This document shows, piece after piece, positions 1 through 64,000 of a stretch of 64,000 bases of DNA. This DNA is from an uncultured Verrucomicrobiae bacterium. GTDB taxonomy: Bacteria > Verrucomicrobiota > Verrucomicrobiia > Chthoniobacterales > UBA10450. Location of the stretch: assembly GCA_963815455.1 (NCBI GenBank), contig CAWFGO010000001.1, positions 480,001-544,000 on the forward strand, written 5' to 3'. The number at the start of each line of letters is the position of its first letter. Position 1 is the stretch's first letter. A program made the translations under genes and the position numbers. The notes below the pieces were generated by a model that did not search any database, was not told the origin of the DNA, and saw only the letters and a list, made by a program, of their open reading frames with translations.

Positions 1-305
1 GTGAGCCGGATGTGAACGTCGTCGCGCATCTTGTTCGCGGCGAGTGTGCGCTTGATTTCGTCGATAATTTTTTCGCGTAGCGGAATTTCCTGGAATGACA
101 AGGCCCGGGCCGATCGCTCGAGCCGGTCGAGATGTTCATGAAGCTTGAAAATGCGTCCGTCGTAAAGCCGCAGACCTTCCCAAACCGCGTCGCCGCCTTG
201 CACCGCCGAATCGAACGGGCTCACTCCTGCCTTATCGCGATGCATGAGCCGTCCGTTGATGTTGACGATCAGGTCGCGGTTTTTTTCGTTAAATTGTTGA
301 AGCAT
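1..305 (-). CDS. Class IV PLP aminotransferase (BCAT/D-amino acid aminotransferase-like), 5' part; runs off window start
   Basis: Manual translation from ATG at 305: MLQQFNEKNRDLIVNINGRLMHRDKAGVSPFDSAVQGGDAVWEGLRLYDGRIFKLHEHLDRL; GD..WEGLR and H..RL are class IV motifs. Confidence 0.85.
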   Translation of the reverse strand, partial: MLQQFNEKNRDLIVNINGRLMHRDKAGVSPFDSAVQGGDAVWEGLRLYDGRIFKLHEHLDRLERSARALSFQEIPLREKIIDEIKRTLAANKMRDDVHIRL

Positions 306-313
306 TTTTCCAA

Positions 314-375
314 CTGTAGCGGCGGTCTCTGACCGTCGCATCTATTCGTCCGACGCTCGGAGGGCGCCGCTACAG
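314..375. repeat. REP-like palindrome (CTGTAGCGGCG...CGCCGCTACAG)
   Basis: 11-bp perfect terminal inverted repeat with GTAG end; supplies the TAG stop of the upstream CDS at 370-372. Confidence 0.7.
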
Positions 376-1104
376 TAACCGATGTTGGTAAAGCTGTTCG
401 TAACATTCCCGGCAACGCGCGTGAATCTCACTCAGATGCGGCGGCACTTCCGCGTTTTTCGCCCGATACTGTTGGAACGATGTCGATCTTGCCACGTCGT
501 CGTACCAGTGTTTCGCCCAAATACCATCGGTGTCGCGCAATCCCGACGGCCAGGAAAGCATCGCCTCGGTGAACTCGACTCCGACCGCATTGCATAGCGA
601 GCGCAAAACGTGCTCCGGATTTTGCAGCACATCCTTTGCATCGATTACTGGAGGAATCGATTTCGTTCGCGCACGAACAAAATCGAAAATCGCTGCTTGT
701 TGAACGAACCCGAGATCCTCGGCCGTGGGATCTTCCCGCCTCTTCAAATAGGAGGTGATCACTTCCCCAGGATCGCGAATAAGAAAACAATTCGTCACCC
801 CATCGAGCCATTGTCGATCCACCTCGGGCAACAAATGATGGGTCATTTGTTTCTGGAAAAAAATGCGCTTGCCGTTCGGAATCGGACCGGTCAAATGCGC
901 GACTACGTTCCGCCAATCTGTCTGGCCGGTGGCGATAATCTCAATTGCGCCGGGATGCTGCTTGTCTGTCGCTGCCAAATAATAAGCGTAGAATGGCTCA
1001 TCAATCACAACCGTATCCGGGCGATTGCCCCACGCGCGCATCATCGCGGTTGAAATATTCCGCGGTCCTGACCACATCGCGATGCGGATTGGAAGCAGGG
1101 CCAT
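370..1104 (-). CDS. Sulfotransferase-like domain protein (the type fused to BCAT-like proteins)
   Basis: MWSGPRNISTAMMR, DEPFY, FQKQM, LIRDP, W..HWY motifs. Confidence 0.75.
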   Translation of the reverse strand: MALLPIRIAMWSGPRNISTAMMRAWGNRPDTVVIDEPFYAYYLAATDKQHPGAIEIIATGQTDWRNVVAHLTGPIPNGKRIFFQKQMTHHLLPEVDRQWLDGVTNCFLIRDPGEVITSYLKRREDPTAEDLGFVQQAAIFDFVRARTKSIPPVIDAKDVLQNPEHVLRSLCNAVGVEFTEAMLSWPSGLRDTDGIWAKHWYDDVARSTSFQQYRAKNAEVPPHLSEIHARCRECYEQLYQHRLL

Positions 1105-1126
1105 TCTCTAGATCGCTCGACGCGGC

Positions 1127-2623
1127 TCAGTTTTTCCCCAATTCATACAGATACTGCACGAACGACAGCACGGCTCCGTCCATTCCCTGAATCTTCAGGT
1201 TTGACGATTCGATCACGTAATATTCATCGGGGGCATGCGCGCCACTGCCGTGGCCCAGACCAAAATGGCCCGCCGCCAGCTTGAGCGGTTCATCGGTGAA
1301 AACGTAACCGGGATACGAACCGGCGTTCCAGGGCCACATCACCGGATCGATTCCGGCACTTTTCAAAACCGCGATCTGGGCCTGGATCAGTGGCGCGTCC
1401 GCCGGCGTTGTCGTTGGATCATAGCCTCCGGTCATGTTCACATCGACATCGCCGAAGCCGTGCTTGGCCAAATGCGCTTTCAATGCCGCCAGTGCATCCT
1501 TCGCTTTCATTCCGGGCACGAGCCGCAGATCCAGTTTTGCCTGCGCCTTGTGCGGCAGAACCGTCTTTCCACCCGGGCCAGTGTAACCGCCGACCAGTCC
1601 TTCGATGTTCACAGTCGGCTGCGATTCGAGCCGCTCCAACGCCTGCGGCCAGGGAAGATTGTCGATCCAGTGCGGCACGCTGAGCCGCTTCTTTTCCGCG
1701 TCTTCGCTGCGGCGTTTCGCTGCATCGGCAATCATCTTTTTTTCCGCAGCCGTCAGTGGTCGCGGCTTGGGATAATTATCAATGGTGATGTTGTTTCCGT
1801 CGGTCGACACCAGTGTGTTGAGCGCATGGATCAGATGCCACGAGGGACTATCGACCATCGCTTTCAGCGACGAGTGAATGTCTTTCGCCGGACCACGTCC
1901 CCATTTTTCCCCGCTCGAAGTTAGCTCGCATTCGATCACGCCTTTCGCGCCCAGACTTACCGTCACAACGCCGTTTGGATCCTGCATGGCCGACGGCATG
2001 AACACGCCGACACATTTCGATAACGCCGCCTGCACCTCGGGTTTGTGCGCGACCTGCTGGAAATGGGTCGAGCCGATTTCTTCTTCGCCCTCGGCGACCA
2101 AAACCAGATTTACCGGAATTTTCTTCCCCGCGCCGCGAATCGCATGCAACGCCGCCAGCATCGCGCTTTCCGGCCCTTTCTGATTCACCGCGCCGCGGCC
2201 GATGATCACCTTCCCAAAGTCAGGCTTGTCTACCAGCGCGGCTTCGGTCGGCGGCGAAGACCATTCCGACGGATCGAACTGCTTCACATCGTACATGAAA
2301 TAAAGCCCGACCGTTTTCTTCGCGCCGGCATTGAGCGTGGCAAACACGCCGGGTTTCCCGTCGGTCGGCACCTGGGTCACCTGATCGAACCCAGCTTCAG
2401 TGGCCAGCTTCATCATGTAATTCGCGCCGTCGGGATAACCGCGATCCTCGGCGGCGATCGACACCTGATGAATCCAATCCTGCAACCGCTTCACCGATTC
2501 ATCGTGGCGTTTGGCAATCTCTTTCTTGATATCGGCGAAACCGTCCACTGCTTGCGCATGAACGCCGCTGCCAAAGATTGCTGTCGATGTGATTGCTGCG
2601 AGAAAAAACCGTGTCCAGTTCAT
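1127..2623 (-). CDS. Secreted M20/M25/M40 family metallohydrolase (ArgE/DapE-like)
   Basis: Signal peptide, YDV, GRGA.NQKG, EGEEEIGS, AHAPDE motifs. Confidence 0.85.
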   Translation of the reverse strand: MNWTRFFLAAITSTAIFGSGVHAQAVDGFADIKKEIAKRHDESVKRLQDWIHQVSIAAEDRGYPDGANYMMKLATEAGFDQVTQVPTDGKPGVFATLNAGAKKTVGLYFMYDVKQFDPSEWSSPPTEAALVDKPDFGKVIIGRGAVNQKGPESAMLAALHAIRGAGKKIPVNLVLVAEGEEEIGSTHFQQVAHKPEVQAALSKCVGVFMPSAMQDPNGVVTVSLGAKGVIECELTSSGEKWGRGPAKDIHSSLKAMVDSPSWHLIHALNTLVSTDGNNITIDNYPKPRPLTAAEKKMIADAAKRRSEDAEKKRLSVPHWIDNLPWPQALERLESQPTVNIEGLVGGYTGPGGKTVLPHKAQAKLDLRLVPGMKAKDALAALKAHLAKHGFGDVDVNMTGGYDPTTTPADAPLIQAQIAVLKSAGIDPVMWPWNAGSYPGYVFTDEPLKLAAGHFGLGHGSGAHAPDEYYVIESSNLKIQGMDGAVLSFVQYLYELGKN

Positions 2624-2762
2624 GCCTCCTTAATGATCGCTCGCCTTATTTCTTGCAACCTCCGACTTTGTTCCTTCAAACATACTCCCCGCGCTTTCGT
2701 GGCACGGCTGATGTTTTGGGAATGTGGTGCTGTGTTCGCGTCGTCAGCGCGATCTGCAGCAC

Positions 2763-4694
2763 TTAGACCTCTACGCGCGCGCCGAGTTCTACCACCCCGT
2801 TCGGTGGCAGGCAGAAGTATGATGTCGCGTCCCCGGCGTTTCGGGTCATCCAGGCAAACACCGAGCCGCGCCAGGAGGAGAGACCCAGTTTGCGGGTGGC
2901 AAGGATTGTTTCCCGTCCGATAAAGTAGGTTACTCGCATGGCATCGAATTGAAGACCGGTTTCCTTCACGCTCGCCAGCGCCGCCGGAACATCAGGTTTT
3001 TCCATAAACCCAAAATGAAGTTGTATCCGCCAGAATCCCCCATCCAATTTTTCAATGGCAACCCGATCTCGGGCATTTACCAGATAAGGAACCTCCGCCG
3101 TTTGCACTGTAAGTAACACGACTTGTTGGTGGAGCACTTTGTTGTGCTTAAGATTGTGGAGCAAGGCCAGAGGCGTTCCATTGCGATTGCCCGACATATA
3201 GACGGCGGTTCCCGGAACCCGGCGGATGCTCGTTTTTAGTTCGGGCAGAAAGTCCTCCAGGGGAATACAGATCTCGCTAAGCCGGCTCCGAAGAACGCGG
3301 CGCCCTTTTCGCCACGTCAGCATGAAGAACAGAATCACAGCAGAAACGAGCAAAGGGAACCAACCGCCATGAGCGATCTTCAGCATGTTCGCGCCGAAGA
3401 ATGCGAGGTCGATCGCAATAAAGAACACGGCGATTGCAAACGCTGCCGGCGCGGGCCAGTGCCAGCGATAACGAGCCACGACATAAAACAAAATCGTGGT
3501 AATCAACATCGTGGTCGTGATCGCCACGCCGTAGGCAGCGGCGAGATTGCTCGAAGTGCGAAAACCGAGCACCAGCGCGATGCAGGAAAGCATCAGGCCC
3601 CAGTTCACCACCGGCACGTAGATTTGTCCGATGATGCGCTCGGAGGTGTAATTGACTTTGAGCCGCGGGCTATAACCGAGCTGGATCGCCTGCATCGTTA
3701 AAGAAAAAGCGCCGCTGATAATCGCCTGCGACGCAATGACGGCCGCGGCTGTCGCGAGCACCACCATGGGATACAGTGCCCATGAAGGCGCCATCCGAAA
3801 AAAGGGATTTACCGCAGACTCCGGCTCAACCAGGAGAAGCGCGCCCTGCCCAAAGTAATTCAATGTCAACGCCGGGAGAACAACAGCGAACCAGGTCAAT
3901 CGAATGGGCGCAGTGCCAAAATGACCGATGTCGGCGTAGAGCGCTTCGCCACCAGTAACAACCAGGAAAACCGCGCCCAGCACGACAAAACCCCGTCCAC
4001 CATTGTTCACAAAAAATTCGAAGCCATGCAACGGATTCACTGCCGCCAGCACTTCCGGCGCACGAACAATTTGGTGAAGCCCGAGGAAACTGATCGTCAC
4101 AAACCATAACATCGTGACAGGTCCAAATACCGTGCCGACTCCCGTTGTTCCGCGCGATTGAAAGAAAAAAAGCGCAATCAAAATCGCAATCGCAATCGGC
4201 ACGACATATGGATCAAACAGCGGCGTAGCGATATGCAGTCCTTCGACAGCTCCCATCACTGAGATTGCCGGGGTGATCATCCCATCGGCGTACAGCAGTG
4301 CAGCTCCAAACAATCCGAGCGGGAAGAGGTATTTTCCTCGCCTGGCTACATCGCTTACCAGCGTCGCCAGGGCAAGGATACCGCCTTCGCCTCGATTATC
4401 CGCCCGAAGAATCAGGGTCAGATACTTGAGGGAAATGACCAGGAGAAGAGACCAAAGGATGAGTGATAACACACCAAGCACATTGGCGTGGGTCGGGGGA
4501 ACAGAGTGTTGCCCATAAAAGCATTCGCGCAGAGCGTACAGCGGGCTGGTCCCGATATCGCCATAGACGATCCCCAAGCTGGCAATGCATAAAAAGAGAA
4601 GCCGATTCCTGTGCTTCGCGGAACCAATAAAAGCAGGCGCGTGTCGGCCCGCGCCAGCGACGGGGGGAGCTAAGGTTGGAGGCCCGGAATTCAA
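2763..4694 (-). CDS. kup: KUP/HAK/KT potassium transporter
   Basis: GIVYGDIGTSPLYA, GEGG, TGGEALYAD.GHF, GQIYVP signature motifs. Confidence 0.97.
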   Translation of the reverse strand: MNSGPPTLAPPVAGAGRHAPAFIGSAKHRNRLLFLCIASLGIVYGDIGTSPLYALRECFYGQHSVPPTHANVLGVLSLILWSLLLVISLKYLTLILRADNRGEGGILALATLVSDVARRGKYLFPLGLFGAALLYADGMITPAISVMGAVEGLHIATPLFDPYVVPIAIAILIALFFFQSRGTTGVGTVFGPVTMLWFVTISFLGLHQIVRAPEVLAAVNPLHGFEFFVNNGGRGFVVLGAVFLVVTGGEALYADIGHFGTAPIRLTWFAVVLPALTLNYFGQGALLLVEPESAVNPFFRMAPSWALYPMVVLATAAAVIASQAIISGAFSLTMQAIQLGYSPRLKVNYTSERIIGQIYVPVVNWGLMLSCIALVLGFRTSSNLAAAYGVAITTTMLITTILFYVVARYRWHWPAPAAFAIAVFFIAIDLAFFGANMLKIAHGGWFPLLVSAVILFFMLTWRKGRRVLRSRLSEICIPLEDFLPELKTSIRRVPGTAVYMSGNRNGTPLALLHNLKHNKVLHQQVVLLTVQTAEVPYLVNARDRVAIEKLDGGFWRIQLHFGFMEKPDVPAALASVKETGLQFDAMRVTYFIGRETILATRKLGLSSWRGSVFAWMTRNAGDATSYFCLPPNGVVELGARVEV

Positions 4695-4733
4695 CGTTGT
4701 TGAGGAGCTTAGACTTGGCGGAAATCCAGAGTA

Positions 4734-4750
4734 GTTGAAATGGTATTAAA
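4734..4750 (-). promoter_or_regulatory. Putative KdpE-type box upstream of kup
   Basis: Minus strand TTTAAT-ACCAT-TTCAAC, hexamers spaced 11 bp. Confidence 0.45.
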
Positions 4751-4781
4751 ATTCAAAGGCATCATTTCCCGTGAGAGTTGA

Positions 4782-5933
4782 ATGGGCTACTGTGCTCCCG
4801 TGCTGGAAACATCCAGTTCGCGCCGCATCGAGCGATTATCCCCTGGGGGGTTGTCCGGCCAAACGACCTTCGCTCCACTGAAAGAGTACGCCATTGCGGT
4901 CGCCGGCGTGGCTGCGCTCACCATCGCTTGTTGGCTGTTAACACCGCTAATCGGTTACGGGGCCATTTCTCTGATCTTTCTCCTGGGCGTCCTGCTTGCA
5001 GGAATGATTCTTAATCGAGGGCCGGTCCTGCTGATTGCAGCACTCAGTGCCCTCTCATGGAATTTCCTGTTCATTCCGCCGCTGTTTACCCTGCACATCG
5101 CGAAATTTGAGGATGCGTTGACCTTTGCGACCTACTTCATTGTCGCGATCGCTGTGGGAAGTTTGACTTCTCAACTGAAGGCGAGGGAGCATCTGGCAGC
5201 TCAGGTCCAGCTGGCCCAGGAATCCGAGCGGCTTCGCAAGACCTTGCTCGATTGCGTTTCACATGAACTGAAAACTCCCCTTGCCGCCATTGCCGCGGCC
5301 AGTCAGGAACTGGTCCGGCTCGCGCCAACGACCCACGACAAGGCGCCGGTCGAACAGCTGGCCCGCGAAATCCGCGACGCCTCCCGCAGGCTCAATCGCG
5401 TCGTCAACAATCTCCTCGATATGAATCGACTCGAGAGCGGAGTGATCCGGCCAGAACAAGAATGGTGCGAAGTCCATGAATTATTGCAATCGGCAGTGGA
5501 AATCGAGCGCGAATCAGTCAATGGCCGCGACGTTCGAGTCGATGTCGCGGAAAACACTCCGCTGGCCCTGGTCGATCACGCCTTGATTGAACAGGCTGTC
5601 GCGAAACTCATAGCCAATGCGGCGAGTCATGCCCCGGCCCGGGCGCCGATCGAGATCGATGCCGAGTATAGCGGAGAAGAGTTGCTCATCTCGGTCAGCG
5701 ATCGCGGGCCGGGACTTCCACCAGGCTCGTCTGACCGATTGTTCGAGAAATTCTACCGCGGCGACAACCGCAAAACCGGTGGCCTCGGGCTGGGATTATC
5801 GATCGCTCGAGGATTCGTCGAGGCGCATGGCGGCACACTGGTGGCTGAGAACCGGGATGGCGGCGGGGCGCGATTCACCATCCGTTTGCCGGTACGGATA
5901 ACAGATGCAGACGCATTGGAGTCTTCATCATGA
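4782..5933 (+). CDS. Short KdpD-like sensor kinase (DUF4118 4-TM + HisKA + HATPase; no KdpD/Usp/GAF domains)
   Basis: WNFLFIPP.FT TM motif, VSHELKTPL H-box, DRGPG and GLGLGLSI boxes. Confidence 0.9.
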   Translation: MGYCAPVLETSSSRRIERLSPGGLSGQTTFAPLKEYAIAVAGVAALTIACWLLTPLIGYGAISLIFLLGVLLAGMILNRGPVLLIAALSALSWNFLFIPPLFTLHIAKFEDALTFATYFIVAIAVGSLTSQLKAREHLAAQVQLAQESERLRKTLLDCVSHELKTPLAAIAAASQELVRLAPTTHDKAPVEQLAREIRDASRRLNRVVNNLLDMNRLESGVIRPEQEWCEVHELLQSAVEIERESVNGRDVRVDVAENTPLALVDHALIEQAVAKLIANAASHAPARAPIEIDAEYSGEELLISVSDRGPGLPPGSSDRLFEKFYRGDNRKTGGLGLGLSIARGFVEAHGGTLVAENRDGGGARFTIRLPVRITDADALESSS

Positions 5934-6613
5934 AAGCCGCTCATATTGCTCTAATCATTGATGACGAAAAACAAATCCGCCGGCTTCTTCGCGTCGCCCT
6001 GGAAGGAGCGGGTCATCAAGTCTACGAAGCGGAAACAGGAGAATCCGGTCTGACCGAAATAGTGCAGCGCCAACCGGACGTGGTTCTTCTCGACCTCGGT
6101 TTGCCCGACATGGAAGGTGTCAAAGTCCTGCAGCGTTTGCGCGAATGGTCGGATGTGCCGGTGCTGATTCTTTCAGTTCGGGACGACGCCGATGAAAAAG
6201 TCGCGGCGCTCGATGCCGGGGCGGATGATTACGTAACCAAGCCGTTCGACACGGCCGAGCTGCTGGCCCGCATTCGCGCGACTCAACGGCGATCCTTAAC
6301 AGAAACGGGCGACCCGGTCTTCAACTGCGCCGGACTCTCCGTCGATTTCTCGGCACGTCGGGTAACGCTCGATGGGGTTGAAGTTAAGCTTACCCCCACC
6401 GAGTACCCATTGCTCCGGGTGCTCGTTCAGAACGCCGGAAAAGTCGTAACCCACCGGCAGTTGCTTCGAAGCGTCTGGGGAGAGAAGGCCGAAACCCAGG
6501 CGCAATATCTGCGGGTTTACATCACCCATCTGCGAAGAAAACTCGAAACCAATCCGAACACGGCCAGGCTGATCAAAACGGAAGTCGGCATCGGCTATCG
6601 GCTTTCGCAGTAG
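5930..6613 (+). CDS. kdpE: KdpE-like OmpR-family response regulator (copy 2)
   Basis: LLDLGLPD, GADDYVTKPF, YLRVYITHLR, GIGYR; ATGA overlap with the kinase. Confidence 0.88.
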   Translation: MKAAHIALIIDDEKQIRRLLRVALEGAGHQVYEAETGESGLTEIVQRQPDVVLLDLGLPDMEGVKVLQRLREWSDVPVLILSVRDDADEKVAALDAGADDYVTKPFDTAELLARIRATQRRSLTETGDPVFNCAGLSVDFSARRVTLDGVEVKLTPTEYPLLRVLVQNAGKVVTHRQLLRSVWGEKAETQAQYLRVYITHLRRKLETNPNTARLIKTEVGIGYRLSQ

Positions 6614-6631
6614 AAGCTGCGAGCGCGTAGC

Positions 6632-6648
6632 ATTAACACTCTTTTAGC
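6632..6648 (+). promoter_or_regulatory. Putative KdpE-type box upstream of small ORF 6705
   Basis: ATTAAC-ACTCT-TTTAGC, followed about 15 bp later by TTTAATT as in the kdpF upstream region. Confidence 0.4.
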
Positions 6649-6704
6649 ACCGCAGAGGCAGATTTTAATTAGCTGCTCCGCACCCGGCGGGACCACGGTT
6701 AGGT

Positions 6705-6920
6705 ATGAAAGCAATCGTGGTTGTATTCGCCCCCGAGCCTGACATCAGACCGTCAGGAGTGCAGGTCGAGCCCAGGCTGGAGATCGACGGCGCAGATTGG
6801 CACAGCGATCTGGATCAGAGCAAGGGCGACTCCCAACCCAAGCCGATGATGGGCAGAGAATCTGTAATTCCATTCTGGACCTGGTTCATTGAAAATCCAC
6901 GCCCAACGAGCTGTCATTAA
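6705..6920 (+). CDS. Small hypothetical protein, FWTxFIENPRP family (copy 1)
   Basis: 71 aa; N- and C-terminal motifs shared with 11235..11471, with mostly synonymous codon differences. Confidence 0.7.
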   Translation: MKAIVVVFAPEPDIRPSGVQVEPRLEIDGADWHSDLDQSKGDSQPKPMMGRESVIPFWTWFIENPRPTSCH

Positions 6921-7015
6921 ATTCACCCTTCGGGCAAGGATGGGAAAGGACTTTACACGGTCCCTGCCGTCGGAGACTCCATTGGCCCGCCGATGGCACG
7001 TCGATGGCACGTCGA

Positions 7016-7690
7016 TCATCCGAAACGATAACCGATTCCGGATTCGGTCTTGATCAGAGTTGACCTGGCCGGATCCGGTTCAATTTTCTGCCGCAGATGC
7101 GTGACGTAAACGCGCAAATATTGTCGATGCTCCTCGGATTTTGGGCCCCAAATCTCGCGTAGAATATAGCGGTGAGTGAGGATGCGGCCGGCATGCCGCA
7201 CAAATAGGCGAAGAAGTGCGTATTCGGTAGCGGTCAGCTTCACCTCCTTTCCAGCGCGGGTTACAACCCGCGTGGTCAGATCCACAACCAGGTCGCCGCG
7301 CTTAAACACGGAGGTTTCTTCTTCGGGTCGCGCCTTGCGTTGCGCGGCCCGAAGACGCGCCAGCAGTTCCGATGTGCCGAAGGGTTTGGTCACGTAATCG
7401 TCCGCGCCGGCATCGAGCGCAGCCACTTTGCCCGCTTCATCATCGCGCACCGAAAGAACAAGGACCGGCGCCTCGCTCCACTCGCGCAGCCGTTTCAAAA
7501 CTCCCAGCCCATCGATATCCGGCAGCCCAAGATCAAGCAGAATAACCGCCGGTTTGGAATTGGCGATCTCAACTAATCCGAGCTGCCCGGTCTCCGCTTC
7601 GCGGACCTGATAATTCTCCGCTTCCAGCGCGACGCGCAGGAGCCTGCGAATCTGGACCTCGTCATCGATGATCAGCGCGATCGGCTTCAT
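7016..7690 (-). CDS. kdpE: Response regulator KdpE
   Basis: Receiver plus OmpR wHTH; coupled to kdpD. Confidence 0.93.
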   Translation of the reverse strand: MKPIALIIDDEVQIRRLLRVALEAENYQVREAETGQLGLVEIANSKPAVILLDLGLPDIDGLGVLKRLREWSEAPVLVLSVRDDEAGKVAALDAGADDYVTKPFGTSELLARLRAAQRKARPEEETSVFKRGDLVVDLTTRVVTRAGKEVKLTATEYALLRLFVRHAGRILTHRYILREIWGPKSEEHRQYLRVYVTHLRQKIEPDPARSTLIKTESGIGYRFG

Positions 7691-10314
7691 GCGGTCGCCG
7701 CTTCAGTCGGCAATCGCATCGCCTCGCCGATCGGCAAGCAAATCGAGAAACGGGCGCCACCGCCATCGCGATTTTGCGCGACGATCTGACCGCCGTGCGC
7801 TTCCACCAACTGGCGTGCGATCCAAAGTCCGAGGCCAAGGCCACCGGGCGCAGTGCCTGGACGGCGATAAAATTTTTCAAAAACCCTGTTCTCCTCGCCC
7901 GCCACGAGGCCAGGACCTCGATCGGCGACGGAAAAGACCATTATGGAGTTGTCACGCGCGACCCTGATCTCGATCGGCTCTTTGCTTGCTCCATGCAACG
8001 AAGCGTTAGCCAGTACGCAGATCAGTGCTTGTTCGATTAGGCGTGCGTCGACCGAGATCGCCGGCAAATCTGGAGCGATATTCACTGTGAATGCTTTTTC
8101 TTTCAGTCGCGCTCGTGCGATGGCATCACGCAACAATTCGCCCGGATCGCACCATTCGCGAACCGGTTGCAACAAACCCGACTCCAGCCGCGTTGCATCG
8201 AGCAAATGATCGACGGTGCGAGTGAGGCGTCCGACAGCTTGTTTCAATTCGGCCCGGTCCGGCTGCGGTTGTTGCAAGGCAGCGGAAATCGCCGCCAGCG
8301 GAGTCTTTAATTCGTGGGAAACGGAATCAAAAAGCGCGCGCTGCAATTTCTCCGATTGGCGGGCGAGCTGCGCGGCCCGGCGCTCTTCGAGGGCGCGCTC
8401 CTTGTAAACGAAAAGGGCAAGTTGCGCCGCAAAAGCGTCCATCAGTTCGCGCTGTTCGATCGTAGGCGTGCTGGTCAATCGCAGACTGAGCACGCCTTCG
8501 GAGCGATCGCCGGTAACGAGCGGAACATGGAGCGATTCGGCATCGGGCAATGTGTCGGTCGATCTTCCCGCGGCTTGTTTTTTCTGAAACGCCCACATCG
8601 CCACGCTCTCGTCTTTGGTCGAGCAGCGATACATGCTGGCCGGATGTTGCGACAGTCCGCCTTCGTCCCGTAACCAGATCCCAGGATCGGCTTGAAAAGA
8701 GTTTTTAATGAGCGCCAGAACTTTCGGCAGCGCTTCATCGAGATCGCGGCTGGCGGCAAGATCGCGCGTGAATCGATAGAGCGCAGTCGCCCGTTCTTCC
8801 CGGCGTCGCTCGGCTTGCTCGCGTTCGCGCAATTGAGTAGCGAGCTGGCCAATCACGATCGCGATTACGAAATACGCGCCGAACATCACGAAGTCCTGAA
8901 AGAGGCTGATGTAAAAAGTGAATCGCGGCGGAATGAACAAAAAATTCCAGAGCAATGCGCTCAGCGTCGCCAGAAACAATGTCGGCCACCGGCTCAAGCG
9001 CATTCCGGCAAGCACGACCGCGAGCAGATAAAACAGAGCAACCGCCCAGTAACCGGTGTAATCGAAAATCGCCAGCGATACGCCGGTCACTGCTCCGGCG
9101 ACGGCCAGCGCGACCACAAACTCGCGCCACGCTGTGCGCGCCAGACGCTCTTCCAATCGTTCCCGCCGGGGTCGCGCCCCTTCTTCGGCGGGGATCATAT
9201 GGATGTCGATGTTGCCGCTATTGCGCATGAGCCACCGAACCAGATCGCGCTTCCAAAAAGCCCAGGAAGGTCCGAGCGATTTGCCGACTACGATCTGCGT
9301 GACGTTATTCTCGCGAGCCAGGCGTAGCAGCGTTTCACTCACGTCGCGACCCGGCGTCGAGATGACCTCGGCGCCGAGTTGTCGCGCGAGCGCGAGATAG
9401 CGGGTTAGCCGCGCCTGTTCCTCTTTTGAAAGCGAGCGTGGCCCTTCGATGTTGGCGACGATCCACGATGCCTCCATCGACGATGCGAGTCGCCGGGTAT
9501 AACGAATCAATCTTTCCGAATACGGACTGGCGCTCACAGCCACGAGCAGCCGATCCGCCGTCTTCCACGGCCCGGCGATTTTTTGCTCCGACATAATGTC
9601 GCGCAAATCGCGATCGACATGTTCGGCCACGATCCGCAACGCCATCTCGCGCAAAGCTGTGAGATTGCTTTCCCGGAAAAAGTTTTCCGCAGCCGTAGCA
9701 GCGCGTTCGCCCATGTAAACTTTTCCTTCGGCCAAACGGGCCCGGAGTTGCTCCGGCGTAAGATCGACAAGCACGATTTCATTCGCCAGATCGAGAACCG
9801 AATCGGGCACGGTTTCGGTGACCGCAACTCCGCTGATTTGCCTAACCACATCACTGCGGCTGCCGACGTGCTGAACATTCAACGTCGTGTAAACGTCGAT
9901 GCCAGCATCGAGCAGCTCCAGCACATCTTGATACCGTTTCGGATGACGCGATGCCGGCGCGTTGGTGTGCGCGAGCTCATCGACAATCGCGAGCCCCGGA
10001 TGCCAGGTCAGGATGGCATCGAGGTCCATCTCCGTGAGCTTGGTGCCGCGATATTCGATCAGCGCGCGCGGGACGATCGGCATCCCTTCCGTCAACGCTT
10101 CGGTTTCTTTACGACCGTGCGTCTCAACAATTCCAACAACAACTTCGCACCCTTCCGCCTGTTTCTCTCGCGCGGCCAGTAACATGGCGTAGGTCTTGCC
10201 CACCCCCGGCGACATTCCGAAAAAAATATTGAGCTTCCCGCGCGTGGATTCCGCTTCTTCGCGCTTCAGTTGCGCGAGAAGGGCATCGGGATCAGGCCGT
10301 TCCGGCTCGGTCAT
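7687..10314 (-). CDS. kdpD: Sensor histidine kinase KdpD (full length)
   Basis: RPDPD, GMSPGVGKTYAML, VDELAHTN, KRYQDV, Usp domain, 4 TM, SHELKTPL. Confidence 0.97.
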   Translation of the reverse strand: MTEPERPDPDALLAQLKREEAESTRGKLNIFFGMSPGVGKTYAMLLAAREKQAEGCEVVVGIVETHGRKETEALTEGMPIVPRALIEYRGTKLTEMDLDAILTWHPGLAIVDELAHTNAPASRHPKRYQDVLELLDAGIDVYTTLNVQHVGSRSDVVRQISGVAVTETVPDSVLDLANEIVLVDLTPEQLRARLAEGKVYMGERAATAAENFFRESNLTALREMALRIVAEHVDRDLRDIMSEQKIAGPWKTADRLLVAVSASPYSERLIRYTRRLASSMEASWIVANIEGPRSLSKEEQARLTRYLALARQLGAEVISTPGRDVSETLLRLARENNVTQIVVGKSLGPSWAFWKRDLVRWLMRNSGNIDIHMIPAEEGARPRRERLEERLARTAWREFVVALAVAGAVTGVSLAIFDYTGYWAVALFYLLAVVLAGMRLSRWPTLFLATLSALLWNFLFIPPRFTFYISLFQDFVMFGAYFVIAIVIGQLATQLREREQAERRREERATALYRFTRDLAASRDLDEALPKVLALIKNSFQADPGIWLRDEGGLSQHPASMYRCSTKDESVAMWAFQKKQAAGRSTDTLPDAESLHVPLVTGDRSEGVLSLRLTSTPTIEQRELMDAFAAQLALFVYKERALEERRAAQLARQSEKLQRALFDSVSHELKTPLAAISAALQQPQPDRAELKQAVGRLTRTVDHLLDATRLESGLLQPVREWCDPGELLRDAIARARLKEKAFTVNIAPDLPAISVDARLIEQALICVLANASLHGASKEPIEIRVARDNSIMVFSVADRGPGLVAGEENRVFEKFYRRPGTAPGGLGLGLWIARQLVEAHGGQIVAQNRDGGGARFSICLPIGEAMRLPTEAATA

Positions 10315-10350
10315 CCGCCAATTCTACGCCGTTGCCACGTTGCCTGCATC

Positions 10351-11235
10351 TCAGAAGCGATGAGCGAACCCGACGAAGACGTTAACATCATCGGCGCTGC
10401 GCGTGAGCCCAATGTAGGAGTTGATGTCGATCGATGAATTAGGAGTGAGTTGATAGGTCAAACCGAAGTCGGCGGTCCCGATCCAAGGGTGATCGTGGCC
10501 GGAGCTGACTGCGTTGAAGAACTCGGCATAGCCGCTCAAGTTTCCGACGATCGTGCGCGACACACCCACAGGGTTGCTCCATTGCACGCGCATGTTGCTG
10601 CTCTGCGGTTCGTCGAGGATGTCGATCCTTGTTTGGCCAAACAAGGTAAAACCAGCCGGCAGCGAGTAGTTAACTGGCAGGCCAAAACCCGGTTCCCAAA
10701 CATGATTGCCAAGGTGATTCGTGTTTGTCGGAATTTTGAGCGAGGAGACGAGGCCAATCACGAGGTTGCCGCCGTCATTGCCGAGGAAGTTGATCTTTAG
10801 CCGGACCGTTGTGTCTCCAAAGCCATCTTGCTCCAGTGGTTTTCCAAAGTCCTTTCCGCTCGTGCGCCGGTTGACATAAAAATTTGGAATAACCTGAAAA
10901 TCCATCCAGTTCGTCAGGCCGAGTTTGAAATTTGTTTGCCCGATTACCCAGGTGCGAACGCGAATGTCGAGATGTTCGGGATTGCGATGATCGTAGATCC
11001 AATCGGCCGCCGTGGATTCAATTTGGAAAGCGCCAGCATCAATCGTGTAAGGGCTATCGGTGTTGCTGGAGCGATCCGTATTGTAAGGCCGGCGCAGGTT
11101 AATCGGGGTCGGATTGAAAATTGTGTATCGCGACTTGTCCGGCGGAGGCGTGCTGGCGGGCGCTGACGATTCTCCGTCGGCGAAGGCCGCGTGTGCGCAA
11201 ATGGTAATTGCCAGCGCAATAAGAGTCCGTTTCAT
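10351..11235 (-). CDS. Putative outer-membrane beta-barrel 'transporter' (MetA-pathway/CoxB-like)
   Basis: Signal peptide MKRTLIALAITICAHAAFA from ATG 11235, TDR..T.SPYTID.G.FQIE, GFGD...RLK, C-terminal Phe (GFAHRF). Confidence 0.75.
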   Translation of the reverse strand: MKRTLIALAITICAHAAFADGESSAPASTPPPDKSRYTIFNPTPINLRRPYNTDRSSNTDSPYTIDAGAFQIESTAADWIYDHRNPEHLDIRVRTWVIGQTNFKLGLTNWMDFQVIPNFYVNRRTSGKDFGKPLEQDGFGDTTVRLKINFLGNDGGNLVIGLVSSLKIPTNTNHLGNHVWEPGFGLPVNYSLPAGFTLFGQTRIDILDEPQSSNMRVQWSNPVGVSRTIVGNLSGYAEFFNAVSSGHDHPWIGTADFGLTYQLTPNSSIDINSYIGLTRSADDVNVFVGFAHRF

Positions 11236-11471
11236 TAATGTTTCATTGGTGGCCGCGGGTTCTCGATGAACTGGGTCCAGAACGACAAATGCTGGGGAGC
11301 GCAGGCTGCTAGCCTGCTGTGCTCGGCAGCTTGCCGAGCACTCTTTTTCGATCCTTGAACGGCTGGAGCAATTTCGGAATGCGAAGAGCAAGCTGCTCTT
11401 CGCTGCAGGCTGGCAGCCTGCGCTCCCCAATCCGGCGAAACCGGAACGAAGATGGAGACGCACGTTTTCAT
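11235..11471 (-). CDS. Small hypothetical protein, FWTxFIENPRP family (copy 2), with in-frame REP-like insert
   Basis: Starts 11 bp after the kdpC stop; TAATG overlap with the next gene; paralogous ends with 6705..6920. Confidence 0.65.
   Translation of the reverse strand: MKTCVSIFVPVSPDWGAQAASLQRRAACSSHSEIAPAVQGSKKSARQAAEHSRLAACAPQHLSFWTQFIENPRPPMKH
11293..11429. repeat. REPIN-like element (GGGAGCGCAGGCTGC.AGCCTGC family)
   Basis: Long terminal inverted repeat with internal hairpins; second copy at 62142..62283. Confidence 0.85.
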
Positions 11472-11482
11472 TGTTAAACCGA

Positions 11483-12047
11483 TCAGCGAAGCGAATCGAG
11501 CGCGAGATTCAGCTCCAAAACGTTGACCAACCGATCGGGAGAGAGCGGGCCGCCGGGCGCAAAAGCGTGTTGCCTAACGAGTCCGTCGACTTGCGACTGC
11601 GGAACTCCGCGCGCGATTGCCACGCGCGCTGCCTGATACAAGGCTGCGTGCTCGGTGATGTGCGGATCGAGTCCGCCACCGGAGGTTGCGGCGAGTTCTG
11701 CCGGCAACGGTTTGTCAGCAGTCGCGCCATATTGTGCGATTATCGTTTTTGCGCGGTCGGTCAGATCGCTGCTGGTGGGAGATTTGTTGCTGCCGCTCGC
11801 GCTCGACGCGTCATAGCCGTCTTTCCCCGCTGCTGAGGGTCGCGGCCAGAAGTAACGCGGCTGGCTGAACTTCTGCGCAATTAAATGGCTGCCGATGATT
11901 TTTCCATCGGCGCTCTTGATCAAGGACCCATCGGCGGTGTCGGGGCTGAAAATCCTGGCGACCCCGAAAATCAGTGCGGCGTAGCCCGCCACACAGACAA
12001 CGCATGGTGACGATAACGAGGCGAATGCTGGCAATAAGTGATTTCAT
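11483..12047 (-). CDS. kdpC: K+-transporting ATPase subunit C (apparent frameshift near 12000)
   Basis: MKSLIASIRL start joined to A.GSLI, YFWPRPSA, SGGGLDPHI, VNVLELNLALD. Confidence 0.93.
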
Positions 12048-12051
12048 ATAT

Positions 12052-13736
12052 CTACCTCATGAATTGCAGATGCTCGGCGATCGGGCCGAGCGCCGCGGCC
12101 GGGAAAAATGTGAGCGCGCCGACAAAAAGAATGGTCCCGAATAACATCACGCCGAAGGTGCCGTCTTCGACGCCGAGGGTTCCGGCCGATTGGCGACGTC
12201 CGCCGTTTCGCGGCGAGCGAGCCGGAGATGGCCAGCGGCAGAATAATGGGAATGAACCGCGCCAGCATCATCACAACGCCGGTGCCAACATTCCACGGAA
12301 TCGTGTTATCCCCGAGTCCTTCAAAACCGGAGCCGTTGTTCGCGTTTGCTGAGCTGTACTCGTAAAGCATTTCACTGAAGCCGTGCGGGCCGGTGTTATT
12401 CAACGTCTTGGCGCCCCAATCGGGGATGGCGGCAAAAAGCGCGGTGGGCGCAAGAACAAAGAGCGCATGCGCAAAGAGCGCGATGACAGCGAGCTTGACC
12501 TCGCGCGCCTCGATTCGTCTCCCGAGAAATTCCGGTGTCCGTCCCACCATCATTCCAGCCACGAAAACGGCGAGAACGATATAGAGAAACATGTTGATCA
12601 TGCCGACACCGACGCCGCCGAAAGTCGTATTCAACCACATGCCGATCATCGGCATCAGGCCGGTCATGGGGTTCAGACTGTCATGCATCGCGTTGACCGA
12701 GCCGTTGCTCGTGCATGTTGTGAGCACGGCCCACAATGGTCCGGCCGTCGTCCCGAAGCGCAGTTCTTTGCCTTCAAGGTTGCCGACAGTTTGTTCGATC
12801 GGCAATCGATCAAAGGCCTGGGTTGGCGCTTGTTCAAACCAGACCGCGCCGCTGATTTTCCCGACCAGGAATACGAACATCACGGCGAAGATCACTGCTG
12901 CATGGCGCATGCGCCCGACAATGCGACCAAACATCCAGACGCACGCCATCGGAATCAGGATGATCGACACGGATGCGAGGATGTTGGTCCAGAAGGTTGG
13001 GTTCTCGAACGGATGCGTACAGTTAGGCCCGAAGAATCCGCCGCCGTTGGTCCCGAGTTGTTTAATCGTCAGGAAGGCAGCCACCGGGCCGCGCGCGATG
13101 GTTTGTTGGATACCCTCCAGGGTGCTGGCATGGGCTGCGCCGAGAAATGTCATCGGCATGCCACCGAAAACCATCAGTGACGCCACGATGATCGCGATCG
13201 GCAGCAGCACCAGAAACGTCGCGCGCTGAAGATCGCAAAAGAAATTGCCCATCTCTTTGCGACCGGCGAGGCCGCGCGCCATCGCGGCAAGCGCGGCGAT
13301 GCCAGTTGCGGCGGAAACGAATTGCAGCCACATCAGGGCGCAAAGTTGCGAGAGATAACTCATCGACACCTCACCCGAATAGTGTTGGAGATTGGTATTC
13401 GTCATGAACGACGCCGCGGTGTTGAAGATGCAATCGATGTTGATCGCTCCTTTGCCGTCGGGGTTGAGCGGCAGGTGCTGTTGAAATGCCATCAACCCGA
13501 AGCTGACGGAAAACATAAGGACATTGAAAACGAGCATCGAAACCACGTATTGCTTCCAATTCTGCTGCTGCGGCGCTGAACTGCCCGCCAAAGAATTGAA
13601 ACAGCCGGTCGAGCTTTCTCGCGCTTGAGCTGCGAGATAGATCCGGGTCCATGGCCCATTTCATGTAACGGCCGAGCGGCCAGGAAAGGATGGCGGTGCC
13701 GCCGACGATGAGTGCGATGAAAAGAATTGCGTTCAT
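12052..13736 (-). CDS. kdpA: K+-transporting ATPase subunit A (apparent frameshifts near 13585 and 12195)
   Basis: [52 protein letters not shown]-terminus [12 protein letters not shown] in a shifted frame. Confidence 0.95.
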
Positions 13737-13741
13737 AAAGT

Positions 13742-13822
13742 TCAGTCCTCCCAACGCGCGATCGCTTCAGTCAACGCGAACAGGAGCGCGAAAATGATGA
13801 GACCGAGAATGAAGTAGATCAT
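13742..13822 (-). CDS. 26-aa single-TM peptide between kdpB and kdpA
   Basis: Manual translation MIYFILGLIIFALLFALTEAIARWED; fills the gap and contains the GGAGG RBS of kdpA. Confidence 0.7.
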   Translation of the reverse strand: MIYFILGLIIFALLFALTEAIARWED

Positions 13823-13834
13823 AGAATCGTTAGG

Positions 13835-15899
13835 TTAAATGAGGTGCAAAGCAGGCAGAAGCATGTCGATCAACTTGATGCCGATGAACGGCGCGATGAC
13901 TCCGCCAAGACCGTAGATCAGCAGGTTGCGGCGAAGGATCGCGGCCGCGCCAATCGGTCGATAGGCGATGCCGCGCAACGCGAGCGGAATAAGCGCGATA
14001 ATGATGAGCGCGTTGAAAATAACGGCGCTAAGAATGGCCGATTGCGGCGAATGCAGCCGCATGATGTCGAGCGCGGCGAGTGGACCTCTCTGTCCCGGTG
14101 TTGCCACATAAGTCGCGGCAAACATGGCCGGCAAAATCGCAAAATATTTCGCGACATCATTGGCAAGACTGAAAGTGGTCAGCGCACCGCGCGTCATGAT
14201 CAGTTGCTTCCCGATCTCGACGATGTCGATCAACTTGGTCGGGTTGCTGTCGAGATCGACCATGTTACCCGCTTCGCGGGCGGCTTGCGTGCCGGTGTTC
14301 ATGGCAACGCCAACGTCGGCTTGCGCGAGTGCCGGTGCGTCATTTGTTCCGTCGCCGGTCATGGCGACCAGCCGGCCTTGCGCTTGTTCCTCGCGAATCC
14401 GCTTCAGTTTGTCTTCCGGCGTGGCTTGCGCCATGAAATCGTCCACGCCCGCTTCGGCTGCAATCGAGCCTGCCGTCAGCGGATTGTCGCCGGTTACCAT
14501 TACTGTGCGAATGCCCATTTTGCGCAGATGGGCGAAGCGCTCTTTGATTCCACCTTTGACCACGTCTTTCAATTCCACGACGCCGAGGATCATCATTTCC
14601 GAAGCGACCACCAGTGGGGTTCCGCCGCGATGTGAAATCTCATCGACAGTTTTCGTTACCGACTGTGGAAAAACGCCACCAGCTGATTCAACAAACGTCC
14701 GGACGGCCTCGGCGGCGCCCTTGCGCACCCGCATGGTCGGCTGCGTGTTGCTGGCGTGCAGATCGATACCGCTCATGCGCGTTTGGGCCGTGAACGGAAT
14801 GAACGTGGCGTGGAGCTCGTGCATTTCCCGCCCGCGCAGTCCGAATTTTTCCTTTGCCAATACGACGATCGAACGGCCTTCCGGCGTTTCATCGGCGAGC
14901 GAGCTGAGCTGCGCAGAAGCGGCCAGGTCGTTAGGCGCAATTCCTGGCGCGGGATGAAACGCCACCGCCATGCGGTTGCCAAGCGTGATCGTGCCTGTCT
15001 TGTCGAGAAGGAGAACGTCAATGTCACCCGAGGCTTCGACCGCGCGTCCGCTCATCGCCAGGACATTGCGTTGGAGGACGCGGTCCATTCCGGCGATACC
15101 GATCGCGCTGAGCAGTCCGCCGATCGTTGTTGGAATCAAACAGACGAGCAGCGCGACGAGCACCGGCACGGAAAAAACGGCCGACGCGTAGACACCGAAC
15201 GGTTTCAACGTTACGCAAACCAGCAGAAAAATCAGTGTCAGTGCGGCGAGCAAAATCGTCAGCGCAATCTCGTTAGGCGTTTTTTGCCGTCGTGCTCCTT
15301 CGACAAGCGCGATCATGCGATCGAGAAAACCCTGGCCTTTTTCCATCGTCACGCGAATGACGATGCGATCGCTCAAGCACACGCGTGCCGCCGGTCACGG
15401 CGCTGCGGTCACCGCCACTTTCCCGAATAACCGGCGCAGATTCGCCGGTGATCGCGGCTTCATCGACGCTCGCGATTCCTTCGATCACATCGCCATCGGC
15501 CGGAATGATGTCGCCCGTTTCGCAAACAACGATGTCGCCCTTCTGCAAGATCGGCGCTGGGAACGTTTTCTTCACTGCCATTACGCAACCGGCGCGCCAT
15601 CGTTTCCGTGCGCGATCTGGCGCAATGCCGCGGCCTGCGCTTTGCCGCGTCCTTCCGCAACGGCTTCGGCGAAATTGGCAAACAAGACCGTAAACCAAAG
15701 CCAGATCGACAGGTGCGCAACAAATCCGCGCTCGCCGGTTGACGTGAAAATGCCGACCGTCGTCAAAATCGCGCCAACCATCGTGACAAACATGACTGGG
15801 TTCTTGATCATCAGCCGCGGGTTCAAGCTTTTTGAAAGCGTCGCCGATCGCGGGGCCGACGATGCTCCAATCAAATAAAGAACGAGGTTTCTGACTCAT
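13835..15899 (-). CDS. kdpB: K+-transporting P-type ATPase subunit B (three apparent frameshifts near 15825, 15612, 15385)
   Basis: [41 protein letters not shown] spread over consecutive frames. Confidence 0.95.
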
Positions 15900-15909
15900 A
15901 CGCGAGTCG

Positions 15910-15993
15910 TCAAAACTTTTCCGGACGAATCACGGCCACGAACAGGTAGATAAAGAGCAACAGCGCGATGATGCCGACGATGATTGTTTCCAT
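15910..15993 (-). CDS. kdpF: KdpF peptide
   Basis: Manual translation [27 protein letters not shown] with GGAGG RBS; YL...RPEKF signature. Confidence 0.93.
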
Positions 15994-16003
15994 GGCGATC
16001 CTC

Positions 16004-16085
16004 CTAAAGCTGGTCGCAAAAGCCACATAAAGAGCGCTGACGATGAAGAATCACGAGACGATCCCAGCAAAATTAAGTCGCTCAT
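16004..16085 (-). CDS. Small hydrophobic peptide upstream of kdpF (indel-disrupted)
   Basis: MSDLILLG...FFIVSALYVAF(C)DQL, readable only across two frameshifts. Confidence 0.4.
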
Positions 16086-16143
16086 AACCGATCCACAATA
16101 AGCGAACTTCCGGGCGTGCGATAATTAAACGATGCGCCAAACC

Positions 16144-16160
16144 GTTAAAAATTCGTTAAA
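16144..16160 (-). promoter_or_regulatory. KdpE binding site upstream of the kdp operon
   Basis: Minus strand TTTAAC-GAATT-TTTAAC, same 11-bp spacing as the E. coli TTTATA-N5-TTTACA site. Confidence 0.65.
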
Positions 16161-16264
16161 GCCGACGAAGGCGAGTAGAAAGTCTCCAAACTCCCTTCCC
16201 GAAGAAATCGATTTCCTCGTTTACGCGTGATTGCTCATCCTCCTTCCCAACTCCTCGACTTCCT

Positions 16265-17284
16265 CTACCCGCGCACCGCTTTCATTCCCTGCCGAATGAT
16301 CCGGTCGATCATTTGCGGATAAGCCAGGCCCATTTTACCCGCCGCGAGCGCGAAGTCTTCGTCCTCCGCCAGATGCGGATTCGGATTCGCTTCGATGAAA
16401 TAAACGTGATTGTCCGCTGTCAGTCGCAGATCGATTCGGGCGTAACCGTCGATCGTGAGCAAACGATAGATTCGTTTGCAGGTCTCCTCGATGTGATCGA
16501 CCAGCGCCGCATCGAGCCCTTCGGGAAACTGGTTCTCCAAGCCCCAGCGTTTCCGATATTCCTCATCCCATTTCGCCTTGTAAGTCGCGATCTTCGGCTC
16601 GTTCGGCGGCACTTCGCGAAATACCATCTCGCGGATCGGAAACACGGTCAGCTTCACGTTGCCCATGATGCTGACGTAAAGTTCCCGGCCATCGATATAT
16701 TCCTCCGCGATCGCGTCGCTGTTGTATTTTTCGTGGATAAAACCGATCCGTTCGCGGAAATCGTCGTCGGTCTCGACGAATGATGCCCGGGAAATTCCGT
16801 AGGACGCTTCCTCCTTTACCGGTTTGACCAGGATCGGAAACTTGAGCTGTTTGGGGCGCCCGATCCGTTGGCCGCGTGGAATAACGACGAAATGGGGCAC
16901 ATGGATCCCGTGATAATGCAGAATTTTTTTCGAGATCCCCTTGTGCTTGCAAAGGGTCAGCCCGGTCGAACCGCATCCGGTAAAGGGCAGGCCTTGCATT
17001 TCAAAAAATGAAACGATGTTCTGATCGAACCCGGGATTGTTCTTAAACTGCTCGACCAGGTTGAAAAGAACGTCCGGCGCGAACGTCTCCAGTTTTTGCC
17101 GGAGAAGATCGACATCGTCGTAGATGGCGAGATGCTCGGCGGTGTGACCGAGCGTGCTCAGCGCGGCCATCACGTTCGCCTCGGTCTTCCAATCCGGCGT
17201 TTTCATTTCCTTGGAAAAATCCTGGTCGAGCGTGGTCGGGCTCGTGCCGTCGAACAGGACCAGAACTTTGAGTTTCTTTTTCAC
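16265..17284 (-). CDS. ATP-grasp ligase, D-Ala-D-Ala ligase-like
   Basis: LFNLVE, PFTG, VKP..E.ASYGI, EEYIDGRE, YARIDLR, IEANPNP. Confidence 0.85.
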   Translation of the reverse strand: MKKKLKVLVLFDGTSPTTLDQDFSKEMKTPDWKTEANVMAALSTLGHTAEHLAIYDDVDLLRQKLETFAPDVLFNLVEQFKNNPGFDQNIVSFFEMQGLPFTGCGSTGLTLCKHKGISKKILHYHGIHVPHFVVIPRGQRIGRPKQLKFPILVKPVKEEASYGISRASFVETDDDFRERIGFIHEKYNSDAIAEEYIDGRELYVSIMGNVKLTVFPIREMVFREVPPNEPKIATYKAKWDEEYRKRWGLENQFPEGLDAALVDHIEETCKRIYRLLTIDGYARIDLRLTADNHVYFIEANPNPHLAEDEDFALAAGKMGLAYPQMIDRIIRQGMKAVRG

Positions 17285-17303
17285 AAAAAAATCGGTTTCG
17301 TTC

Positions 17304-18317
17304 TTATTTCGTGCGCTTGAACTTGCCGGTATGAAGATAATTCATCACCAGCGTGGTGATGAAAGCCGAGACGCGAAAATCCTGCTGCGGATCGTCATTT
17401 AGAACATGCAGTTCGAGTTGATCGCACCGGTCGATCAACCGGGCGAGGAGTTTGTTTACCCGAAATTTTTTCTCGTTCGTCCACTGGCAGACTGAGTTCA
17501 GCAATCGCCGCCGGGTGCGGCGCAGATACGAGCTCGCTTTGATCCGCCCCGGGCCGGCTTGCGCAGCGAAAAGCTGGCGAAGATCGACATCGTAGAAATC
17601 CGGATACGTATCTTCAAAGAGTTTCCGTTTCCGCGCGTAATACGTCTTGAGTTTGACGTTCAGGCAATCGTAATCGGCCACCCGATATTTCGGCGCGTGA
17701 ACTGGCGGTTTTCCTGCAAGCGAACGCATCAGCTCATCGATGTATTCCAGCTTTCGGAGCGCCCGCCAACCAGCGTAACGCTCGCGCCAGTCCAGCCCAG
17801 GCGTCAGCCAGATCGCGAATGTCTCGGCGAAATCTTCGTCCGGGTGCGCTTGCGCGTACCAATCGTCGAGATGCATGACATAACTTCGGCTAAACGGCCG
17901 GGGCCGATAAAAACTGGGGGTGGATTCGCGCGACGTTCTCCCGAAAAACTTCTGCCACTTTTTTTTCCGCTGAAGTTGATAAGCATAGCTATAGGCATGG
18001 GCCGCCTCGTGCCGCATCAGTTTCATGAACCATTCGGCTGTCTCGCCCTCGACCTCGAGCATCATCGTCCGCTCCAGCGCCCGGAGCCGATCGTGGACGA
18101 GGAAAAACGGCACAAAAATCGCCGGAATACCGATCGGCACGAACCACTCATCGCCGATGTGAGTTGGCGGATGAAACGTAAGTCCCCTGGCCGAAAGCTC
18201 GTCGTAAAGCTGCTTGATCAGCGGTTCGAGCGGTGTCCCCTCCAACCGCAACCCGAGCGTCGAAATGCGGCGCTCGAGTAATTGTTCGTCGGTTAGGTTT
18301 GGCCAATCCGCATCCAT
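17304..18317 (-). CDS. Putative zinc-binding metallopeptidase
   Basis: RHEAAH (HExxH) and YAQAHPDEDFAETFA motifs. Confidence 0.8.
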   Translation of the reverse strand: MDADWPNLTDEQLLERRISTLGLRLEGTPLEPLIKQLYDELSARGLTFHPPTHIGDEWFVPIGIPAIFVPFFLVHDRLRALERTMMLEVEGETAEWFMKLMRHEAAHAYSYAYQLQRKKKWQKFFGRTSRESTPSFYRPRPFSRSYVMHLDDWYAQAHPDEDFAETFAIWLTPGLDWRERYAGWRALRKLEYIDELMRSLAGKPPVHAPKYRVADYDCLNVKLKTYYARKRKLFEDTYPDFYDVDLRQLFAAQAGPGRIKASSYLRRTRRRLLNSVCQWTNEKKFRVNKLLARLIDRCDQLELHVLNDDPQQDFRVSAFITTLVMNYLHTGKFKRTK

Positions 18318-18355
18318 TCAGCGCACCGTATCAGTCCGCGCGAGCGTCGCAAATC

Positions 18356-18388
18356 ACGTTGAACATCGAACGTTAAACATTGAACGTC
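18356..18388. repeat. 7-bp tandem array (ACGTTGA-like)
   Basis: ACGTTGA ACATCGA ACGTTAA ACATTGA ACGTC. Confidence 0.7.
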
Positions 18389-18486
18389 TTATTTGATGTC
18401 GAACTCTTTTCAAATCCGCTTCACGCTTCGAACGAAGGACGCCCGCTCTGCCAACGGCTCGGATTCATCGCGGACTTTTTTTTGGA

Positions 18487-18954
18487 TCAGATCAATGCCT
18501 GAACCGCTTTCAAATCGGGATCTTTTTTGGCGAGATCGCGAAAGGAAGAGTCCATATCGAAACTGGTTTGGAGATGAACCTTGGCGTCGCGGACATTCCC
18601 GAGCAGCGCATCGTAACAGCCCATGTTGTAGTAGTAGATCGGTTCGTTGAGCAAAGCGGCGGGTCCTTTGAGCAAAGTTTTCTTCGCTTCGGCGGTTTTC
18701 CCCAGTTCGTGCAGACAAAAACCGGCATGGAGGAATCCGGTGCTGCATTCGGGCGCGATGCGAATCAATCTCCGGCTCACTCGTAACGCGTGGAACCAGC
18801 ATTTCTTGCGCATCAGATTATGCAAGCGCAGCTGTAAAACTTCCGGGCGATCCTGGAACTCGTCCTCAATGGCGTTGAGTTCGACCATGGATTCCCGGAT
18901 CATGTCCAGTTCCGCGTAGCCGCAGGCTGCTACCAGATGACGTTCGAAGCTCAC
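18487..18954 (-). CDS. TPR-containing protein
   Basis: Helical repeats, YYNMGCY.A..G, A..D.DL C-terminus. Confidence 0.75.
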   Translation of the reverse strand: MSFERHLVAACGYAELDMIRESMVELNAIEDEFQDRPEVLQLRLHNLMRKKCWFHALRVSRRLIRIAPECSTGFLHAGFCLHELGKTAEAKKTLLKGPAALLNEPIYYYNMGCYDALLGNVRDAKVHLQTSFDMDSSFRDLAKKDPDLKAVQALI

Positions 18955-18984
18955 GGAACACTCCCTTAAGCAAAGACCTTGCCA

Positions 18985-19053
18985 TGTAGCCGCGGGCGCT
19001 GACCGCGGCTCCCCCGCGCTTTCGACAACCGGGGTCAGCGCCCCCGGCTACAG
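18985..19053. repeat. GTAG-type REP doublet (TGTAGCCG.GGGCGCTGACC...GGTCAGCGCCCCCGGCTACA)
   Basis: Inverted repeat; 26-nt arm identical to the copy inside rarA; supplies the pepF stop codon. Confidence 0.85.
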
Positions 19054-20850
19054 TAGCAGCTCTTCCAGTTCGGCGATCCGCCGGTCGAACAATTGCAACG
19101 TGCTCTCGATCGGCGCGGAGGTTGCCATGTCTACCCCGGCCGTTTTCAACGTTTCCAGCGGGAACTTCGATCCGCCGGAACGCAGGAAATCAAGATATGC
19201 ATCCACGCTCCCCCGCTCGCCGGCCAGAACGCGCTGGGAAAGGGTCACCGCGGCGGAAATTCCGGTGGCATATTTATAAACGTAGAACGCATGATAAAAA
19301 TGCGGGATGCGCAGGCATTCCAGGTCGAGCTGCGGATCGAGGACGAAGTTTTCGGCAAAATAGGCTTCGAGGAGCTTGTGATACTCCGATTTGAAAACGT
19401 CGAGAGTGAGCGCGTCGCCGCTTTCTTCAATCGCGTGGATGATTTTCTCAAACTCGGCGAACATAGTCTGCCGAAAAAGTGTGCCGCGAATGTCGTCGAT
19501 CTGCCGGTTGATGATGTAAGCGCGCATCTTGGGATCCTTGGTCTGATCGAGGAGATGATGCGTGAGCAGCTCTTCGTTAAACGTCGACGCCACTTCGGCC
19601 AGAAAAATCGGGTAATCGTAATCTTGAAATAGCTGCGTCCTTTTCGCGAACCAACTGTGCATGGAATGCCCGGCCTCGTGCGCGAGCGTGTAAACATCGG
19701 AGAAAACATCCTCCTTGTAATTCATGAGGATGTAAGGCGGCGCTTCGTAGCTGCCGGATGAAAATGCGCCGCTTCTTTTTCCTTTCGTCTCGTAGCGATC
19801 GCACCAGCGGTTGCGCAAACCCTCGGCCAGAACATCGACATATTCTTTCCCCAGCGGGGCCAGCGCGCCCAGGACCATTTCGATTGCCTCACCGAAACTG
19901 GTGTAGGTCTCGATCTCGGGGACCAGCGGGACGTAAGTGTCGTAATGATGCAGCTCGGGCAAACCAAGGACGCGCCGGCGCAAGTCGAAATAGCGAAACA
20001 GCGGCTGCAAATTCGCACGAACCGATTTGATCAACCCGTTGTAAACCGACACCGGGACGTCGTCGGGGAAAAGCGCTTCCTCCAGCGCAGACGGGTAATG
20101 CCGGGCGCGTGCCTCGAAAATGTCGCCCTTAACCGAGTAAGCCAAAGCGGCTGCGAGCGTGTACTGATGATCTTGAAACTCGGCGTAGAACTGATGAAAC
20201 GCGCGTTTGCGCAAATCGTGATCGCGTTTGACCAGGAACGAGCTGAACGAACTTTGGGTGAGTGCTTTTTCACGCCCGGTCTCGTCGATAAGAACACCAA
20301 ACTTCATATCGACATCGGTGAGCTGCGAAAAGGTATCGTCGTACCCGCTGAGCGCGACGCTTCCGAGCGCGAGAATGCGTTCCTCCGGCTCGGAGAGGAC
20401 GTGCGGTTTCATCCGGCGGATCTTCTGCAACCTGATCCGCCAATCTTTCAGCGCAGGATCGATAACGAACTTGGCAAACTTCTCATCCTCGATCGCCTGA
20501 ATCTCGGGAACGACGAAAGCCGATGTCTCGCCGATTTTGGTCAGCAAATTCTGCATCTGACCGACACGCGCGAGGTAATCGTTGTTGGCGCTATCTTCCG
20601 CGAGTTGAAGCGAGGCAAAGTGATAGAGCCGCTCAATTTTCAGCTCGAGCGATTTCTCGAACTCGAGGCAGTCCGCCAGATCCTTGGCTGATGCGCCGAG
20701 CTTGCCTTTCCATTCCGTGATCCGCGGATAGGTCTGCTGAACCCAGGCAAAATCTTCCTGCCATTTCCCGACGTTAGCGAAAAGGAGGGCCAGGTCCCAC
20801 TTGTCGGAATCGGGGATATCGGCGCGGCTCGGTGTTTGGCTGGAAGACAT
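19048..20850 (-). CDS. pepF: Oligoendopeptidase F
   Basis: KRSGAFS, TLAHEAGHSMH, AEVAS.FNE, RIPHFY..FYVYKYA. Confidence 0.95.
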   Translation of the reverse strand: MSSSQTPSRADIPDSDKWDLALLFANVGKWQEDFAWVQQTYPRITEWKGKLGASAKDLADCLEFEKSLELKIERLYHFASLQLAEDSANNDYLARVGQMQNLLTKIGETSAFVVPEIQAIEDEKFAKFVIDPALKDWRIRLQKIRRMKPHVLSEPEERILALGSVALSGYDDTFSQLTDVDMKFGVLIDETGREKALTQSSFSSFLVKRDHDLRKRAFHQFYAEFQDHQYTLAAALAYSVKGDIFEARARHYPSALEEALFPDDVPVSVYNGLIKSVRANLQPLFRYFDLRRRVLGLPELHHYDTYVPLVPEIETYTSFGEAIEMVLGALAPLGKEYVDVLAEGLRNRWCDRYETKGKRSGAFSSGSYEAPPYILMNYKEDVFSDVYTLAHEAGHSMHSWFAKRTQLFQDYDYPIFLAEVASTFNEELLTHHLLDQTKDPKMRAYIINRQIDDIRGTLFRQTMFAEFEKIIHAIEESGDALTLDVFKSEYHKLLEAYFAENFVLDPQLDLECLRIPHFYHAFYVYKYATGISAAVTLSQRVLAGERGSVDAYLDFLRSGGSKFPLETLKTAGVDMATSAPIESTLQLFDRRIAELEELLL

Positions 20851-20853
20851 TGG

Positions 20854-20891
20854 CAACTTTCAACGCTCAACGTCCAACGCTCAACGTTCAA
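20854..20891. repeat. 7-bp tandem array (CAACGYT)x5 directly upstream of pepF
   Basis: CAACTTT CAACGCT CAACGTC CAACGCT CAACGTT CAA. Confidence 0.85.
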
Positions 20892-20902
20892 TTTCCATCC
20901 CC

Positions 20903-20968
20903 GTCATCCCGAGCGCAGTCGAGGGATCCCGCGATGTGACCTTGAAGCTGATGCCGCGAGATTCTTCA
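20903..20968. repeat. Partial GTCATCCCGAGCGCAG.CGAGG repeat
   Basis: Shares its 5' arm with 34088..34227; supplies the C-terminus and stop of the UDG gene. Confidence 0.7.
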
Positions 20969-21569
20969 TCGCCGGATGTCGCGCAATGCTACGCAGCGCT
21001 TTCTCGAGCAATTCTTTTCCGGGCGAAATCTTATGCCAGGGCGACGCGCCGGAGGGATGCGGCAACGGAATTAGATCGACATCGACATTCGCGCGCTCGA
21101 TCCGGAATGCGCGGCCAATGATTTTATCCAGCTTACGGCAATCAATAAACTGAGTGATCGCCAGGCGGCCCACCGGAATCACGAGGCGCGGTTTCAAGAT
21201 CGCGAATTCTTCATTCATCCATGAGGAACAATTTAGAATTTCGTCGGGAGCGGGCACCCGATCGCTTCCACCGGAGTTTTTTCCTGGGAAACACCGGCAG
21301 ACCGCGGCGAAGTAGATGGTCGATCGCACGGTTGCTTCGTTCATTCCGCAGAATTCTTCAAACCAACGGAACAGAGTCTTGCCGGCGGTATGGGCAAATG
21401 GCCGTTGCAACACTGGTTCACGTGGCCCGGGCGCCTGACCGATGATCATGACGTCGCTCACGACCGCGCCGCCTGAGACAGGCGTGGATCTCATTCGCGG
21501 GCAGCGGCGGCACTTCACGAGTTGCGCTACGTGCCGACGGAGCTGGATTTGTCGGGGCGACGCCGCCAT
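20904..21569 (-). CDS. Uracil-DNA glycosylase superfamily protein
   Basis: C..C, IGQAPG, RCFPG, LPHPSG motifs; start taken at ATG 21569. Confidence 0.88.
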   Translation of the reverse strand: MAASPRQIQLRRHVAQLVKCRRCPRMRSTPVSGGAVVSDVMIIGQAPGPREPVLQRPFAHTAGKTLFRWFEEFCGMNEATVRSTIYFAAVCRCFPGKNSGGSDRVPAPDEILNCSSWMNEEFAILKPRLVIPVGRLAITQFIDCRKLDKIIGRAFRIERANVDVDLIPLPHPSGASPWHKISPGKELLEKALRSIARHPAMKNLAASASRSHRGIPRLRSG

Positions 21570-21781
21570 CAGCGTCGGAAGATCGACAACAGCAAGCTGA
21601 GCAGGATGCTGATGATAATACAGGTGACGATTGGGAAATAGAACGCGGAGTGTTCGCGCTCGATTCGGATGTCGCCGGGCAAACGCCCCAGCCATCCCGG
21701 CGCGAAACCGCTCCAGAGCATTAGACCGACCAACGTCATGATCACGCCGATAACGACGATAAATTTACCGACCTCGCGCAT
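21569..21781 (-). CDS. DUF2905 small membrane protein
   Basis: LGRLPGDI...FYFPI.T.I..S motif. Confidence 0.85.
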   Translation of the reverse strand: MREVGKFIVVIGVIMTLVGLMLWSGFAPGWLGRLPGDIRIEREHSAFYFPIVTCIIISILLSLLLSIFRR

Positions 21782-21831
21782 TTGATGGAGAAGGTTGCGC
21801 GAATCGAACGGAGGCACAAGGTTGAGACCCG

Positions 21832-22795
21832 ATGGCGGTGCAGTTTAGAGATTATTACGAAACCCTGGGCGTGAAGAAGACGGCCAGTGACGATGAGATT
21901 CGCAGCGCGTTTCGCAAGCTGGCGCGCAAGTATCATCCCGACGTGGCCAAGGACAAAAAAGCCGCGGAGGAGAAATTTAAGGAAATCAACGAGGCCTACG
22001 AAGTACTAAGCGATAAGGAAAAGCGCCAGAAAGTACGATCAGCTCGGGGCGAACTGGAACCAGCCCGGCGGATTTCAACCCCCGCCCGGTTGGGGAGCAC
22101 AGCAGCCCGGGGGCGGCTTTCGTCAATACGAATGGCGCGGCGGAGATAATGGTGGGGTTGAGTTCGAGTTTGGGGGCACAGGTTTCAGCGATTTTTTTGA
22201 AGCGTTCTTCGGCGGTGGCCGCGGGCAATCGGCTTTCGGCGGATTCGGCAGGCAACAGGCCACGGCCGAGCGCGGAGCCGACGTGGAAGCGGACATCATG
22301 GTCACGCTCGAGGAGGCATTCCATGGATCGACCCGAACGATCTCGCTGCGGCGGGCCGGTTCGAACAAGGTTGAAAACTATCAGGTTAAGATTCCGCGCG
22401 GCGTTCATGAAGGCCAGCGCATCCGTCTGGCTGGTCAAGGCGAAGCTGGCTCCCGCGGCGGAAAGAGTGGCGATCTATTTCTGCGTGTTCGTCTGGCCCG
22501 ACATCCTGATTTCACGGTCGAAGGCAGCGATCTCATTCACGAAGAGAAGATCGCGCCGTGGCAAGCAGTGCTCGGGACTGAAATTGAAGTCCCAACTCTC
22601 GAAGGAACCGTGCGCCTGAAAATTCCGCCCGGCACACAGGGCGGGCAACGCTTCCGTTTGCGCGAGCGCGGTTTGGCCGGAGTCTCAGGAACGCGGGGCA
22701 ATCTCTATGTCGATGTTCAAATCGACGTGCCAAAGAAACTCACGGAGCGCGAGCGCAAGGCCTGGGACGAATTGGCAAAATTGCATGATGGTTAA
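21832..22795 (+). CDS. cbpA: DnaJ-class chaperone (CbpA-like), apparent frameshift near 22032
   Basis: J domain with HPD, G/F region, FSDFF, C-terminal DnaJ domain, no zinc finger. Confidence 0.88.
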
Positions 22796-22849
22796 GATCG
22801 ACATCTTTCTCGACAAACGGCCGCGTGTGTAATCTAACAAGATGATTAC

Positions 22850-23281
22850 ATGAAGATTTCGCTCGGTACAGATCACGCTGGTTTTCGTTACAAGGAAAAG
22901 GTAAAGGAATTGCTCAACTCGCTCGGGCACGAAGTGAAGGACTTCGGAACTTTTAACGAGGAGCCGGTTGATTATCCGGTCTTCATCCGGCCGGCGGCGG
23001 AAGCGGTTGCGCGGGGCGAATGCGAGAGAGGGATCGTTTTCGGCGGATCAGGGAACGGCGAAGCGATGACTGCTAACAAGGTGCACGGTGTGCGTTGCGC
23101 GCTTTGCTGGAACGAAGAGAGCGCCCGGCTTTCACGTCAGCACAATGACGCCAACGTGCTTTCCCTCGGTCAACGAATGGTCCCGGAGGATTTGGCACTC
23201 CAGATCGTGCGGGTCTGGTTGGAAACGCCTTTCGAAGGCGGACGCCACGTAAAACGGGTCGAACAGCTCAACGCCATGTAG
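22850..23281 (+). CDS. rpiB: Ribose-5-phosphate isomerase B
   Basis: DHAG, DYP, GSGNG, HNDAN, FEGGRH. Confidence 0.95.
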   Translation: MKISLGTDHAGFRYKEKVKELLNSLGHEVKDFGTFNEEPVDYPVFIRPAAEAVARGECERGIVFGGSGNGEAMTANKVHGVRCALCWNEESARLSRQHNDANVLSLGQRMVPEDLALQIVRVWLETPFEGGRHVKRVEQLNAM

Positions 23282-23296
23282 GGAGCGGTTCAGCGC

Positions 23297-24187
23297 CTAC
23301 CTGAACAATCGATCCAGACACACCGCCAGCAGGAAAACCGCGCTAACGAAGGCGTTGCTCTGAAAAAAAGCGCGATTGATCCCGGCCAGATCAAGCTTTG
23401 TGGTCTTATGCTCGTAAAATAGCGCCGCCGCGACCAACGGCATCGCGCAATAATAAACGAGGCCGAGGTTCGCGGCGAAGCCGAACGCAATCAGCGTTCC
23501 AAACAGGACCAGATGCAGCAATTGTGCGAGCCGAAGGCTGCGAGCAATTCCAAGCTTCACTACCAACGATCGAATATTCTCGCGGCGATCGAAATCGTAG
23601 TCTTGCGTCGCGTAGATCAGGTCGAATCCGGCAACCCAACAAATCACCCCGGCTGCCAGCACAATTGGCGCAAGATCGACATGTCCGGTTTGCGCGATCC
23701 AGGCGCCGACGGGAGCAATCCCCAGCGCGAGGCCGAGGAAAAAATGGGTCGCGCTGGTGAAACGCTTGGTCAGCGAGTAGGAAAAAATGATGACCAACGC
23801 GAGCGGCGAGAGCAAAAAAGTCAACCGGTTGATGGCGGCCGCGGCAGTGAGGAACCCGGCTGAACTGATCGCGAGCCAAGCGATCGCGGCCGATCTTGAA
23901 AGCAGCAAATGGCGAGATGCCGTACGCGGGTTGCGCTGATCGAGCGACCAATCAACGATCCGGTTGAAGAGCATCGCGGCCGTCCGAGCGAATATCATGC
24001 AGACGAGCACGAGCAGGAATATTCGTAGCGAAGGCCAGCCGTCTGACGCCACAATCAGTGCGCCCACGGCGAACGGGAGCGCGAAAATTGTATGTGAAAA
24101 ACGGATCAGCCGGAGGAAACGAACCGGCGCGCTGCCGGACGCAGTTTCACTGTGCGATTGTCGATGTTGCAATTCGGTGGTCTTCAT
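23297..24187 (-). CDS. UbiA-family prenyltransferase (MqnP-like)
   Basis: HTIFALPFA, NR..D..LD..NPRT, WVAGFDLIYA.QD. Confidence 0.9.
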   Translation of the reverse strand: MKTTELQHRQSHSETASGSAPVRFLRLIRFSHTIFALPFAVGALIVASDGWPSLRIFLLVLVCMIFARTAAMLFNRIVDWSLDQRNPRTASRHLLLSRSAAIAWLAISSAGFLTAAAAINRLTFLLSPLALVIIFSYSLTKRFTSATHFFLGLALGIAPVGAWIAQTGHVDLAPIVLAAGVICWVAGFDLIYATQDYDFDRRENIRSLVVKLGIARSLRLAQLLHLVLFGTLIAFGFAANLGLVYYCAMPLVAAALFYEHKTTKLDLAGINRAFFQSNAFVSAVFLLAVCLDRLFR

Positions 24188-24798
24188 TACAGATCGACGT
24201 CCAGCAAGCGCTGCAGGCGCTCGCCGGCCCGGGATAGGATCGGCGGTCCGTGGGCGAAAAGCATTCGCTCCGCCTTGTAACCGAGAAGTTTTCGCAATGA
24301 GCGCCGCATTTCTTTCTGGCTAACGCAGTACTTGGCCGGCAGCAAAGTGAAGCCGTAAGGCTCGAAGTTGATCAGCGCGTCGCCGACGATCAATGCTCCA
24401 CCGCTTGGCGCATGGAAGAGAGCAATCTCGCCCGCTACGGCACCGTCGATCTCGATGACCTGCAGCTCGTCGCTTATCTTGTCGCCATCGGCCACGGCCT
24501 CGAAATTGACCGGCCCCTCACCCGGAAGCGACCCGGCCCGGGCCAAAATCGGAACCGAAAACTTCTCGGCAAATTGGGCGACGGCGCGGCAATGATTGGA
24601 GTTGGTGACAATGATGCCGGTCACGGTTCCCGGAAGCTCGGCAAGGGCGGCATCGGCCAGCGGAATTGGATCCACCAAGTAGATCCCGCTGGCTGTGGCA
24701 ATCGCACTGGAGAAAAGGTCGGCCTTGACGGCCGGATCGTAGGCTTGCCAGAGGAAAAGAGAAGGGGGCAGCTGAACCAGTTCGGCGGCGGCGACCAT
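24187..24798 (-). CDS. Metallo-beta-lactamase-fold protein
   Basis: LVDP, T..NH.R, GDAL, AHG. Confidence 0.65.
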   Translation of the reverse strand: MVAAAELVQLPPSLFLWQAYDPAVKADLFSSAIATASGIYLVDPIPLADAALAELPGTVTGIIVTNSNHCRAVAQFAEKFSVPILARAGSLPGEGPVNFEAVADGDKISDELQVIEIDGAVAGEIALFHAPSGGALIVGDALINFEPYGFTLLPAKYCVSQKEMRRSLRKLLGYKAERMLFAHGPPILSRAGERLQRLLDVDL

Positions 24799-24910
24799 GG
24801 CGTTGGGAGTGTCGTTGATCGGGTTAGGCGAAACAAGCGATGACGCCTCGTGACGCGAGGGGAAACAGCCGTGGCATTATAGCTGCTATACAGCTTATAA
24901 TTACTAGAAT

Positions 24911-26134
24911 ATGACTACCTTCTCCTACCAAGCACGAGACGCCTCCGGGCGGATCATCTCCGGCGTCCACGACGCCCTGAACGAAGATAACGCAATTACC
25001 AGTCTCATGAGTCGCGGACTCATGGTGCTCTCACTGCAACAAAAGGCCGTCGCCACCAAGGCGCACAAACGCATTTGGTCGGTAAAAGAAACCGATCTCG
25101 TTCTGTTTACTCGCCAGCTTTCGACCATGGTCGAGGCCGGCATTTCGCTCGTCCAGGCGTTGACCGCTCTTTACGAGCAATGCGATCCGAAACGGCAGCG
25201 CAGCCTTAGGGCAGTCATCACCGACGTGACGACCCGGGTGCAAGGCGGCGAAACTTTTTACGAATCGATCTCGAAACATCCCCGCGTTTTCAACCGGTTG
25301 TTCGTTAGCATGGTGAAAGCGGGCGAAGCCGGCGGTTTGCTTGCCGAAATTCTCGACCGCCTGGCCGGCTTCCTCGAAGCCAACGCGCGGCTCCGCAAGA
25401 AAGTGAAATCAGCGATGACCTATCCGGTGATCGTGATCTGCATCGCCTTTGCCATTACCACGTTCCTGATTGTGCGCGTAGTCCCGATTTTTGGCGAAAT
25501 CTTCAAGGATTTCGGCGCGAAATTGCCCGCTCCCACTCAGTTCCTGATCGATGTGAGCGATTTCGTTCGCGGCGAATGGTACTTCCTCGTCCTGGGAATC
25601 GGTGCGGCGATCTTTGGCAGCCGCGCGTTCCTGCGCTCGAAGCGCGGCAAGCAGTGGAGCGATCGTTACAAACTCAAGCTCCCCATCTTCGGACCTCTCA
25701 TCCACAAGATTTGCATGTCCAGATTTGCCCGCACGTTCGCTCAGCTCATTCGCAGCGGCGTGCCAATCCTCGAAGTGCTCGACATCGTCGGCGGCACGTC
25801 GGGCAACCATGTGATCGAGACCGACATCAAGTCGGTGAGCATAGACGTTGAAAAGGGAGACAACCTTTCCACCGCTCTTTCCAAGAAGAAGATTTTCCCG
25901 CCAATGTTGCTACGAATGGTCGCTGCCGGTGAGGCCACCGGCAAGATCGACAGCATGCTCGAAAAGATGGCCGATTTCTGGGATGAAGAAATCGAGGCCA
26001 TGCTCGATGCCCTGACCTCGTTGATCGAGCCGTTGCTCATCGTCTTTCTCGGGGTCATCGTCGGCGGAATCGTCATCGCCATGTTCCTGCCGATCTTCAA
26101 ATTGAACGAAGTAGTTTCGCAGAGCAAAAGCTAG
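24911..26134 (+). CDS. pilC: Type IV pilus/T2SS inner-membrane platform protein (PilC/GspF)
   Basis: FTRQL.TM..AG, AGE.GG.L, AMTYP, LIEP, AMFLPIF. Confidence 0.92.
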   Translation: MTTFSYQARDASGRIISGVHDALNEDNAITSLMSRGLMVLSLQQKAVATKAHKRIWSVKETDLVLFTRQLSTMVEAGISLVQALTALYEQCDPKRQRSLRAVITDVTTRVQGGETFYESISKHPRVFNRLFVSMVKAGEAGGLLAEILDRLAGFLEANARLRKKVKSAMTYPVIVICIAFAITTFLIVRVVPIFGEIFKDFGAKLPAPTQFLIDVSDFVRGEWYFLVLGIGAAIFGSRAFLRSKRGKQWSDRYKLKLPIFGPLIHKICMSRFARTFAQLIRSGVPILEVLDIVGGTSGNHVIETDIKSVSIDVEKGDNLSTALSKKKIFPPMLLRMVAAGEATGKIDSMLEKMADFWDEEIEAMLDALTSLIEPLLIVFLGVIVGGIVIAMFLPIFKLNEVVSQSKS

Positions 26135-26155
26135 GAGAAGCTGCTCGTGGACAGG

Positions 26156-26187
26156 AAGGGGGCGGATCGAAAGGTCCGCCCCTTTTT
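26156..26187 (+). terminator. Rho-independent terminator between convergent pilC and rarA
   Basis: AAGGGGGCGGATC-GAAA-GGTCCGCCCC-TTTTT. Confidence 0.8.
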
Positions 26188-26217
26188 GTCATTTCGGCCG
26201 GACCCTATGTTCGGACC

Positions 26218-27468
26218 CTATGTTTCTGGATTCATTGGAAAATGTTTGTTCTTGAGACGCTCCGGAACGCGCTTCGTTTGTTCCCTCTCGATCTTCTCGG
26301 TGGCTTCATTGAGCGCATCGTAGGCTTCGCGGCTTTTCTTTGCCCGGCACATGTAGGCGGTAGCGTGCGCGAGAGGAATTCGCGCTTCGGGCAGACCGAC
26401 GAATTCGACGGCTTGTTGAGTCGCGATGGCCAGAGGCAATGCTTCCGGATCGGCCAGGCCGACGTCCTCGCTGGCGAAGATCACAATCCGCCTCGCGATG
26501 AAGCGAAAATCTTCTCCCGCGTGCAGCATTTTCGCCAGCCAGTATATCGCGTTTTTTTCATCCGACGCGCGCATGCTCTTAATGAATGCGCTGATCGTGT
26601 CGTAGTGCGCGTCGCCGGCGCGATCGTAAACGACCGCTTTTTGCTGAATGCTTTCTTCGGCAACCGCGATGGTGAAATGAATCGCGCCTTTGCTGTAGCC
26701 GGGGGCGTTGACCCCGGCTTGCCGAGCCTCTCTTTCACGCCGAGCCCGGCCGGGGTCAGCGCCCCCGGCTACAGTTGGCGGCGTCGTGAGCACGCCGATT
26801 TCTAAGGCGTTCAAGCATTTGCGGGCGTCGCCGTCGCTTAGCTTGGCCAGATGACGACGCGCGTCCTTGTCGATGTTCACATTGTAGTTTCCGAGGCCAC
26901 GTTCCTTATCGCCCAAAGCGCGATCGATTAATGCCTCGAGCTGCTCGACCCGGAGCGGCTCGAGTTGGAAAACTTGCGAGCGGGAGACGAGCGCGCTGTT
27001 CACGTAGAAAAACGGATTGTAGGTCGTCGCGCCGATCAGCCGCAGATTTCCCGCTTCGACATCGGGCAAGAGAATGTCCTGCTGCGCCTTGTTGAAGTGA
27101 TGAATCTCATCAATGAACAAGATCGTTTTCTGCCCGGACGTCTTCAGACGGTTAGCAGCCGATGCAATCACGCGCCGCATCTCGGCGACGTTGCTTTCCA
27201 CTCCACTCAAGCGAATGAATTTTGAGTTCGTCATTTCCGCGATGACGTAGGCCAGCGTCGTCTTGCCCGTGCCGGGCGGACCGGAAAAAATCACGGATGG
27301 GAGGCGATCGGCTTCAATGGCGCGGCGAAGGAGCTTTCCAGGCGCGAGAATGTGTTCCTGGCCCACAAATTCATCCAGGGACCGCGGCCGCATCCGTGCG
27401 GCCAAAGGTGCAGCGGCATCGACCTTCTTTGCGGTCTCGCTTTCCTCGGTTGTGAACAGGTCGTTCAC
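26218..27468 (-). CDS. rarA: Replication-associated recombination protein A (MgsA), with in-frame REP insert
   Basis: PLAARMRP, GPPGTGKTT, FIDEIH, SAFIKSMR, ASEDVGLADP. Confidence 0.95.
   Translation of the reverse strand: MNDLFTTEESETAKKVDAAAPLAARMRPRSLDEFVGQEHILAPGKLLRRAIEADRLPSVIFSGPPGTGKTTLAYVIAEMTNSKFIRLSGVESNVAEMRRVIASAANRLKTSGQKTILFIDEIHHFNKAQQDILLPDVEAGNLRLIGATTYNPFFYVNSALVSRSQVFQLEPLRVEQLEALIDRALGDKERGLGNYNVNIDKDARRHLAKLSDGDARKCLNALEIGVLTTPPTVAGGADPGRARREREARQAGVNAPGYSKGAIHFTIAVAEESIQQKAVVYDRAGDAHYDTISAFIKSMRASDEKNAIYWLAKMLHAGEDFRFIARRIVIFASEDVGLADPEALPLAIATQQAVEFVGLPEARIPLAHATAYMCRAKKSREAYDALNEATEKIEREQTKRVPERLKNKHFPMNPET
26693..26774. repeat. GTAG-type REP doublet inside rarA
   Basis: CTGTAGCCGGGGGCGTTGACCCCGG...CCGGGGTCAGCGCCCCCGGCTACAG. 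Confidence 0.9.
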
Positions 27469-27480
27469 GGGAATCTGCCA

Positions 27481-28877
27481 TCAAAATTCTGCGCTACCCG
27501 GGGTTCGCGCGAAGGGAATCACGTCGCGAATATTCGACACGCCAGTGACGAACATAAGCATCCGCTCAAAACCCAGGCCGAACCCCGCATGCGGCACCGT
27601 GCCGTAACGGCGAAGATCGAGATACCACTTGTAATCTGCCGGATCCATTTTGTGCCGGCGCATGTTTTCCTCGAGCACATCCAGCCGCTCCTCGCGCTGG
27701 CTGCCACCGACGATTTCGCCGATTCCTGGCACTAACAAATCCATCGCGGTAACCGTTTTGTTGTCGTCGTTCAATCGCATGTAGAACGGCTTGATCTCCT
27801 TGGGATAATTAAAAACCGTGATCGGACACTTGAAATGCTTTTCGGTTAGCCAGCGCTCGTGCTCCGATTGCAAGTTCAGGCCGTATTCAATCGGGAATTC
27901 AAATTTTTCTCCGCTTTTCTTCAAGAAGATCGACAGCGTCGGTGTAAGGGATCCGTTGAAATGGCCGGTCAACGACGAAGTCGAGCCGCGCCATCAAATC
28001 TTTGTCCACGAACTTGGCGAACAACTCCATTTCCTCGCCGCAATTTTCGCGAATATCGCGGATCAGATATTTCACAATCTCTTCCGCCAGATCCATGTCG
28101 CCATTCAAATCGCAAAAAGCCATCTCCGGCTCGATCATCCAGAATTCGCTCGCGTGCCGCGTTGTGTTTGAATTCTCGGCCCGAAAAGTCGGGCCAAACG
28201 TGTAGACCTTCGACAAGCGCGCAGGCGAACGCCTCCGCTTCGAGCTGGCCGCTCACAGTGAGATAAGTCTGACGCGCGAAAAAATCCTTCGCGTAATCGA
28301 TCTCGCCATCCTTTGTCCGGGGCGGATTTTTCGTATCGACTGTCGTCACGCGAAACAATTCACCCGCGCCTTCGCAATCGCTTCCAGTAATGATCGGTGT
28401 GTGGACGTAAACGAATCCACGTTCCTGAAAAAATTTGTGAATAGCGAAGGCGAGCCGGCTCCGGACACGAAAAACGCAGCCGAACAGATTCGAGCGCGGG
28501 CGCAGATGCGCGATTTCGCGCAAAAACTCCGGCGTGTGCCCCTTTTTTTGGAGCGGATAGGAATCATCCGAAGCGCCGACGATGTCGATCCTGTCCGCGA
28601 CCAACTCCCATTTCTGTCCTTTACCCTGCGATGCCACCAGCGCGCCGCCGACCTGAATCGAAGCGCCGGTAATCAGCCGTTGAACATCGGCGTAGTTCGG
28701 TAGCGAGTTTCGGGCGATAATCTGAAGATTCTTCAGCGACGAACCGTCGTTCAGCTCGATGAAGGAAAAATCCTTCGAATCGCGCCGAGTCCGGACCCAG
28801 CCCCGGACCTGGATGGAATCCATCGGCACGGCGCTGTGGAGCGCGTCTCTTACGGAAGTTGAACAAAGTTGCGCCAT
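27481..28877 (-). CDS. asnS: Asparagine--tRNA ligase (apparent frameshifts near 28215 and 27925)
   Basis: [58 protein letters not shown]. Confidence 0.95.
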
Positions 28878-28897
28878 CTTTTCGTGCGACAAGGCTC

Positions 28898-28927
28898 CAT
28901 GTTCAACGCTCAACGTTCAACGTCGAA
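28898..28927. repeat. 7-bp tandem array upstream of asnS
   Basis: CATGTT CAACGCT CAACGTT CAACGTC GAA. Confidence 0.75.
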
Positions 28928-29058
28928 TTTCAGAGCCACTGTAAACCGTCTCTGTGAGACGGCGACCGAAAATCGATGTTCGCCGCTGAAAACCTGACCA
29001 TGAACACCAAGTCACCATTGTTTCACTTCGCCACTTTGTGGTAATTCTCGGTGCGCGA

Positions 29059-30471
29059 ATGAACTGGCGGCTCTTAACTGCAATCAACGCGGCAATCGCA
29101 TTAGTAACGGTTGGCGCGGTAATTTTTGACCTCACGCGAGCACGAACCGGGCAATCGCGCCGTGAACGTCAGCCAACTACGTTTCAAGCGAATTCCGCAA
29201 GTAATCACCATCAGCCCGAGGAGCGGGCCGATAAGGTTCGCATCGAGTCTGTGGATGATCTCGCCAATGCCCGGGTCGATGATTTGGGCTCAGTGCCTGC
29301 CGCGGAACTCACGGAACTGATGCGCCGCTTGACTCCCGAGCAGCTGGCGGCCATGGCGTTCAGATTCAACGAAGCACCGACCGACGCGCGCACTTTTGGA
29401 GGCATGGGGGTGTTTTTTCAGGCCTGGGCGGAACTCGATCCGCAAGCTGCGGTGGTCGGAGCATTTCGAATCAACGACGTGGCCATGCGAGAAGTGGCGG
29501 CAAGAACTGTCGTGAATTCGGTGTCACCTTACGCCGCACCGGAACTGATTGCTTTTCTCACCGACCACCCGGACAAGGACCTTATTGATACGTGCAAGAG
29601 CGAGTTCTTGGGGGACCTCCTCTCCAGTTGGTCCCACCTCGATCCCGAGGCAGCATCGAGATTCATCGATCAACTGGGCAATCCAAAAAAAGGCCTGGAT
29701 TACAATCTGAGTTACAGAGCAAGAGGAGACATAGCGTACAATTGGGCCACACTCGATCCGTCGGCAGCGCTCCAATGGGCCGCAAAGCAGAAAGAAAAGG
29801 ATTCTGCCTATGCGCCTTCATTGTTCAACAACGTGATCAGGGGGTGGTGCCGCAAGGATATCAACGCCGCATCAGCTTACGTCGCGCAGCACCTCGATGA
29901 TCCAAACGTGGCAGGGACCGCGTCCTCAGTTGTCGCCGCGATGTTCGATCACGATGTGGACGAGGCAACAGGCTGGGTGAATCACATGCCAGCCGGAGAT
30001 CCGCGTAATCAAGCCGAATATACCATCGTTTCCATGTGGTCGGCGAAAGACCCCTCATCCGCAGCGAAATGGGTGGCCACACTTCCTCCAAACGAACAGA
30101 CAGCGACTGCAAGCACCATTGCAAGCAATTGGATGGATACCAATTGGCCGGACGCTTCGCGTTGGATCGCCACGTTAACCGGTGACGTTCGCGATGAAGC
30201 CGTTGCTACCGCCGTGCACCGCGAAGGGGCAACACAGTCCGAATCGCTTGCACTCGCGCTGTCGATCGGAAACGAAGAAATGCGAAACAAAGCAACCGAA
30301 GAGGTCATCCGCAATTGGGCCGCGACCGAGCCAGAAGCAGCTGAAAGGTGGATCAAAGGAAGCCCACTTTCCAGCGAACAACAAGATCAGTTGCGTTCCG
30401 TTATTGCCGAGACGCAACAATCCGCCGAGGTGGAACGGGTGATCGTACCAAGCCGAAATGACAACGAGTAG
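29059..30471 (+). CDS. Membrane-anchored helical-repeat hypothetical protein
   Basis: N-terminal TM; repeated W...DP.AA..W units. Confidence 0.7.
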   Translation: MNWRLLTAINAAIALVTVGAVIFDLTRARTGQSRRERQPTTFQANSASNHHQPEERADKVRIESVDDLANARVDDLGSVPAAELTELMRRLTPEQLAAMAFRFNEAPTDARTFGGMGVFFQAWAELDPQAAVVGAFRINDVAMREVAARTVVNSVSPYAAPELIAFLTDHPDKDLIDTCKSEFLGDLLSSWSHLDPEAASRFIDQLGNPKKGLDYNLSYRARGDIAYNWATLDPSAALQWAAKQKEKDSAYAPSLFNNVIRGWCRKDINAASAYVAQHLDDPNVAGTASSVVAAMFDHDVDEATGWVNHMPAGDPRNQAEYTIVSMWSAKDPSSAAKWVATLPPNEQTATASTIASNWMDTNWPDASRWIATLTGDVRDEAVATAVHREGATQSESLALALSIGNEEMRNKATEEVIRNWAATEPEAAERWIKGSPLSSEQQDQLRSVIAETQQSAEVERVIVPSRNDNE

Positions 30472-30484
30472 GCAAGACGAGCCC

Positions 30485-31402
30485 TTATTTCATTGTATCG
30501 GCGACTTGCTTAACGAGTTGATTAATCAGACTCGCGTAACTGTCCGTTCCGGGCATCCCGCCGGGAAATTGGGAGACTTCAACCAACTTCGCCTCGGCCG
30601 AGCGCGCCACTTTTTCGGCGATGCGCCGATCCTGATACGGCTCCACCAGAATCAATTTAACGTGATCCCGTTTCATTTTCAGAATGAAATCGGACAACTG
30701 TGACGCCGTTGGCGGAGTTCCGGGACTTGGTTCCAAAAAGATGTCGATCTTCAAACCGAAACGTCGCGCAAAGTAGGGCCAGGAATCATGGTAAGCCGCC
30801 ACATGCTGATCTTGCAGGTGCTGCAGAGCGCCGCGCCACCATTGTAATTTTCTGTTGATTGAGGTTTCGAATTTTTTGTAGTTCGCGTCGTAGAACGCCG
30901 CGTTCGATGGATCGATCGCCATGAACGATTTGGCGATGCGTTGCGCGATCACTTTGGCGATCACTGGATCGAGGATAAAATGCGGATTGCCGTTCGGATG
31001 CGTGTCGCTAGTGGCAGACGTTACGTTAGTCGGGATATTCATCAGACGAATTCCTTGCGACGCCTGGACGCGTCCCGGTTCGCCGAGGCCAAGCTTCGAA
31101 TTGCGCGCCTTTTTCAAGAGCGGCGGCAACCAGCCCGCCTCAAGGCCCGCGCCGTTGTCAATCAAAACGTCCGCATTGCGCAACGAGGCGACGAAACTCG
31201 GCTGCGGATCGACAAAGTGCGGATCGTCCTTCGGTTTCCCAAGGACCACGATCTCGATCTTGTCTTTGCCAATTTCGCGGGCGAGCGAGCCAAGATCCGG
31301 GAGAGTGGCAACGACGTTTATTTTTGCCTGGCCGACGAGCGGGCAGAGCAGGATTGCTGGAATGACGTACCGGAGCAGGGTTGCTTGGCGGTTCTTGCTC
31401 AT
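30485..31402 (-). CDS. Metal (Zn/Mn) ABC transporter substrate-binding protein
   Basis: Signal peptide, DPHF, G.GLE.GW, HP.GNPH, YHDSW.YF. Confidence 0.88.
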   Translation of the reverse strand: MSKNRQATLLRYVIPAILLCPLVGQAKINVVATLPDLGSLAREIGKDKIEIVVLGKPKDDPHFVDPQPSFVASLRNADVLIDNGAGLEAGWLPPLLKKARNSKLGLGEPGRVQASQGIRLMNIPTNVTSATSDTHPNGNPHFILDPVIAKVIAQRIAKSFMAIDPSNAAFYDANYKKFETSINRKLQWWRGALQHLQDQHVAAYHDSWPYFARRFGLKIDIFLEPSPGTPPTASQLSDFILKMKRDHVKLILVEPYQDRRIAEKVARSAEAKLVEVSQFPGGMPGTDSYASLINQLVKQVADTMK

Positions 31403-31469
31403 TCGTGTGATTGACTAATTCGCGCGCGATTTGGCTCAGAATGACACGCGACCGCGGACATGAAAGAAA

Positions 31470-33425
31470 TCAACTCAACGGCAGCCAATTGCCAGGTTGC
31501 TGAGACGGCTTGGTTCCGTTTAGGGAAAGATAGGTGTATTCCTGGAGGAGACGCTCGTAATCGGCAAGAAGTCGCATGGCGTCGTTCGGTTTGAGGAAAT
31601 CGGTTTTGATGGCGGCGTCGACCTGGGTCTTTAACAAGCGCATCAATTCGACCTTGTCCCATTGAGTCATGGCCAGGACTTCGCCAATGGTGCTGCCTTC
31701 AATTACTTCCTCGATGTACCAACCCGATTCTTCGTCGGGATCGAGGAAGACGTGCACTTCGGTCACCCGACCGAAAAGATTGTGCAGATCGCCCATGATG
31801 TCCTGGTAAGCGCCGACCATGAATACGCCGAGATAGTACATTTCCCCCGGCGTAATTCGGTGGAGCGGCAATGTTTCCCGGACGTCTTGAAGATCGGTAA
31901 ACTTCGAGACTTTGCCGTCGGAATCGCAGGTGATATCCACGATGGTGCCGTGGCGATCGGGCGCGGTGGTGAGCCGATGGATCGGCATGATCGGGAACAA
32001 TTGGCCAAGCGCCCAGTGATCGAGCAGCGATTGGAATACGGAAAAATTGCAGATGTACTGATCGGCCAGTGAGGTCTCCAGCTCCTTCACTTCGTCGGGC
32101 ACGTAGCGCAGCCCGCGGTGCATGTTCACGATTTGATGGGCCAACTGCCAGTAAACGGTGTCGATCTTCGCTTTCGATTCGAGATCGAGCAGGCCGAGAT
32201 CGAACGTCTGCTGCCCTTCCTCCTTGATCTGGCGGATGTCGTGGAGGCTTTCCAGACGATTGCCGCGTTTCAGACGCTGCTTCACGTCCAGAATATCATG
32301 CACCAGTTTGTGATCCTTCTCGCCGGCTTCGACTCTGAGTTTGGGCGCGGTTTTCTCAATCGAACCAAACGCTTCCACCACCAGGACAGAATGATGGGCC
32401 ACAATCGCGCGCCCGCCTTCATTGACGATGGCCGGATGCGGCACGCCTTCGGAATCGCACACATCCATGATGTTCCAGACAACGTCGTTGGCGTATTCCT
32501 GGAGTGAATAATTGGCCGAGCTATCGAAATCGCTGCGCGAACCGTCGTAGTCCACGCCAAGACCGCCGCCAACGTCGAGATAGCCCAGCTCATGCCCGAG
32601 CTTGGCCAGCTTGGCGTAATATCGAGCCCCTTCCCGCACCGCGCGTTTGATCGTGGAAATATCCGGGACCTGCGAGCCGACATGGAAATGAACGAGCTTA
32701 AAACAGTGGCCTAGTCCCGCTTCCTTCAACATCTGGCTAGCGGCGACCAAGCTGGTTGTGTCCAGACCGAACTTCGCGTTTTCACCACCGCTGGGCGACC
32801 ATTTCCCAGAGCCCTTGCTATGCAGCCGGACCCGGATTCCGATGTGCGGCTCGACGCCGACTTCTTTCGCGGCCCGGATGGTTTGTTCGAGCTCTTCCAG
32901 TTTTTCCACGACGATAACGACCGATTTGCCGAGCTTCCGGCCGAGAAGAGCGATGCGAATGAAAGCGCGGTCTTTATATCCGTTGCAGATGATCAAACTC
33001 TCGGGGTCTTTGTGCATGGCCAGCGCGGCGACCAGCTCCGGCTTGCTCCCTGCCTCGAGGCCGAAATGAAATTGCAGACCAGCATCGACGATTTCCTCGA
33101 TCACTTCGCGCAGTTGATTGACTTTGATCGGAAAAACACCCCGATACTGGCTGCGATAGCCAAACTCGCTGATGGCGGTTTGAAATGCGCGATTGACCGA
33201 TTCGACCCGATGCCGGAGCAAATCCTGGAAACGAATGACCAGCGGAAAACCGAGCCCGCGCGAGCGCGCTTCGTTTACCACTTCCAGGATGTCGATGTTC
33301 CCTCCGTTTTCCTGGAGCGGTTTGGCCACGACGTTGCCGCTGGCATTGATCGTGAAATAACCGCCGCCCCATCCATCAACATTGTAGGTGGAGATGGCCG
33401 ATTCGACGTCCCAGTCGTTTTTCAT
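31470..33425 (-). CDS. speA: Biosynthetic arginine decarboxylase
   Basis: FPIKVNQ, GLEAGSKPEL, HFHVGSQ, DVGGGLGVDY, DITCDSDG, GAYQ...GDLHNLFG; start at MKNDW. Confidence 0.96.
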   Translation of the reverse strand: MKNDWDVESAISTYNVDGWGGGYFTINASGNVVAKPLQENGGNIDILEVVNEARSRGLGFPLVIRFQDLLRHRVESVNRAFQTAISEFGYRSQYRGVFPIKVNQLREVIEEIVDAGLQFHFGLEAGSKPELVAALAMHKDPESLIICNGYKDRAFIRIALLGRKLGKSVVIVVEKLEELEQTIRAAKEVGVEPHIGIRVRLHSKGSGKWSPSGGENAKFGLDTTSLVAASQMLKEAGLGHCFKLVHFHVGSQVPDISTIKRAVREGARYYAKLAKLGHELGYLDVGGGLGVDYDGSRSDFDSSANYSLQEYANDVVWNIMDVCDSEGVPHPAIVNEGGRAIVAHHSVLVVEAFGSIEKTAPKLRVEAGEKDHKLVHDILDVKQRLKRGNRLESLHDIRQIKEEGQQTFDLGLLDLESKAKIDTVYWQLAHQIVNMHRGLRYVPDEVKELETSLADQYICNFSVFQSLLDHWALGQLFPIMPIHRLTTAPDRHGTIVDITCDSDGKVSKFTDLQDVRETLPLHRITPGEMYYLGVFMVGAYQDIMGDLHNLFGRVTEVHVFLDPDEESGWYIEEVIEGSTIGEVLAMTQWDKVELMRLLKTQVDAAIKTDFLKPNDAMRLLADYERLLQEYTYLSLNGTKPSQQPGNWLPLS

Positions 33426-33578
33426 TTCGCTTTGCGGCGCCCCGAAAGCTTTCGGGGCAAAACGGATATTCAATATGCGCGGCCAACATGCAAGCCTGCA
33501 GAAAAAGAATCTTGCGCGCCGGATTCGTCCCGGGCCCGTCGCTTGTTTTTCCTGCCCCTGGCGGATAACGTTCGTTCG

Positions 33579-34061
33579 ATGAATAAAACGGTGATCGAGG
33601 TGCAGGTGCGCGCGGTTTTGCCCACCAGCGGAGGGTGCGCGGTCTTTCTGGGAAACAACGACAAGGTCTTTATCATTTATGTAGATCAGACGGTCGGAAG
33701 CGCGATCACCATGTTCATGCGCGAGATTTCCAAGGAGCGCCCGCTGACGCACGACCTGATCGCTCATCTCATGACCGCTCTCGGGGCAAAAGTCGAACGA
33801 GTGATCATCAACGACCTGAAAAACGCCACTTACTATGCCCGGATGATCATCCGGGCCGAAAACGAATTGCAGCAGAAAAAAATTATCGAGCTGGACGGGC
33901 GACCGAGTGATTGCATCGCCATGGCGATGCAGCAGAAGGCGCCGATTTATGTTAGCCAGGAAGTCTGGGACGAAGTGGACGACATGAGCGATGTCTTGCG
34001 CAAGATGGAGGAGGAAGGGCTCAAGCCCGATCCGGAGGCGGAGGCCAGCGAGGAAGAGTAA
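33579..34061 (+). CDS. Bifunctional nuclease family protein (DUF151)
   Basis: RPLTHDL, YYA, D.RPSD.IA motifs; start at MNKTV. Confidence 0.9.
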   Translation: MNKTVIEVQVRAVLPTSGGCAVFLGNNDKVFIIYVDQTVGSAITMFMREISKERPLTHDLIAHLMTALGAKVERVIINDLKNATYYARMIIRAENELQQKKIIELDGRPSDCIAMAMQQKAPIYVSQEVWDEVDDMSDVLRKMEEEGLKPDPEAEASEEE

Positions 34062-34087
34062 CAGCGCGTTTGCGACTGCGCGATTCC

Positions 34088-34227
34088 GTCATCCCGAGCG
34101 CAGCGAGGAACCTCGCAGTCGAAGGGGAACGGATCGAAACAACATTGAAACCGGGAGCGCTTTATCGCTCTCGAACGTTGTCATTACTCGCGAGATCCTT
34201 CTCCCGCGACGGCGGGATCAGGATGAC
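34088..34227. repeat. GTCATCCCGAG...CAGGATGAC palindromic repeat between convergent genes
   Basis: Terminal inverted GTCATCC/GGATGAC with internal hairpins. Confidence 0.8.
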
Positions 34228-34238
34228 AGCGCGTGGCT

Positions 34239-36009
34239 TTACCCCAGCAGATCCCCGTAGCGTTCATTCGCCACCTCCAGACTGCGCGAAAGAATTTCCG
34301 CCGGCGTGTTCAGCTTGAGAGCCTCCTCGACGAGTTGGCGGCACACCGGAATGTCGAGAGATTGCACTGCGCGTTTCACTCGCGGCACGAGCATCGCGCC
34401 GACACTCAGCTCATCGATGTCCAGACCGAGCAGGAGCGGCATTAGGGCAATGTCGCCCGCCATTTCGCCGCATACGCCCACCCAGATTTTGTTCGCGTGC
34501 GCCGCGTCGGCGATCATTTTCAATAACCGCAGCACAGCTGGGTGCGTCGGCTCGTAGAGATGCGCGATCCGCTCGTTCATGCGATCGACTGCAAGCGCGT
34601 ACTGAATCAGGTCGTTGGTTCCGATGCTAAAGAAATCCACTTCGCGGGCCAGCGCATCGGCAGAAATGGCAGCGCTTGGGATTTCAATCATCGCACCGAC
34701 TTCCGTTTTCTCGCCGATGTCGATGTTCGCTTCGCGCAATTCCTCTCGACATTCCTCCAGAATCGAGATGGCCTGCCGCAGCTCGTTCAATCCCGAAATC
34801 ATCGGGAACATGATTTTCACGTTGCCAGCCGCGCTGGCCCGCAAAATGGCGCGCAACTGGGTCTTGAAGATGTCGATGTTCTCGAGGCAAAAACGAATCG
34901 CGCGCCAGCCAAGAAACGGGTTCAGCTCGTCGCTGATGTTCACCGTTCCAGGAGCGAGCTTGTCGCCGCCGAGATCGAACGTACGAATAATGAGCGGATC
35001 GGGCCGGACACGCTCCGCCACTCTCCGGTAGACTTCGGTACTGCTCGTCTTCGGTTGGCAAAGCGCGGCGGTTCAAATAAAGAAACTCGGTGCGATAAAG
35101 GCCGATTCCTTCCGCGCCATTGGCCGCGACAGCTTCCACGTCGCCGGGGAGTTCGATATTGGCGGAAAGAACAATGTGCTTCCCATCGCGCGTGGTCGAT
35201 TTCGTCTCGCGCAGCTCCTTCAGCTTGGCCACGACCTGGACGCGACGCGATTCGACCTCGCCGTAATAAAGGAGCGTCTCCGGTGTTGGATCCAAAATGA
35301 CCAAACCCTTTGTCCCGTCGACCAGAACATGCCGCCCGGTTTCGAGCTTGGCCGTAATATCGTGCAAGCCCACAACCGCCGGAATATTCAGCGAGCGCGC
35401 AATGATCGCCGTATGCGAAGTGCGGCTGCCCAAATCGGTCGCGATGCCCAGCACGCGTTCCCGGTTCATCATCGCGGCATCCGAAGGCGTCAGGTTGTGG
35501 GCCACCAGAATATGCGGTTCGTCCAGTTCGAGAAATGCCTTCTGCGCTTTTCCCTGCAAATTGCGAATCACGCGCTTGGTTACGTCCTGGATGTCGAGCG
35601 CCCGCTCGCGCAGGTAGGGATCGTCGATCTTGCTGAGTGTTTCTGCGTAATCGGTGGCGACTTCTTGGAACACCCACTCGACATTACACCGATCCGTTTC
35701 GAGTTTGCGCAGCACTTCATCGATCAATGTGCGGTCTTCCACGACCAGAAGGTGCGCATCGAAAATGGCGGCATCCTTGGCGCCGATCGATTCGGCGATG
35801 CGTTGCTGCAGTTCCAGAATCTGCATGCGCGTCTGGATGAGCGCGGCCTCAAAGCGCGCGATTTCATCGGAAATCTGCGAAGGAGCGATCTGATGCCGGA
35901 CAACATCATCGAGATCGTCGCGGACCACATGCGCTCTGCCGCGCGCGGTTCCCGGCGAGACGCCCGCAGCCTGAAATCGAGTTTCCTGTCCGGTGTTATC
36001 CGTGCTCAT
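34239..36009 (-). CDS. ptsI: PTS enzyme I (apparent frameshift near 35033)
   Basis: TSHTAI.ARS, GIGLYRTEF, IRTFDLGGDK, NPFLGWRAIR, SIGTNDL, VCGEMAG. Confidence 0.95.
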
Positions 36010-36056
36010 TCGCCTGCGAGAGTACAGTAGATGTCAACTCGCACGGGGTTTTAGAC

Positions 36057-36364
<308 letters not shown>

Positions 36365-36365
<1 letters not shown>

Positions 36366-37360
36366 TATTTCGGTTCCGGTTCCATCAAACCAAGCAGTCT
36401 CGTGTTGAACTCGATGGCGCTGTTCTGTCCCAGGCCCTTGAGCTTTTGATCCATCGCCGCCACTTCCACCAGCCGGGCAATATCGCGTCCCGGCTTTATC
36501 GGAATGGTCACGTGCGGCACTTGCAGCCCCAGGATTTCGTAAAATTCACGGTCGAGTCCAATTCGATCTACTGATTCCACATCCTCCCACTCCTTTAAAG
36601 TAACAACCAGATCGAGCCGCTTCTCGATTCGAATACTGCCGATGCCGAAAATCTTGGCCACGTCGATGATACCGATGCCGCGCACTTCCATGTGATTGCG
36701 AGTGAGATTAGGCGCGGTCGCCATGAGCTCGCGACCTTCCAGCATGGTCAGGCGCGTTACGTCGTCTGCCACCAGGCTATAGCCCCGTTCGATTAAACCG
36801 AGCACGCATTCGCTCTTGCCGATTCCGCTCTGACCCCGAATCAAGACGCCGACGCCGAGCACATCGGCCATGCTTCCGAACTCAGTGACGGTGGGCGAAA
36901 AATCGACTTCCAGCGCGATGGTCGCGGCATTGATAAACTTCATCGTAATCATGGGCGTGCGAAACACCGCGATCTCCGCCTCCGCAGTCACGGCCAGGAG
37001 TTCAGGGGCAAGATGAAATCCGCGCGAAATCACCAGGCACGGAATTTTGCACTCGCACAGTTCGCGAAACCGCTTTACTCGCACGGTTGAGGGCAAGCTT
37101 TTCAAATATGAATTCTCGGCCGCACCGAGGACCTGCACCCTTTTTTCGGCGAAATAAGTGTAGAACCCCGACAGGGCGAGGCCGGGGCGATTAATGGTCG
37201 GTTCGCGAATCTTTCGATGAAACCCAACGCGCGGGCCTTCCAGCTTCATCTGCAGCTTTTCGGCATGCCCAATGAAAAAGCTCTCCACCGTAACGACCGG
37301 CACACTTTTTCTCTGGTGGCTTGTCGATGTAATTGTCTGGGTAGCCGCTGGCGCCGCCAT
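36365..37360 (-). CDS. hprK: HPr kinase/phosphorylase
   Basis: RPGLAL.G, G.SGIGKSE, LVADD, EVRGIGII, PGR. Confidence 0.95.
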
Positions 37361-37450
37361 AGCCCTTAAGTTCTAACGCGGATAGAGCCTATTTTCCAAT
37401 GCCCATCGACAACGAGCACGATTTCGGGGCAACGGCCGCCTTCATTCCTA

Positions 37451-38236
37451 TCACATCTTGAATCGCTCGCCCAAATACAATTGCCGACTGATCGGATCGT
37501 TGATGAGAAAATCTTTCGTGCCTTCGCTCTCGACCCGGCCTTCGAAGATCAAGTAGGCCCGATCCACGATCGACAGCGTCTCGCGCACGTTGTGATCAGT
37601 AATCATGATGGCCAGTCCCGACTTGCGCAGATTGATAATGATTTGCTGCACGTCGTAGACCGCGATCGGATCGACGCCACTGAACGGCTCGTCCAACATT
37701 AACAATTTCGGTTTCGTTACCAGCGACCGGGCAATGGTCAGCCGTCGTTTTTCTCCTCCGCTCAACGTAAGCGCGATATTCTTCGCCACCCGCTCGATGC
37801 CAAATTGATGGAGCAATTGATCGCAGCGATTTCGCCGCTCGGCTTTGGTTAACGAAAGGGTTTCCAGAATCGCCATGATGTTTTGCTCGACCGTCATCTT
37901 GCGAAAGATCGATTCCTCCTGCGGCAAATAACCCATGCCGAGCCGGGCCCGTTTGTACATCGGGTAATTCGTCACGTCGGTACCGGAGAAAATCACGCGC
38001 CCGCTGTTTGGCCTGACCAACCCGACGATCATGTAGAAGCTGGTTGTCTTGCCGGCGCCGTTGGGTCCAAGGAGACCGACAATTTCGCCGGCGCCCACGT
38101 TGAGATTTACGCCATCCACGACCGCGCGACCGCCGTAAATCTTCACCAGCTGATCGGTCGCAAGGACGTTGTCGATCCCGGCGGCTTGGGACGAAGACAC
38201 TTTCGAACCGGTGACAGGCATGGCGGGGCTAATCAT
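37451..38236 (-). CDS. lptB: LPS export ABC ATPase
   Basis: GLLGPNGAGKTT, YLPQE.SIFR, DEPFSGVDP, TDHNVRETL. Confidence 0.95.
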   Translation of the reverse strand: MISPAMPVTGSKVSSSQAAGIDNVLATDQLVKIYGGRAVVDGVNLNVGAGEIVGLLGPNGAGKTTSFYMIVGLVRPNSGRVIFSGTDVTNYPMYKRARLGMGYLPQEESIFRKMTVEQNIMAILETLSLTKAERRNRCDQLLHQFGIERVAKNIALTLSGGEKRRLTIARSLVTKPKLLMLDEPFSGVDPIAVYDVQQIIINLRKSGLAIMITDHNVRETLSIVDRAYLIFEGRVESEGTKDFLINDPISRQLYLGERFKM

Positions 38237-38886
38237 GGTTTTGGCGAGGGTGAAGCATTGGCCTTCTTGTCGCCCTTGGCTTCCTTGGCTTCCGGTGTTG
38301 GCTGCTGGCGAATTTCGGTTCGGCTCGGCCCGTGCGTAGTCAGTTGGCCATTCTGGTTAATGATCATGACCGTGTCCGGACTCGCCGCGACGTGCGTGTT
38401 CATTCCTTCCTGCACGCGAGGGTCTCCTCTCAACTCGACGTTGCCAGTCGACGCCACATAAGTTGCAGTCTCACCCCGCCCGACCGAGCGCGTCGGCTGT
38501 CCGCCGTTGGGATCGGGCCGATCCCGCACCACCGCGACGTTTCCTTCCGCAATTGCTTTTTCGAGTCCCTGGTTTTCGCCTTTGCTCACGTAAATGGTCA
38601 ACTTATCCGATTGAACATTGAACCGCGGATCGGTCACTTTCACGCTGCCGGTAAAAATTCCCATGTTTTTTGTTGAATCAAAAAACGCTTCATCGGCAAG
38701 AATTTCCGTTATCATCGGCTGGTTGGAAGGTGTGCCGCCACTCAAAAATTTGTCCATCCCTGATTTCTCTTCTTTCTTCGGTTTTTTCTCCGGCGCGGCC
38801 GATCCTGCCGGCGATGCCGCGGTTTGGGCAAACAATTGCCCAGCCAGACCGCCCAGAATCAACCACGTTAGCGCGGCATTTTTCAT
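38233..38886 (-). CDS. lptA: LptA/OstA family periplasmic protein
   Basis: Signal peptide, FTG.V.V, A.GNV; position between lptC and lptB. Confidence 0.75.
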   Translation of the reverse strand: MKNAALTWLILGGLAGQLFAQTAASPAGSAAPEKKPKKEEKSGMDKFLSGGTPSNQPMITEILADEAFFDSTKNMGIFTGSVKVTDPRFNVQSDKLTIYVSKGENQGLEKAIAEGNVAVVRDRPDPNGGQPTRSVGRGETATYVASTGNVELRGDPRVQEGMNTHVAASPDTVMIINQNGQLTTHGPSRTEIRQQPTPEAKEAKGDKKANASPSPKP

Positions 38887-39453
38887 TCGCTTTTCTTTCC
38901 CATCAGATGCGACTGATCCGTGATCACCATTTTCACATTGCCGATTAAGTGGCCCGTTCGGGTCACGGTATCAAACTGCACGGAATCGCCAACGATATTA
39001 AAATCCGCCCGGCGCACCACAGTGCGCTCCTGCGAACTCAAGACGCGCGTCTTCAAATTGAGGACCGACGTGCGCATATCGATTTGAAGATCGATGTTCT
39101 TCTCCGGGGTGTAGGTAGTGATTTTCAGATCTTTGAACCCGATATGCTCCTCGTCGATCCGCCGGGCGGTTCCAGCCTCAAATCGCCCGCGCAAATGCCC
39201 ATCGGCATCGAAATCCGGCAACACCAGTCCTTTCGCCTCATGGCCCGTGGCTAATGGAATATTGGTCAGGCTTTGCTCGCCCGGCGAAGGAGTTGGCGTC
39301 GCCGTAACCTTGCCTCGGTTCTTCTTCTTCTTGGCGCCCTTGGATTTGCCGAAGGAAGGCGACGCCGACAACGCGACGGATAGAGCCAGGATCGACAACA
39401 AGCCTAACAATCCAGCCGCAGCTTCCGAAGCGGCTGCTACGAAACAGCAGCAT
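38883..39453 (-). CDS. lptC: LptC-like protein (start uncertain; possible indel near 39420)
   Basis: Synteny with kdsA-lptA-lptB; beta-rich C-terminus ending GNVKM. Confidence 0.6.
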
Positions 39454-40258
39454 GAATAGCCTTTAACATGCGCAAATGCTTCGGCAAATTCTTTAGCGGA
39501 ACCTGATTGGCCGCATCCGACAAGGCCCGCGTCGGATTTTCGTGCACTTCCATGAAAATTCCGTCACACCCGGCCGCTACCGCCGCCCGCGCCAGCACCG
39601 GCGCAAGGACGCCGTCGCCCGAGGTTACATCTCCTGCCCCGCCCGGCCGCTGCACCGAATGCGTGGCGTCGAAAATAACCCGGTAACCGGCTTCGCGCAT
39701 CCAAAAAAGCGAGCGCATATCGGCCACGAGATTGTTGTAACCGAACGTCGTCCCGCGCTCGGTGAAACAAAATCTATCGTTTCCAAACGCAATCAGCTTT
39801 TCGGCGATGTTCTTCACGTCCCATGGCGCCAGGAATTGGCCTTTTTTCACATTCACCGCCCGCCCCGTTTCGGCGGCGGCCCGCAACAAATCGGTTTGCC
39901 GGCAAAGAAATGCCGGAATTTGCAGCATGTCGATCTTATCGCCGGCAATTTTGGCTTCGGCGGACGAATGCACATCGGTCGTGACCGGAATTTTCAAGTC
40001 CTGGCCGATTTCTGCGAGAATTTCGCAGCCTTCGCGCACGCCGATTCCGCGAAACGATCGCACCGAAGTCCGGTTCGCCTTGTCGTAGGAGGCTTTGAAA
40101 ATAAGATCGACATCTTCGTCCGCGCAGATCGCCGCAATTTTCCTCGCCATCCGCCAGACAAACTTCTCCGACTCGATCACGCATGGCCCAAGAATGAACA
40201 CGAGGCGCTTCCCGCCAATAGTGGCCTTTCCGACTTTAAGAGGCTTTGAGGCGACCAT
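39437..40258 (-). CDS. kdsA: KDO-8-phosphate synthase
   Basis: GPCVIE, KAS.DKANRTS, QIPAFLCRQTD, KKGQF, DATHSVQ.PG. Confidence 0.97.
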   Translation of the reverse strand: MVASKPLKVGKATIGGKRLVFILGPCVIESEKFVWRMARKIAAICADEDVDLIFKASYDKANRTSVRSFRGIGVREGCEILAEIGQDLKIPVTTDVHSSAEAKIAGDKIDMLQIPAFLCRQTDLLRAAAETGRAVNVKKGQFLAPWDVKNIAEKLIAFGNDRFCFTERGTTFGYNNLVADMRSLFWMREAGYRVIFDATHSVQRPGGAGDVTSGDGVLAPVLARAAVAAGCDGIFMEVHENPTRALSDAANQVPLKNLPKHLRMLKAIHAAVS

Positions 40259-40352
40259 GAATGTCTAAGGAAAGCAGGAACGCAGGAATTTTAAAGATTT
40301 CCTTCCGGCTTTCCTCACTGGAGTGGTTGTGCTTTTGGGGCTACAAATCCTG

Positions 40353-40755
40353 ATGCCACGCTCGGCAATAACTATATTGGCAGTTGCGTTCTCTTTCGCT
40401 GCTAGTGCGCAGGTGCAAACTACGTCATCAAAGGCTGTTCCAATTCACGGAAACAGGCCTGTTACAAAGGTCTTTGCGACCCACGGACCTCGCCCGTCCT
40501 TCCCAAAATCTGTCGCCATTTCCCTCGAGAAGCGCGGCATTACAAAAGCGCATTTCAAAGGCGTTTACGTGATGCATGTTGATATCGAAACTGGACTTGT
40601 GCGTTCGGTAGAAATCGAGAAGAGCATGGGGATCTCGGCGTTGGACAATGTTTGTACCTGAGTTTCTCAAGAAATGGAAATTCAAGCTTCCAACAGTAAA
40701 AAAAGTTCGCTGCCCCATTGAGTTTATTTCGCCGCAATCGCAAGGCGGCAGCTAG
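40353..40755 (+). CDS. TonB C-terminal-domain protein (apparent frameshift near 40658)
   Basis: Signal peptide; VD..TG.V..V.I.KS.G...LD, continuing as KKWKFK...VRCPIEF in the next frame. Confidence 0.55.
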
Positions 40756-41495
40756 AGATTTCCCTCCTGATTTCCTGCCCTTCTCAGCGATTTTCCTCTC
40801 GCCAGATCGACAATGGCAAACGGCGCGTAGAGCAGGGCGAAGAAGACCAACGCCAGCCCGTGCATTTGCAGAAGATAAAGAGGTCGCCAGTCGGAAAGAA
40901 AACTCAGGAGCGAGAACGCTTCCGGTTTGTGCAGGAGAAAGCCGTAGTTTTCACCAGTAAGAAGGTCGGTCGTGAAGGCGATGACGAAGTAGAGCTCGGT
41001 CCAGGCAAAAGTCCGCAGGATTCCGATCGGCCGCGGCCGGAACCCATAGATCAGCATCAGGAACACGATGCCGATGATGATTCCGGAATGGGCAACGAAA
41101 GAAACTAATGAAGCGCACATCGGGAAACCCAAATTGCAGATTCGGAGTGATGATGGCCTGAAGCGTTCCACCGATTCCCCAAAAATATGCGACTTCGAGC
41201 CAGCGGCGATTGCCCGTCCACAGCGCGCCGATGATGACGAACATGGCCCAATCGCAAAGCTGAAGCGGCAGCACTTTTGTCCACGTCGTCGCGCCGAAAT
41301 GCCGGGCCACGATCAGATAGGCGACGTAATTGACTCAGGAGCAACGCAGAGATCGCGAAACAAATCGAACGCTCCAGGAAACGCGATTTCGTCCGGTGCA
41401 CGATCAGCGCCAGCAGTAGCGGCAGCACAACGGTGAGAAAAATCACCGTCGAGATGTGCCAGACCAAAAGGCGTGAACAGATGTCTCTCAGTCAT
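40752..41495 (-). CDS. YwaF/TIGR02206-like integral membrane protein (several apparent frameshifts)
   Basis: LPLQLCD, YFWG..GT.QA..TP, NYGFL..KP, PF motifs across frames. Confidence 0.75.
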
Positions 41496-41578
41496 TGTGC
41501 CGTTTTGCAGGGGAAACTGTCAGCTTCCTTAGGGAAGGCAACGTCTTCTCCTCCGGATGGCGCGAACAAAAGAAGCTG

Positions 41579-41614
41579 TTGACATGATATAGAGTTCTCT
41601 ATTATACAGAGAAC
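41579..41614 (+). promoter_or_regulatory. Sigma70-type promoter overlapped by a palindromic operator
   Basis: TTGACA at 41579; GTTCTCT-N7-AGAGAAC covering the AT-rich -10 region. Confidence 0.65.
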
Positions 41615-41629
41615 CAATCGATTAATACC

Positions 41630-42220
41630 ATGGAAACACAACCGCTTCATCCCGAGAAATTACGCGAAGATCTCCATTACGTGCGCGACGCGCTGGAGCG
41701 CCAGAAACGGCTTCACCGCCAATTGCTCCCGCTCCCCGGTGCGATTTTCCTCGGCCTTTATATTCTCTTGCTTTGCGCGCGGCGCGACCTCGCACCAGCC
41801 TGGCACAGTCCGGTACTCGATCTTATCGGCTATGCCGTCCTGGTGACTCTGGCCGTTACTCCCTGGGTGAGCGGACGCCGGCGCGGCGAGATCGTCCGCT
41901 GCGCGCCGAACGACGCGGTGCGGTTGCTCCTCCCATGGGCTGGCTTGGGATTCGCGATGGTCCTGCTCTTTCAGATCGTACATCGTCTCTCGGTTCCGAC
42001 GGAAGCGGTCTCGGCATTGTTGATCCTGCTCATCAGCCTGACTGCATTCGTTGCCGGGCTGGGCGGATTTCCAACGTTGCTCGGCGTCGGGCTTGCCATG
42101 GGCGCAGGCCTCGCCACGCGCCTCTTGCTACCGCAATCCGGATGGCTTCTGTTCGGCGCCTTGGTCTGCGCAGGGTTGATCGGCGGTGCTTTGCTGGAAC
42201 GTCGTGCCGAAAACAAATAA
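41630..42220 (+). CDS. Hypothetical multi-TM membrane protein
   Basis: About 6 hydrophobic segments; coupled to a wHTH gene. Confidence 0.7.
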   Translation: METQPLHPEKLREDLHYVRDALERQKRLHRQLLPLPGAIFLGLYILLLCARRDLAPAWHSPVLDLIGYAVLVTLAVTPWVSGRRRGEIVRCAPNDAVRLLLPWAGLGFAMVLLFQIVHRLSVPTEAVSALLILLISLTAFVAGLGGFPTLLGVGLAMGAGLATRLLLPQSGWLLFGALVCAGLIGGALLERRAENK

Positions 42221-42539
42221 AACCGCCGCGGACCAGGTGCGCGAGGGAACGCGTGCCATGGACCGGCTTCTCGAGCACCGAAGCCGGCTGGGCGCTTGCC
42301 TGCTGCTTAGCCAGGCAGAAGCGATGACCTTCACTCGCTTGCGTGAACTACTGGATGAAACCGACGGGAACCTCGGGGCGCATCTCCGCAAACTGGAAGA
42401 GGCCAGTTACGTCGAAGTGCGCAAAGAGTTTGCCGACCGGAAGCCGGTAAGTTGGTACAGCCTGACGAAAAATGGCAGCAAGATGTTGCGCGCACACGTG
42501 GCGGCGTTGGAAGCGCTGGTAAATTCCGCCTCATCCTAA
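42204..42539 (+). CDS. Winged-HTH transcriptional regulator (HTH_34 type)
   Basis: RL, F..L..LL..TDGNL..HL.KLE...YV...K, Y.LT..G. Confidence 0.85.
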   Translation: MPKTNKTAADQVREGTRAMDRLLEHRSRLGACLLLSQAEAMTFTRLRELLDETDGNLGAHLRKLEEASYVEVRKEFADRKPVSWYSLTKNGSKMLRAHVAALEALVNSASS

Positions 42540-42627
42540 CGCACCGGAAGTGATTGCTCTGGCATCGACAGTTACAGGAAGAAAGCGGCCCCCCAAGACC
42601 TTGCGCGGAGCGAACTTTTCCTTGAGC

Positions 42628-43458
42628 CTATCGAATCACCCAAAGATTGCAGGGAATCACATCGGTAATCCAAGCAACCCGACTGGGCAGGCCGGTTCCA
42701 CCATTCCGATCGGGCTGGGCGGGAATGACGAGCAAATCGGCCGCCACCGATTGCACGAAATTCGACGCGGCAAAACCGGTGTTGCCCCGAAGACATCGGG
42801 CCTCTATCGGGACAACGGTGTCGCCGGCCGCGAGAATGAATTCTTCCAAGGCGGCTTCTTCTTGTTCCAATGTGCGAAGCTGCGCCTTCCCCTGTCCCGT
42901 CCTATCTTTCAGGCCGGCCCGGGCCTGGTCGAAAGTGGTGTAAACGCGAACCACGTAAAGCCGTTCGCACGATTCCGCCGCGGCCAGCCGAAAGGTCCGC
43001 TGCAGAGCGCTTTTTCCGTGCTCCAAATCATCGGCGACAAACACAATCCGGCGCAGCGGCTTCGGCTCCTGATCCGGTTTGGTAAAAAGCAGCACCGAAC
43101 ATCGAGCATCCCGAACGAGACGCCGGGCCACATCCCCCAGAAACGGCCGCAAAACGACCTCCTTCTCCAATGCGCCCGCTACGATTAGATCGACATTGTT
43201 CTCCGCCGCGGCTTTGAGAATCGCTTCCGCGGGATCGCCCTGCCCGTAAAGAATGGTTGAATTGGCCGGGAGTTTAAGTTGCGCGAAAACGTCGCTGAAT
43301 TTCTTGGTGGTTTCCGCGGTCTGCTCACCCACATAAACGACGCTCAGCTCCGATCCCATCCGGTCGCGGATGCGTTTAGCCTCGGCCAGGACCTGCTTGA
43401 ACCGGGGCGAAAACGTGCTGGCTACAGCAATGTTCCGGTATGTCGACGGGTTGATCAT
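42628..43458 (-). CDS. Universal stress protein (tandem Usp)
   Basis: GDPAEAIL..A....DLIVAG, G.VA..LV..A.CSVL, PCNLWVIR. Confidence 0.85.
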   Translation of the reverse strand: MINPSTYRNIAVASTFSPRFKQVLAEAKRIRDRMGSELSVVYVGEQTAETTKKFSDVFAQLKLPANSTILYGQGDPAEAILKAAAENNVDLIVAGALEKEVVLRPFLGDVARRLVRDARCSVLLFTKPDQEPKPLRRIVFVADDLEHGKSALQRTFRLAAAESCERLYVVRVYTTFDQARAGLKDRTGQGKAQLRTLEQEEAALEEFILAAGDTVVPIEARCLRGNTGFAASNFVQSVAADLLVIPAQPDRNGGTGLPSRVAWITDVIPCNLWVIR

Positions 43459-43521
43459 CGAAGAGGCAATTTCCCGCTTTGCGCTGATTCGGCAAATCCA
43501 TGCATCCAGCCCCGTGAAAAA

Positions 43522-43556
43522 TGAACGTTGAACGTTGAGCGTTAAACGTTGAACAT
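43522..43556. repeat. 7-bp tandem array directly upstream of coaD
   Basis: TGAACGT TGAACGT TGAGCGT TAAACGT TGAACAT. Confidence 0.85.
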
Positions 43557-43565
43557 TTTCCGCTT

Positions 43566-44045
43566 ATGAGACGCGCGATTTACCCTGGCAGCTTCGATCC
43601 GGTCACGAATGGACACCTCGATATCATCGAGCGGGCCCGAAAATTATTCGACGAAGTCGTCGTGTCGGTTGCGAACAACGATGGGAAACAAGCGCTTTTC
43701 ACTCTGGAAGAACGGCTCGATATGCTTCGGGCAACGATTGGCAAGATCGACAATGTGCGCATTGCCCAGTTCGACGGGCTCCTGGTCGAGTTCGCCGTGG
43801 CCGAGAAAGCAGTGGCCGTCGTGCGCGGTCTGCGTGCGGTGTCCGATTTCGAGTTCGAATTTCAAATGGCGTTAATGAATCGAAAGCTCGAAACCGCAGT
43901 GGAAACGATTTTTCTGATGCCGAAGGAGGAATACACCTACCTTAGCTCGCGCATCATTAAGGAGATCGCGCGGCTGGGTGGAGATGCATCGCAGTTTGTT
44001 CCTGCCAGTGTGGTGACGGCTCTGCACAAGAAATTTGGGAACTGA
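43566..44045 (+). CDS. coaD: Phosphopantetheine adenylyltransferase
   Basis: YPGSFDPVTNGH, RGLR..SDFE.E. Confidence 0.97.
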   Translation: MRRAIYPGSFDPVTNGHLDIIERARKLFDEVVVSVANNDGKQALFTLEERLDMLRATIGKIDNVRIAQFDGLLVEFAVAEKAVAVVRGLRAVSDFEFEFQMALMNRKLETAVETIFLMPKEEYTYLSSRIIKEIARLGGDASQFVPASVVTALHKKFGN

Positions 44046-44055
44046 GATTTCGCGA

Positions 44056-44505
44056 GTGAAGGTTCATCTAAAACAAATTCCGGCGGAAGGGCTGCGTCTC
44101 GAAGGCGAGGAGGATTGCCCTCTGTCCGGTTTGGAAGCAGAGGAGATTCGCTGTGCCGGCCCGCTGCGCTACGGGATCGACATCGGCTTGTCGGACGGCG
44201 CGCTTTGGGCGAGCGGCTCACTAGTGCAGCCAGTGGAACTGCGCTGCGTTTCCTGTCTCGAAAATTTCGCCTACGAAATCAGTGTGCCTGCATTTGCAAT
44301 GCATACCGAACTGCGCGGGCCGGAGGTTGTCGATCTTACGCCATTCATGCGAGAGGACTTGCTGCTGAATCTTCCCGCGCATCCGCATTGCGATCGCGAC
44401 GGTGGCCGGGTCTGCAAAGCGACGCATCTTGAGACGCCGGAGCGGGAGGTGAAGCGCAAGCCGGACTGGAGCGCGCTGGATAAGCTCAAGATTGAGAAAC
44501 GTTGA
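44056..44505 (+). CDS. yceD: YceD/DUF177 protein
   Basis: C..CL, DL....RE..L..P..P.C, W.AL.KL; upstream of rpmF. Confidence 0.85.
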   Translation: MKVHLKQIPAEGLRLEGEEDCPLSGLEAEEIRCAGPLRYGIDIGLSDGALWASGSLVQPVELRCVSCLENFAYEISVPAFAMHTELRGPEVVDLTPFMREDLLLNLPAHPHCDRDGGRVCKATHLETPEREVKRKPDWSALDKLKIEKR

Positions 44506-44570
44506 ATCGAACGACTGCCGATGCTTCCACGTTGTCTTTCCCCCCAAATATGCTTTCGTAGCCGCCTGCC

Positions 44571-44753
44571 ATGGGAGTCCCAAAACGCAAAACTTCGAAA
44601 ATGCGCTTGCGCACGCGTAAAGCGGCCAACCGCTGGCATGCGGCCCAGCTGAATAAGTGTCCGCAATGCGGAAGCGCAGTCGCCTCGCACACAGCCTGTC
44701 CGTCTTGCGGCTACTACAGGGGCCGGCAGATTCTGACCATTGAGGGGAAATAG
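44571..44753 (+). CDS. rpmF: 50S ribosomal protein L32
   Basis: MGVPKRKTSK, CPQC...H.AC.SCGYY.GR. Confidence 0.97.
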   Translation: MGVPKRKTSKMRLRTRKAANRWHAAQLNKCPQCGSAVASHTACPSCGYYRGRQILTIEGK

Positions 44754-44758
44754 CGACC

Positions 44759-44816
44759 GTGGCATGGGCATCTTGCCCATGAATGATTGAGTCATCGGCA
44801 GGGATGCCGATGCCAC
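44759..44816. repeat. REP-like doublet (GTGGCATGGGCATCTTGCCCATG...CATCGGCAGGGATGCCGATGCCAC)
   Basis: Two hairpins in inverted orientation in the rpmF-plsX spacer. Confidence 0.75.
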
Positions 44817-44874
44817 CTCTCCTGGTAATTTTCGTTTTGCATTGCGGCGCCAAAACCCGCACAGTTTTCTCCCA

Positions 44875-45913
44875 ATGAAGATCGCCTTGGACGCCATGGG
44901 CGGCGATTTTGGCCCGCCGAGTCTCGTGGCCGGCGCCGTAATGGCGCTGCGTGAATACCACCATATTCACAAGCTTTTCCTGGTCGGAGATACCGCCCAG
45001 ATCGAGGCCGAACTCAAGAAGCAGCAATGTAACGATGGCCGGATCGACATCGTCCATTCAACCCAGGTCGTGGATATGAGCGATCGCGCCTGGTCGGCCG
45101 TTCGCCGAAAAAAAGATTCATCCGTAAGCCGGGCAGTCGATCTCGTTAAGCGCGGCGACGCGGATGCAATCGTCAGCGCCGGACACACCGGCGCCGCGGT
45201 CGCAGCGAGCATGATCAAGTTGCGCACGCTGGAGGGAATCGATCGTCCAGGAATCGCGGCGGTTCTTCCCACTGAAACGAATGTCTTTGTTCTGATCGAT
45301 GCCGGGGCAAACATCGATGCACGCCCCGAGCATCTCGTTCAATATGCGTTCATGGGAACGGTTTATTCGCGACATGTGCTCGGGTACAAGAATCCAACGG
45401 TCGGCCTGGTCTCACTCGGCGAGGAAGACGTGAAAGGCAACGAGATGACGAAGGAAGTTTTCAAAATGTTAAAGAAAAGCTCCCTCAACTTTGTCGGTAA
45501 CATCGAGGGACGCCATCTGTTCGAGGATCCGGTTGAAGTCGTGGTCTGTGACGGTTTCGTGGGCAATGTAATCCTTAAGACATGCGAATCGATCTCGGTG
45601 GCGATTTTCAAATGGCTCAAGCACGAATTGACTGCGCACTCCTCTGCGCAAGGCCGGCGCGTTTCTGGCCAAAGACGCGTTCCTGACGATCAAGGACAAA
45701 ACAAATTACGAGGAATACGGCGGGAGCCCCCTTCTGGGGGTAAACGGAATCTGCATTATCGCGCACGGCTCCAGTACGCCCCTAGCCATCAAGAATGCAT
45801 TACGTGTCGCGGCCGAATCGATTGAACAGCAGGTCAATCCGCATATCGTCGAGGAGATTCGCCGTTACAATGAAAAAGCAGCCCCGCTCGAGCCCGCGCT
45901 CCCGGTCCGATAA
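44875..45913 (+). CDS. plsX: Phosphate acyltransferase (apparent frameshift near 45632)
   Basis: IALDAMGGD, SAGHTGA, DAGAN, DGFVGN; YGGSPLLGVNG..IIAHG in a shifted frame. Confidence 0.95.
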
Positions 45914-46898
45914 GGCCATCCGGACTGTTTCCATTATCGGCACCGGCAGTTACGCGCCGGAAAAGATTCTCACTAACGAAGATATCTCGCGCATAGTGGA
46001 CACCAGCGACGAGTGGATCACGACGCGCACCGGGATCAAGGAACGGCGAGTCGCGGCGAAAGACGAATACACCAGCGACATGGCCGCGAAAGCGGCGTTA
46101 AAGGCAATCGAGCAGGCCAACATCTCCCCGAAAGAAATTAATCTGATCCTCGTCGCTACGGCGACCCCGGACATGTTTTTTCCGGCCACGGCCTGTTTCG
46201 TTCAGAAAAAAATCGGTGCGACGAACGCGGCTTGCCTCGACATTTCTGCAGCATGCGCCGGGTTCCTTTTCGGAATCGCGATCGCGCAACAATTCATCAC
46301 GGCCCACACTTACGATACCGTGCTGGTCATCGGCGCGGACAAATTGACTTCGATCACCAACTGGACCGATCGCAATACCTGCGTGCTCTTTGGCGACGGC
46401 GCCGGCGCGGCCATTCTGCGTCACCGCGGCAGCCCTCACGGCATAATCAGTTCCCACATAGGAAGCGATGCCCAATACTCGGATATTCTGTTCATGCCAG
46501 GCGGCGGCTCGCGTTGCCCGATCACTCGCGATAATGCCGATCTCAATCTGGCGACCATCCACATGACCGGGAAAGAAGTCTACAAGCAGGCCGTTACCGC
46601 CATGGTAAGCGCCTCGAAGAAGGTCATCGAGCAAGCCGGTTTGACTGCCCAGGATATCGCCTGCGTTATTCCGCATCAGGCCAACTTGCGCATCATCGAA
46701 GCGATCGCCGATCGACTCGATATCTCGCTCGACAGGTTTTACGTAAATCTCGATCGCTACGGAAATACCTCAGCCGCGGCGGTGGCAATGGCGCTCGACG
46801 AAGCCAACCGCACCGGCCGAATCAAGGCTGGCGATTATGTTTTGATGGTCGTGTTCGGCGGCGGGCTCACCTGGGCTAGCACAGTGATCGAATGGTAA
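45870..46898 (+). CDS. fabH: 3-oxoacyl-ACP synthase III
   Basis: WITTRTGI, AACAGF, FGDGAGA, PHQAN, GNTSAA. Confidence 0.97.
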   Translation: MKKQPRSSPRSRSDKAIRTVSIIGTGSYAPEKILTNEDISRIVDTSDEWITTRTGIKERRVAAKDEYTSDMAAKAALKAIEQANISPKEINLILVATATPDMFFPATACFVQKKIGATNAACLDISAACAGFLFGIAIAQQFITAHTYDTVLVIGADKLTSITNWTDRNTCVLFGDGAGAAILRHRGSPHGIISSHIGSDAQYSDILFMPGGGSRCPITRDNADLNLATIHMTGKEVYKQAVTAMVSASKKVIEQAGLTAQDIACVIPHQANLRIIEAIADRLDISLDRFYVNLDRYGNTSAAAVAMALDEANRTGRIKAGDYVLMVVFGGGLTWASTVIEW

Positions 46899-46904
46899 GA
46901 CAGA

Positions 46905-46995
46905 AGTTGAGAGTCTATAGTTGAGAGTTGAGAGATAAGAAATCGCAAGCCGCCCTTTCCGTGAGCTCTCAACCCTCAACTATCAACTCTCAACT
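46905..46995. repeat. Inverted pair of 7-bp arrays (GTTGAGA / TCTCAAC)
   Basis: AGTTGAG repeats facing CTCAACT repeats; the 3' array lies in the tatD N-terminal reading frame. Confidence 0.8.
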
Positions 46996-47854
46996 AGTAG
47001 AGACCCACGCCCATCTCGATTATCCCGATTTCGCGCCGGACTTTGATGACGTCCTCGGTCGCGCGACCGATGCCGGCGTGACGCGGATCATTACGATCGG
47101 GACATCGGTTGAAAGCAGCCGGCGCGCAGTCGAGCTGGCCGAAAAATATTCCAATATCTACGCCGTGATTGGCGTTCATCCGACCTACATCGAAGAAGCC
47201 GGCGACGACGTAATCACGCCGTTACGCGAACTTGCCAAAAGCGCGCGCGTGGTCGGAATTGGCGAGACCGGCCTCGATTATCATCGTTTGCCGAGCTTCG
47301 AAACCGACAAAGAAGAGCGCGTTCAGGTGATGCACGCGTTGGGGAGTGAAACCGAGCAGGACATCGACGCGGGGATTCGCGACGGTGCTTATAAATCAAA
47401 ACAGGCGGGTCTGTTTCAACAGCAGCTTGATCTCGCTGTCGAACTTGGGCTCAATGTCGTTATCCACCAGCGCGACGCCTGGGACGATACGCTTGAAATC
47501 ATGAGAGAATGTTCAGGAAAGGTGCGAGGGGTGTTTCACTGCTTTGGTGGCTCGCTGGAACAGGCCAATGATGTGATCGATCTCGGACACCTTGTTTCCT
47601 TCACCGGCATCGTGACCTTCAAGAACGGGAAGCAGGTGCGCGAAGTCGCCGCCCGGGTTCCGCTGGATAAATTCATGGTCGAAACTGATTGCCCTTACCT
47701 GGCGCCCGAGCCGTTTCGCGGAAAGCGGTGCGAACCCGCCCACACCCGGCTCGTCGCCGAATCGATCGCGGCGGCCCGCGGCGTTTCCGTGGAAGAAATC
47801 GCTCGCGCCACGACCGAAACCGCCGAAGAGTTCTTCCGATTTAATCGTCCATGA
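46961..47854 (+). CDS. tatD: TatD family DNase
   Basis: ETHAHL, GVHP, IGETGLDY, HQR, FHCF, ETDCPYL; start inferred at GTG 46961. Confidence 0.93.
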   Translation: MSSQPSTINSQLVETHAHLDYPDFAPDFDDVLGRATDAGVTRIITIGTSVESSRRAVELAEKYSNIYAVIGVHPTYIEEAGDDVITPLRELAKSARVVGIGETGLDYHRLPSFETDKEERVQVMHALGSETEQDIDAGIRDGAYKSKQAGLFQQQLDLAVELGLNVVIHQRDAWDDTLEIMRECSGKVRGVFHCFGGSLEQANDVIDLGHLVSFTGIVTFKNGKQVREVAARVPLDKFMVETDCPYLAPEPFRGKRCEPAHTRLVAESIAAARGVSVEEIARATTETAEEFFRFNRP

Positions 47855-48471
47855 AGATCGACAATCTCAATCACGGCGTGGCCGCGCTGCTGATTTCCCT
47901 TCTTATCTCGTCTTGCGCTACGCCGCCCGATACGCAACATCAGGTCGTCGTTAGCACCCGCGAACAAAAATTGGCCGTGCTCGAACATGGCAAGCTGCTT
48001 GCCGTTTATCCGATTTCCACCTCCAAATTCGGATTGAGCGACCGTCCTGGCAGCTACGGCACGCCATTGGGCAAACTCGAAATCGCCGAGAAGATAGGCG
48101 ACAATGCGCCTCCCGGGGCTGTGTTTAAGAATCGGCGCAGAACGGGCGAAATCGTCGCCGTAAATTCGCCGGGCCGCGATCCAATCGTTACCCGCATTAT
48201 TTGGCTGCGCGGCCGCGAAGTGCAGAACGCCAACGCGTTTCGTCGAGACATCTACATTCACGGCACGCCGGAGGAACGCAACATTGGGCGACCTGTCAGT
48301 TACGGCTGCATAAGGATGCGGTCCCGTGACGTGATCAATCTCTACAATATTGTTGGGGAAGGCGCGCAGGTAACCATTGTCGATACTCCGATTGCGTCTG
48401 CGGTTCCGGGCTTTGCTTCGGCGAGCTCGCTGGATCCGGCGAGGAATCGCAGCACGCTGGTTATTCGTTAA
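47851..48471 (+). CDS. L,D-transpeptidase (YkuD) lipoprotein
   Basis: Lipobox ISSC, TPLG, IYIHGT...S.GCIRM. Confidence 0.9.
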   Translation: MKIDNLNHGVAALLISLLISSCATPPDTQHQVVVSTREQKLAVLEHGKLLAVYPISTSKFGLSDRPGSYGTPLGKLEIAEKIGDNAPPGAVFKNRRRTGEIVAVNSPGRDPIVTRIIWLRGREVQNANAFRRDIYIHGTPEERNIGRPVSYGCIRMRSRDVINLYNIVGEGAQVTIVDTPIASAVPGFASASSLDPARNRSTLVIR

Positions 48472-48477
48472 GCGACG

Positions 48478-49560
48478 ATGCGACGCTTTCTCCTGAGCGG
48501 GCTGGCCTTGTTCGCCGGCGCGGCCTCGGCCGCGCCGGCGAATGAGTTTCCAGGGTTTAACACCTTCCTCGAACGCTTTCGACACGAGCACCGCATTCCT
48601 GCGATGACCGCCGTCATCGTGCGCGACGGCAAGATTGCCTGGGAAGGCGCCTTTGGTACCAGCGACGACGAGGGCGACGTGCCGACCACACCCGACACCG
48701 TTTTCTGGATCGCCTCGGTCACCAAGCCGATCGCTGCCACGGCGATTTTGGCGGAGGCGGATGCCGGCCGCCTTTCGCTCGACACGCCGATGAGCGCCGA
48801 TCCGGCCTGGCAGGAGACATGCGAGCGGTTGCGCAAGAGTCATATCCCGTTTGGCGGCGGCGGAAAGGACGCGCACGGCACAACAATTCCGAAGGTTAAT
48901 TGCGGCCGCGCTGTCACGATTCGCGACATGCTGATGATGCGAGTGAATGGCGATGGCACCGCCTTTGCCTACAACCCAATCGCCTACGCCCGGCTCGATC
49001 GCGTCATCACGGGCGCGAAAGGCCGGCCGCTGCGCGAGATCGTTCGCGACAATGTCGCCACTCCTGCCGGAATCGACAATATCGCCTTAGGCTGGCGCGA
49101 TCCCAACGGCGGACTGGCGCTCACCCGCCTGGCTCCGCCGTTCCGGATGACAAAGGACGGTCCGCGCAAGAATGTCTTTCCTGATGATGATTTTCGGGCA
49201 GCCGCGGGCGTCTATGTCAGTGCGCGAAATCTCGCGAAGTTCGATATCGCCTTTGACTCTGGCAAGCTACTGAAACCGGCTCGCCAAAAAGAAGTTTTGA
49301 ACGCCTGGAAAACTTATCCCGGTTACGCCTATGGCTGGTTTAATCAGAGCTGGCGCGGTCATCGGCTGCTTTGGCATTCGGGCTGGGAACCGGACGCTTA
49401 TTCTGCGCTCTACCTTAAGGTGCCAGAGCAACACCTGACGCTGATGGTGCTCGCGAACACCGAAGGGCTGTGGTGGAACAACTCGCTCGTGCAGGCCGAG
49501 GTCGAAAACAGCCCCATCGCTGCCGAGTTCCTGAAGCGCTTCGTCGCGGATCAGTGGTGA
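48478..49560 (+). CDS. Secreted serine hydrolase (beta-lactamase/PBP-like)
   Basis: SVTK (SxxK), Y.P, HSG motifs; signal peptide. Confidence 0.85.
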
Positions 49561-49612
49561 CGACCTGCAACCAGCGCGGGTTCGACTCCTTTCTGACTCG
49601 GCGCCTAAGGAA

Positions 49613-50623
49613 TCACGGCATCTGCCCGAGGTGCTTCTGGGCGGTCGGCTTCGAGAGTAGTTGCATGTCCGCATCGACCATGATCCGCACAAGCTCCTTA
49701 AATCGCACCTTCGGTTCCCAGCCGAGAAGCTTCTTCGCTTTGGAGGCGTCGCCAATGAGCAGATCGACTTCGGCCGGCCGCTCATAGCGCGGATCGTGTT
49801 TGACGTATTTTTCCCAATCAAGATCGACATGGGCGAAAGCAGCTTCGGCAAATTCGCGCACGGTGCGCGTTTCGCCGGTCGCAATGACAAATCTTCACCT
49901 TGTCGTGCTGCAAAATTCGCCACATCGCCTCGACATATTCCGGCGCGTAACCCCAGTCGCGTTTGGCTTCCAGATTCCCCAGAAATAATTCATTTTGCAG
50001 ACCTTGCTTGATCGCTGCGACTGCCCGCGAGATTTTGCGCGTCACAAAAGTTTCGCCCCGACGCGGGCTTTCGTGATTGAACAGGATTCCGTTGCTTGCG
50101 TGTAGTCCGTAACTTTCCCGGTAATTCACCGTCGCCCAGTAGGCGAAAACTTTCGCCACCCCATACGGACTGCGCGGCCAAAACGGCGTCTTCTCATTTT
50201 GTGGAACCGTCTGGGCTTTGCCGAACATCTCACTGCTTGAGGCTTGATAAAATCGGGAACGAATTCCGGTCTCGCGAATCGCCTCCAGAATCCGAATCGT
50301 GCCGACACCGGAAATATCTGAGGTGTATTCGGGAATATCGAAACTCACCCGCACGTGGCTCTGCGCGCCGAGATGATAAATCTCGTCCGGCTTCAGATCG
50401 TAAAGCAGCTTTACAAGGTTTACTGAATCGCTCAGATCGCCGTAATGCAAAAACATCTTCACCCCGTTGATGTGCGGGTCGGCGTAAAGGTGGTCGATGC
50501 GCGCCGTGTTGAATGTGCTGGCCCGGCGAATGATGCCGTGCACTTCATAGCCTTTCTCGATAACAGATCGGCCAGATAACTTCCGTCCTGCCCGGTGATC
50601 CCGGTGATGAGTGCTTTCTTCAT
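49613..50623 (-). CDS. gmd: GDP-mannose 4,6-dehydratase (apparent frameshifts near 50563 and 49893)
   Basis: [53 protein letters not shown]. Confidence 0.95.
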
Positions 50624-50672
50624 GAGCAGCTTGTTCTCCGCTTTAAAGCAAAGGAAGCTACGCTCCGTTCGC

Positions 50673-51467
50673 TCAGCGCGAAATGCATTTCACAGGCGCG
50701 CCCAAGCGTTGCGCTACTTCATTCTGGCGGCGTGAAATCATGATTCGGGCCAGAACTGCGCGCTGGGCAGCGATGAATTCCGCAATGCCTTTGCGGGCCA
50801 GCCCAACAAGTTCGTCCAGCTCCGATTGGGCAAAAGTCGATTCTTCGCCCGAGCCTTGGACCTCGACAAATTCACCATCCTCAGTTGCGACCAGATTGAA
50901 ATCGACAGTGACTGCTTTGTCTTCCTCGTAATTGAGATCGACGATTGCATTACCATCAAGCACGCCGGCACTTACCGCCGCGATAAGTTTCTTGACCGGC
51001 GGCGCCTCACTTTTTTTTCGTGTAGCCAGCCGGCGGCAGGCGACGGCGACCGCGAGACTCGCGCCAGTAATCGCAGCTGTCCGCGTTCCGCCATCGGCTT
51101 GGAGCACATCGCAATCGACCCACATCGTGCGCGGCCCGAGTTTTTCGAGATCGACAACCGCGCGCAACGATCGGCCGATCAATCGCTGGATTTCCGTGCT
51201 GCGGCCATCGAGTCGGCCCCTTGGCGATATCGCGTGGTTTTCGGGTCGCGGTCGAATACGGAACATTGAATATTCCGCAGTGAGCCAGCCGCCACTGATA
51301 TTTTGTTCTTTCATCCAGCGCGGCACACCTTCTTCAACCATCACGCCGCAAATGACCCGCGTCTTGCCTATCGACACGAGCACCGAACCGCTTGCATGCG
51401 GCGCAATGTTCAATTCGAAATTGACGGGACGAATTTGATCGGGCGCGCGACCATCGCTACGTTGCAT
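50673..51467 (-). CDS. rph: Ribonuclease PH (short compensated frameshift near 51215-51260; 3' end uncertain)
   Basis: [39 protein letters not shown]. Confidence 0.95.
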
Positions 51468-51649
51468 TCGGCAATTGTAGAGCGGCCGATCCGATTGCCA
51501 ACAAAAAACTGGAGGTCGGGTCAACTGCCGAAGGAGCGTCATTAACGTTTCGCCAAAGGCCCCCCGTAAAACGAGTCTCCATAGGTAAAGAGCTGCCTGC
51601 GAGGAAAATATTAGATTCCAGAACTCCGCAAAAAAAGTTTCTCTCCGAG

Positions 51650-51678
51650 TTGACGACGCTCTTGCTTCACGCTAGACT
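51650..51678 (+). promoter_or_regulatory. Sigma70 promoter of the 23S-5S unit
   Basis: TTGACG-17 bp-TAGACT with an A-rich upstream tract. Confidence 0.75.
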
Positions 51679-51890
51679 GCCTATCCCGCCTGACGCGGGA
51701 CTCCTCTAATCAAGGAGTTCGTTCTACGTACATTTGGGACTGCAAATTGGAACTCAATTTTGTCCCCGCCTTCGCCAAGGCTACGGCGGGCAAGCCCGGC
51801 TGGCTTAGGAGGAGAATCGGGGCACGAAGTTGAGTTTTTTTGTTGCTCTCGAATGTGCGTAAAGCGTTTACCCCGAAGAATTTCGGGGCT

Positions 51891-51914
51891 GGTTCTTTGA
51901 CATCTACATACAGG
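51891..51914 (+). promoter_or_regulatory. boxA-like element and 5' arm of the 23S processing stem
   Basis: GGTTCTTTGACA; GTTCTTTGACATCTACATACAGG is complementary (2 differences) to CCTGTATGTAGATATCAGAGAAC at 55444-55466. Confidence 0.75.
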
Positions 51915-52625
51915 GTAGTAAGAAAGTACAACTTTAAGAGCTGAGTCTGAAATATGAAAGTGGCTGTAGGTTAAGATCTTCAGCCAAGAGAGTTTCAGTT
52001 ATCAAAGAATCTCTGGTCCGGCAGCAGCCGGACCGGAACAGATTGATCAAGCTACAAAGAGCGCATCATGGATGCCTTGGTGCCAATAGGCGATGAAGGA
52101 CGTGGTAAGCTGCGATAAGTCACGGAGAGCGGCAAACACGCTTTGACCCGTGAATTTCCGAATGGGATAACCTGAGCGAGGTAATACTTGCTCGAGTTCC
52201 TGTGAATACATAGCAGGAACATCGCGAAACCCGGTGAAGTGAAACATCTCAGTAACCGGAGGAACAGAAATCGAAAGAGATTCCGTCAGTAGTGGCGAGC
52301 GAAAGCGGAAGAGACCAAACCGGTCAATTTATTGACCGGGGTTGTAGGAGCCCGACGTGGTAGTGCAACGATTAGATGAAGCGAATGGAAAATCGCTCCA
52401 TAGAGGGTGACAGGCCCGTAATCGAAAATCCGCGCACGCCTAGGGATTTCCTGAGTAATACGATGCACGTGAAACTTCGTATGAATCTGCGCCGACCACG
52501 GCGTAAGTCTAAATACTAATTGGCGACCGATAGTGAACCAGTACCGCGAGGGAAAGGTGAAAAGAACCGCTGTGAGCGGAGTGAAATAGTACCTGAAATG
52601 ATGTGCTTACAAGGTGTCAAAGCCC

Positions 52626-52906
52626 AGCACTTTCTGATTCCATGGAAGACATGTTTTACGTCTACGTGCTAAAGAATCCGAAAAGTGCGGAGCTATACTA
52701 CGGCTTTAGTAGCAACCTGCGGCAGCGCTTCGATAGTGCATCAAAAGATGTCGAAGCATGCTGGATGGAAGTTAGTCTACTATGAAGCGTATGCCGATGA
52801 GCAGGATGCTCGCGATCGCGAACGGATGCTTAAGGATTACGGAGCCGCGAGAGGTCATCTCAAGAAACGTATAGCGCGAAGCACTTCCAAGGGGCCGGAA
52901 AGTGCT
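52626..52906 (+). mobile_element. Intervening sequence in the 23S helix 25 loop
   Basis: About 281 nt between ...GTCAAAGCCC and GGGTGATGGCGTGCCTTTTG; terminal stem CCCAGCACTTTCTG/CGGAAAGTGCTGGG. Confidence 0.9.
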
Positions 52907-52912
52907 GGGTGA
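52651..52912 (+). CDS. Small GIY-YIG nuclease encoded in the IVS (one-base frameshift near 52735)
   Basis: MFYVYVLKNPKSAELYYGFSSNLRQRF / HQKMSKHAGWKLVYYEAYADEQDARDRERMLK; the GIY-YIG Y..Y.G..R..H..E pattern is complete. Confidence 0.85.
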
Positions 52913-54033
52913 TGGCGTGCCTTTTGCTTAATGAGTCTGCGAGTTATTATCAGTGGCGAGCCTAAGGCGTTCTGCGCTGGAGGCGAAGCGAAAGCGAGTC
53001 CGAAATGGGCGAACATAGTCGCTGGTAGTAGACCCGAAGCCGAGGTGATCTACCCATGAGCAGGATGAAGATTGCTTAACCGCAATTGAAGGACCGAACC
53101 CGTGAAGGTTGAAAATTTCTGGGATGACTTGTGGGTAGGAGCGAAAGACTAATCAAACCCCGTGATAGCTGGTTCTCCCCGAAATAGCTTGAGGGCTAGC
53201 CTCGTGTGCTGACCTGCGGAGGTAGAGCACTGGATGAACTAGGGCCCATACCAGGGTACCGAACTCAATCAAACTCCGAATGCCGCAGGGTGTAACACGG
53301 GAGTCAGTGCGTGAGGGATAAGCTTCACGCGCGAGAGGCAAACATGCCAGACCAGCAGCTAAGGTGCCCAAATACCGTTCAGTGGAAAGGATGTGAGGTT
53401 GCATAGACAGTGAGGATGTTGGCTTAGAGGCAGCCATCATTTAAACAGTGCGTAATAGCTGACTCATCGAGCGATCTCGCGCCGATAATGATTGGCGATA
53501 AGCGGTATACCGAAGCTCTGGAAGACATTTTGGTTCGCCAGAATGGATTGGTAGGGGAGCGTTCTGAATGCATCGAAGCAGAAGGGGAACCTACTGTGGA
53601 GCGTTCAGAAGTGAGAATGCAGACATGAGTAGCGATAAGCCAGGTTAAATTCCTGGCCGCCGTAAACCCAAGGTTTCCTGGGGAAGGTTCGTCCTCCCAG
53701 GGTTAGTCGGGACCTAAGTCGAGGCCGAAGGGCGTAGACGATGGAAAGCAGGTTCAATATTCCTGCACCGGCTGTGGTTAAGCTTGGTTGTGACATATCA
53801 GTGGAGACGGGCCGTCGATTGAAAGTGGCGGTCTGCTCGCAAGAGCAAGGACGTGGAGGCCTCGGCTGAAGCGGATCTGTTAAAACTTGAATCAAGAAAA
53901 GCACTTAAATGTTCCCACGGTTGCCCGTACCGTAATCCGACACAGGTGGGTGAGTAGAGTATACTCAGGCGCGTGAGTGAAACCTCGTTAAGGAACTCGG
54001 CAATCTAGCCCCGTAACTTCGGAAGAAGGGGTG

Positions 54034-54196
54034 CCCCGCTGCATTTTGCGAGAGCGCAAAACAACAGTGAAATTATATTGCCAATCCCAAATTACAAGAT
54101 CCAGTAAATCTGAGACGAAGGCTAATGTTTCGGGATCTTGGAGTTTGGCTATTGGGATTCATGCATTTTGAGCCACTGCTCTAAAATGCAGCGGGG
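54034..54196 (+). other. Extended helix 63 / ORF-less IVS in 23S
   Basis: 14-bp perfect stem CCCCGCTGCATTTT/AAAATGCAGCGGGG enclosing an AT-richer hairpin, between GAAGAAGGGGTG and TCGCAGTGAAA. Confidence 0.8.
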
Positions 54197-54341
54197 TCGC
54201 AGTGAAATGGGTCAACCGACTGTTTAACAAAAACACAGCACTCTGCTAAGTCGTTAAGACGACGTATAGGGTGTGACACGTGACCAATGCGGAAAGATTA
54301 TGGTAAGACGTTAGCCGCAAGGCGAAGCGTTGAACCGAAGT

Positions 54342-54421
<80 letters not shown>

Positions 54422-54929
54422 GTGTAACGAGTTGACCGCTGTCTCAACGAGGAGCTCAGCGAAGTTGTAATGGCGGTGAAGATGCCGCCTACCCGCAGTA
54501 GGACGGAAAGACCCTATGCACCTTTACTACACGCTGTTACTGTTGTTTCGGTTTCGATGCTTAGCGTAAGTGGAAGGCTACGAAGCGGCCCTTTTGGGGG
54601 TCGCAGAGCCGCCAATGAAACACCACCCTTCGGTACTGGAATAACTAACCTTTGCCCGTATATCCGGGAAAGGGACACTGGCAGCCGGCTAGTTTTACTG
54701 GGGCGGTATCCTCCCAAAGAGTAACGGAGGAGTACGAAGGTTGGCTCAACCTGGTTGGCAATCAGGTGACGAGTATATGGATATAAGCCAGCTTAACTGT
54801 GAGAGACACACCTCGAGCAGATACGAAAGTAGGTCCAAGTGATCCGGTGGTTGAATGTGGAATTGCCATCGCTCAACGGACAAAAGGTACGCTAGGGATA
54901 ACAGGCTGATCCTGCCCAAGAGCTCATAT

Positions 54930-54996
<67 letters not shown>

Positions 54997-55011
54997 CCGG
55001 CTGTTCGCCGG

Positions 55012-55045
<34 letters not shown>

Positions 55046-55186
55046 CGAGACAGTTCGGTCCTTATCCACTGTGGGCGCAGGAGATTTGAGGGGTTCAGAC
55101 CTTAGTACGAGAGGACCGGGTCTGACGAACCGCTGGTGTTCCAGTTGTCGTGTCAACGGCAGTGCTGGGTAGCTATGTTCGGAAAG

Positions 55187-55217
<31 letters not shown>

Positions 55218-55600
55218 CTATCCCAAGATGAGATCTCCCTGAAGGGTCGTGGTAGACCACCACGTTGATAGGTCTCCGGTGTAAGTGCAGTAATGTATTC
55301 AGCTGAGAGATACTAATAACCCGTTCGGCTTGATCTTTTACTTTTCTGTTAACGCTGCGTTCCGGTGAAAATCGGGACAGCAGAATGGGAAATGAAAGAT
55401 CTCAAACAAAACGAAGCCTTAAGCGTGCGACTTTCCAAAAACTCCTGTATGTAGATATCAGAGAACAGCGACAGAATTTTGAGAAGATGACGTGATGTTT
55501 GATCTAAATGAATGCGCGCAATCGCGAGCGAAATAAATCTGACATCGTCCATCAAACCTCAAACATGCCAGAAGCGAGCGGCGAAGCATTCGCGGTTCGC

Positions 55601-55717
55601 TTCTGGTGATAATAGCGCAGTGGCACCACCCGTTCCCATTCCGAACACGGCAGTGAAACGCTGCAGCCCCGATGGTAGTACGGCGATAGGCTGTGCGAGA
55701 GTAGGACGTCGCCAGAA
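55601..55717 (+). rRNA. rrf: 5S rRNA
   Basis: TTCTGGTG...CACCCGTTCCCATTCCGAACACGG.AGTGAA...GATGGTAGT...GAGAGTAGG..GTCGCCAGAA. Confidence 0.97.
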
Positions 55718-55719
55718 CT

Positions 55720-55753
55720 AAAACCCCGCTAGGTTTATCTCAGCGGGGTTTTT
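55720..55753 (+). terminator. rRNA unit terminator
   Basis: AAAACCCCGCT...AGCGGGGTTTTT. Confidence 0.85.
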
Positions 55754-56049
55754 GCTTTCTATGCACCCTGCTCGCCTGTCGCGCAGTAAGCCTTGGCGAA
55801 GGCGGAAGCACGGCGCGGCGGAACACCGCATGCCGTAAGAGAATGGCGCCGACGGGAGTCGAGCGACATAGACGGTCGCGGCCCGTCGCGAAGCGACACT
55901 TCACTTTGGGTAAACTGTATCGGCCGTTTAGCGCCAGGGAGCGTAAGCCCGCGCAGGTTGCGGGCGAGTGAGCTGGAGCGAACGAGTCAATAAGACTCCG
56001 CCAGAACCGCGCCCCGAAAAGCAGTCGATCTCGTCACCTATAGTCAAGA

Positions 56050-56721
56050 TCACGCATCATCTCGATCGCGTAGTACAAAACAATTAAGGTGGTGTTCGAT
56101 AAGATCTGAACGAGTCGAACCCACCTTGATGCTCCGATAGATGTTCTGCAATCCCTCAAGAAGATCGAACGACCTAGGAAACGCGAGGCGAAGATCGGTG
56201 GAGTGTTCAAAACACGACGATAACCCCTCGATAACTTCGTCGAGCTTCACTTCAAAGTCGGGTGGCAATGAAGGTGTCCGCGACGACGCCAGGAATGATC
56301 GAACTGCACTTCGTGCTCTTCGAAAAAATCTGTGATCGATCCGTCCCGCGATGTCGACTGGAATCTTACACTCATTCTTCAGAAAGAGAATAAACCTGAA
56401 AACCTCCCCTCGAACACATCCCACAAGCCGATCAGCACCATGTCTGACTTGAAATCGAATAGAATGCTTCTGAACGAATGTCCCGACAACCACACCAATC
56501 GCAAGACCGATCGGCAACACCAGCAAACTTGCGATAAGATTTTGAGCGAATGCAATATTCCAAATCAACGCGGTACCACCGGCGATAGTCGCAAAAATTA
56601 TGACCAGCAACGACCATGTGAGTGTAAGAAGGGCGAGTTGGGCTACAAGCGGAATAAGGCGCCGATAATGGTGATATTCAAAGCCGCGATTCGACGAAAA
56701 CCCGCGGCGTGGCAACTTCAT
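56050..56721 (-). CDS. Hypothetical 2-TM membrane protein, last gene of the MTase operon
   Basis: ATG at 56721 overlaps the vsr stop (ATGA); two long hydrophobic segments then a soluble domain. Confidence 0.65.
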   Translation of the reverse strand: MKLPRRGFSSNRGFEYHHYRRLIPLVAQLALLTLTWSLLVIIFATIAGGTALIWNIAFAQNLIASLLVLPIGLAIGVVVGTFVQKHSIRFQVRHGADRLVGCVRGEVFRFILFLKNECKIPVDIAGRIDHRFFRRARSAVRSFLASSRTPSLPPDFEVKLDEVIEGLSSCFEHSTDLRLAFPRSFDLLEGLQNIYRSIKVGSTRSDLIEHHLNCFVLRDRDDA

Positions 56722-57155
56722 AAAGAAACGGCGTTGCGGCGGCGACGTGCCTTGTCTATTCGCGCGCTGATCTTCAACCAAAAACGAGGATGCAAATCGC
56801 ACTCCCAAACGCGCACAACGTTCCAGCCAGCGTTACGTAATGCTCGTGTCACCTTACGGTCCCGCAGTTGATTCCCTGCTAACTTGGCTCGCCACCACTT
56901 CGCCCGACTTTTCGGCAGCGACGCATGTTTCGGTTTGGGGCAGCCATGCCAAAAACATCCATCGACAAACACAGCAACTCTTTCGCGTGGAAAAATAAAG
57001 TCAGGTTTTCCAAATAGTTGGACCTTTCGACGCCATCCAGTGATTCGATACTTTCGGAACAATCTAATCATGCGCAGTTCGGTATCGCGATTCTCACTGC
57101 TCCGAATCCGCGACATTATTTCGGATCGGCGTTGCGGTGAGTAAATGTCACTCAA
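56718..57155 (-). CDS. vsr: Very-short-patch repair endonuclease
   Basis: D......RS.IMSRI....T..E, GKPD, FVDGCFWHGC, RD, GW.V.RVWEC. Confidence 0.95.
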   Translation of the reverse strand: MSDIYSPQRRSEIMSRIRSSENRDTELRMIRLFRKYRITGWRRKVQLFGKPDFIFPRERVAVFVDGCFWHGCPKPKHASLPKSRAKWWRAKLAGNQLRDRKVTRALRNAGWNVVRVWECDLHPRFWLKISARIDKARRRRNAVSL

Positions 57156-57160
57156 GCTTA

Positions 57161-58216
57161 TCAGCGCGTTTGAGATCGGTGAGCGATAATGGCCTTTGCT
57201 ATTTCAGCGGCAAAACGGACGGGAACTGCGTTACCGATCTGACTCGCGACTTCACTCAAAGAACCGCCGTAAAAAATGTAGTCGTCGGTAAAACTCTGCA
57301 AGCGCGCCGCTTCTCGCAACGAAATCGCGCGATGTTGTACGGGATGACCATACCGGCCATTCGAAATACTGTGACAGCGACATGTGAGCGTCGGCGCTGG
57401 AAAGTCCCATCGCATCCGACCGTATACGTCAGAATGCCCCTCATAGTCCCCGCTATGACAGGGAAGATGAAAGTGTTTGGGCCACTGTATTCGACCGCCT
57501 CCATCTTTGGGAGTTACACTGAGTCTCGCCAAGTTCGTTTCAGATAGTCCTGCGGCCCGATGATTTGGAACAGTCTTGTGCGTCTCACCTGCCGCCAATT
57601 TCGGCAAATTGCCAATAGCATCCCGGACCGTCCGGTATTTTCGGCGCGCGTTCGGGCCGTGACTTGGTGTAGGCAAGCTGGGGGACGGCGCTCGGCTTGC
57701 AATAACGATCCATCTCTGTCGATTCTGCGGCACTCCAAAAGACTTCGCGTTGAGTCGGCCCTCAGCCCACTCGTAACCATTACATTTAAGCGCTTTTAGA
57801 AACCGGTGATAAGTGCTGTTTCCAGCCACTCGGGCGATCCCCGGGACATTTTCGATAACGACGTATTGCGGCTGAAACGACGAGATGAAAACCGTAAGAG
57901 CGCTAAGCAAGCTCCGCTCAGCTTCATAATCACCTTCGCGGCGCTGCTGCGTAAACGGACGGCAAGGGGCGCAAGCCATAAATACAAGTGCTTCAGCAGC
58001 GGTATGCTTAATTAAGGGACGTAATTGTTTGATCGTCAGGTCCTGCATATCAACTTCCAGGAATCGAGCTGGCTTATTGTTCCGTTCGTAAGTCCACCGA
58101 CATGCTCCATTCGCGTCGATTCCAGCAATTACGTCAATTCCAGCGTCCAGGAACCCTCGCGTGAAACCGCCAGCGCCACAGAAAAAATCAACCGCTCTAA
58201 GTTTCTGCACTCGCAT
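57161..58216 (-). CDS. DNA (cytosine-5) methyltransferase
   Basis: DFFCGAGG (I), CAPC (IV), ENV (VI), Q.R.R (VIII), R.IS.REAARLQSF (IX), QIGNAVP (X). Confidence 0.95.
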   Translation of the reverse strand: MRVQKLRAVDFFCGAGGFTRGFLDAGIDVIAGIDANGACRWTYERNNKPARFLEVDMQDLTIKQLRPLIKHTAAEALVFMACAPCRPFTQQRREGDYEAERSLLSALTVFISSFQPQYVVIENVPGIARVAGNSTYHRFLKALKCNGYEWAEGRLNAKSFGVPQNRQRWIVIASRAPSPSLPTPSHGPNARRKYRTVRDAIGNLPKLAAGETHKTVPNHRAAGLSETNLARLSVTPKDGGGRIQWPKHFHLPCHSGDYEGHSDVYGRMRWDFPAPTLTCRCHSISNGRYGHPVQHRAISLREAARLQSFTDDYIFYGGSLSEVASQIGNAVPVRFAAEIAKAIIAHRSQTR

Positions 58217-59312
58217 CGGCTGGCAGGGATTTTAATATTGCGTCAACAAATTGATCGCTGTCAAGACTTGGCAAGCCTGGTCGGCCAGAAATTTGCGCGA
58301 ACGCCCAAGAAACACGCTCGCGAAATGGGCTATCAACGGAGGCGACCCGATACCATTCGACATTCGGATCCTCGTGAAGAGAGATCGCAGCCATGCCTAA
58401 CAATTGCAAGCTTTTCAGATCTACCGCCATCGCCGGAATAATTTTCGGCAACTCCGGGACGCAGAAAACGCCGTTTACCTGATCCGCGTTTAGGAAAATC
58501 GGTAGACGTTGCTTCAATCTTTTCTTTCCGGCCTGCCCCAGATTCGTTGCATCCAGGAACCGTTGCGGCGATTCGCATCGCGCGACCAAGGCATGCTCTA
58601 AACATCCGCCTCGATTGCGCACCAGGTCACAAGAAGGCGAAAGGACGACAAGAAAATCGCTGGGATCAAATCCTTCGGCAGCGCAACGACGAAGTATATC
58701 CCCGGTCATTAGATCGGGCGATAGACTGGGATAAACATATTGTTCCCACGGCCGAAGAGCAGTTTCGGCTTGCTGCACAATGTCCATCGACGCGGCTATG
58801 CGGCGTCTTGTGATTCGTCCTATAAGCTCACCCCTGGTCTCGGGAGCGCTGTCCTGCCAAATAACCTCGCACACGTCGCGAAGTGAATTGCCCATTGATT
58901 GTGCAACTTCCCGGCGAACTCCGTGAAGTACCTCGACGTGAGGCAAAAATTCTCCAAGGCTGTGTACTACTTGCTGATCGCTTTCGGCTGAGCCTGTTTT
59001 CGCATGCAATCGAATGAATGGATGCTTTGCCAGTTCCTCGTGGCTAGGTTGAGGCTTCGCAGTATATATGATTAGCGGACAAAAATGTCGCTCCCATATC
59101 TTCTTTCCAACTTTATCCCCTTCATTTTGATCTAGATTTGGATCCGCGAAAATGTCGATTACCACTACGTCGGGCATCTCCTCTTCAACTCGATCAAAGG
59201 CAGTGTCGAACATATTGTGCGTTATCGTGGTGCTTGATGCGAATTTCGCCTCAATCGCAAGTTTCAGATTCTCCGCTGGTACCGTTTGATCATCGATGAT
59301 AAGAATTTTCAT
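58197..59312 (-). CDS. Receiver-domain protein with an uncharacterised C-terminal domain
   Basis: MKILIIDD, VVVID, IIYTA, K; C-terminal TGDIL...VLSPSCDL...SPFRE...GRPGLP. Confidence 0.85.
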   Translation of the reverse strand: MKILIIDDQTVPAENLKLAIEAKFASSTTITHNMFDTAFDRVEEEMPDVVVIDIFADPNLDQNEGDKVGKKIWERHFCPLIIYTAKPQPSHEELAKHPFIRLHAKTGSAESDQQVVHSLGEFLPHVEVLHGVRREVAQSMGNSLRDVCEVIWQDSAPETRGELIGRITRRRIAASMDIVQQAETALRPWEQYVYPSLSPDLMTGDILRRCAAEGFDPSDFLVVLSPSCDLVRNRGGCLEHALVARCESPQRFLDATNLGQAGKKRLKQRLPIFLNADQVNGVFCVPELPKIIPAMAVDLKSLQLLGMAAISLHEDPNVEWYRVASVDSPFRERVSWAFAQISGRPGLPSLDSDQFVDAILKSLPADASAET

Positions 59313-61465
59313 CGCGATTGCTCGACAGCCGGTAATTCGAACCTAAATGTCGCGCCACCCAATTTTCCCGGAGCTTGAACGGCTATTGTGCCTTTGTTGC
59401 CCTCGACCAATTCTCCCGCCACGGTTAAACCCATCCCTGATCCATTTGGTCTACGCGTAACTCCCGCGTTAAAGATACGGTTCTTGTCTTCTGATGCGAT
59501 ACCTGGCCCCGAATCGCTGATTTCACAAACAACCATGCCGTCCCGTCGGGAAGAACTAATTTTCAGCCGTCGCCGATCGGGCTTGCTGTGATGAAGCCAG
59601 TAGACAGCATTATCGACGAGGTTGTATACGATTGGATACAATTCACCTGGGTCAATACGAACCTCACCGTCGCGAATAGCACATTCGACCGCCACGCGGC
59701 CTTGCTTGAGCGGCTCTTGCAGCGTCTGCAAACAAGCATCGACAACCTCTTTCAGGTTTGCGTTCCGTTTTCCACGCTGAAACGCGCGACTGGCCAAAGG
59801 TCGGAATCTTTCTGCCAATCTTTGCAGCGCGGTGACGGCGTCCTTCGCTAACGCGAGCCTCTTCTCTAAGACGGCGCGATCCGCTAACTTGTTCTCTAAC
59901 CATTCGCGAACGCAATTGACGAACGCATCGAGGGCACCACAGTTGTTGCCGACCTCGTGGACAAGCATTTGCGAAATGGTGCCAATCGTCGCCAGCCGAC
60001 TGTAATAAAAAAATTGCCTCTCGATTTGCTGGCGCGCTTTCTCTGCCTTTTTTGAAAACTGAGTCAGGAGCGGTAACACGTCGCTAGCCGTCCCATTTTC
60101 CGAAACGATCTCTTCGGCATCACTCAGCAGCTTTTCAGGTGAAAGCTCTTCAAACAATTCTCTCAACTGCGGTTCTTCAGCCTCCTGGTCTTGATCACGT
60201 TCCAGTTCGAGTCGGCTAATCGCGTACCTGAGCAAACGTTCAAATTCTTGCACCTCGTCGTTCCTCGCGAGCCTTTCACGATCACTTGTGTCTTCAATCC
60301 GCGGGTTTACATCGGCAGAAACCGATACGTAGCCGACCATTTGACTCGTGCTTAGCCGCGTCCCCACCTTGCTGACGCGTCGAAGATCTAACCCAAGCCA
60401 ATCGCGATTGTTTTCCGATTTTGGCAAAACAAGGACACCGTCCCGATATAAAGAAAGACCCTTGAATGCGCGAATTTGCCGGCGCATTAGTGACCTACGG
60501 ATTTCAAACCGAGACTCCGCATCAGCCATGCTCTTTTGATCCAGGTCCCAAACTCGAATTTCGAAGGAAAACGGGCCGCACGTTGGTTGCTTCTTCAAAG
60601 GTATTCGATCTTGTTTGGGCAGAGTATCGTTTATATCGCGCTGAACGATCGCCCAATCGAAGCTCCTAGGAACAGACCGTCCTTTCGCGCGAAACGGATG
60701 AAACGTGTAGTTGTATTTAAGCGTTCCCGCCCGACTGAAACTTCCCTTCAAACTATACGGTGGATGCTTAAGAAATTCCGAGGTTTGAATTTTCGTTCGT
60801 GTAGGAACAGCACCGGGCGGAGTAAGAAAAATGTCAAAATCGGAGATCGCCTCGAATGGTGAGGTGAGTCTCGACAATGCCTCACTAAGTTCCTCAACTT
60901 CTTGCTCGCGCCAACGAGAATTGAGACTGCGAATCGTGATGGATGTGCCGGTCCCGTTCCGAAATTCAGTCCCGATGTACTTTCCCCGCAACGCGCAGCA
61001 TGCTTCGACAGACGAAGCCGCCGAAAGTCCAGACCAGTCAACGTCGACTTGCCACGCGCGATCCTCCTTTGCCTTTGTCACCAATGTCATTGATTGTCCT
61101 AGCCGAGCAGCAGAAAGACGCCCCAAACCCTTTGCACCGGTCGTGCGCCGAGTCTTATTTCCTTTGTGTGTGCGTGGATGTTCCTGGCGGAACGGAGTAG
61201 CGACCATGCACCAGACGTCGTCGATGATTTCCTTCGTCATGCCCTGCCCGTTATCAGCCACTTCGAGCGTTAACTTGCCACCAACGGACCCGAATCTCAC
61301 TTCGACGTGTGTTGCAAACGCATCGTACGAATTCTTCACGAGTTCAATAACAGCCACGACATCGCTCGTGACGAGCTCGGAACCGAGAGCCTGAAAGACA
61401 CGCGGATGCATCTTAAACGGCACCAGCTTGGCGTCCGCGCTCGTCGACTCGTCAGGCATTAGCAA
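59309..61465 (-). CDS. MORC/MutL-type GHKL ATPase fused to a histidine kinase
   Basis: N-terminal ELVKNSYDA, DNGQGM, GAKGLGR; central LYRDG...DWLGLD...TSDRE; C-terminal LVHEV, NLVDNA, DSGPGI, GSGMGL. Confidence 0.9.
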   Translation of the reverse strand: MLMPDESTSADAKLVPFKMHPRVFQALGSELVTSDVVAVIELVKNSYDAFATHVEVRFGSVGGKLTLEVADNGQGMTKEIIDDVWCMVATPFRQEHPRTHKGNKTRRTTGAKGLGRLSAARLGQSMTLVTKAKEDRAWQVDVDWSGLSAASSVEACCALRGKYIGTEFRNGTGTSITIRSLNSRWREQEVEELSEALSRLTSPFEAISDFDIFLTPPGAVPTRTKIQTSEFLKHPPYSLKGSFSRAGTLKYNYTFHPFRAKGRSVPRSFDWAIVQRDINDTLPKQDRIPLKKQPTCGPFSFEIRVWDLDQKSMADAESRFEIRRSLMRRQIRAFKGLSLYRDGVLVLPKSENNRDWLGLDLRRVSKVGTRLSTSQMVGYVSVSADVNPRIEDTSDRERLARNDEVQEFERLLRYAISRLELERDQDQEAEEPQLRELFEELSPEKLLSDAEEIVSENGTASDVLPLLTQFSKKAEKARQQIERQFFYYSRLATIGTISQMLVHEVGNNCGALDAFVNCVREWLENKLADRAVLEKRLALAKDAVTALQRLAERFRPLASRAFQRGKRNANLKEVVDACLQTLQEPLKQGRVAVECAIRDGEVRIDPGELYPIVYNLVDNAVYWLHHSKPDRRRLKISSSRRDGMVVCEISDSGPGIASEDKNRIFNAGVTRRPNGSGMGLTVAGELVEGNKGTIAVQAPGKLGGATFRFELPAVEQSR

Positions 61466-61626
61466 TCAATGGCGGAAATCCTACAGCGGCAATTGCCAGA
61501 GGACAAGCGCTGTGATGTTGCTGCTCCCGTCTCCTACGCTACGGGAAGGCGCCCTAGCAGAAGGTTTCGTACTCACGGGCAAAGATTCATCCGTTTGCAT
61601 CTGCGTAATCCGCGGTAGGTTCCACC

Positions 61627-62140
61627 ATGCTGACAAGTAAGAAAGTAATAGGCGCGATAAACGAGCAGATTGGATACGAGTTCAGCGCTTCGATGCAGTA
61701 TTACGCGATCGCCGCGCATTTCGCGGCTGAGGCTTTGCCGCAGTTGTCGCAGCATTTTTTCCAGCAAGCCGAAGAAGAGAAAGGTCACGCGCTGCGATTC
61801 ATCAAGTACGTGGTCGATGCCGGCGGACGCGTGGTGATTCCGGCAATCGACGCGCCGAGGTCCAATTTCAAAACTCCTAAAGACGCGGTGAAGCTTTCTC
61901 TTGATCAGGAAATTCACGTGACGAAACAGATCAATGCGTCTCGTTGATCTGGCCCGTAAGGAAAACGACCACATCACGATCAATTTTCTCCAGTGGTTCC
62001 TGACCGAGCAGCTCGAGGAAGTTTCCTCGATGGACAATTTGCTCAAGATCGTCGAAAGGGCGGGAACCGATCTGCTCCAGGCCGATGAATACCTCGCCCG
62101 CGTTGGTCTCCGGACGATGCCGGAGCCACCCAAGGAATAG
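61627..62140 (+). CDS. ftnA: Non-heme ferritin (apparent frameshift near 61938)
   Basis: NEQI..E..AS..Y, QA.EE..HA, E..VT..I, FLQWF..EQ.EE. Confidence 0.92.
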
Positions 62141-62141
62141 T

Positions 62142-62283
62142 CTGGGGAGCGCAGGCTGCCAGCCTGCAGCATTCGGCAGCCTGCCGAATGCACTCTCAGA
62201 TCGCTCTGGCCATCATTACCGGACCCGATATACATTCGCGGCAAGCTGCCGCGAACAACAGGCTGGCAGCCTGTGCTACCCGG
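62142..62283. repeat. REPIN-like element, second copy of the 11293..11429 family
   Basis: GGGGAGCGCAGGCTGCCAGCCTGC...CAGGCTGGCAGCCTGTGCTACCC. Confidence 0.85.
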
Positions 62284-62341
62284 ATTTCCTTGATTCAAAA
62301 GTCTTGAATAGAAAGCCTTAACGGCAGTCTAATCGAGCACT

Positions 62342-62653
62342 ATGAAAACTACCCTGTGCAGTTTGTTAGCAATAATGGCCCTCGCCCTGAGCGGCGCGGC
62401 GTTGGCCGGAGGCAAGGATTATCAAGTCACCGGCCCGGTGCTTGAAAAGACCGACTCAATGATCGCAGTGCAAAAAGGAAAGGACCGTTGGGAAATCCAA
62501 ATGTCGTCCAGCACAACGGGCGCGGCTGACGTAAAGGTCGGCGACAAAGTCACGATCCACTACACAATGTCGGCAACCTCGGTCGAAGCGAAGGCAGCCA
62601 AGGCCGATAAGGGCGCAAAGAAAGACGAAAAGACCGAAAAGAAGGCGAAATAA
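62342..62653 (+). CDS. Small secreted hypothetical protein
   Basis: Signal peptide, YQVTGPVLE, KVGDKVTI.Y.M.A, Lys-rich tail. Confidence 0.8.
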   Translation: MKTTLCSLLAIMALALSGAALAGGKDYQVTGPVLEKTDSMIAVQKGKDRWEIQMSSSTTGAADVKVGDKVTIHYTMSATSVEAKAAKADKGAKKDEKTEKKAK

Positions 62654-62711
62654 CGACTCGCTGCTAGCTATTCAAAATTGCCGGGGGCTCGTGCCCCGGC
62701 GATTTTCTTGG

Positions 62712-62830
62712 GTGGATCGTGCGCTCCGCGCGCGATGTTAAACCCAGGCGGCGAAAGCCGCCCAAGACGAAACAATTCGAGCGCCTCCGGCGGGATTATT
62801 ACCATCGAGCGACGGAGCGCTCGATCCACC
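62712..62830. repeat. REP-like doublet (GGTGGATCG.GCGCTCCG...CGGAGCGCTCGATCCACC)
   Basis: Near-perfect 18-bp terminal inverted repeat between convergent genes. Confidence 0.8.
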
Positions 62831-64000
62831 TTAGAACCGGCTGCGCCGGCCTGCGCCGAGAATGCTTCCCAGAAGACCCCGAGCAATCTCACGGCCCACC
62901 GAAGAACTCGCCGCGCGCACGACACTTTTCATCGCGCTGGTCGCCATGGAATCGTGGACGGCTCCGCGCGGACCGATCGTCGGTTTGAAAATAGAACCTG
63001 CTGTTCCGAGGGCCTTTTCCAAAATCGATCCTCCGCCGCCCTCCTGCGGCGCACCTGCCGCTGGCGTTTGCGGAGTTCCCGCCGCCTCGACCCTTTCGCC
63101 GGCTCGTGCCTGCAACTTCTCGTAAGCCGATTCTCGATCGACGGCTTTTTCGTAGTGTCCGGCCAGGACTGATGAGTCGATGATTTGCTTGCGCTGCTGG
63201 GGTGTAATCGCTCCGACCTGACTGTGCGGCGGAACAATCTTCGCCCGCTCGACAATCTGTGGCGTGCCGTTCTCCTCCAACATCGAGACCAGCGCTTCAC
63301 CGACTGCGAGCTCGGTAATGACCGTCTCCACCTTGAACTTTGGGTTCTGTCGAAAAGTCTGCGCCGCAGCCGTCACTGCTTTTTGGTCGCGCGGCGTGAA
63401 TGCGCGCAAGGCGTGTTGGGCGCGATTGCCCAGCTGCCCGAGGACAACATCGGGAATATCGAGCGGATTCTGACTAACGAAGTAAACGCCAACGCCTTTG
63501 GAACGAATCAGCCGCACCATTTGTTCGATCTTCTGTTCGACTGACGGCGCGATATCGGTGAAGAGCAGATGCGCCTCATCGAAAAAGAATACCAGCGTCG
63601 GCTTTTCCGGGTCGCCGATCTCGGGCAACCGCTCGAATAATTCCGAAAGCATCCAAAGCAGGAACGTGGCGTAAACCTTGGGCGACTGTTGCATCAACTT
63701 GTCCGCCGCCAGAATATTGATCACGCCTTTCCCACCTTGGGTTTGGATCAAGTCCTCCAGGTTCAACGCCGGCTCGCCGAAAAATTTGTCTGCGCCCTGC
63801 GATTCCAGGGCCAGCAGGTTACGCTGGATCGCGCCGGCGCTAGCAGTGGAGACATTGCCAAACTCGGTTTTGAACTGGTCAGCATTGTCCGCGACATACT
63901 GCAAGCATCGAGCGCAGGTCTTTAAGATCGAGAAGGAGCAACCCGTTTTCGTCTGCGATCTTAAACACCATGTTTAGCACACCCTCCTGCGTGTCATTCA
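62831..64000 (-). CDS. DUF853/YjgR HerA-like ATPase, 3' part (apparent frameshift near 63905; runs off window end)
   Basis: [45 protein letters not shown]. Confidence 0.9.

Follow-up and report, generated by a model that had tools for sequence, protein, structure and literature searches.

Among the potassium-uptake genes of the window (the whole 64,000-nucleotide stretch of DNA analysed here) lie two small open reading frames whose products share a C-terminal motif, which raises the question of what such a pair of microproteins contributes to a potassium regulon. Potassium sensing by KdpD/KdpE is among the best-studied signalling systems of bacteria, and the Mg2+ sensor PhoQ has several small-protein modulators.

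Two microprotein genes in the kdp region

Copy 1 (71 aa) reads MKAIVVVFAPEPD...PFWTWFIENPRPTSCH and copy 2 (78 aa) reads MKTCVSIFVPVSPD...SFWTQFIENPRPPMKH, each followed directly by a stop codon, and both translations agree with the initial annotation (Table 1). The motif codons it listed (ATT GAA AAT CCA CGC versus ATC GAG AAC CCG CGG) were confirmed for the two copies, and both were found, on re-reading the sequence, to end in CAT TAA. The placement of copy 2 was also as described, with the kdpC stop 11 bp upstream and a TAATG overlap with the gene for a beta-barrel protein of 294 aa. The equal distance from motif to stop, to which attention had been drawn, proved to be a coincidence of these two copies: across 269 family members the tail after the motif arginine measures 1–39 aa (median 7, plus one 209-aa outlier). 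When all six frames of the 3.6-Mb genome were searched, FW..FIEN and IENPRP occurred in only two places, which are the two copies. The chance of the 10 residues common to both is ∼1e-9 per window, calculated for a motif chosen post hoc. The two copies are real ORFs and paralogues of one microprotein family; the glutamine that replaces the second tryptophan of the motif in copy 2 is the sole case among the 269 members.

Table 1. Features of the kdp/kup region, in coordinates of the window.
Feature	Position	Strand	Remarks
kup, K+ importer	2763..4694	-	divergent from mini-KdpD
Two-site (6-5-6) KdpE-type box before kup	4732..4751	-	shorter
mini-KdpD, 383 aa	4782..5933	+	DUF4118 TM + HisKA + HATPase_c
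kdpE2, response regulator	5930..6613	+	
Three-site KdpE-type box, TTAAC-N-TTTAGC ... TTTTAATTA	6633..6671	+	33 nt before copy 1 ATG
Microprotein copy 1, 71 aa	6705..6920	+	stand-alone after kdpE2; next gene (kdpE1) convergent
N-terminal hydrophobic strand motif MKAIVVVFAP, copy 1	6705..6734	+	
C-terminal motif PFWTWFIENPR, copy 1	6870..6902	+	
kdpE1	7016..7690	-	
kdpD, full-length	7687..10314	-	KdpD-N, Usp, DUF4118, GAF, HisKA, HATPase_c
PF13557 outer-membrane beta-barrel gene	10351..11235	-	start overlaps copy 2 stop
Microprotein copy 2, 78 aa	11235..11471	-	in kdp operon, kdpC / barrel gene either side
Motif variant SFWTQFIENPR, copy 2	11253-11285	-	
kdpF-kdpB-(small ORF)-kdpA-kdpC	11483..15993	-	
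kdpF	15910-15993	-	gene separate from microprotein
Three-site box, second genome copy	16122..16159	-	heading kdp operon

Identities of the neighbouring genes were assigned from Pfam and NCBIfam profile matches. The minus-strand order is kdpF-kdpB-kdpA-kdpC-copy 2-barrel-kdpD-kdpE1. On the plus strand, mini-KdpD has none of the N-terminal, Usp and GAF domains of KdpD, and kdpE2 is 64% identical to kdpE1. In the present assembly, kdpB and kdpA are frameshifted.

Family size, anatomy and protein-level selection

A back-translated motif pattern matched 35 of 151 genomes of the taxonomic family, with no match for the reversed pattern that served as control, and yielded 46 loci among GTDB species genomes. 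With a 57-sequence profile, clustering at 90% identity left 707 clusters (E<=1), and at 50% there were 222 representatives (E<=0.001); none of the profile matches listed carried a Pfam domain or was informatively named. Members are roughly 70 residues long: a hydrophobic strand at the N-terminus (MKAIVVVF) leads through a free linker to the motif PFWTWFIENPR, which a variable tail follows. Across 269 members the W, F, N and P of this motif never change, and the second W (268), T (266), R (255) and preceding P (249) are kept in most. The motif begins 16–72 aa (median 54) from the start in the 262 members with a short N-terminus; the N-terminal strand follows the pattern M-K-A/T-I-V-V-V-F and is internal in some operon copies (TYVFVFVP). 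Family members lack a signal peptide and a TM helix, the median best 19-residue hydropathy being 0.72, with values of at least 1.6 in 5 of 372. Broken copies are few (a stop in the linker, L004; a frameshift, L046; a stop in the motif, L080). Among 8000 scored candidates three long matches resembled extended calls or chimeras, so that the absence of fused forms is weakly supported.

Codons were compared across 62 non-redundant loci. Third codon positions of the motif vary freely with the frame kept, the proline at position -1 is retained in 60 of the 62 and the second tryptophan in 61, though neither residue was fixed by a search pattern, and nucleotide conservation ends past the arginine codon. 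A regular expression for the N-terminal motif, which gave no match in 19 of the 62 loci, matched 43; in 42 of these the two motifs are in frame with each other, 87–201 nt apart. In seven close pairs the motif carried 13 synonymous changes at 44 sites and no non-synonymous change at 187 (pS 0.30, pN 0, the latter partly circular since the loci were found through the motif); pS was similar in the linker, and dN/dS of the linker and N-terminus was ∼0.6. The microprotein gene had no match in Rfam. The alternative that a structured RNA or DNA element had been mistaken for an ORF was rejected on these grounds, namely the free third positions, the likeness of pS in motif and linker and the empty Rfam search. 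Conservation lacking codon periodicity, which the initial annotation had set against its own proposal, was thus looked for, and the third positions proved to be free. The motif is conserved as protein, and the proposal of a real microprotein with two short conserved motifs joined by a free linker is upheld by codon variation, frame retention and dN/dS alike.

Taxonomic range and database comparisons

Titles of 44 of the 46 GTDB-species loci name Chthoniobacterales, Verrucomicrobiota or Ca. Udaeobacter. The two under other phylum labels encode KdpB, KdpD, KdpE2 or mini-KdpD proteins 73–84% identical to those of the window, and were therefore probably mis-binned or transferred. A motif-only profile run on 301 genomes of the order found members in 19 of the 48 genomes of the family. 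Six weaker matches in other families were true members adjoining kdpC, five between kdpB and kdpC and one between kdpC and kdpD, with motif variants that include FWTYFIENP and FWTWFLPNP; the remaining weak matches were noise or unread. In other orders, no member was found beside kdpC (29 loci) or around kdpD (20 loci). Based on the order-level profile and these loci, the family occurs in Chthoniobacterales, Ca. Udaeobacter-type soil bacteria included, but was not seen in those orders of Verrucomicrobiota that were sampled beyond it. Conservation of the motif in frame in related genomes, whose absence the initial annotation would have taken as a refutation, was seen within this order. A first search of 301 genomes of the phylum had returned only the genome itself and one weak match with stops, using a profile that later proved to miss divergent members. 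Viral contigs gave no match and plasmids chance matches only; a metagenome scan gave one locus, with a stop inside the motif, by a pattern that excluded the usual tryptophan codon and is uninformative on range. For the locus of the window, no sequencing run was on record.

Neither copy matched a Pfam or NCBIfam profile, the KdpF family included, and no consistent Pfam family emerged among 67 members. Two profiles found no PDB sequence at E<=10, the ESM Atlas gave a best value of 0.76 or none, and Foldseek matched no PDB fold, with a low-confidence model as query. AF2 predicted no fold for the microprotein alone (pLDDT 65) and a single helix (residues 16–25; pLDDT 66) in members of the kdpB-kdpC type. 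Identity with KdpF was rejected, there being no PF09604 match and no TM helix, and the true kdpF being a separate gene. Full-text searches of largely open literature turned up neither this family nor a small KdpD regulator that KdpE induces. Within the literature and databases covered, and leaving aside the kdpX gene known from Clostridium, the microproteins form a family of the K+ regulon that is undescribed and restricted to one order.

Genomic context and a KdpE-type box

The gene occurs in three contexts: (A) after kup, mini-KdpD and kdpE2, (B) after kdpC, and (C) between kdpB and kdpC. A kdp, kup or kdpE gene was present in the fetched flank at 59 of 62 loci; at two of the other three the cassette lies within 3.5 kb, and the third is at a contig end. 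The linkage to kdp and kup that had been proposed as a check is therefore seen at 61 of 62 loci, with the remaining one at a contig end.

The KdpE-like box noted before copy 1 is conserved in the 52 context A loci that were aligned, with the upstream consensus TTAAC-N4-TTTTAGC-N14-TTTTAATTA ∼33 nt 5' of the ATG, and it is repeated before the kdp operon; exactly two three-site boxes exist in the genome, at these two places. The two-site box before kup is conserved in relatives (24 sequences). All of these have the geometry of the E. coli KdpE site, which is given in PMC3264566 as TTTATA-N5-TTTACA, with 6-5-6 spacing and TT first. In all 16 KdpA-less cassette genomes scanned the box occurred once per genome, with one stray two-mismatch match in addition (G026), and it preceded the microprotein gene wherever coordinates were compared. 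The reversed box, used as control, gave scattered single matches in 6 of 42 genomes. A scan with the sigma-70 consensus found no promoter, as expected for an activator-dependent one. Copy 1 has a weak -10-like xAxxxT at 6694–6699, and the context A hexamer ends 6 nt before the ATG, a spacing which suggests that the context A transcript is likely leaderless. From the position and geometry of the box, KdpE likely controls the microprotein gene.

Action in trans

In context A, the next gene encodes a BBP2 porin, a KimA-like permease, KdpA or a four-helix-bundle protein, or is convergent (ddl, trmA, kdpD/E, TPR, ferritin-like). Of 54 context A loci, 38 could be classified by their next gene (18 convergent, 20 co-directional). 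The box, which lay outside every microprotein search, was kept in 18 of the 18 convergent loci, and the motif mismatched there at 6 of 198 residues, as against 2 of 220 for the co-directional loci. Since the promoter of the convergent loci is retained for the microprotein alone, the microprotein is the selected product. As judged from this pattern of conservation, it acts in trans.

Co-occurrence and candidate targets

Of 150 genomes drawn from the taxonomic family, 77 were at least 93% complete, and 30 of these held an intact microprotein (28 by HMM, 2 by reading loci). It was present in 20 of 20 genomes with a strong mini-KdpD, a count that leaves out four weaker DUF4118 frames of ∼390–410 aa; one of the four genomes concerned (G062) gave no microprotein match. 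With a profile that can miss divergent copies, it was found in none of 27 genomes lacking a DUF4118 core, none of 4 Kup-alone genomes and none of 5 read operons with an N-terminal-only KdpD. Fourteen operons with a full KdpD were read: the microprotein was present in nine and absent from two (G056 and G011), and the other three belong to genus g4. Carriers without a KdpA match numbered 16 and those without a Kup match 7, so that neither protein is the common target. The suggestion of a KdpD, Kdp or Kup modulator thus survives in part, with Kup and KdpFABC set aside as sole targets and KdpD/KdpE as what would be the best remaining candidate.

In the three g4 genomes mini-KdpD is lost, and kdpE2, kup, kdpABC and a divergent full KdpD are kept; the microprotein has lost its NP and stop in one (G038), is more decayed in another (G073) and is deleted behind a box-like promoter in the last (G087), probably through one event. 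G003, of the same genus, keeps both mini-KdpD and the microprotein. In G745 mini-KdpD was recently deleted (its remnant is 85% identical), and the microprotein is intact, with a frameshifted full KdpD nearby. The mini-KdpDs form a clade separate (100/100) from the microprotein-linked full KdpDs, with transmitters ∼49% identical, and the same motif accompanies both. A search for kinase residues specific to microprotein-bearing lineages gave for the most part residues that mark a lineage or are generic to kinases. A KdpE-driven gene would accompany KdpD/KdpE whatever its target, so that most of the co-occurrence is silent on what the target is. Co-folding of a mini-KdpD dimer (residues 28–375) with two microproteins scored 0.00 and was uninformative.

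Proposed mechanism and alternatives

Our preferred reading, to which we assign a probability of roughly 45%, is that KdpE induces a soluble protein with two motifs, which feeds back as a modulator on the KdpD kinase core or on the KdpD-KdpE step. At low K+, KdpE~P would bind the three-site box and transcribe the microprotein together with kup and the kdp operon; the product would then tether to a KdpD-type kinase through its hydrophobic strand and W/F-rich motif, and damp kinase output. By analogy with known modulators the effect is probably that of a brake. In E. coli, binding of K+ to the TM and GAF domains of KdpD leads to phosphatase activity, as described in PMC11018627; Caulobacter KdpD reportedly has no GAF domain (10.1101/2023.07.05.547876). 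An inducible brake would matter most for mini-KdpD, since the GAF and Usp domains, which serve K+ sensing and control in E. coli, are lost from it. A bolder version of this reading, which we consider rather improbable, makes the microprotein a detachable and inducible off-switch subunit of KdpD, a soluble clamp with two motifs that replaces the lost GAF and Usp domains of mini-KdpD and may itself respond to cytoplasmic K+.

Three observations stand against a kinase modulator: the presence of the same motif with two distant kinase clades, which fits one invariant housekeeping target equally well or better; the absence of the microprotein beside the full KdpD of G056 and G011; and its intactness in G745 after the deletion of mini-KdpD. 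The last of these also favours a trans-acting K+-starvation effector on a conserved housekeeping target, a possible if doubtful reading in which the microprotein would, for example, serve a protease (FtsH, Lon or Clp) as adaptor or anti-adaptor, or act on the ribosome or on a channel for K+ efflux; one of its motifs would bind the target, the second a protease or the membrane. Near-invariance of the motif over three gene contexts and both clades points the same way; two short motifs on a free linker are adaptor-like, and MgtR and MgtS steer FtsH degradation in the Mg2+ regulon, according to PMC12648545. However, decay in g4 behind a kept promoter would be unexpected if the target were universal, and the microprotein is strictly present with mini-KdpD yet dispensable with full KdpD.

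The remaining readings tie the microprotein to its neighbours or to its own processing. In kdp operons the gene adjoins kdpB or kdpC, and a beta-barrel, KimA-like or KdpA gene often comes next, as would suit a KdpF- or MgtS-like accessory of the regulon's K+ transporter or outer-membrane barrel; this is unlikely, given that the gene is intact in the genomes without KdpA and in those without Kup, that these partners have unrelated folds, and that signal peptide, TM helix and Pfam match (KdpF included) are all missing. A nascent-chain arrest or leader peptide, sensing K+ during translation and gating the downstream gene in cis, is slightly less likely still. In its favour are the invariant motif, rich in W and F, which closes with N-P-R(-P) not far from the C-terminus and is followed by a variable tail, an arrangement resembling the motifs of SecM and TnaC; the hydrophobic N-terminal patch about one tunnel length upstream; and a gene that heads its transcript at 20 loci or more and, in operons, is coupled to the one that follows. 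The 18 loci with box, near-intact motif and convergent next genes of several kinds argue against it, as do the lack of nucleotide conservation past the arginine codon and of an Rfam match, and a position in operons that shifts between first, middle and late. A RiPP or other processed peptide precursor, which had also been suggested, is very improbable: a short conserved core behind a variable, leader-like region would suit it, but no gene for a modifying enzyme, a peptidase or an exporter recurs constantly beside it, and the tail past the core varies from 1 to 39 aa.

Comparison with known small regulators

Like the microprotein family, MgrB is a small protein in the cation regulon of its own two-component system; at 47 aa, it exerts negative feedback on PhoQ (10.1101/438515; PMC12648545), and a tryptophan is described as key for its binding (10.1101/438515). 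MgrB has a TM helix and periplasmic cysteines, whereas the microprotein has no TM helix, two motifs and a disordered linker, with no sequence match between them. Soluble modulators of DHp transmitters are also known, namely Sda and KipI (KinA, KinB) and PtsN; Sda and PtsN bind DHp domains, Sda that of KinB and PtsN that of E. coli KdpD, as outlined in PMC8534201. These are folded, unlike the microprotein, which is largely unstructured in AF2, encoded with kdp/kup and likely KdpE-induced. KdpF (PF09604) is likewise small and encoded in the kdp operon, but is a single TM helix of the pump, and the microprotein persists without KdpA. MgtR and MgtS, also small proteins of a cation-starvation regulon, are membrane peptides concerned with transporter degradation (PMC12648545); the microprotein shows no similarity to them, and a single transporter target is contradicted. 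SecM, TnaC and PepNL share a short invariant motif near the C-terminus and, as arrest peptides, regulate downstream genes (PMC11890864), whereas the microprotein and its promoter are kept without a downstream gene and with no conserved RNA structure.

If the off-switch version held, potassium sensing would have its first small-protein regulator induced by KdpE, and kinase modulators a new architecture, soluble and built on short motifs. The near-invariant 11-residue motif and the stripped-down 383-aa kinase that is always paired with the microprotein make the family a testable candidate for a KdpE-induced modulator. Were the target a housekeeping protein, the microprotein would still be a new K+-starvation effector.

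By eye, the motif also resembles the loop WNFLFIPP of KdpD, a likeness that found no support in profile comparison (probability 0.3 and 0.5). Lastly, the motif bears a by-eye likeness to FENP in KdpA.

The kup cassette and the kdp operon

The divergent kup / mini-KdpD / kdpE2 cassette, whose mini-KdpD forms a separate clade, carries a conserved two-site KdpE-type box (a predicted KdpE site) ahead of kup. Since the cassette was present without any match to KdpA in 16 of the 77 family genomes, Kup is likely to serve as the KdpE-induced importer in those 16.

The gene order of the window's kdp operon is unusual, and was identical in G745, a genome with a deleted mini-KdpD and an intact peptide. 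Approximately six single-base frameshifts, counted by eye, are spread across the kdpG-like gene, kdpB and kdpA, while a frame change was found in 4 of 39 loci from the rest of the genome (an undercount); these frameshifts may reflect assembly error or decay. Copy 2 of the peptide, in the same operon, also bears a rare W-to-Q change. The operon holds two additional small hydrophobic ORFs, the 26-aa one having no match in a Pfam search.

Features of the kdp and kup regions and associated genes (L-handles, loci from other genomes)
Feature	Location	Strand
kup / mini-KdpD / kdpE2, divergent	window 2763-6613	
kdpF-kdpB-small ORF-kdpA-kdpC	window 11483-16100	
Small hydrophobic ORF, 26 aa, between kdpB and kdpA	window 13742-13822	(-)
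Small hydrophobic ORF, frameshifted, before kdpF	about 16000-16085	(-)
Beta-barrels	window 10351-11235; L009, L011, L035, L036, L045, L049, L051, L063, L076, L092	
4HB_MCP_1 proteins	L081:11191-12303; L083:11754-12842; L053, L073, L082	

Other genes and loci of the K+ regulons

Outer-membrane beta-barrels (PF13557 or BBP2 PF07642), possibly K+-starvation porins, are regular members of peptide-bearing K+ regulons. In some loci, the gene behind the KdpE-type box encodes a four-helix-bundle protein (4HB_MCP_1) that stands alone and begins like a lipoprotein; in two genomes a decayed peptide reads through into it. At L005, L008, L018 and L058 an AA_permease_2 gene, which we infer to be KimA-like, lies directly 3' of the peptide gene and shares its box.

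A second type of kdp operon within the family (L096-L100) has an N-terminal-only KdpD, a different kinase and regulator upstream, and no peptide. Contigs of L037 and L046 are titled Limnocylindria and Nitrospirota, yet their kdp loci are Chthoniobacterales-like, peptide included, which likely reflects mis-binning or transfer.

Follow-up and report, generated by a model that had tools for sequence, protein, structure and literature searches.

With moderate confidence, we interpret the insert at the tip of helix 25 in this 23S rRNA gene as a minimal mobile GIY-YIG cassette, which lives as an intervening sequence (IVS) and is probably excised by RNase III. The cassette plan consists of about 250-320 bp with 12-bp terminal inverted repeats and one stand-alone GIY-YIG gene. 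As far as sequence comparisons can show it, the anatomy of the cassette is established, as are the ends common to gene-bearing and gene-less copies, the occurrence at many rRNA helix tips on the sense strand and the existence of one derived copy outside rRNA. Tentatively, and with somewhat less than even confidence, we propose that such 0.3-kb cassettes are autonomous with the stand-alone GIY-YIG nuclease as their sole enzyme, that a large class of rRNA IVSs derives from their terminal repeats, that the nuclease drives helix-tip replacement between lineages as well as jumps to new helices and start codons, and that miniature derivatives account for the gene-less hairpins of 16S, 23S and RNase P RNA. 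Here, the window is the whole stretch of 64,000 nucleotides that was analysed, G-numbers denote genomes of the family (G000 is the source genome), L-numbers related loci and g-numbers genera. The family tallies take in three genomes flagged as unpublished (G652, G007 and G155); no claim depends singly on any of them.

The source assembly (3.6 Mb, 7 contigs) contains a single 23S rRNA gene, which was located by cmscan with the LSU_rRNA_bacteria model. The 16S rRNA gene lies on another contig and the rRNA genes are thus unlinked, as has been reported for the Ca. Udaeobacter group (bioRxiv 10.1101/705046). The related loci were assigned to Verrucomicrobiota, Chthoniobacterales and Ca. Udaeobacter. 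Relative to the covariance model, positions 52623-52912 are an insertion, and alignment to the E. coli 23S rRNA places it between E. coli positions 540 and 553 in helix 25. A first-pass annotation had described about 281 nt in the helix-25 loop, closed by a stem of about 14 bp; loop and stem stand, and the sizes were refined to 287 bp and 15 bp. The element proper replaces the apex of the helix and is bounded by a perfect 12-bp inverted repeat. Its terminal stem, including two G-U pairs (52622-52636 with 52896-52910), lengthens to about 25 bp with two interruptions, and the region 52605-52930, rRNA flanks included, folds with a z of -4.1. About 28 nt of the insert fall outside the ORF. For positions 52560-52980, Rfam returned the LSU model only and no group I or group II intron at E <= 10, which agrees with the earlier view that a ribozyme core is missing. 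The features are as follows:

52045-55337, plus strand: host 23S rRNA gene, single copy, unlinked from 16S
52622-52648, plus strand: extended closing stem, 5' strand, 15 bp plus a further 10 or so; ATG 52642 lies within it; candidate RNase III site
52623-52909, plus strand: cassette replacing the helix-25 apex (E. coli 540-553), 287 bp
52623-52634, plus strand: left terminal inverted repeat, 12 bp; 5' arm of the closing stem; same 12 bp on the gene-less 16S hairpin
52642-52736, plus strand: GIY-YIG ORF part 1, start ATG 52642 or 52651; YVY, YYG, catalytic Arg
52733-52737, plus strand: one extra base (frameshift), outside any homopolymer; from alignment and a relative's contig
52738-52912, plus strand: GIY-YIG ORF part 2; His, YYEAY, metal-binding Glu; stop TGA 52910-52912
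52884-52910, plus strand: extended closing stem, 3' strand
52898-52909, plus strand: right terminal inverted repeat, 12 bp; contains the codons of the four C-terminal residues (ESAG)
54033-54197, plus strand: gene-less 165-nt hairpin in the helix-63 region, related terminal repeat
55602-55717, plus strand: 5S rRNA gene

Past the 5S rRNA gene, a minus-strand island (56718-61465) encodes a Vsr endonuclease, a C5 methyltransferase, a receiver-like protein and a GHKL/histidine-kinase ATPase.

The assignment of the ORF to the GIY-YIG family was confirmed. Its two halves match the Pfam model at E 8e-5 (above the cut-off) and E 0.015 (below the cut-off), and three intact relatives match at E 3e-11 to 1e-8; in these relatives GIY-YIG is the sole Pfam domain above the cut-off and no known transposase domain was detected. 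A protein search yielded 252 homologous clusters at E <= 1e-10 among 289 candidates, with identities of 70-99% among the 120 homologues listed. The residues Y3, Y5, Y16, Y17, G18, R26 and H30 are invariant in 37 aligned homologues, and E57 is conserved in at least 90% of them. As noticed in the first-pass annotation, the sense-strand ORF of about 86 aa ends with its final codons in the 3' stem arm, and its stop codon is rRNA sequence. This TGA falls beyond the terminal repeat, in nucleotides that are also present in empty alleles. The C-terminal ESAG is found in 118 of the 120 homologues among the matches listed. This ending was considered as proof of a helix-25 location and dropped, because the terminal repeat encodes it and non-rRNA copies share it.

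The predicted structure (pLDDT 79) has seven disordered residues at its end. Foldseek gave no structure match at E 0.001 or better and ranked UPF0213 BH0048 (E 0.003), Slx1 and HIGLE before I-TevI (E 0.3); these best fold matches suggest that the protein resembles the Slx1/UPF0213 fold rather than an intron homing enzyme. A sequence search of the PDB produced a chance match only (E 0.14), and a search of the ESM Atlas retrieved GIY-YIG clusters only. The protein possesses neither a C-terminal Asn nor a second domain. The lack of both is a mark of the stand-alone Slx1-like group, and a C-terminal Asn marks the UvrC/homing lineage (PMC1564403). The stand-alone Slx1-like and UPF0213 proteins (PDB 1zg2, 1ywl) likewise consist of a minimal domain without this Asn; however, they are treated as housekeeping proteins or as being of unknown function (PMC1564403), whereas the cassette described here holds nothing but the GIY-YIG gene between its repeats.

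The insert is genuine and no chimera of this assembly, because the same element occupies the same site in nine other family genomes and seven metagenome contigs. The assembly does contain 0.17 frameshifts per kb (28 in 165 kb, affecting 21 of 131 genes when compared with the proteins of a relative), which could point to an assembly artefact. However, this explanation has next to no probability and is already refuted by the independent assemblies, which share element and junctions; the 252 protein clusters contradict it as well, and so does the lack of private single-base indels in the window's 23S rRNA gene in comparison with 34 relatives, a count that says nothing on the error rate. The plsX, gmd and ferritin ORFs of the window (44842-45825, 49818-50543 and 61627-61947) are shorter than their Pfam models, probably due to assembly frameshifts. 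Public sequencing runs were searched with a query containing rRNA flanks, and the runs were therefore picked up through these flanks. Three of the four runs compared as contigs have no cover within the insert, and run contigs bridging past it hold different letters in between, which are empty alleles of other organisms. One RNA run gave a single 257-nt contig that is about 83% alike (depth 13.6); it speaks neither for expression nor for excision.

The ORF comprises 86 or 89 codons, depending on whether it starts at ATG 52651 or ATG 52642, and is split across two frames. Alignment locates the extra base at about 52733-52737, and the contig of a relative is one base shorter at 52737. Originally, the frameshift was taken for a possible read error. 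This is less likely because the frameshift rate of the assembly predicts 0.046 frameshifts per 270-nt ORF, whereas the ORF is broken in five of the 16 other helix-25 copies (G126, G721, G691, G740 and L145), in one case within an A run and hence perhaps by error. Judged from these numbers, real inactivation is likely. The copy in the source genome was probably inactivated recently, since its dN/dS in comparison with the nearest relative is 0.22. The codon substitutions show purifying selection on the cassette protein: among 17 elements the median dN/dS is 0.15 with a range of 0.07-0.32 (computed for the 131 of 136 pairs in which dS is defined; the deleted copy L229 and the last 9 codons were left out).

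The first-pass annotation regarded the insert as hidden in an rRNA stem. According to the sequence comparisons, the closing stem is the element's own terminal repeat and no extension of the rRNA, because the same repeat occurs on gene-less copies, on sisters at other helices and on a copy at a start codon. An inverted repeat beginning with CCC-A/C-GCAC brackets the gene at 83 of 160 related loci (68 distinct), the motif being counted if at least 11 of 14 bases were complementary, and it is present at rRNA, tRNA 5' ends and other places alike. Repeat pairs were detected in 52 of 261 family genomes, as compared to three in the reversed control. The pairs listed are mostly gene-less, with lengths of 55-60 bp (intergenic, including 57 bp) or about 100 bp (rRNA helices), and gene-less copies are much commoner than gene-bearing ones. 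The source genome itself carries a 101-bp gene-less hairpin in its 16S rRNA gene (G000:C5:165396-165496), which was placed at a helix tip near position 200 and whose ends are identical over 12 bp. In the helix-63 region, G743, G166 and L149 have a GIY-YIG cassette where the source genome has a gene-less hairpin; relatives have either 16-20 nt or, in many cases, hairpins of 100-185 nt, some with heptamer repeats. At the helix-25 tip, six of the first 201 family genomes contain gene-less long inserts. The 21-nt tip of L046 and L292 (G157), with the right terminal repeat only, is likely a relic after loss of the element. Moreover, L336, L344 and L350 are gene-less hairpins with the same terminal repeat in what we take to be RNase P RNA.

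Among the 160 related loci, 41 are located inside rRNA and four in the 16S leader; all 45 lie on the sense strand, and the single opposite-strand match is found outside rRNA. The rRNA sites include the 23S helices 25, 63, 68, about 2630 and 98 as well as three 16S regions. The clade of the window's element comprises 21 rows (support 95 in a FastTree-only tree with few columns, from which five frameshifted copies were dropped), of which 19 are located in 23S rRNA genes at helices 25, 63, 68 and 98. L139, which lies outside rRNA, nests among the helix-25 copies and encodes a protein that is 84% identical to that of G047. It is inserted exactly at a start codon, changing ATG to GTG, and is flanked by TGAC on both sides; the same site is also filled in G735 and G738. 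The 25 empty alleles of this site nearly all have ATG, and in the filled allele the last G of the repeat is followed by TG. At helix 25 and at the start-codon site alike, the triplet after the repeat is TGA, which provides the stop codon of the ORF.

Apart from L139, 4-bp direct repeats resembling target duplications flank 11 of 45 non-rRNA copies, all distant relatives (3.7 in shuffles, maximum 9), and one of 17 rRNA copies. At helix 25 no target-site duplication was found, and in the family sample no direct repeat of 2-8 bp accompanies any of the 24 repeat pairs classed as non-rRNA. The counts of 0/24 and 1/17 indicate that cut-and-paste is no general route. As judged from the alignments, an element at a helix tip takes the place of the apex, and copies may be found at helix tips because they survive there and not because these sites are targeted. 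The phage and plasmid collections contained no match to the element, and thus no vehicle was found.

These observations bear on the site-specific homing that the first-pass annotation had considered. Classical homing, in which the enzyme would recognise uninterrupted helix-25 DNA and cause a double-strand break whose repair copies the insert in, appears quite unlikely to us. It would account for the same site being filled in five genera with sister species empty, and the broken copies and the relic with the right repeat only resemble a cycle of gain, decay and loss. Moreover, all four elements of one subtype have the lower-stem variant that is the rarer one among short alleles (4 of 50), as co-conversion would give. 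However, the empty apex is hypervariable, close relatives reside at helices 63, 68 and 98 and at a start codon outside rRNA rather than at a single conserved allelic target, homing has no need of gene-less copies with identical ends, and filled alleles amount to only about one tenth of those scored. The protein of 86 aa (84-89 aa among the copies) has no added DNA-binding domain, scores 16.5 bits against TIGR01453 with its cut-off of 56 and lacks the C-terminal Asn that marks the UvrC/homing lineage (PMC1564403). I-TevI and the TIGR01453 homing endonucleases share with it the catalytic GIY-YIG residues and fold and the insertion in a conserved RNA gene, but the element described here has no ribozyme, one third of the length and many target sites. 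The GIY-YIG inserts of CPR bacteria, which are scattered across several poorly conserved sites, are also regarded as being outside homing (Tsurumaki et al. 2024, PMC11270868).

Matches to the insert were found in 12 of 355 family genomes including the source genome, ten at helix 25 and two (G735 and G738) at an intergenic site. The ten helix-25 genomes are spread over the genera g1, g8, g10, g20 and g22. A short helix 25 with many sequence variants is present in 103 of the 355 genomes; most others are without an assembled 23S rRNA gene. The coexistence of filled and empty sites anticipated by the first-pass annotation is thereby documented. A phylum-wide sample of 400 genomes contained no further helix-25 copy of this clade, and its five non-own matches are 47-51% identical and lie outside rRNA. 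On a 23S tree of 72 rows (without L064, a duplicate of L224, L143 with its short flank, and L146 and L283, in which helix 25 was not located), the filled hosts are scattered with 11 changes, seven of them forced by well-supported branches; an rpoC tree of 21 hand-chosen rows requires eight changes. In agreement with the predicted patchiness, the AU test rejects a single clade of filled hosts (p 1e-12 for 23S, p 4e-15 for rpoC). The scatter of hosts alone fits gains or losses.

Element and host distances are uncorrelated in Mantel tests (rho 0.13, p 0.14 for 23S; rho 0.14, p 0.15 for rpoC), and so are the synonymous distances of element and rpoC (Spearman 0.17, p 0.33). Two pairs have elements that are closer than their hosts: for G721 and G126 the synonymous distance is 0.35 for the element and 0.69 for rpoC (p 1e-6), and for G000 and G059 it is 0.36 and 0.60 (p 6e-4). 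The splicing-independent selfish element that was originally suspected is supported by the analysis. A single gain in the ancestor of the family, followed by vertical inheritance and many losses and with no ongoing lateral exchange at helix 25, is nevertheless an explanation to be weighed, although we consider it rather unlikely. Indeed, genus monophyly is compatible with the nine genome-assigned elements alone (p 0.23 and 0.13), G740 and G743 have sister elements and similar rpoC genes, and the divergence ranges of element and rpoC are similar. However, the sister hosts G059 and G126 differ by a pN of 0.003 in rpoC, and yet their elements (pN 0.12) are as different as any pair; monophyly of these two elements is rejected in the 17-row tree (p 0.0035). 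Moreover, host and element clades imposed on each other were rejected in five of six AU tests, the clades having been named after the trees were seen. Near-identical elements in distant hosts were not seen in this set. The 23S flanks are mosaic, rRNA contigs assembled from short reads may be chimeras or wrongly binned, and co-conversion tracts are inseparable from both; G691 has two rpoC genes. Taken together, these comparisons make lateral exchange at helix 25 likely, and old rather than recent, with old presence and repeated loss explaining part of the pattern. Vertical inheritance is compatible with the identity of the cassette and would remove the homing-like step only.

For the mobile cassette that we favour, the following mechanism can be envisaged. 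In the transcript, the terminal repeats would pair and lengthen helix 25, thereby folding the insert out of the rRNA. RNase III would most likely remove it without ligation, as in classical IVSs; this prediction is derived from known IVS biology (PMC4990558) and from the presence of an RNase III gene. The protein would be made rarely, mainly from precursor RNA and at a low level rather than at rRNA level, because the stem takes in the start codon, and because any cut inside the stem would separate the excised RNA from its stop codon farther downstream. Since Slx1 and SsnA are its closest characterised relatives, the nuclease would be expected to cut hairpin, branched or single-stranded DNA and to start recombination. 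Movement could then occur in two ways. First, the helix-25 tip may be replaced via recombination with incoming DNA in a homing-like manner, and this exchange would take place between lineages because there is one 23S gene per genome. Second, rare jumps to new sites may occur, which would also seed the gene-less miniature copies.

The nearest tested model for such an activity is SsnA with its flanking hairpin. SsnA cuts single-stranded DNA beside its own flanking hairpin and depends on Tyr, Tyr and Glu for catalysis; an origin from insertion sequences has been raised, and the arrangement NTS-ssnA-NTS was likened to insertion sequences (Chenal et al. 2025, PMC11893778). Like the cassette protein, the Ssn proteins (cd10448) are single-domain GIY-YIG enzymes of about 90 aa (below 150 aa) encoded between hairpin repeats, and the catalytic residues are matched by conserved residues of the cassette protein. 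However, the NTS/SRM motif is absent within 500 bp of the insert, as searched with a strict SRM pattern that also missed the repeats around the REP-flanked GIY-YIG genes of the source genome, and the insert has one long-range inverted repeat instead of separate hairpins. Moreover, the main text of the Ssn paper makes no mention of rRNA (PMC11893778). The two REP-flanked genes (G000 C2:522238-522456 and C3:443690-443911), located between REP-like hairpin repeats, are probably of the Ssn type; in the tree, they form a separate clade that does not include the cassette protein.

SsnA also lends itself to a different explanation. Host recombination or an unlinked transposase might spread the cassette as a passenger or with a domesticated nuclease, the protein being kept for another reason such as Ssn-like cutting of incoming single-stranded DNA. 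We consider this unlikely. SsnA restricts transformation in Neisseria (PMC11893778), gene-less IVSs move laterally without any enzyme (PMC4990558), and gene-less copies far exceed gene-bearing ones. However, the gene is absent from most of the scored relatives and disrupted in several copies, a pattern that agrees better with a selfish element than with a host function; there is space in the cassette for the nuclease gene only, and selection acts on this gene at every site type.

Tsurumaki et al. (2024), who cite Brown et al. (2015), describe 30 GIY-YIG ORFs in CPR rRNA inserts, 15 in 16S and 15 in 23S, none of them in introns (PMC11270868). Thus, GIY-YIG genes in non-intron rRNA inserts are already published for CPR bacteria, and the arrangement is less unprecedented than the first-pass annotation had implied. 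Both sets have in common a GIY-YIG ORF in an rRNA insert, and in neither set is this insert a group I or group II intron; the hosts differ, here being Verrucomicrobiota. In the available text of the CPR account, terminal repeats, derivatives lacking the gene, tests of selection and copies outside rRNA do not feature, and no single site shows an expansion (PMC11270868); in the present set, by contrast, one clade has expanded at helix 25. A literature search covering titles, abstract starts and few subscription papers returned no repeat-bounded single-gene GIY-YIG cassettes, miniature copies or inserts of this kind from Verrucomicrobiota. What the present analysis adds is the clade from Verrucomicrobiota, together with the population tests.

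Classical 23S IVSs reside in helices 9, 25 and 45 of organisms such as Salmonella, Leptospira and Coxiella and are excised by RNase III; their ORFs code for S23p four-helix-bundle proteins, and the Coxiella ORF is decaying and apparently not made (PMC4990558). The insert resembles them in its position at a variable helix tip closed by a terminal complementary stem, in its sense ORF, in its sporadic presence among relatives (10 filled and 103 short in 355 genomes) and in the lateral transfer proposed. It differs in that the ORF encodes a nuclease under purifying selection and in that the stem is a repeat common to non-rRNA copies. Bacterial insertion sequences carry terminal inverted repeats and have MITE derivatives, and IS1272 is said to insert by replacing a repeat. 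The cassettes share with insertion sequences and MITEs the terminal inverted repeats common to gene-less miniature copies, the 4-bp direct repeats in distant relatives and the replacement of hairpin tips, but they measure about 290 bp and have no DDE, HUH or serine transposase.

Lateral transfer of rRNA IVSs has been inferred, and we know of no enzyme that moves them. The cassette family may explain how some of them arise and spread. Since one family of abundant soil bacteria has alleles at several helices that are filled, broken, gene-less or empty, along with a selected nuclease and a copy outside rRNA, the question of origin and movement becomes testable. In addition, many small GIY-YIG proteins that form a large group now called 'hypothetical' would gain a function, and new hairpin- or ssDNA-specific nucleases might be among them.

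Several related arrangements were observed. In the source genome, small GIY-YIG genes are located right behind tRNA-Pro (twice), tRNA-Met and tmRNA (G000 C3:553128-553331, C3:491045-491242, C1:174056-174265 and C5:75712-75921), and two of them precede a duplicate of the tRNA 3' part. L053, L055, L056 and L057 contain related GIY-YIG genes whose inverted repeats differ and are longer; these genes are followed in three cases by what is presumably the 3' end of an integron integrase gene. At L083, L092, L157, L158 and L079, the cassettes directly adjoin a sequence that we take to be DnaA-box-like, with a TGTG duplication. The tRNA 5'-end cassettes L091, L100, L103, L119, L212 and L217 duplicate 7-10 bases and thereby rebuild the tRNA start. 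Finally, the cultured Lagierella massiliensis (L127) carries two cassettes in one 23S rRNA gene, at 2913-3158 and 4559-4801, in helices 25 and 68.
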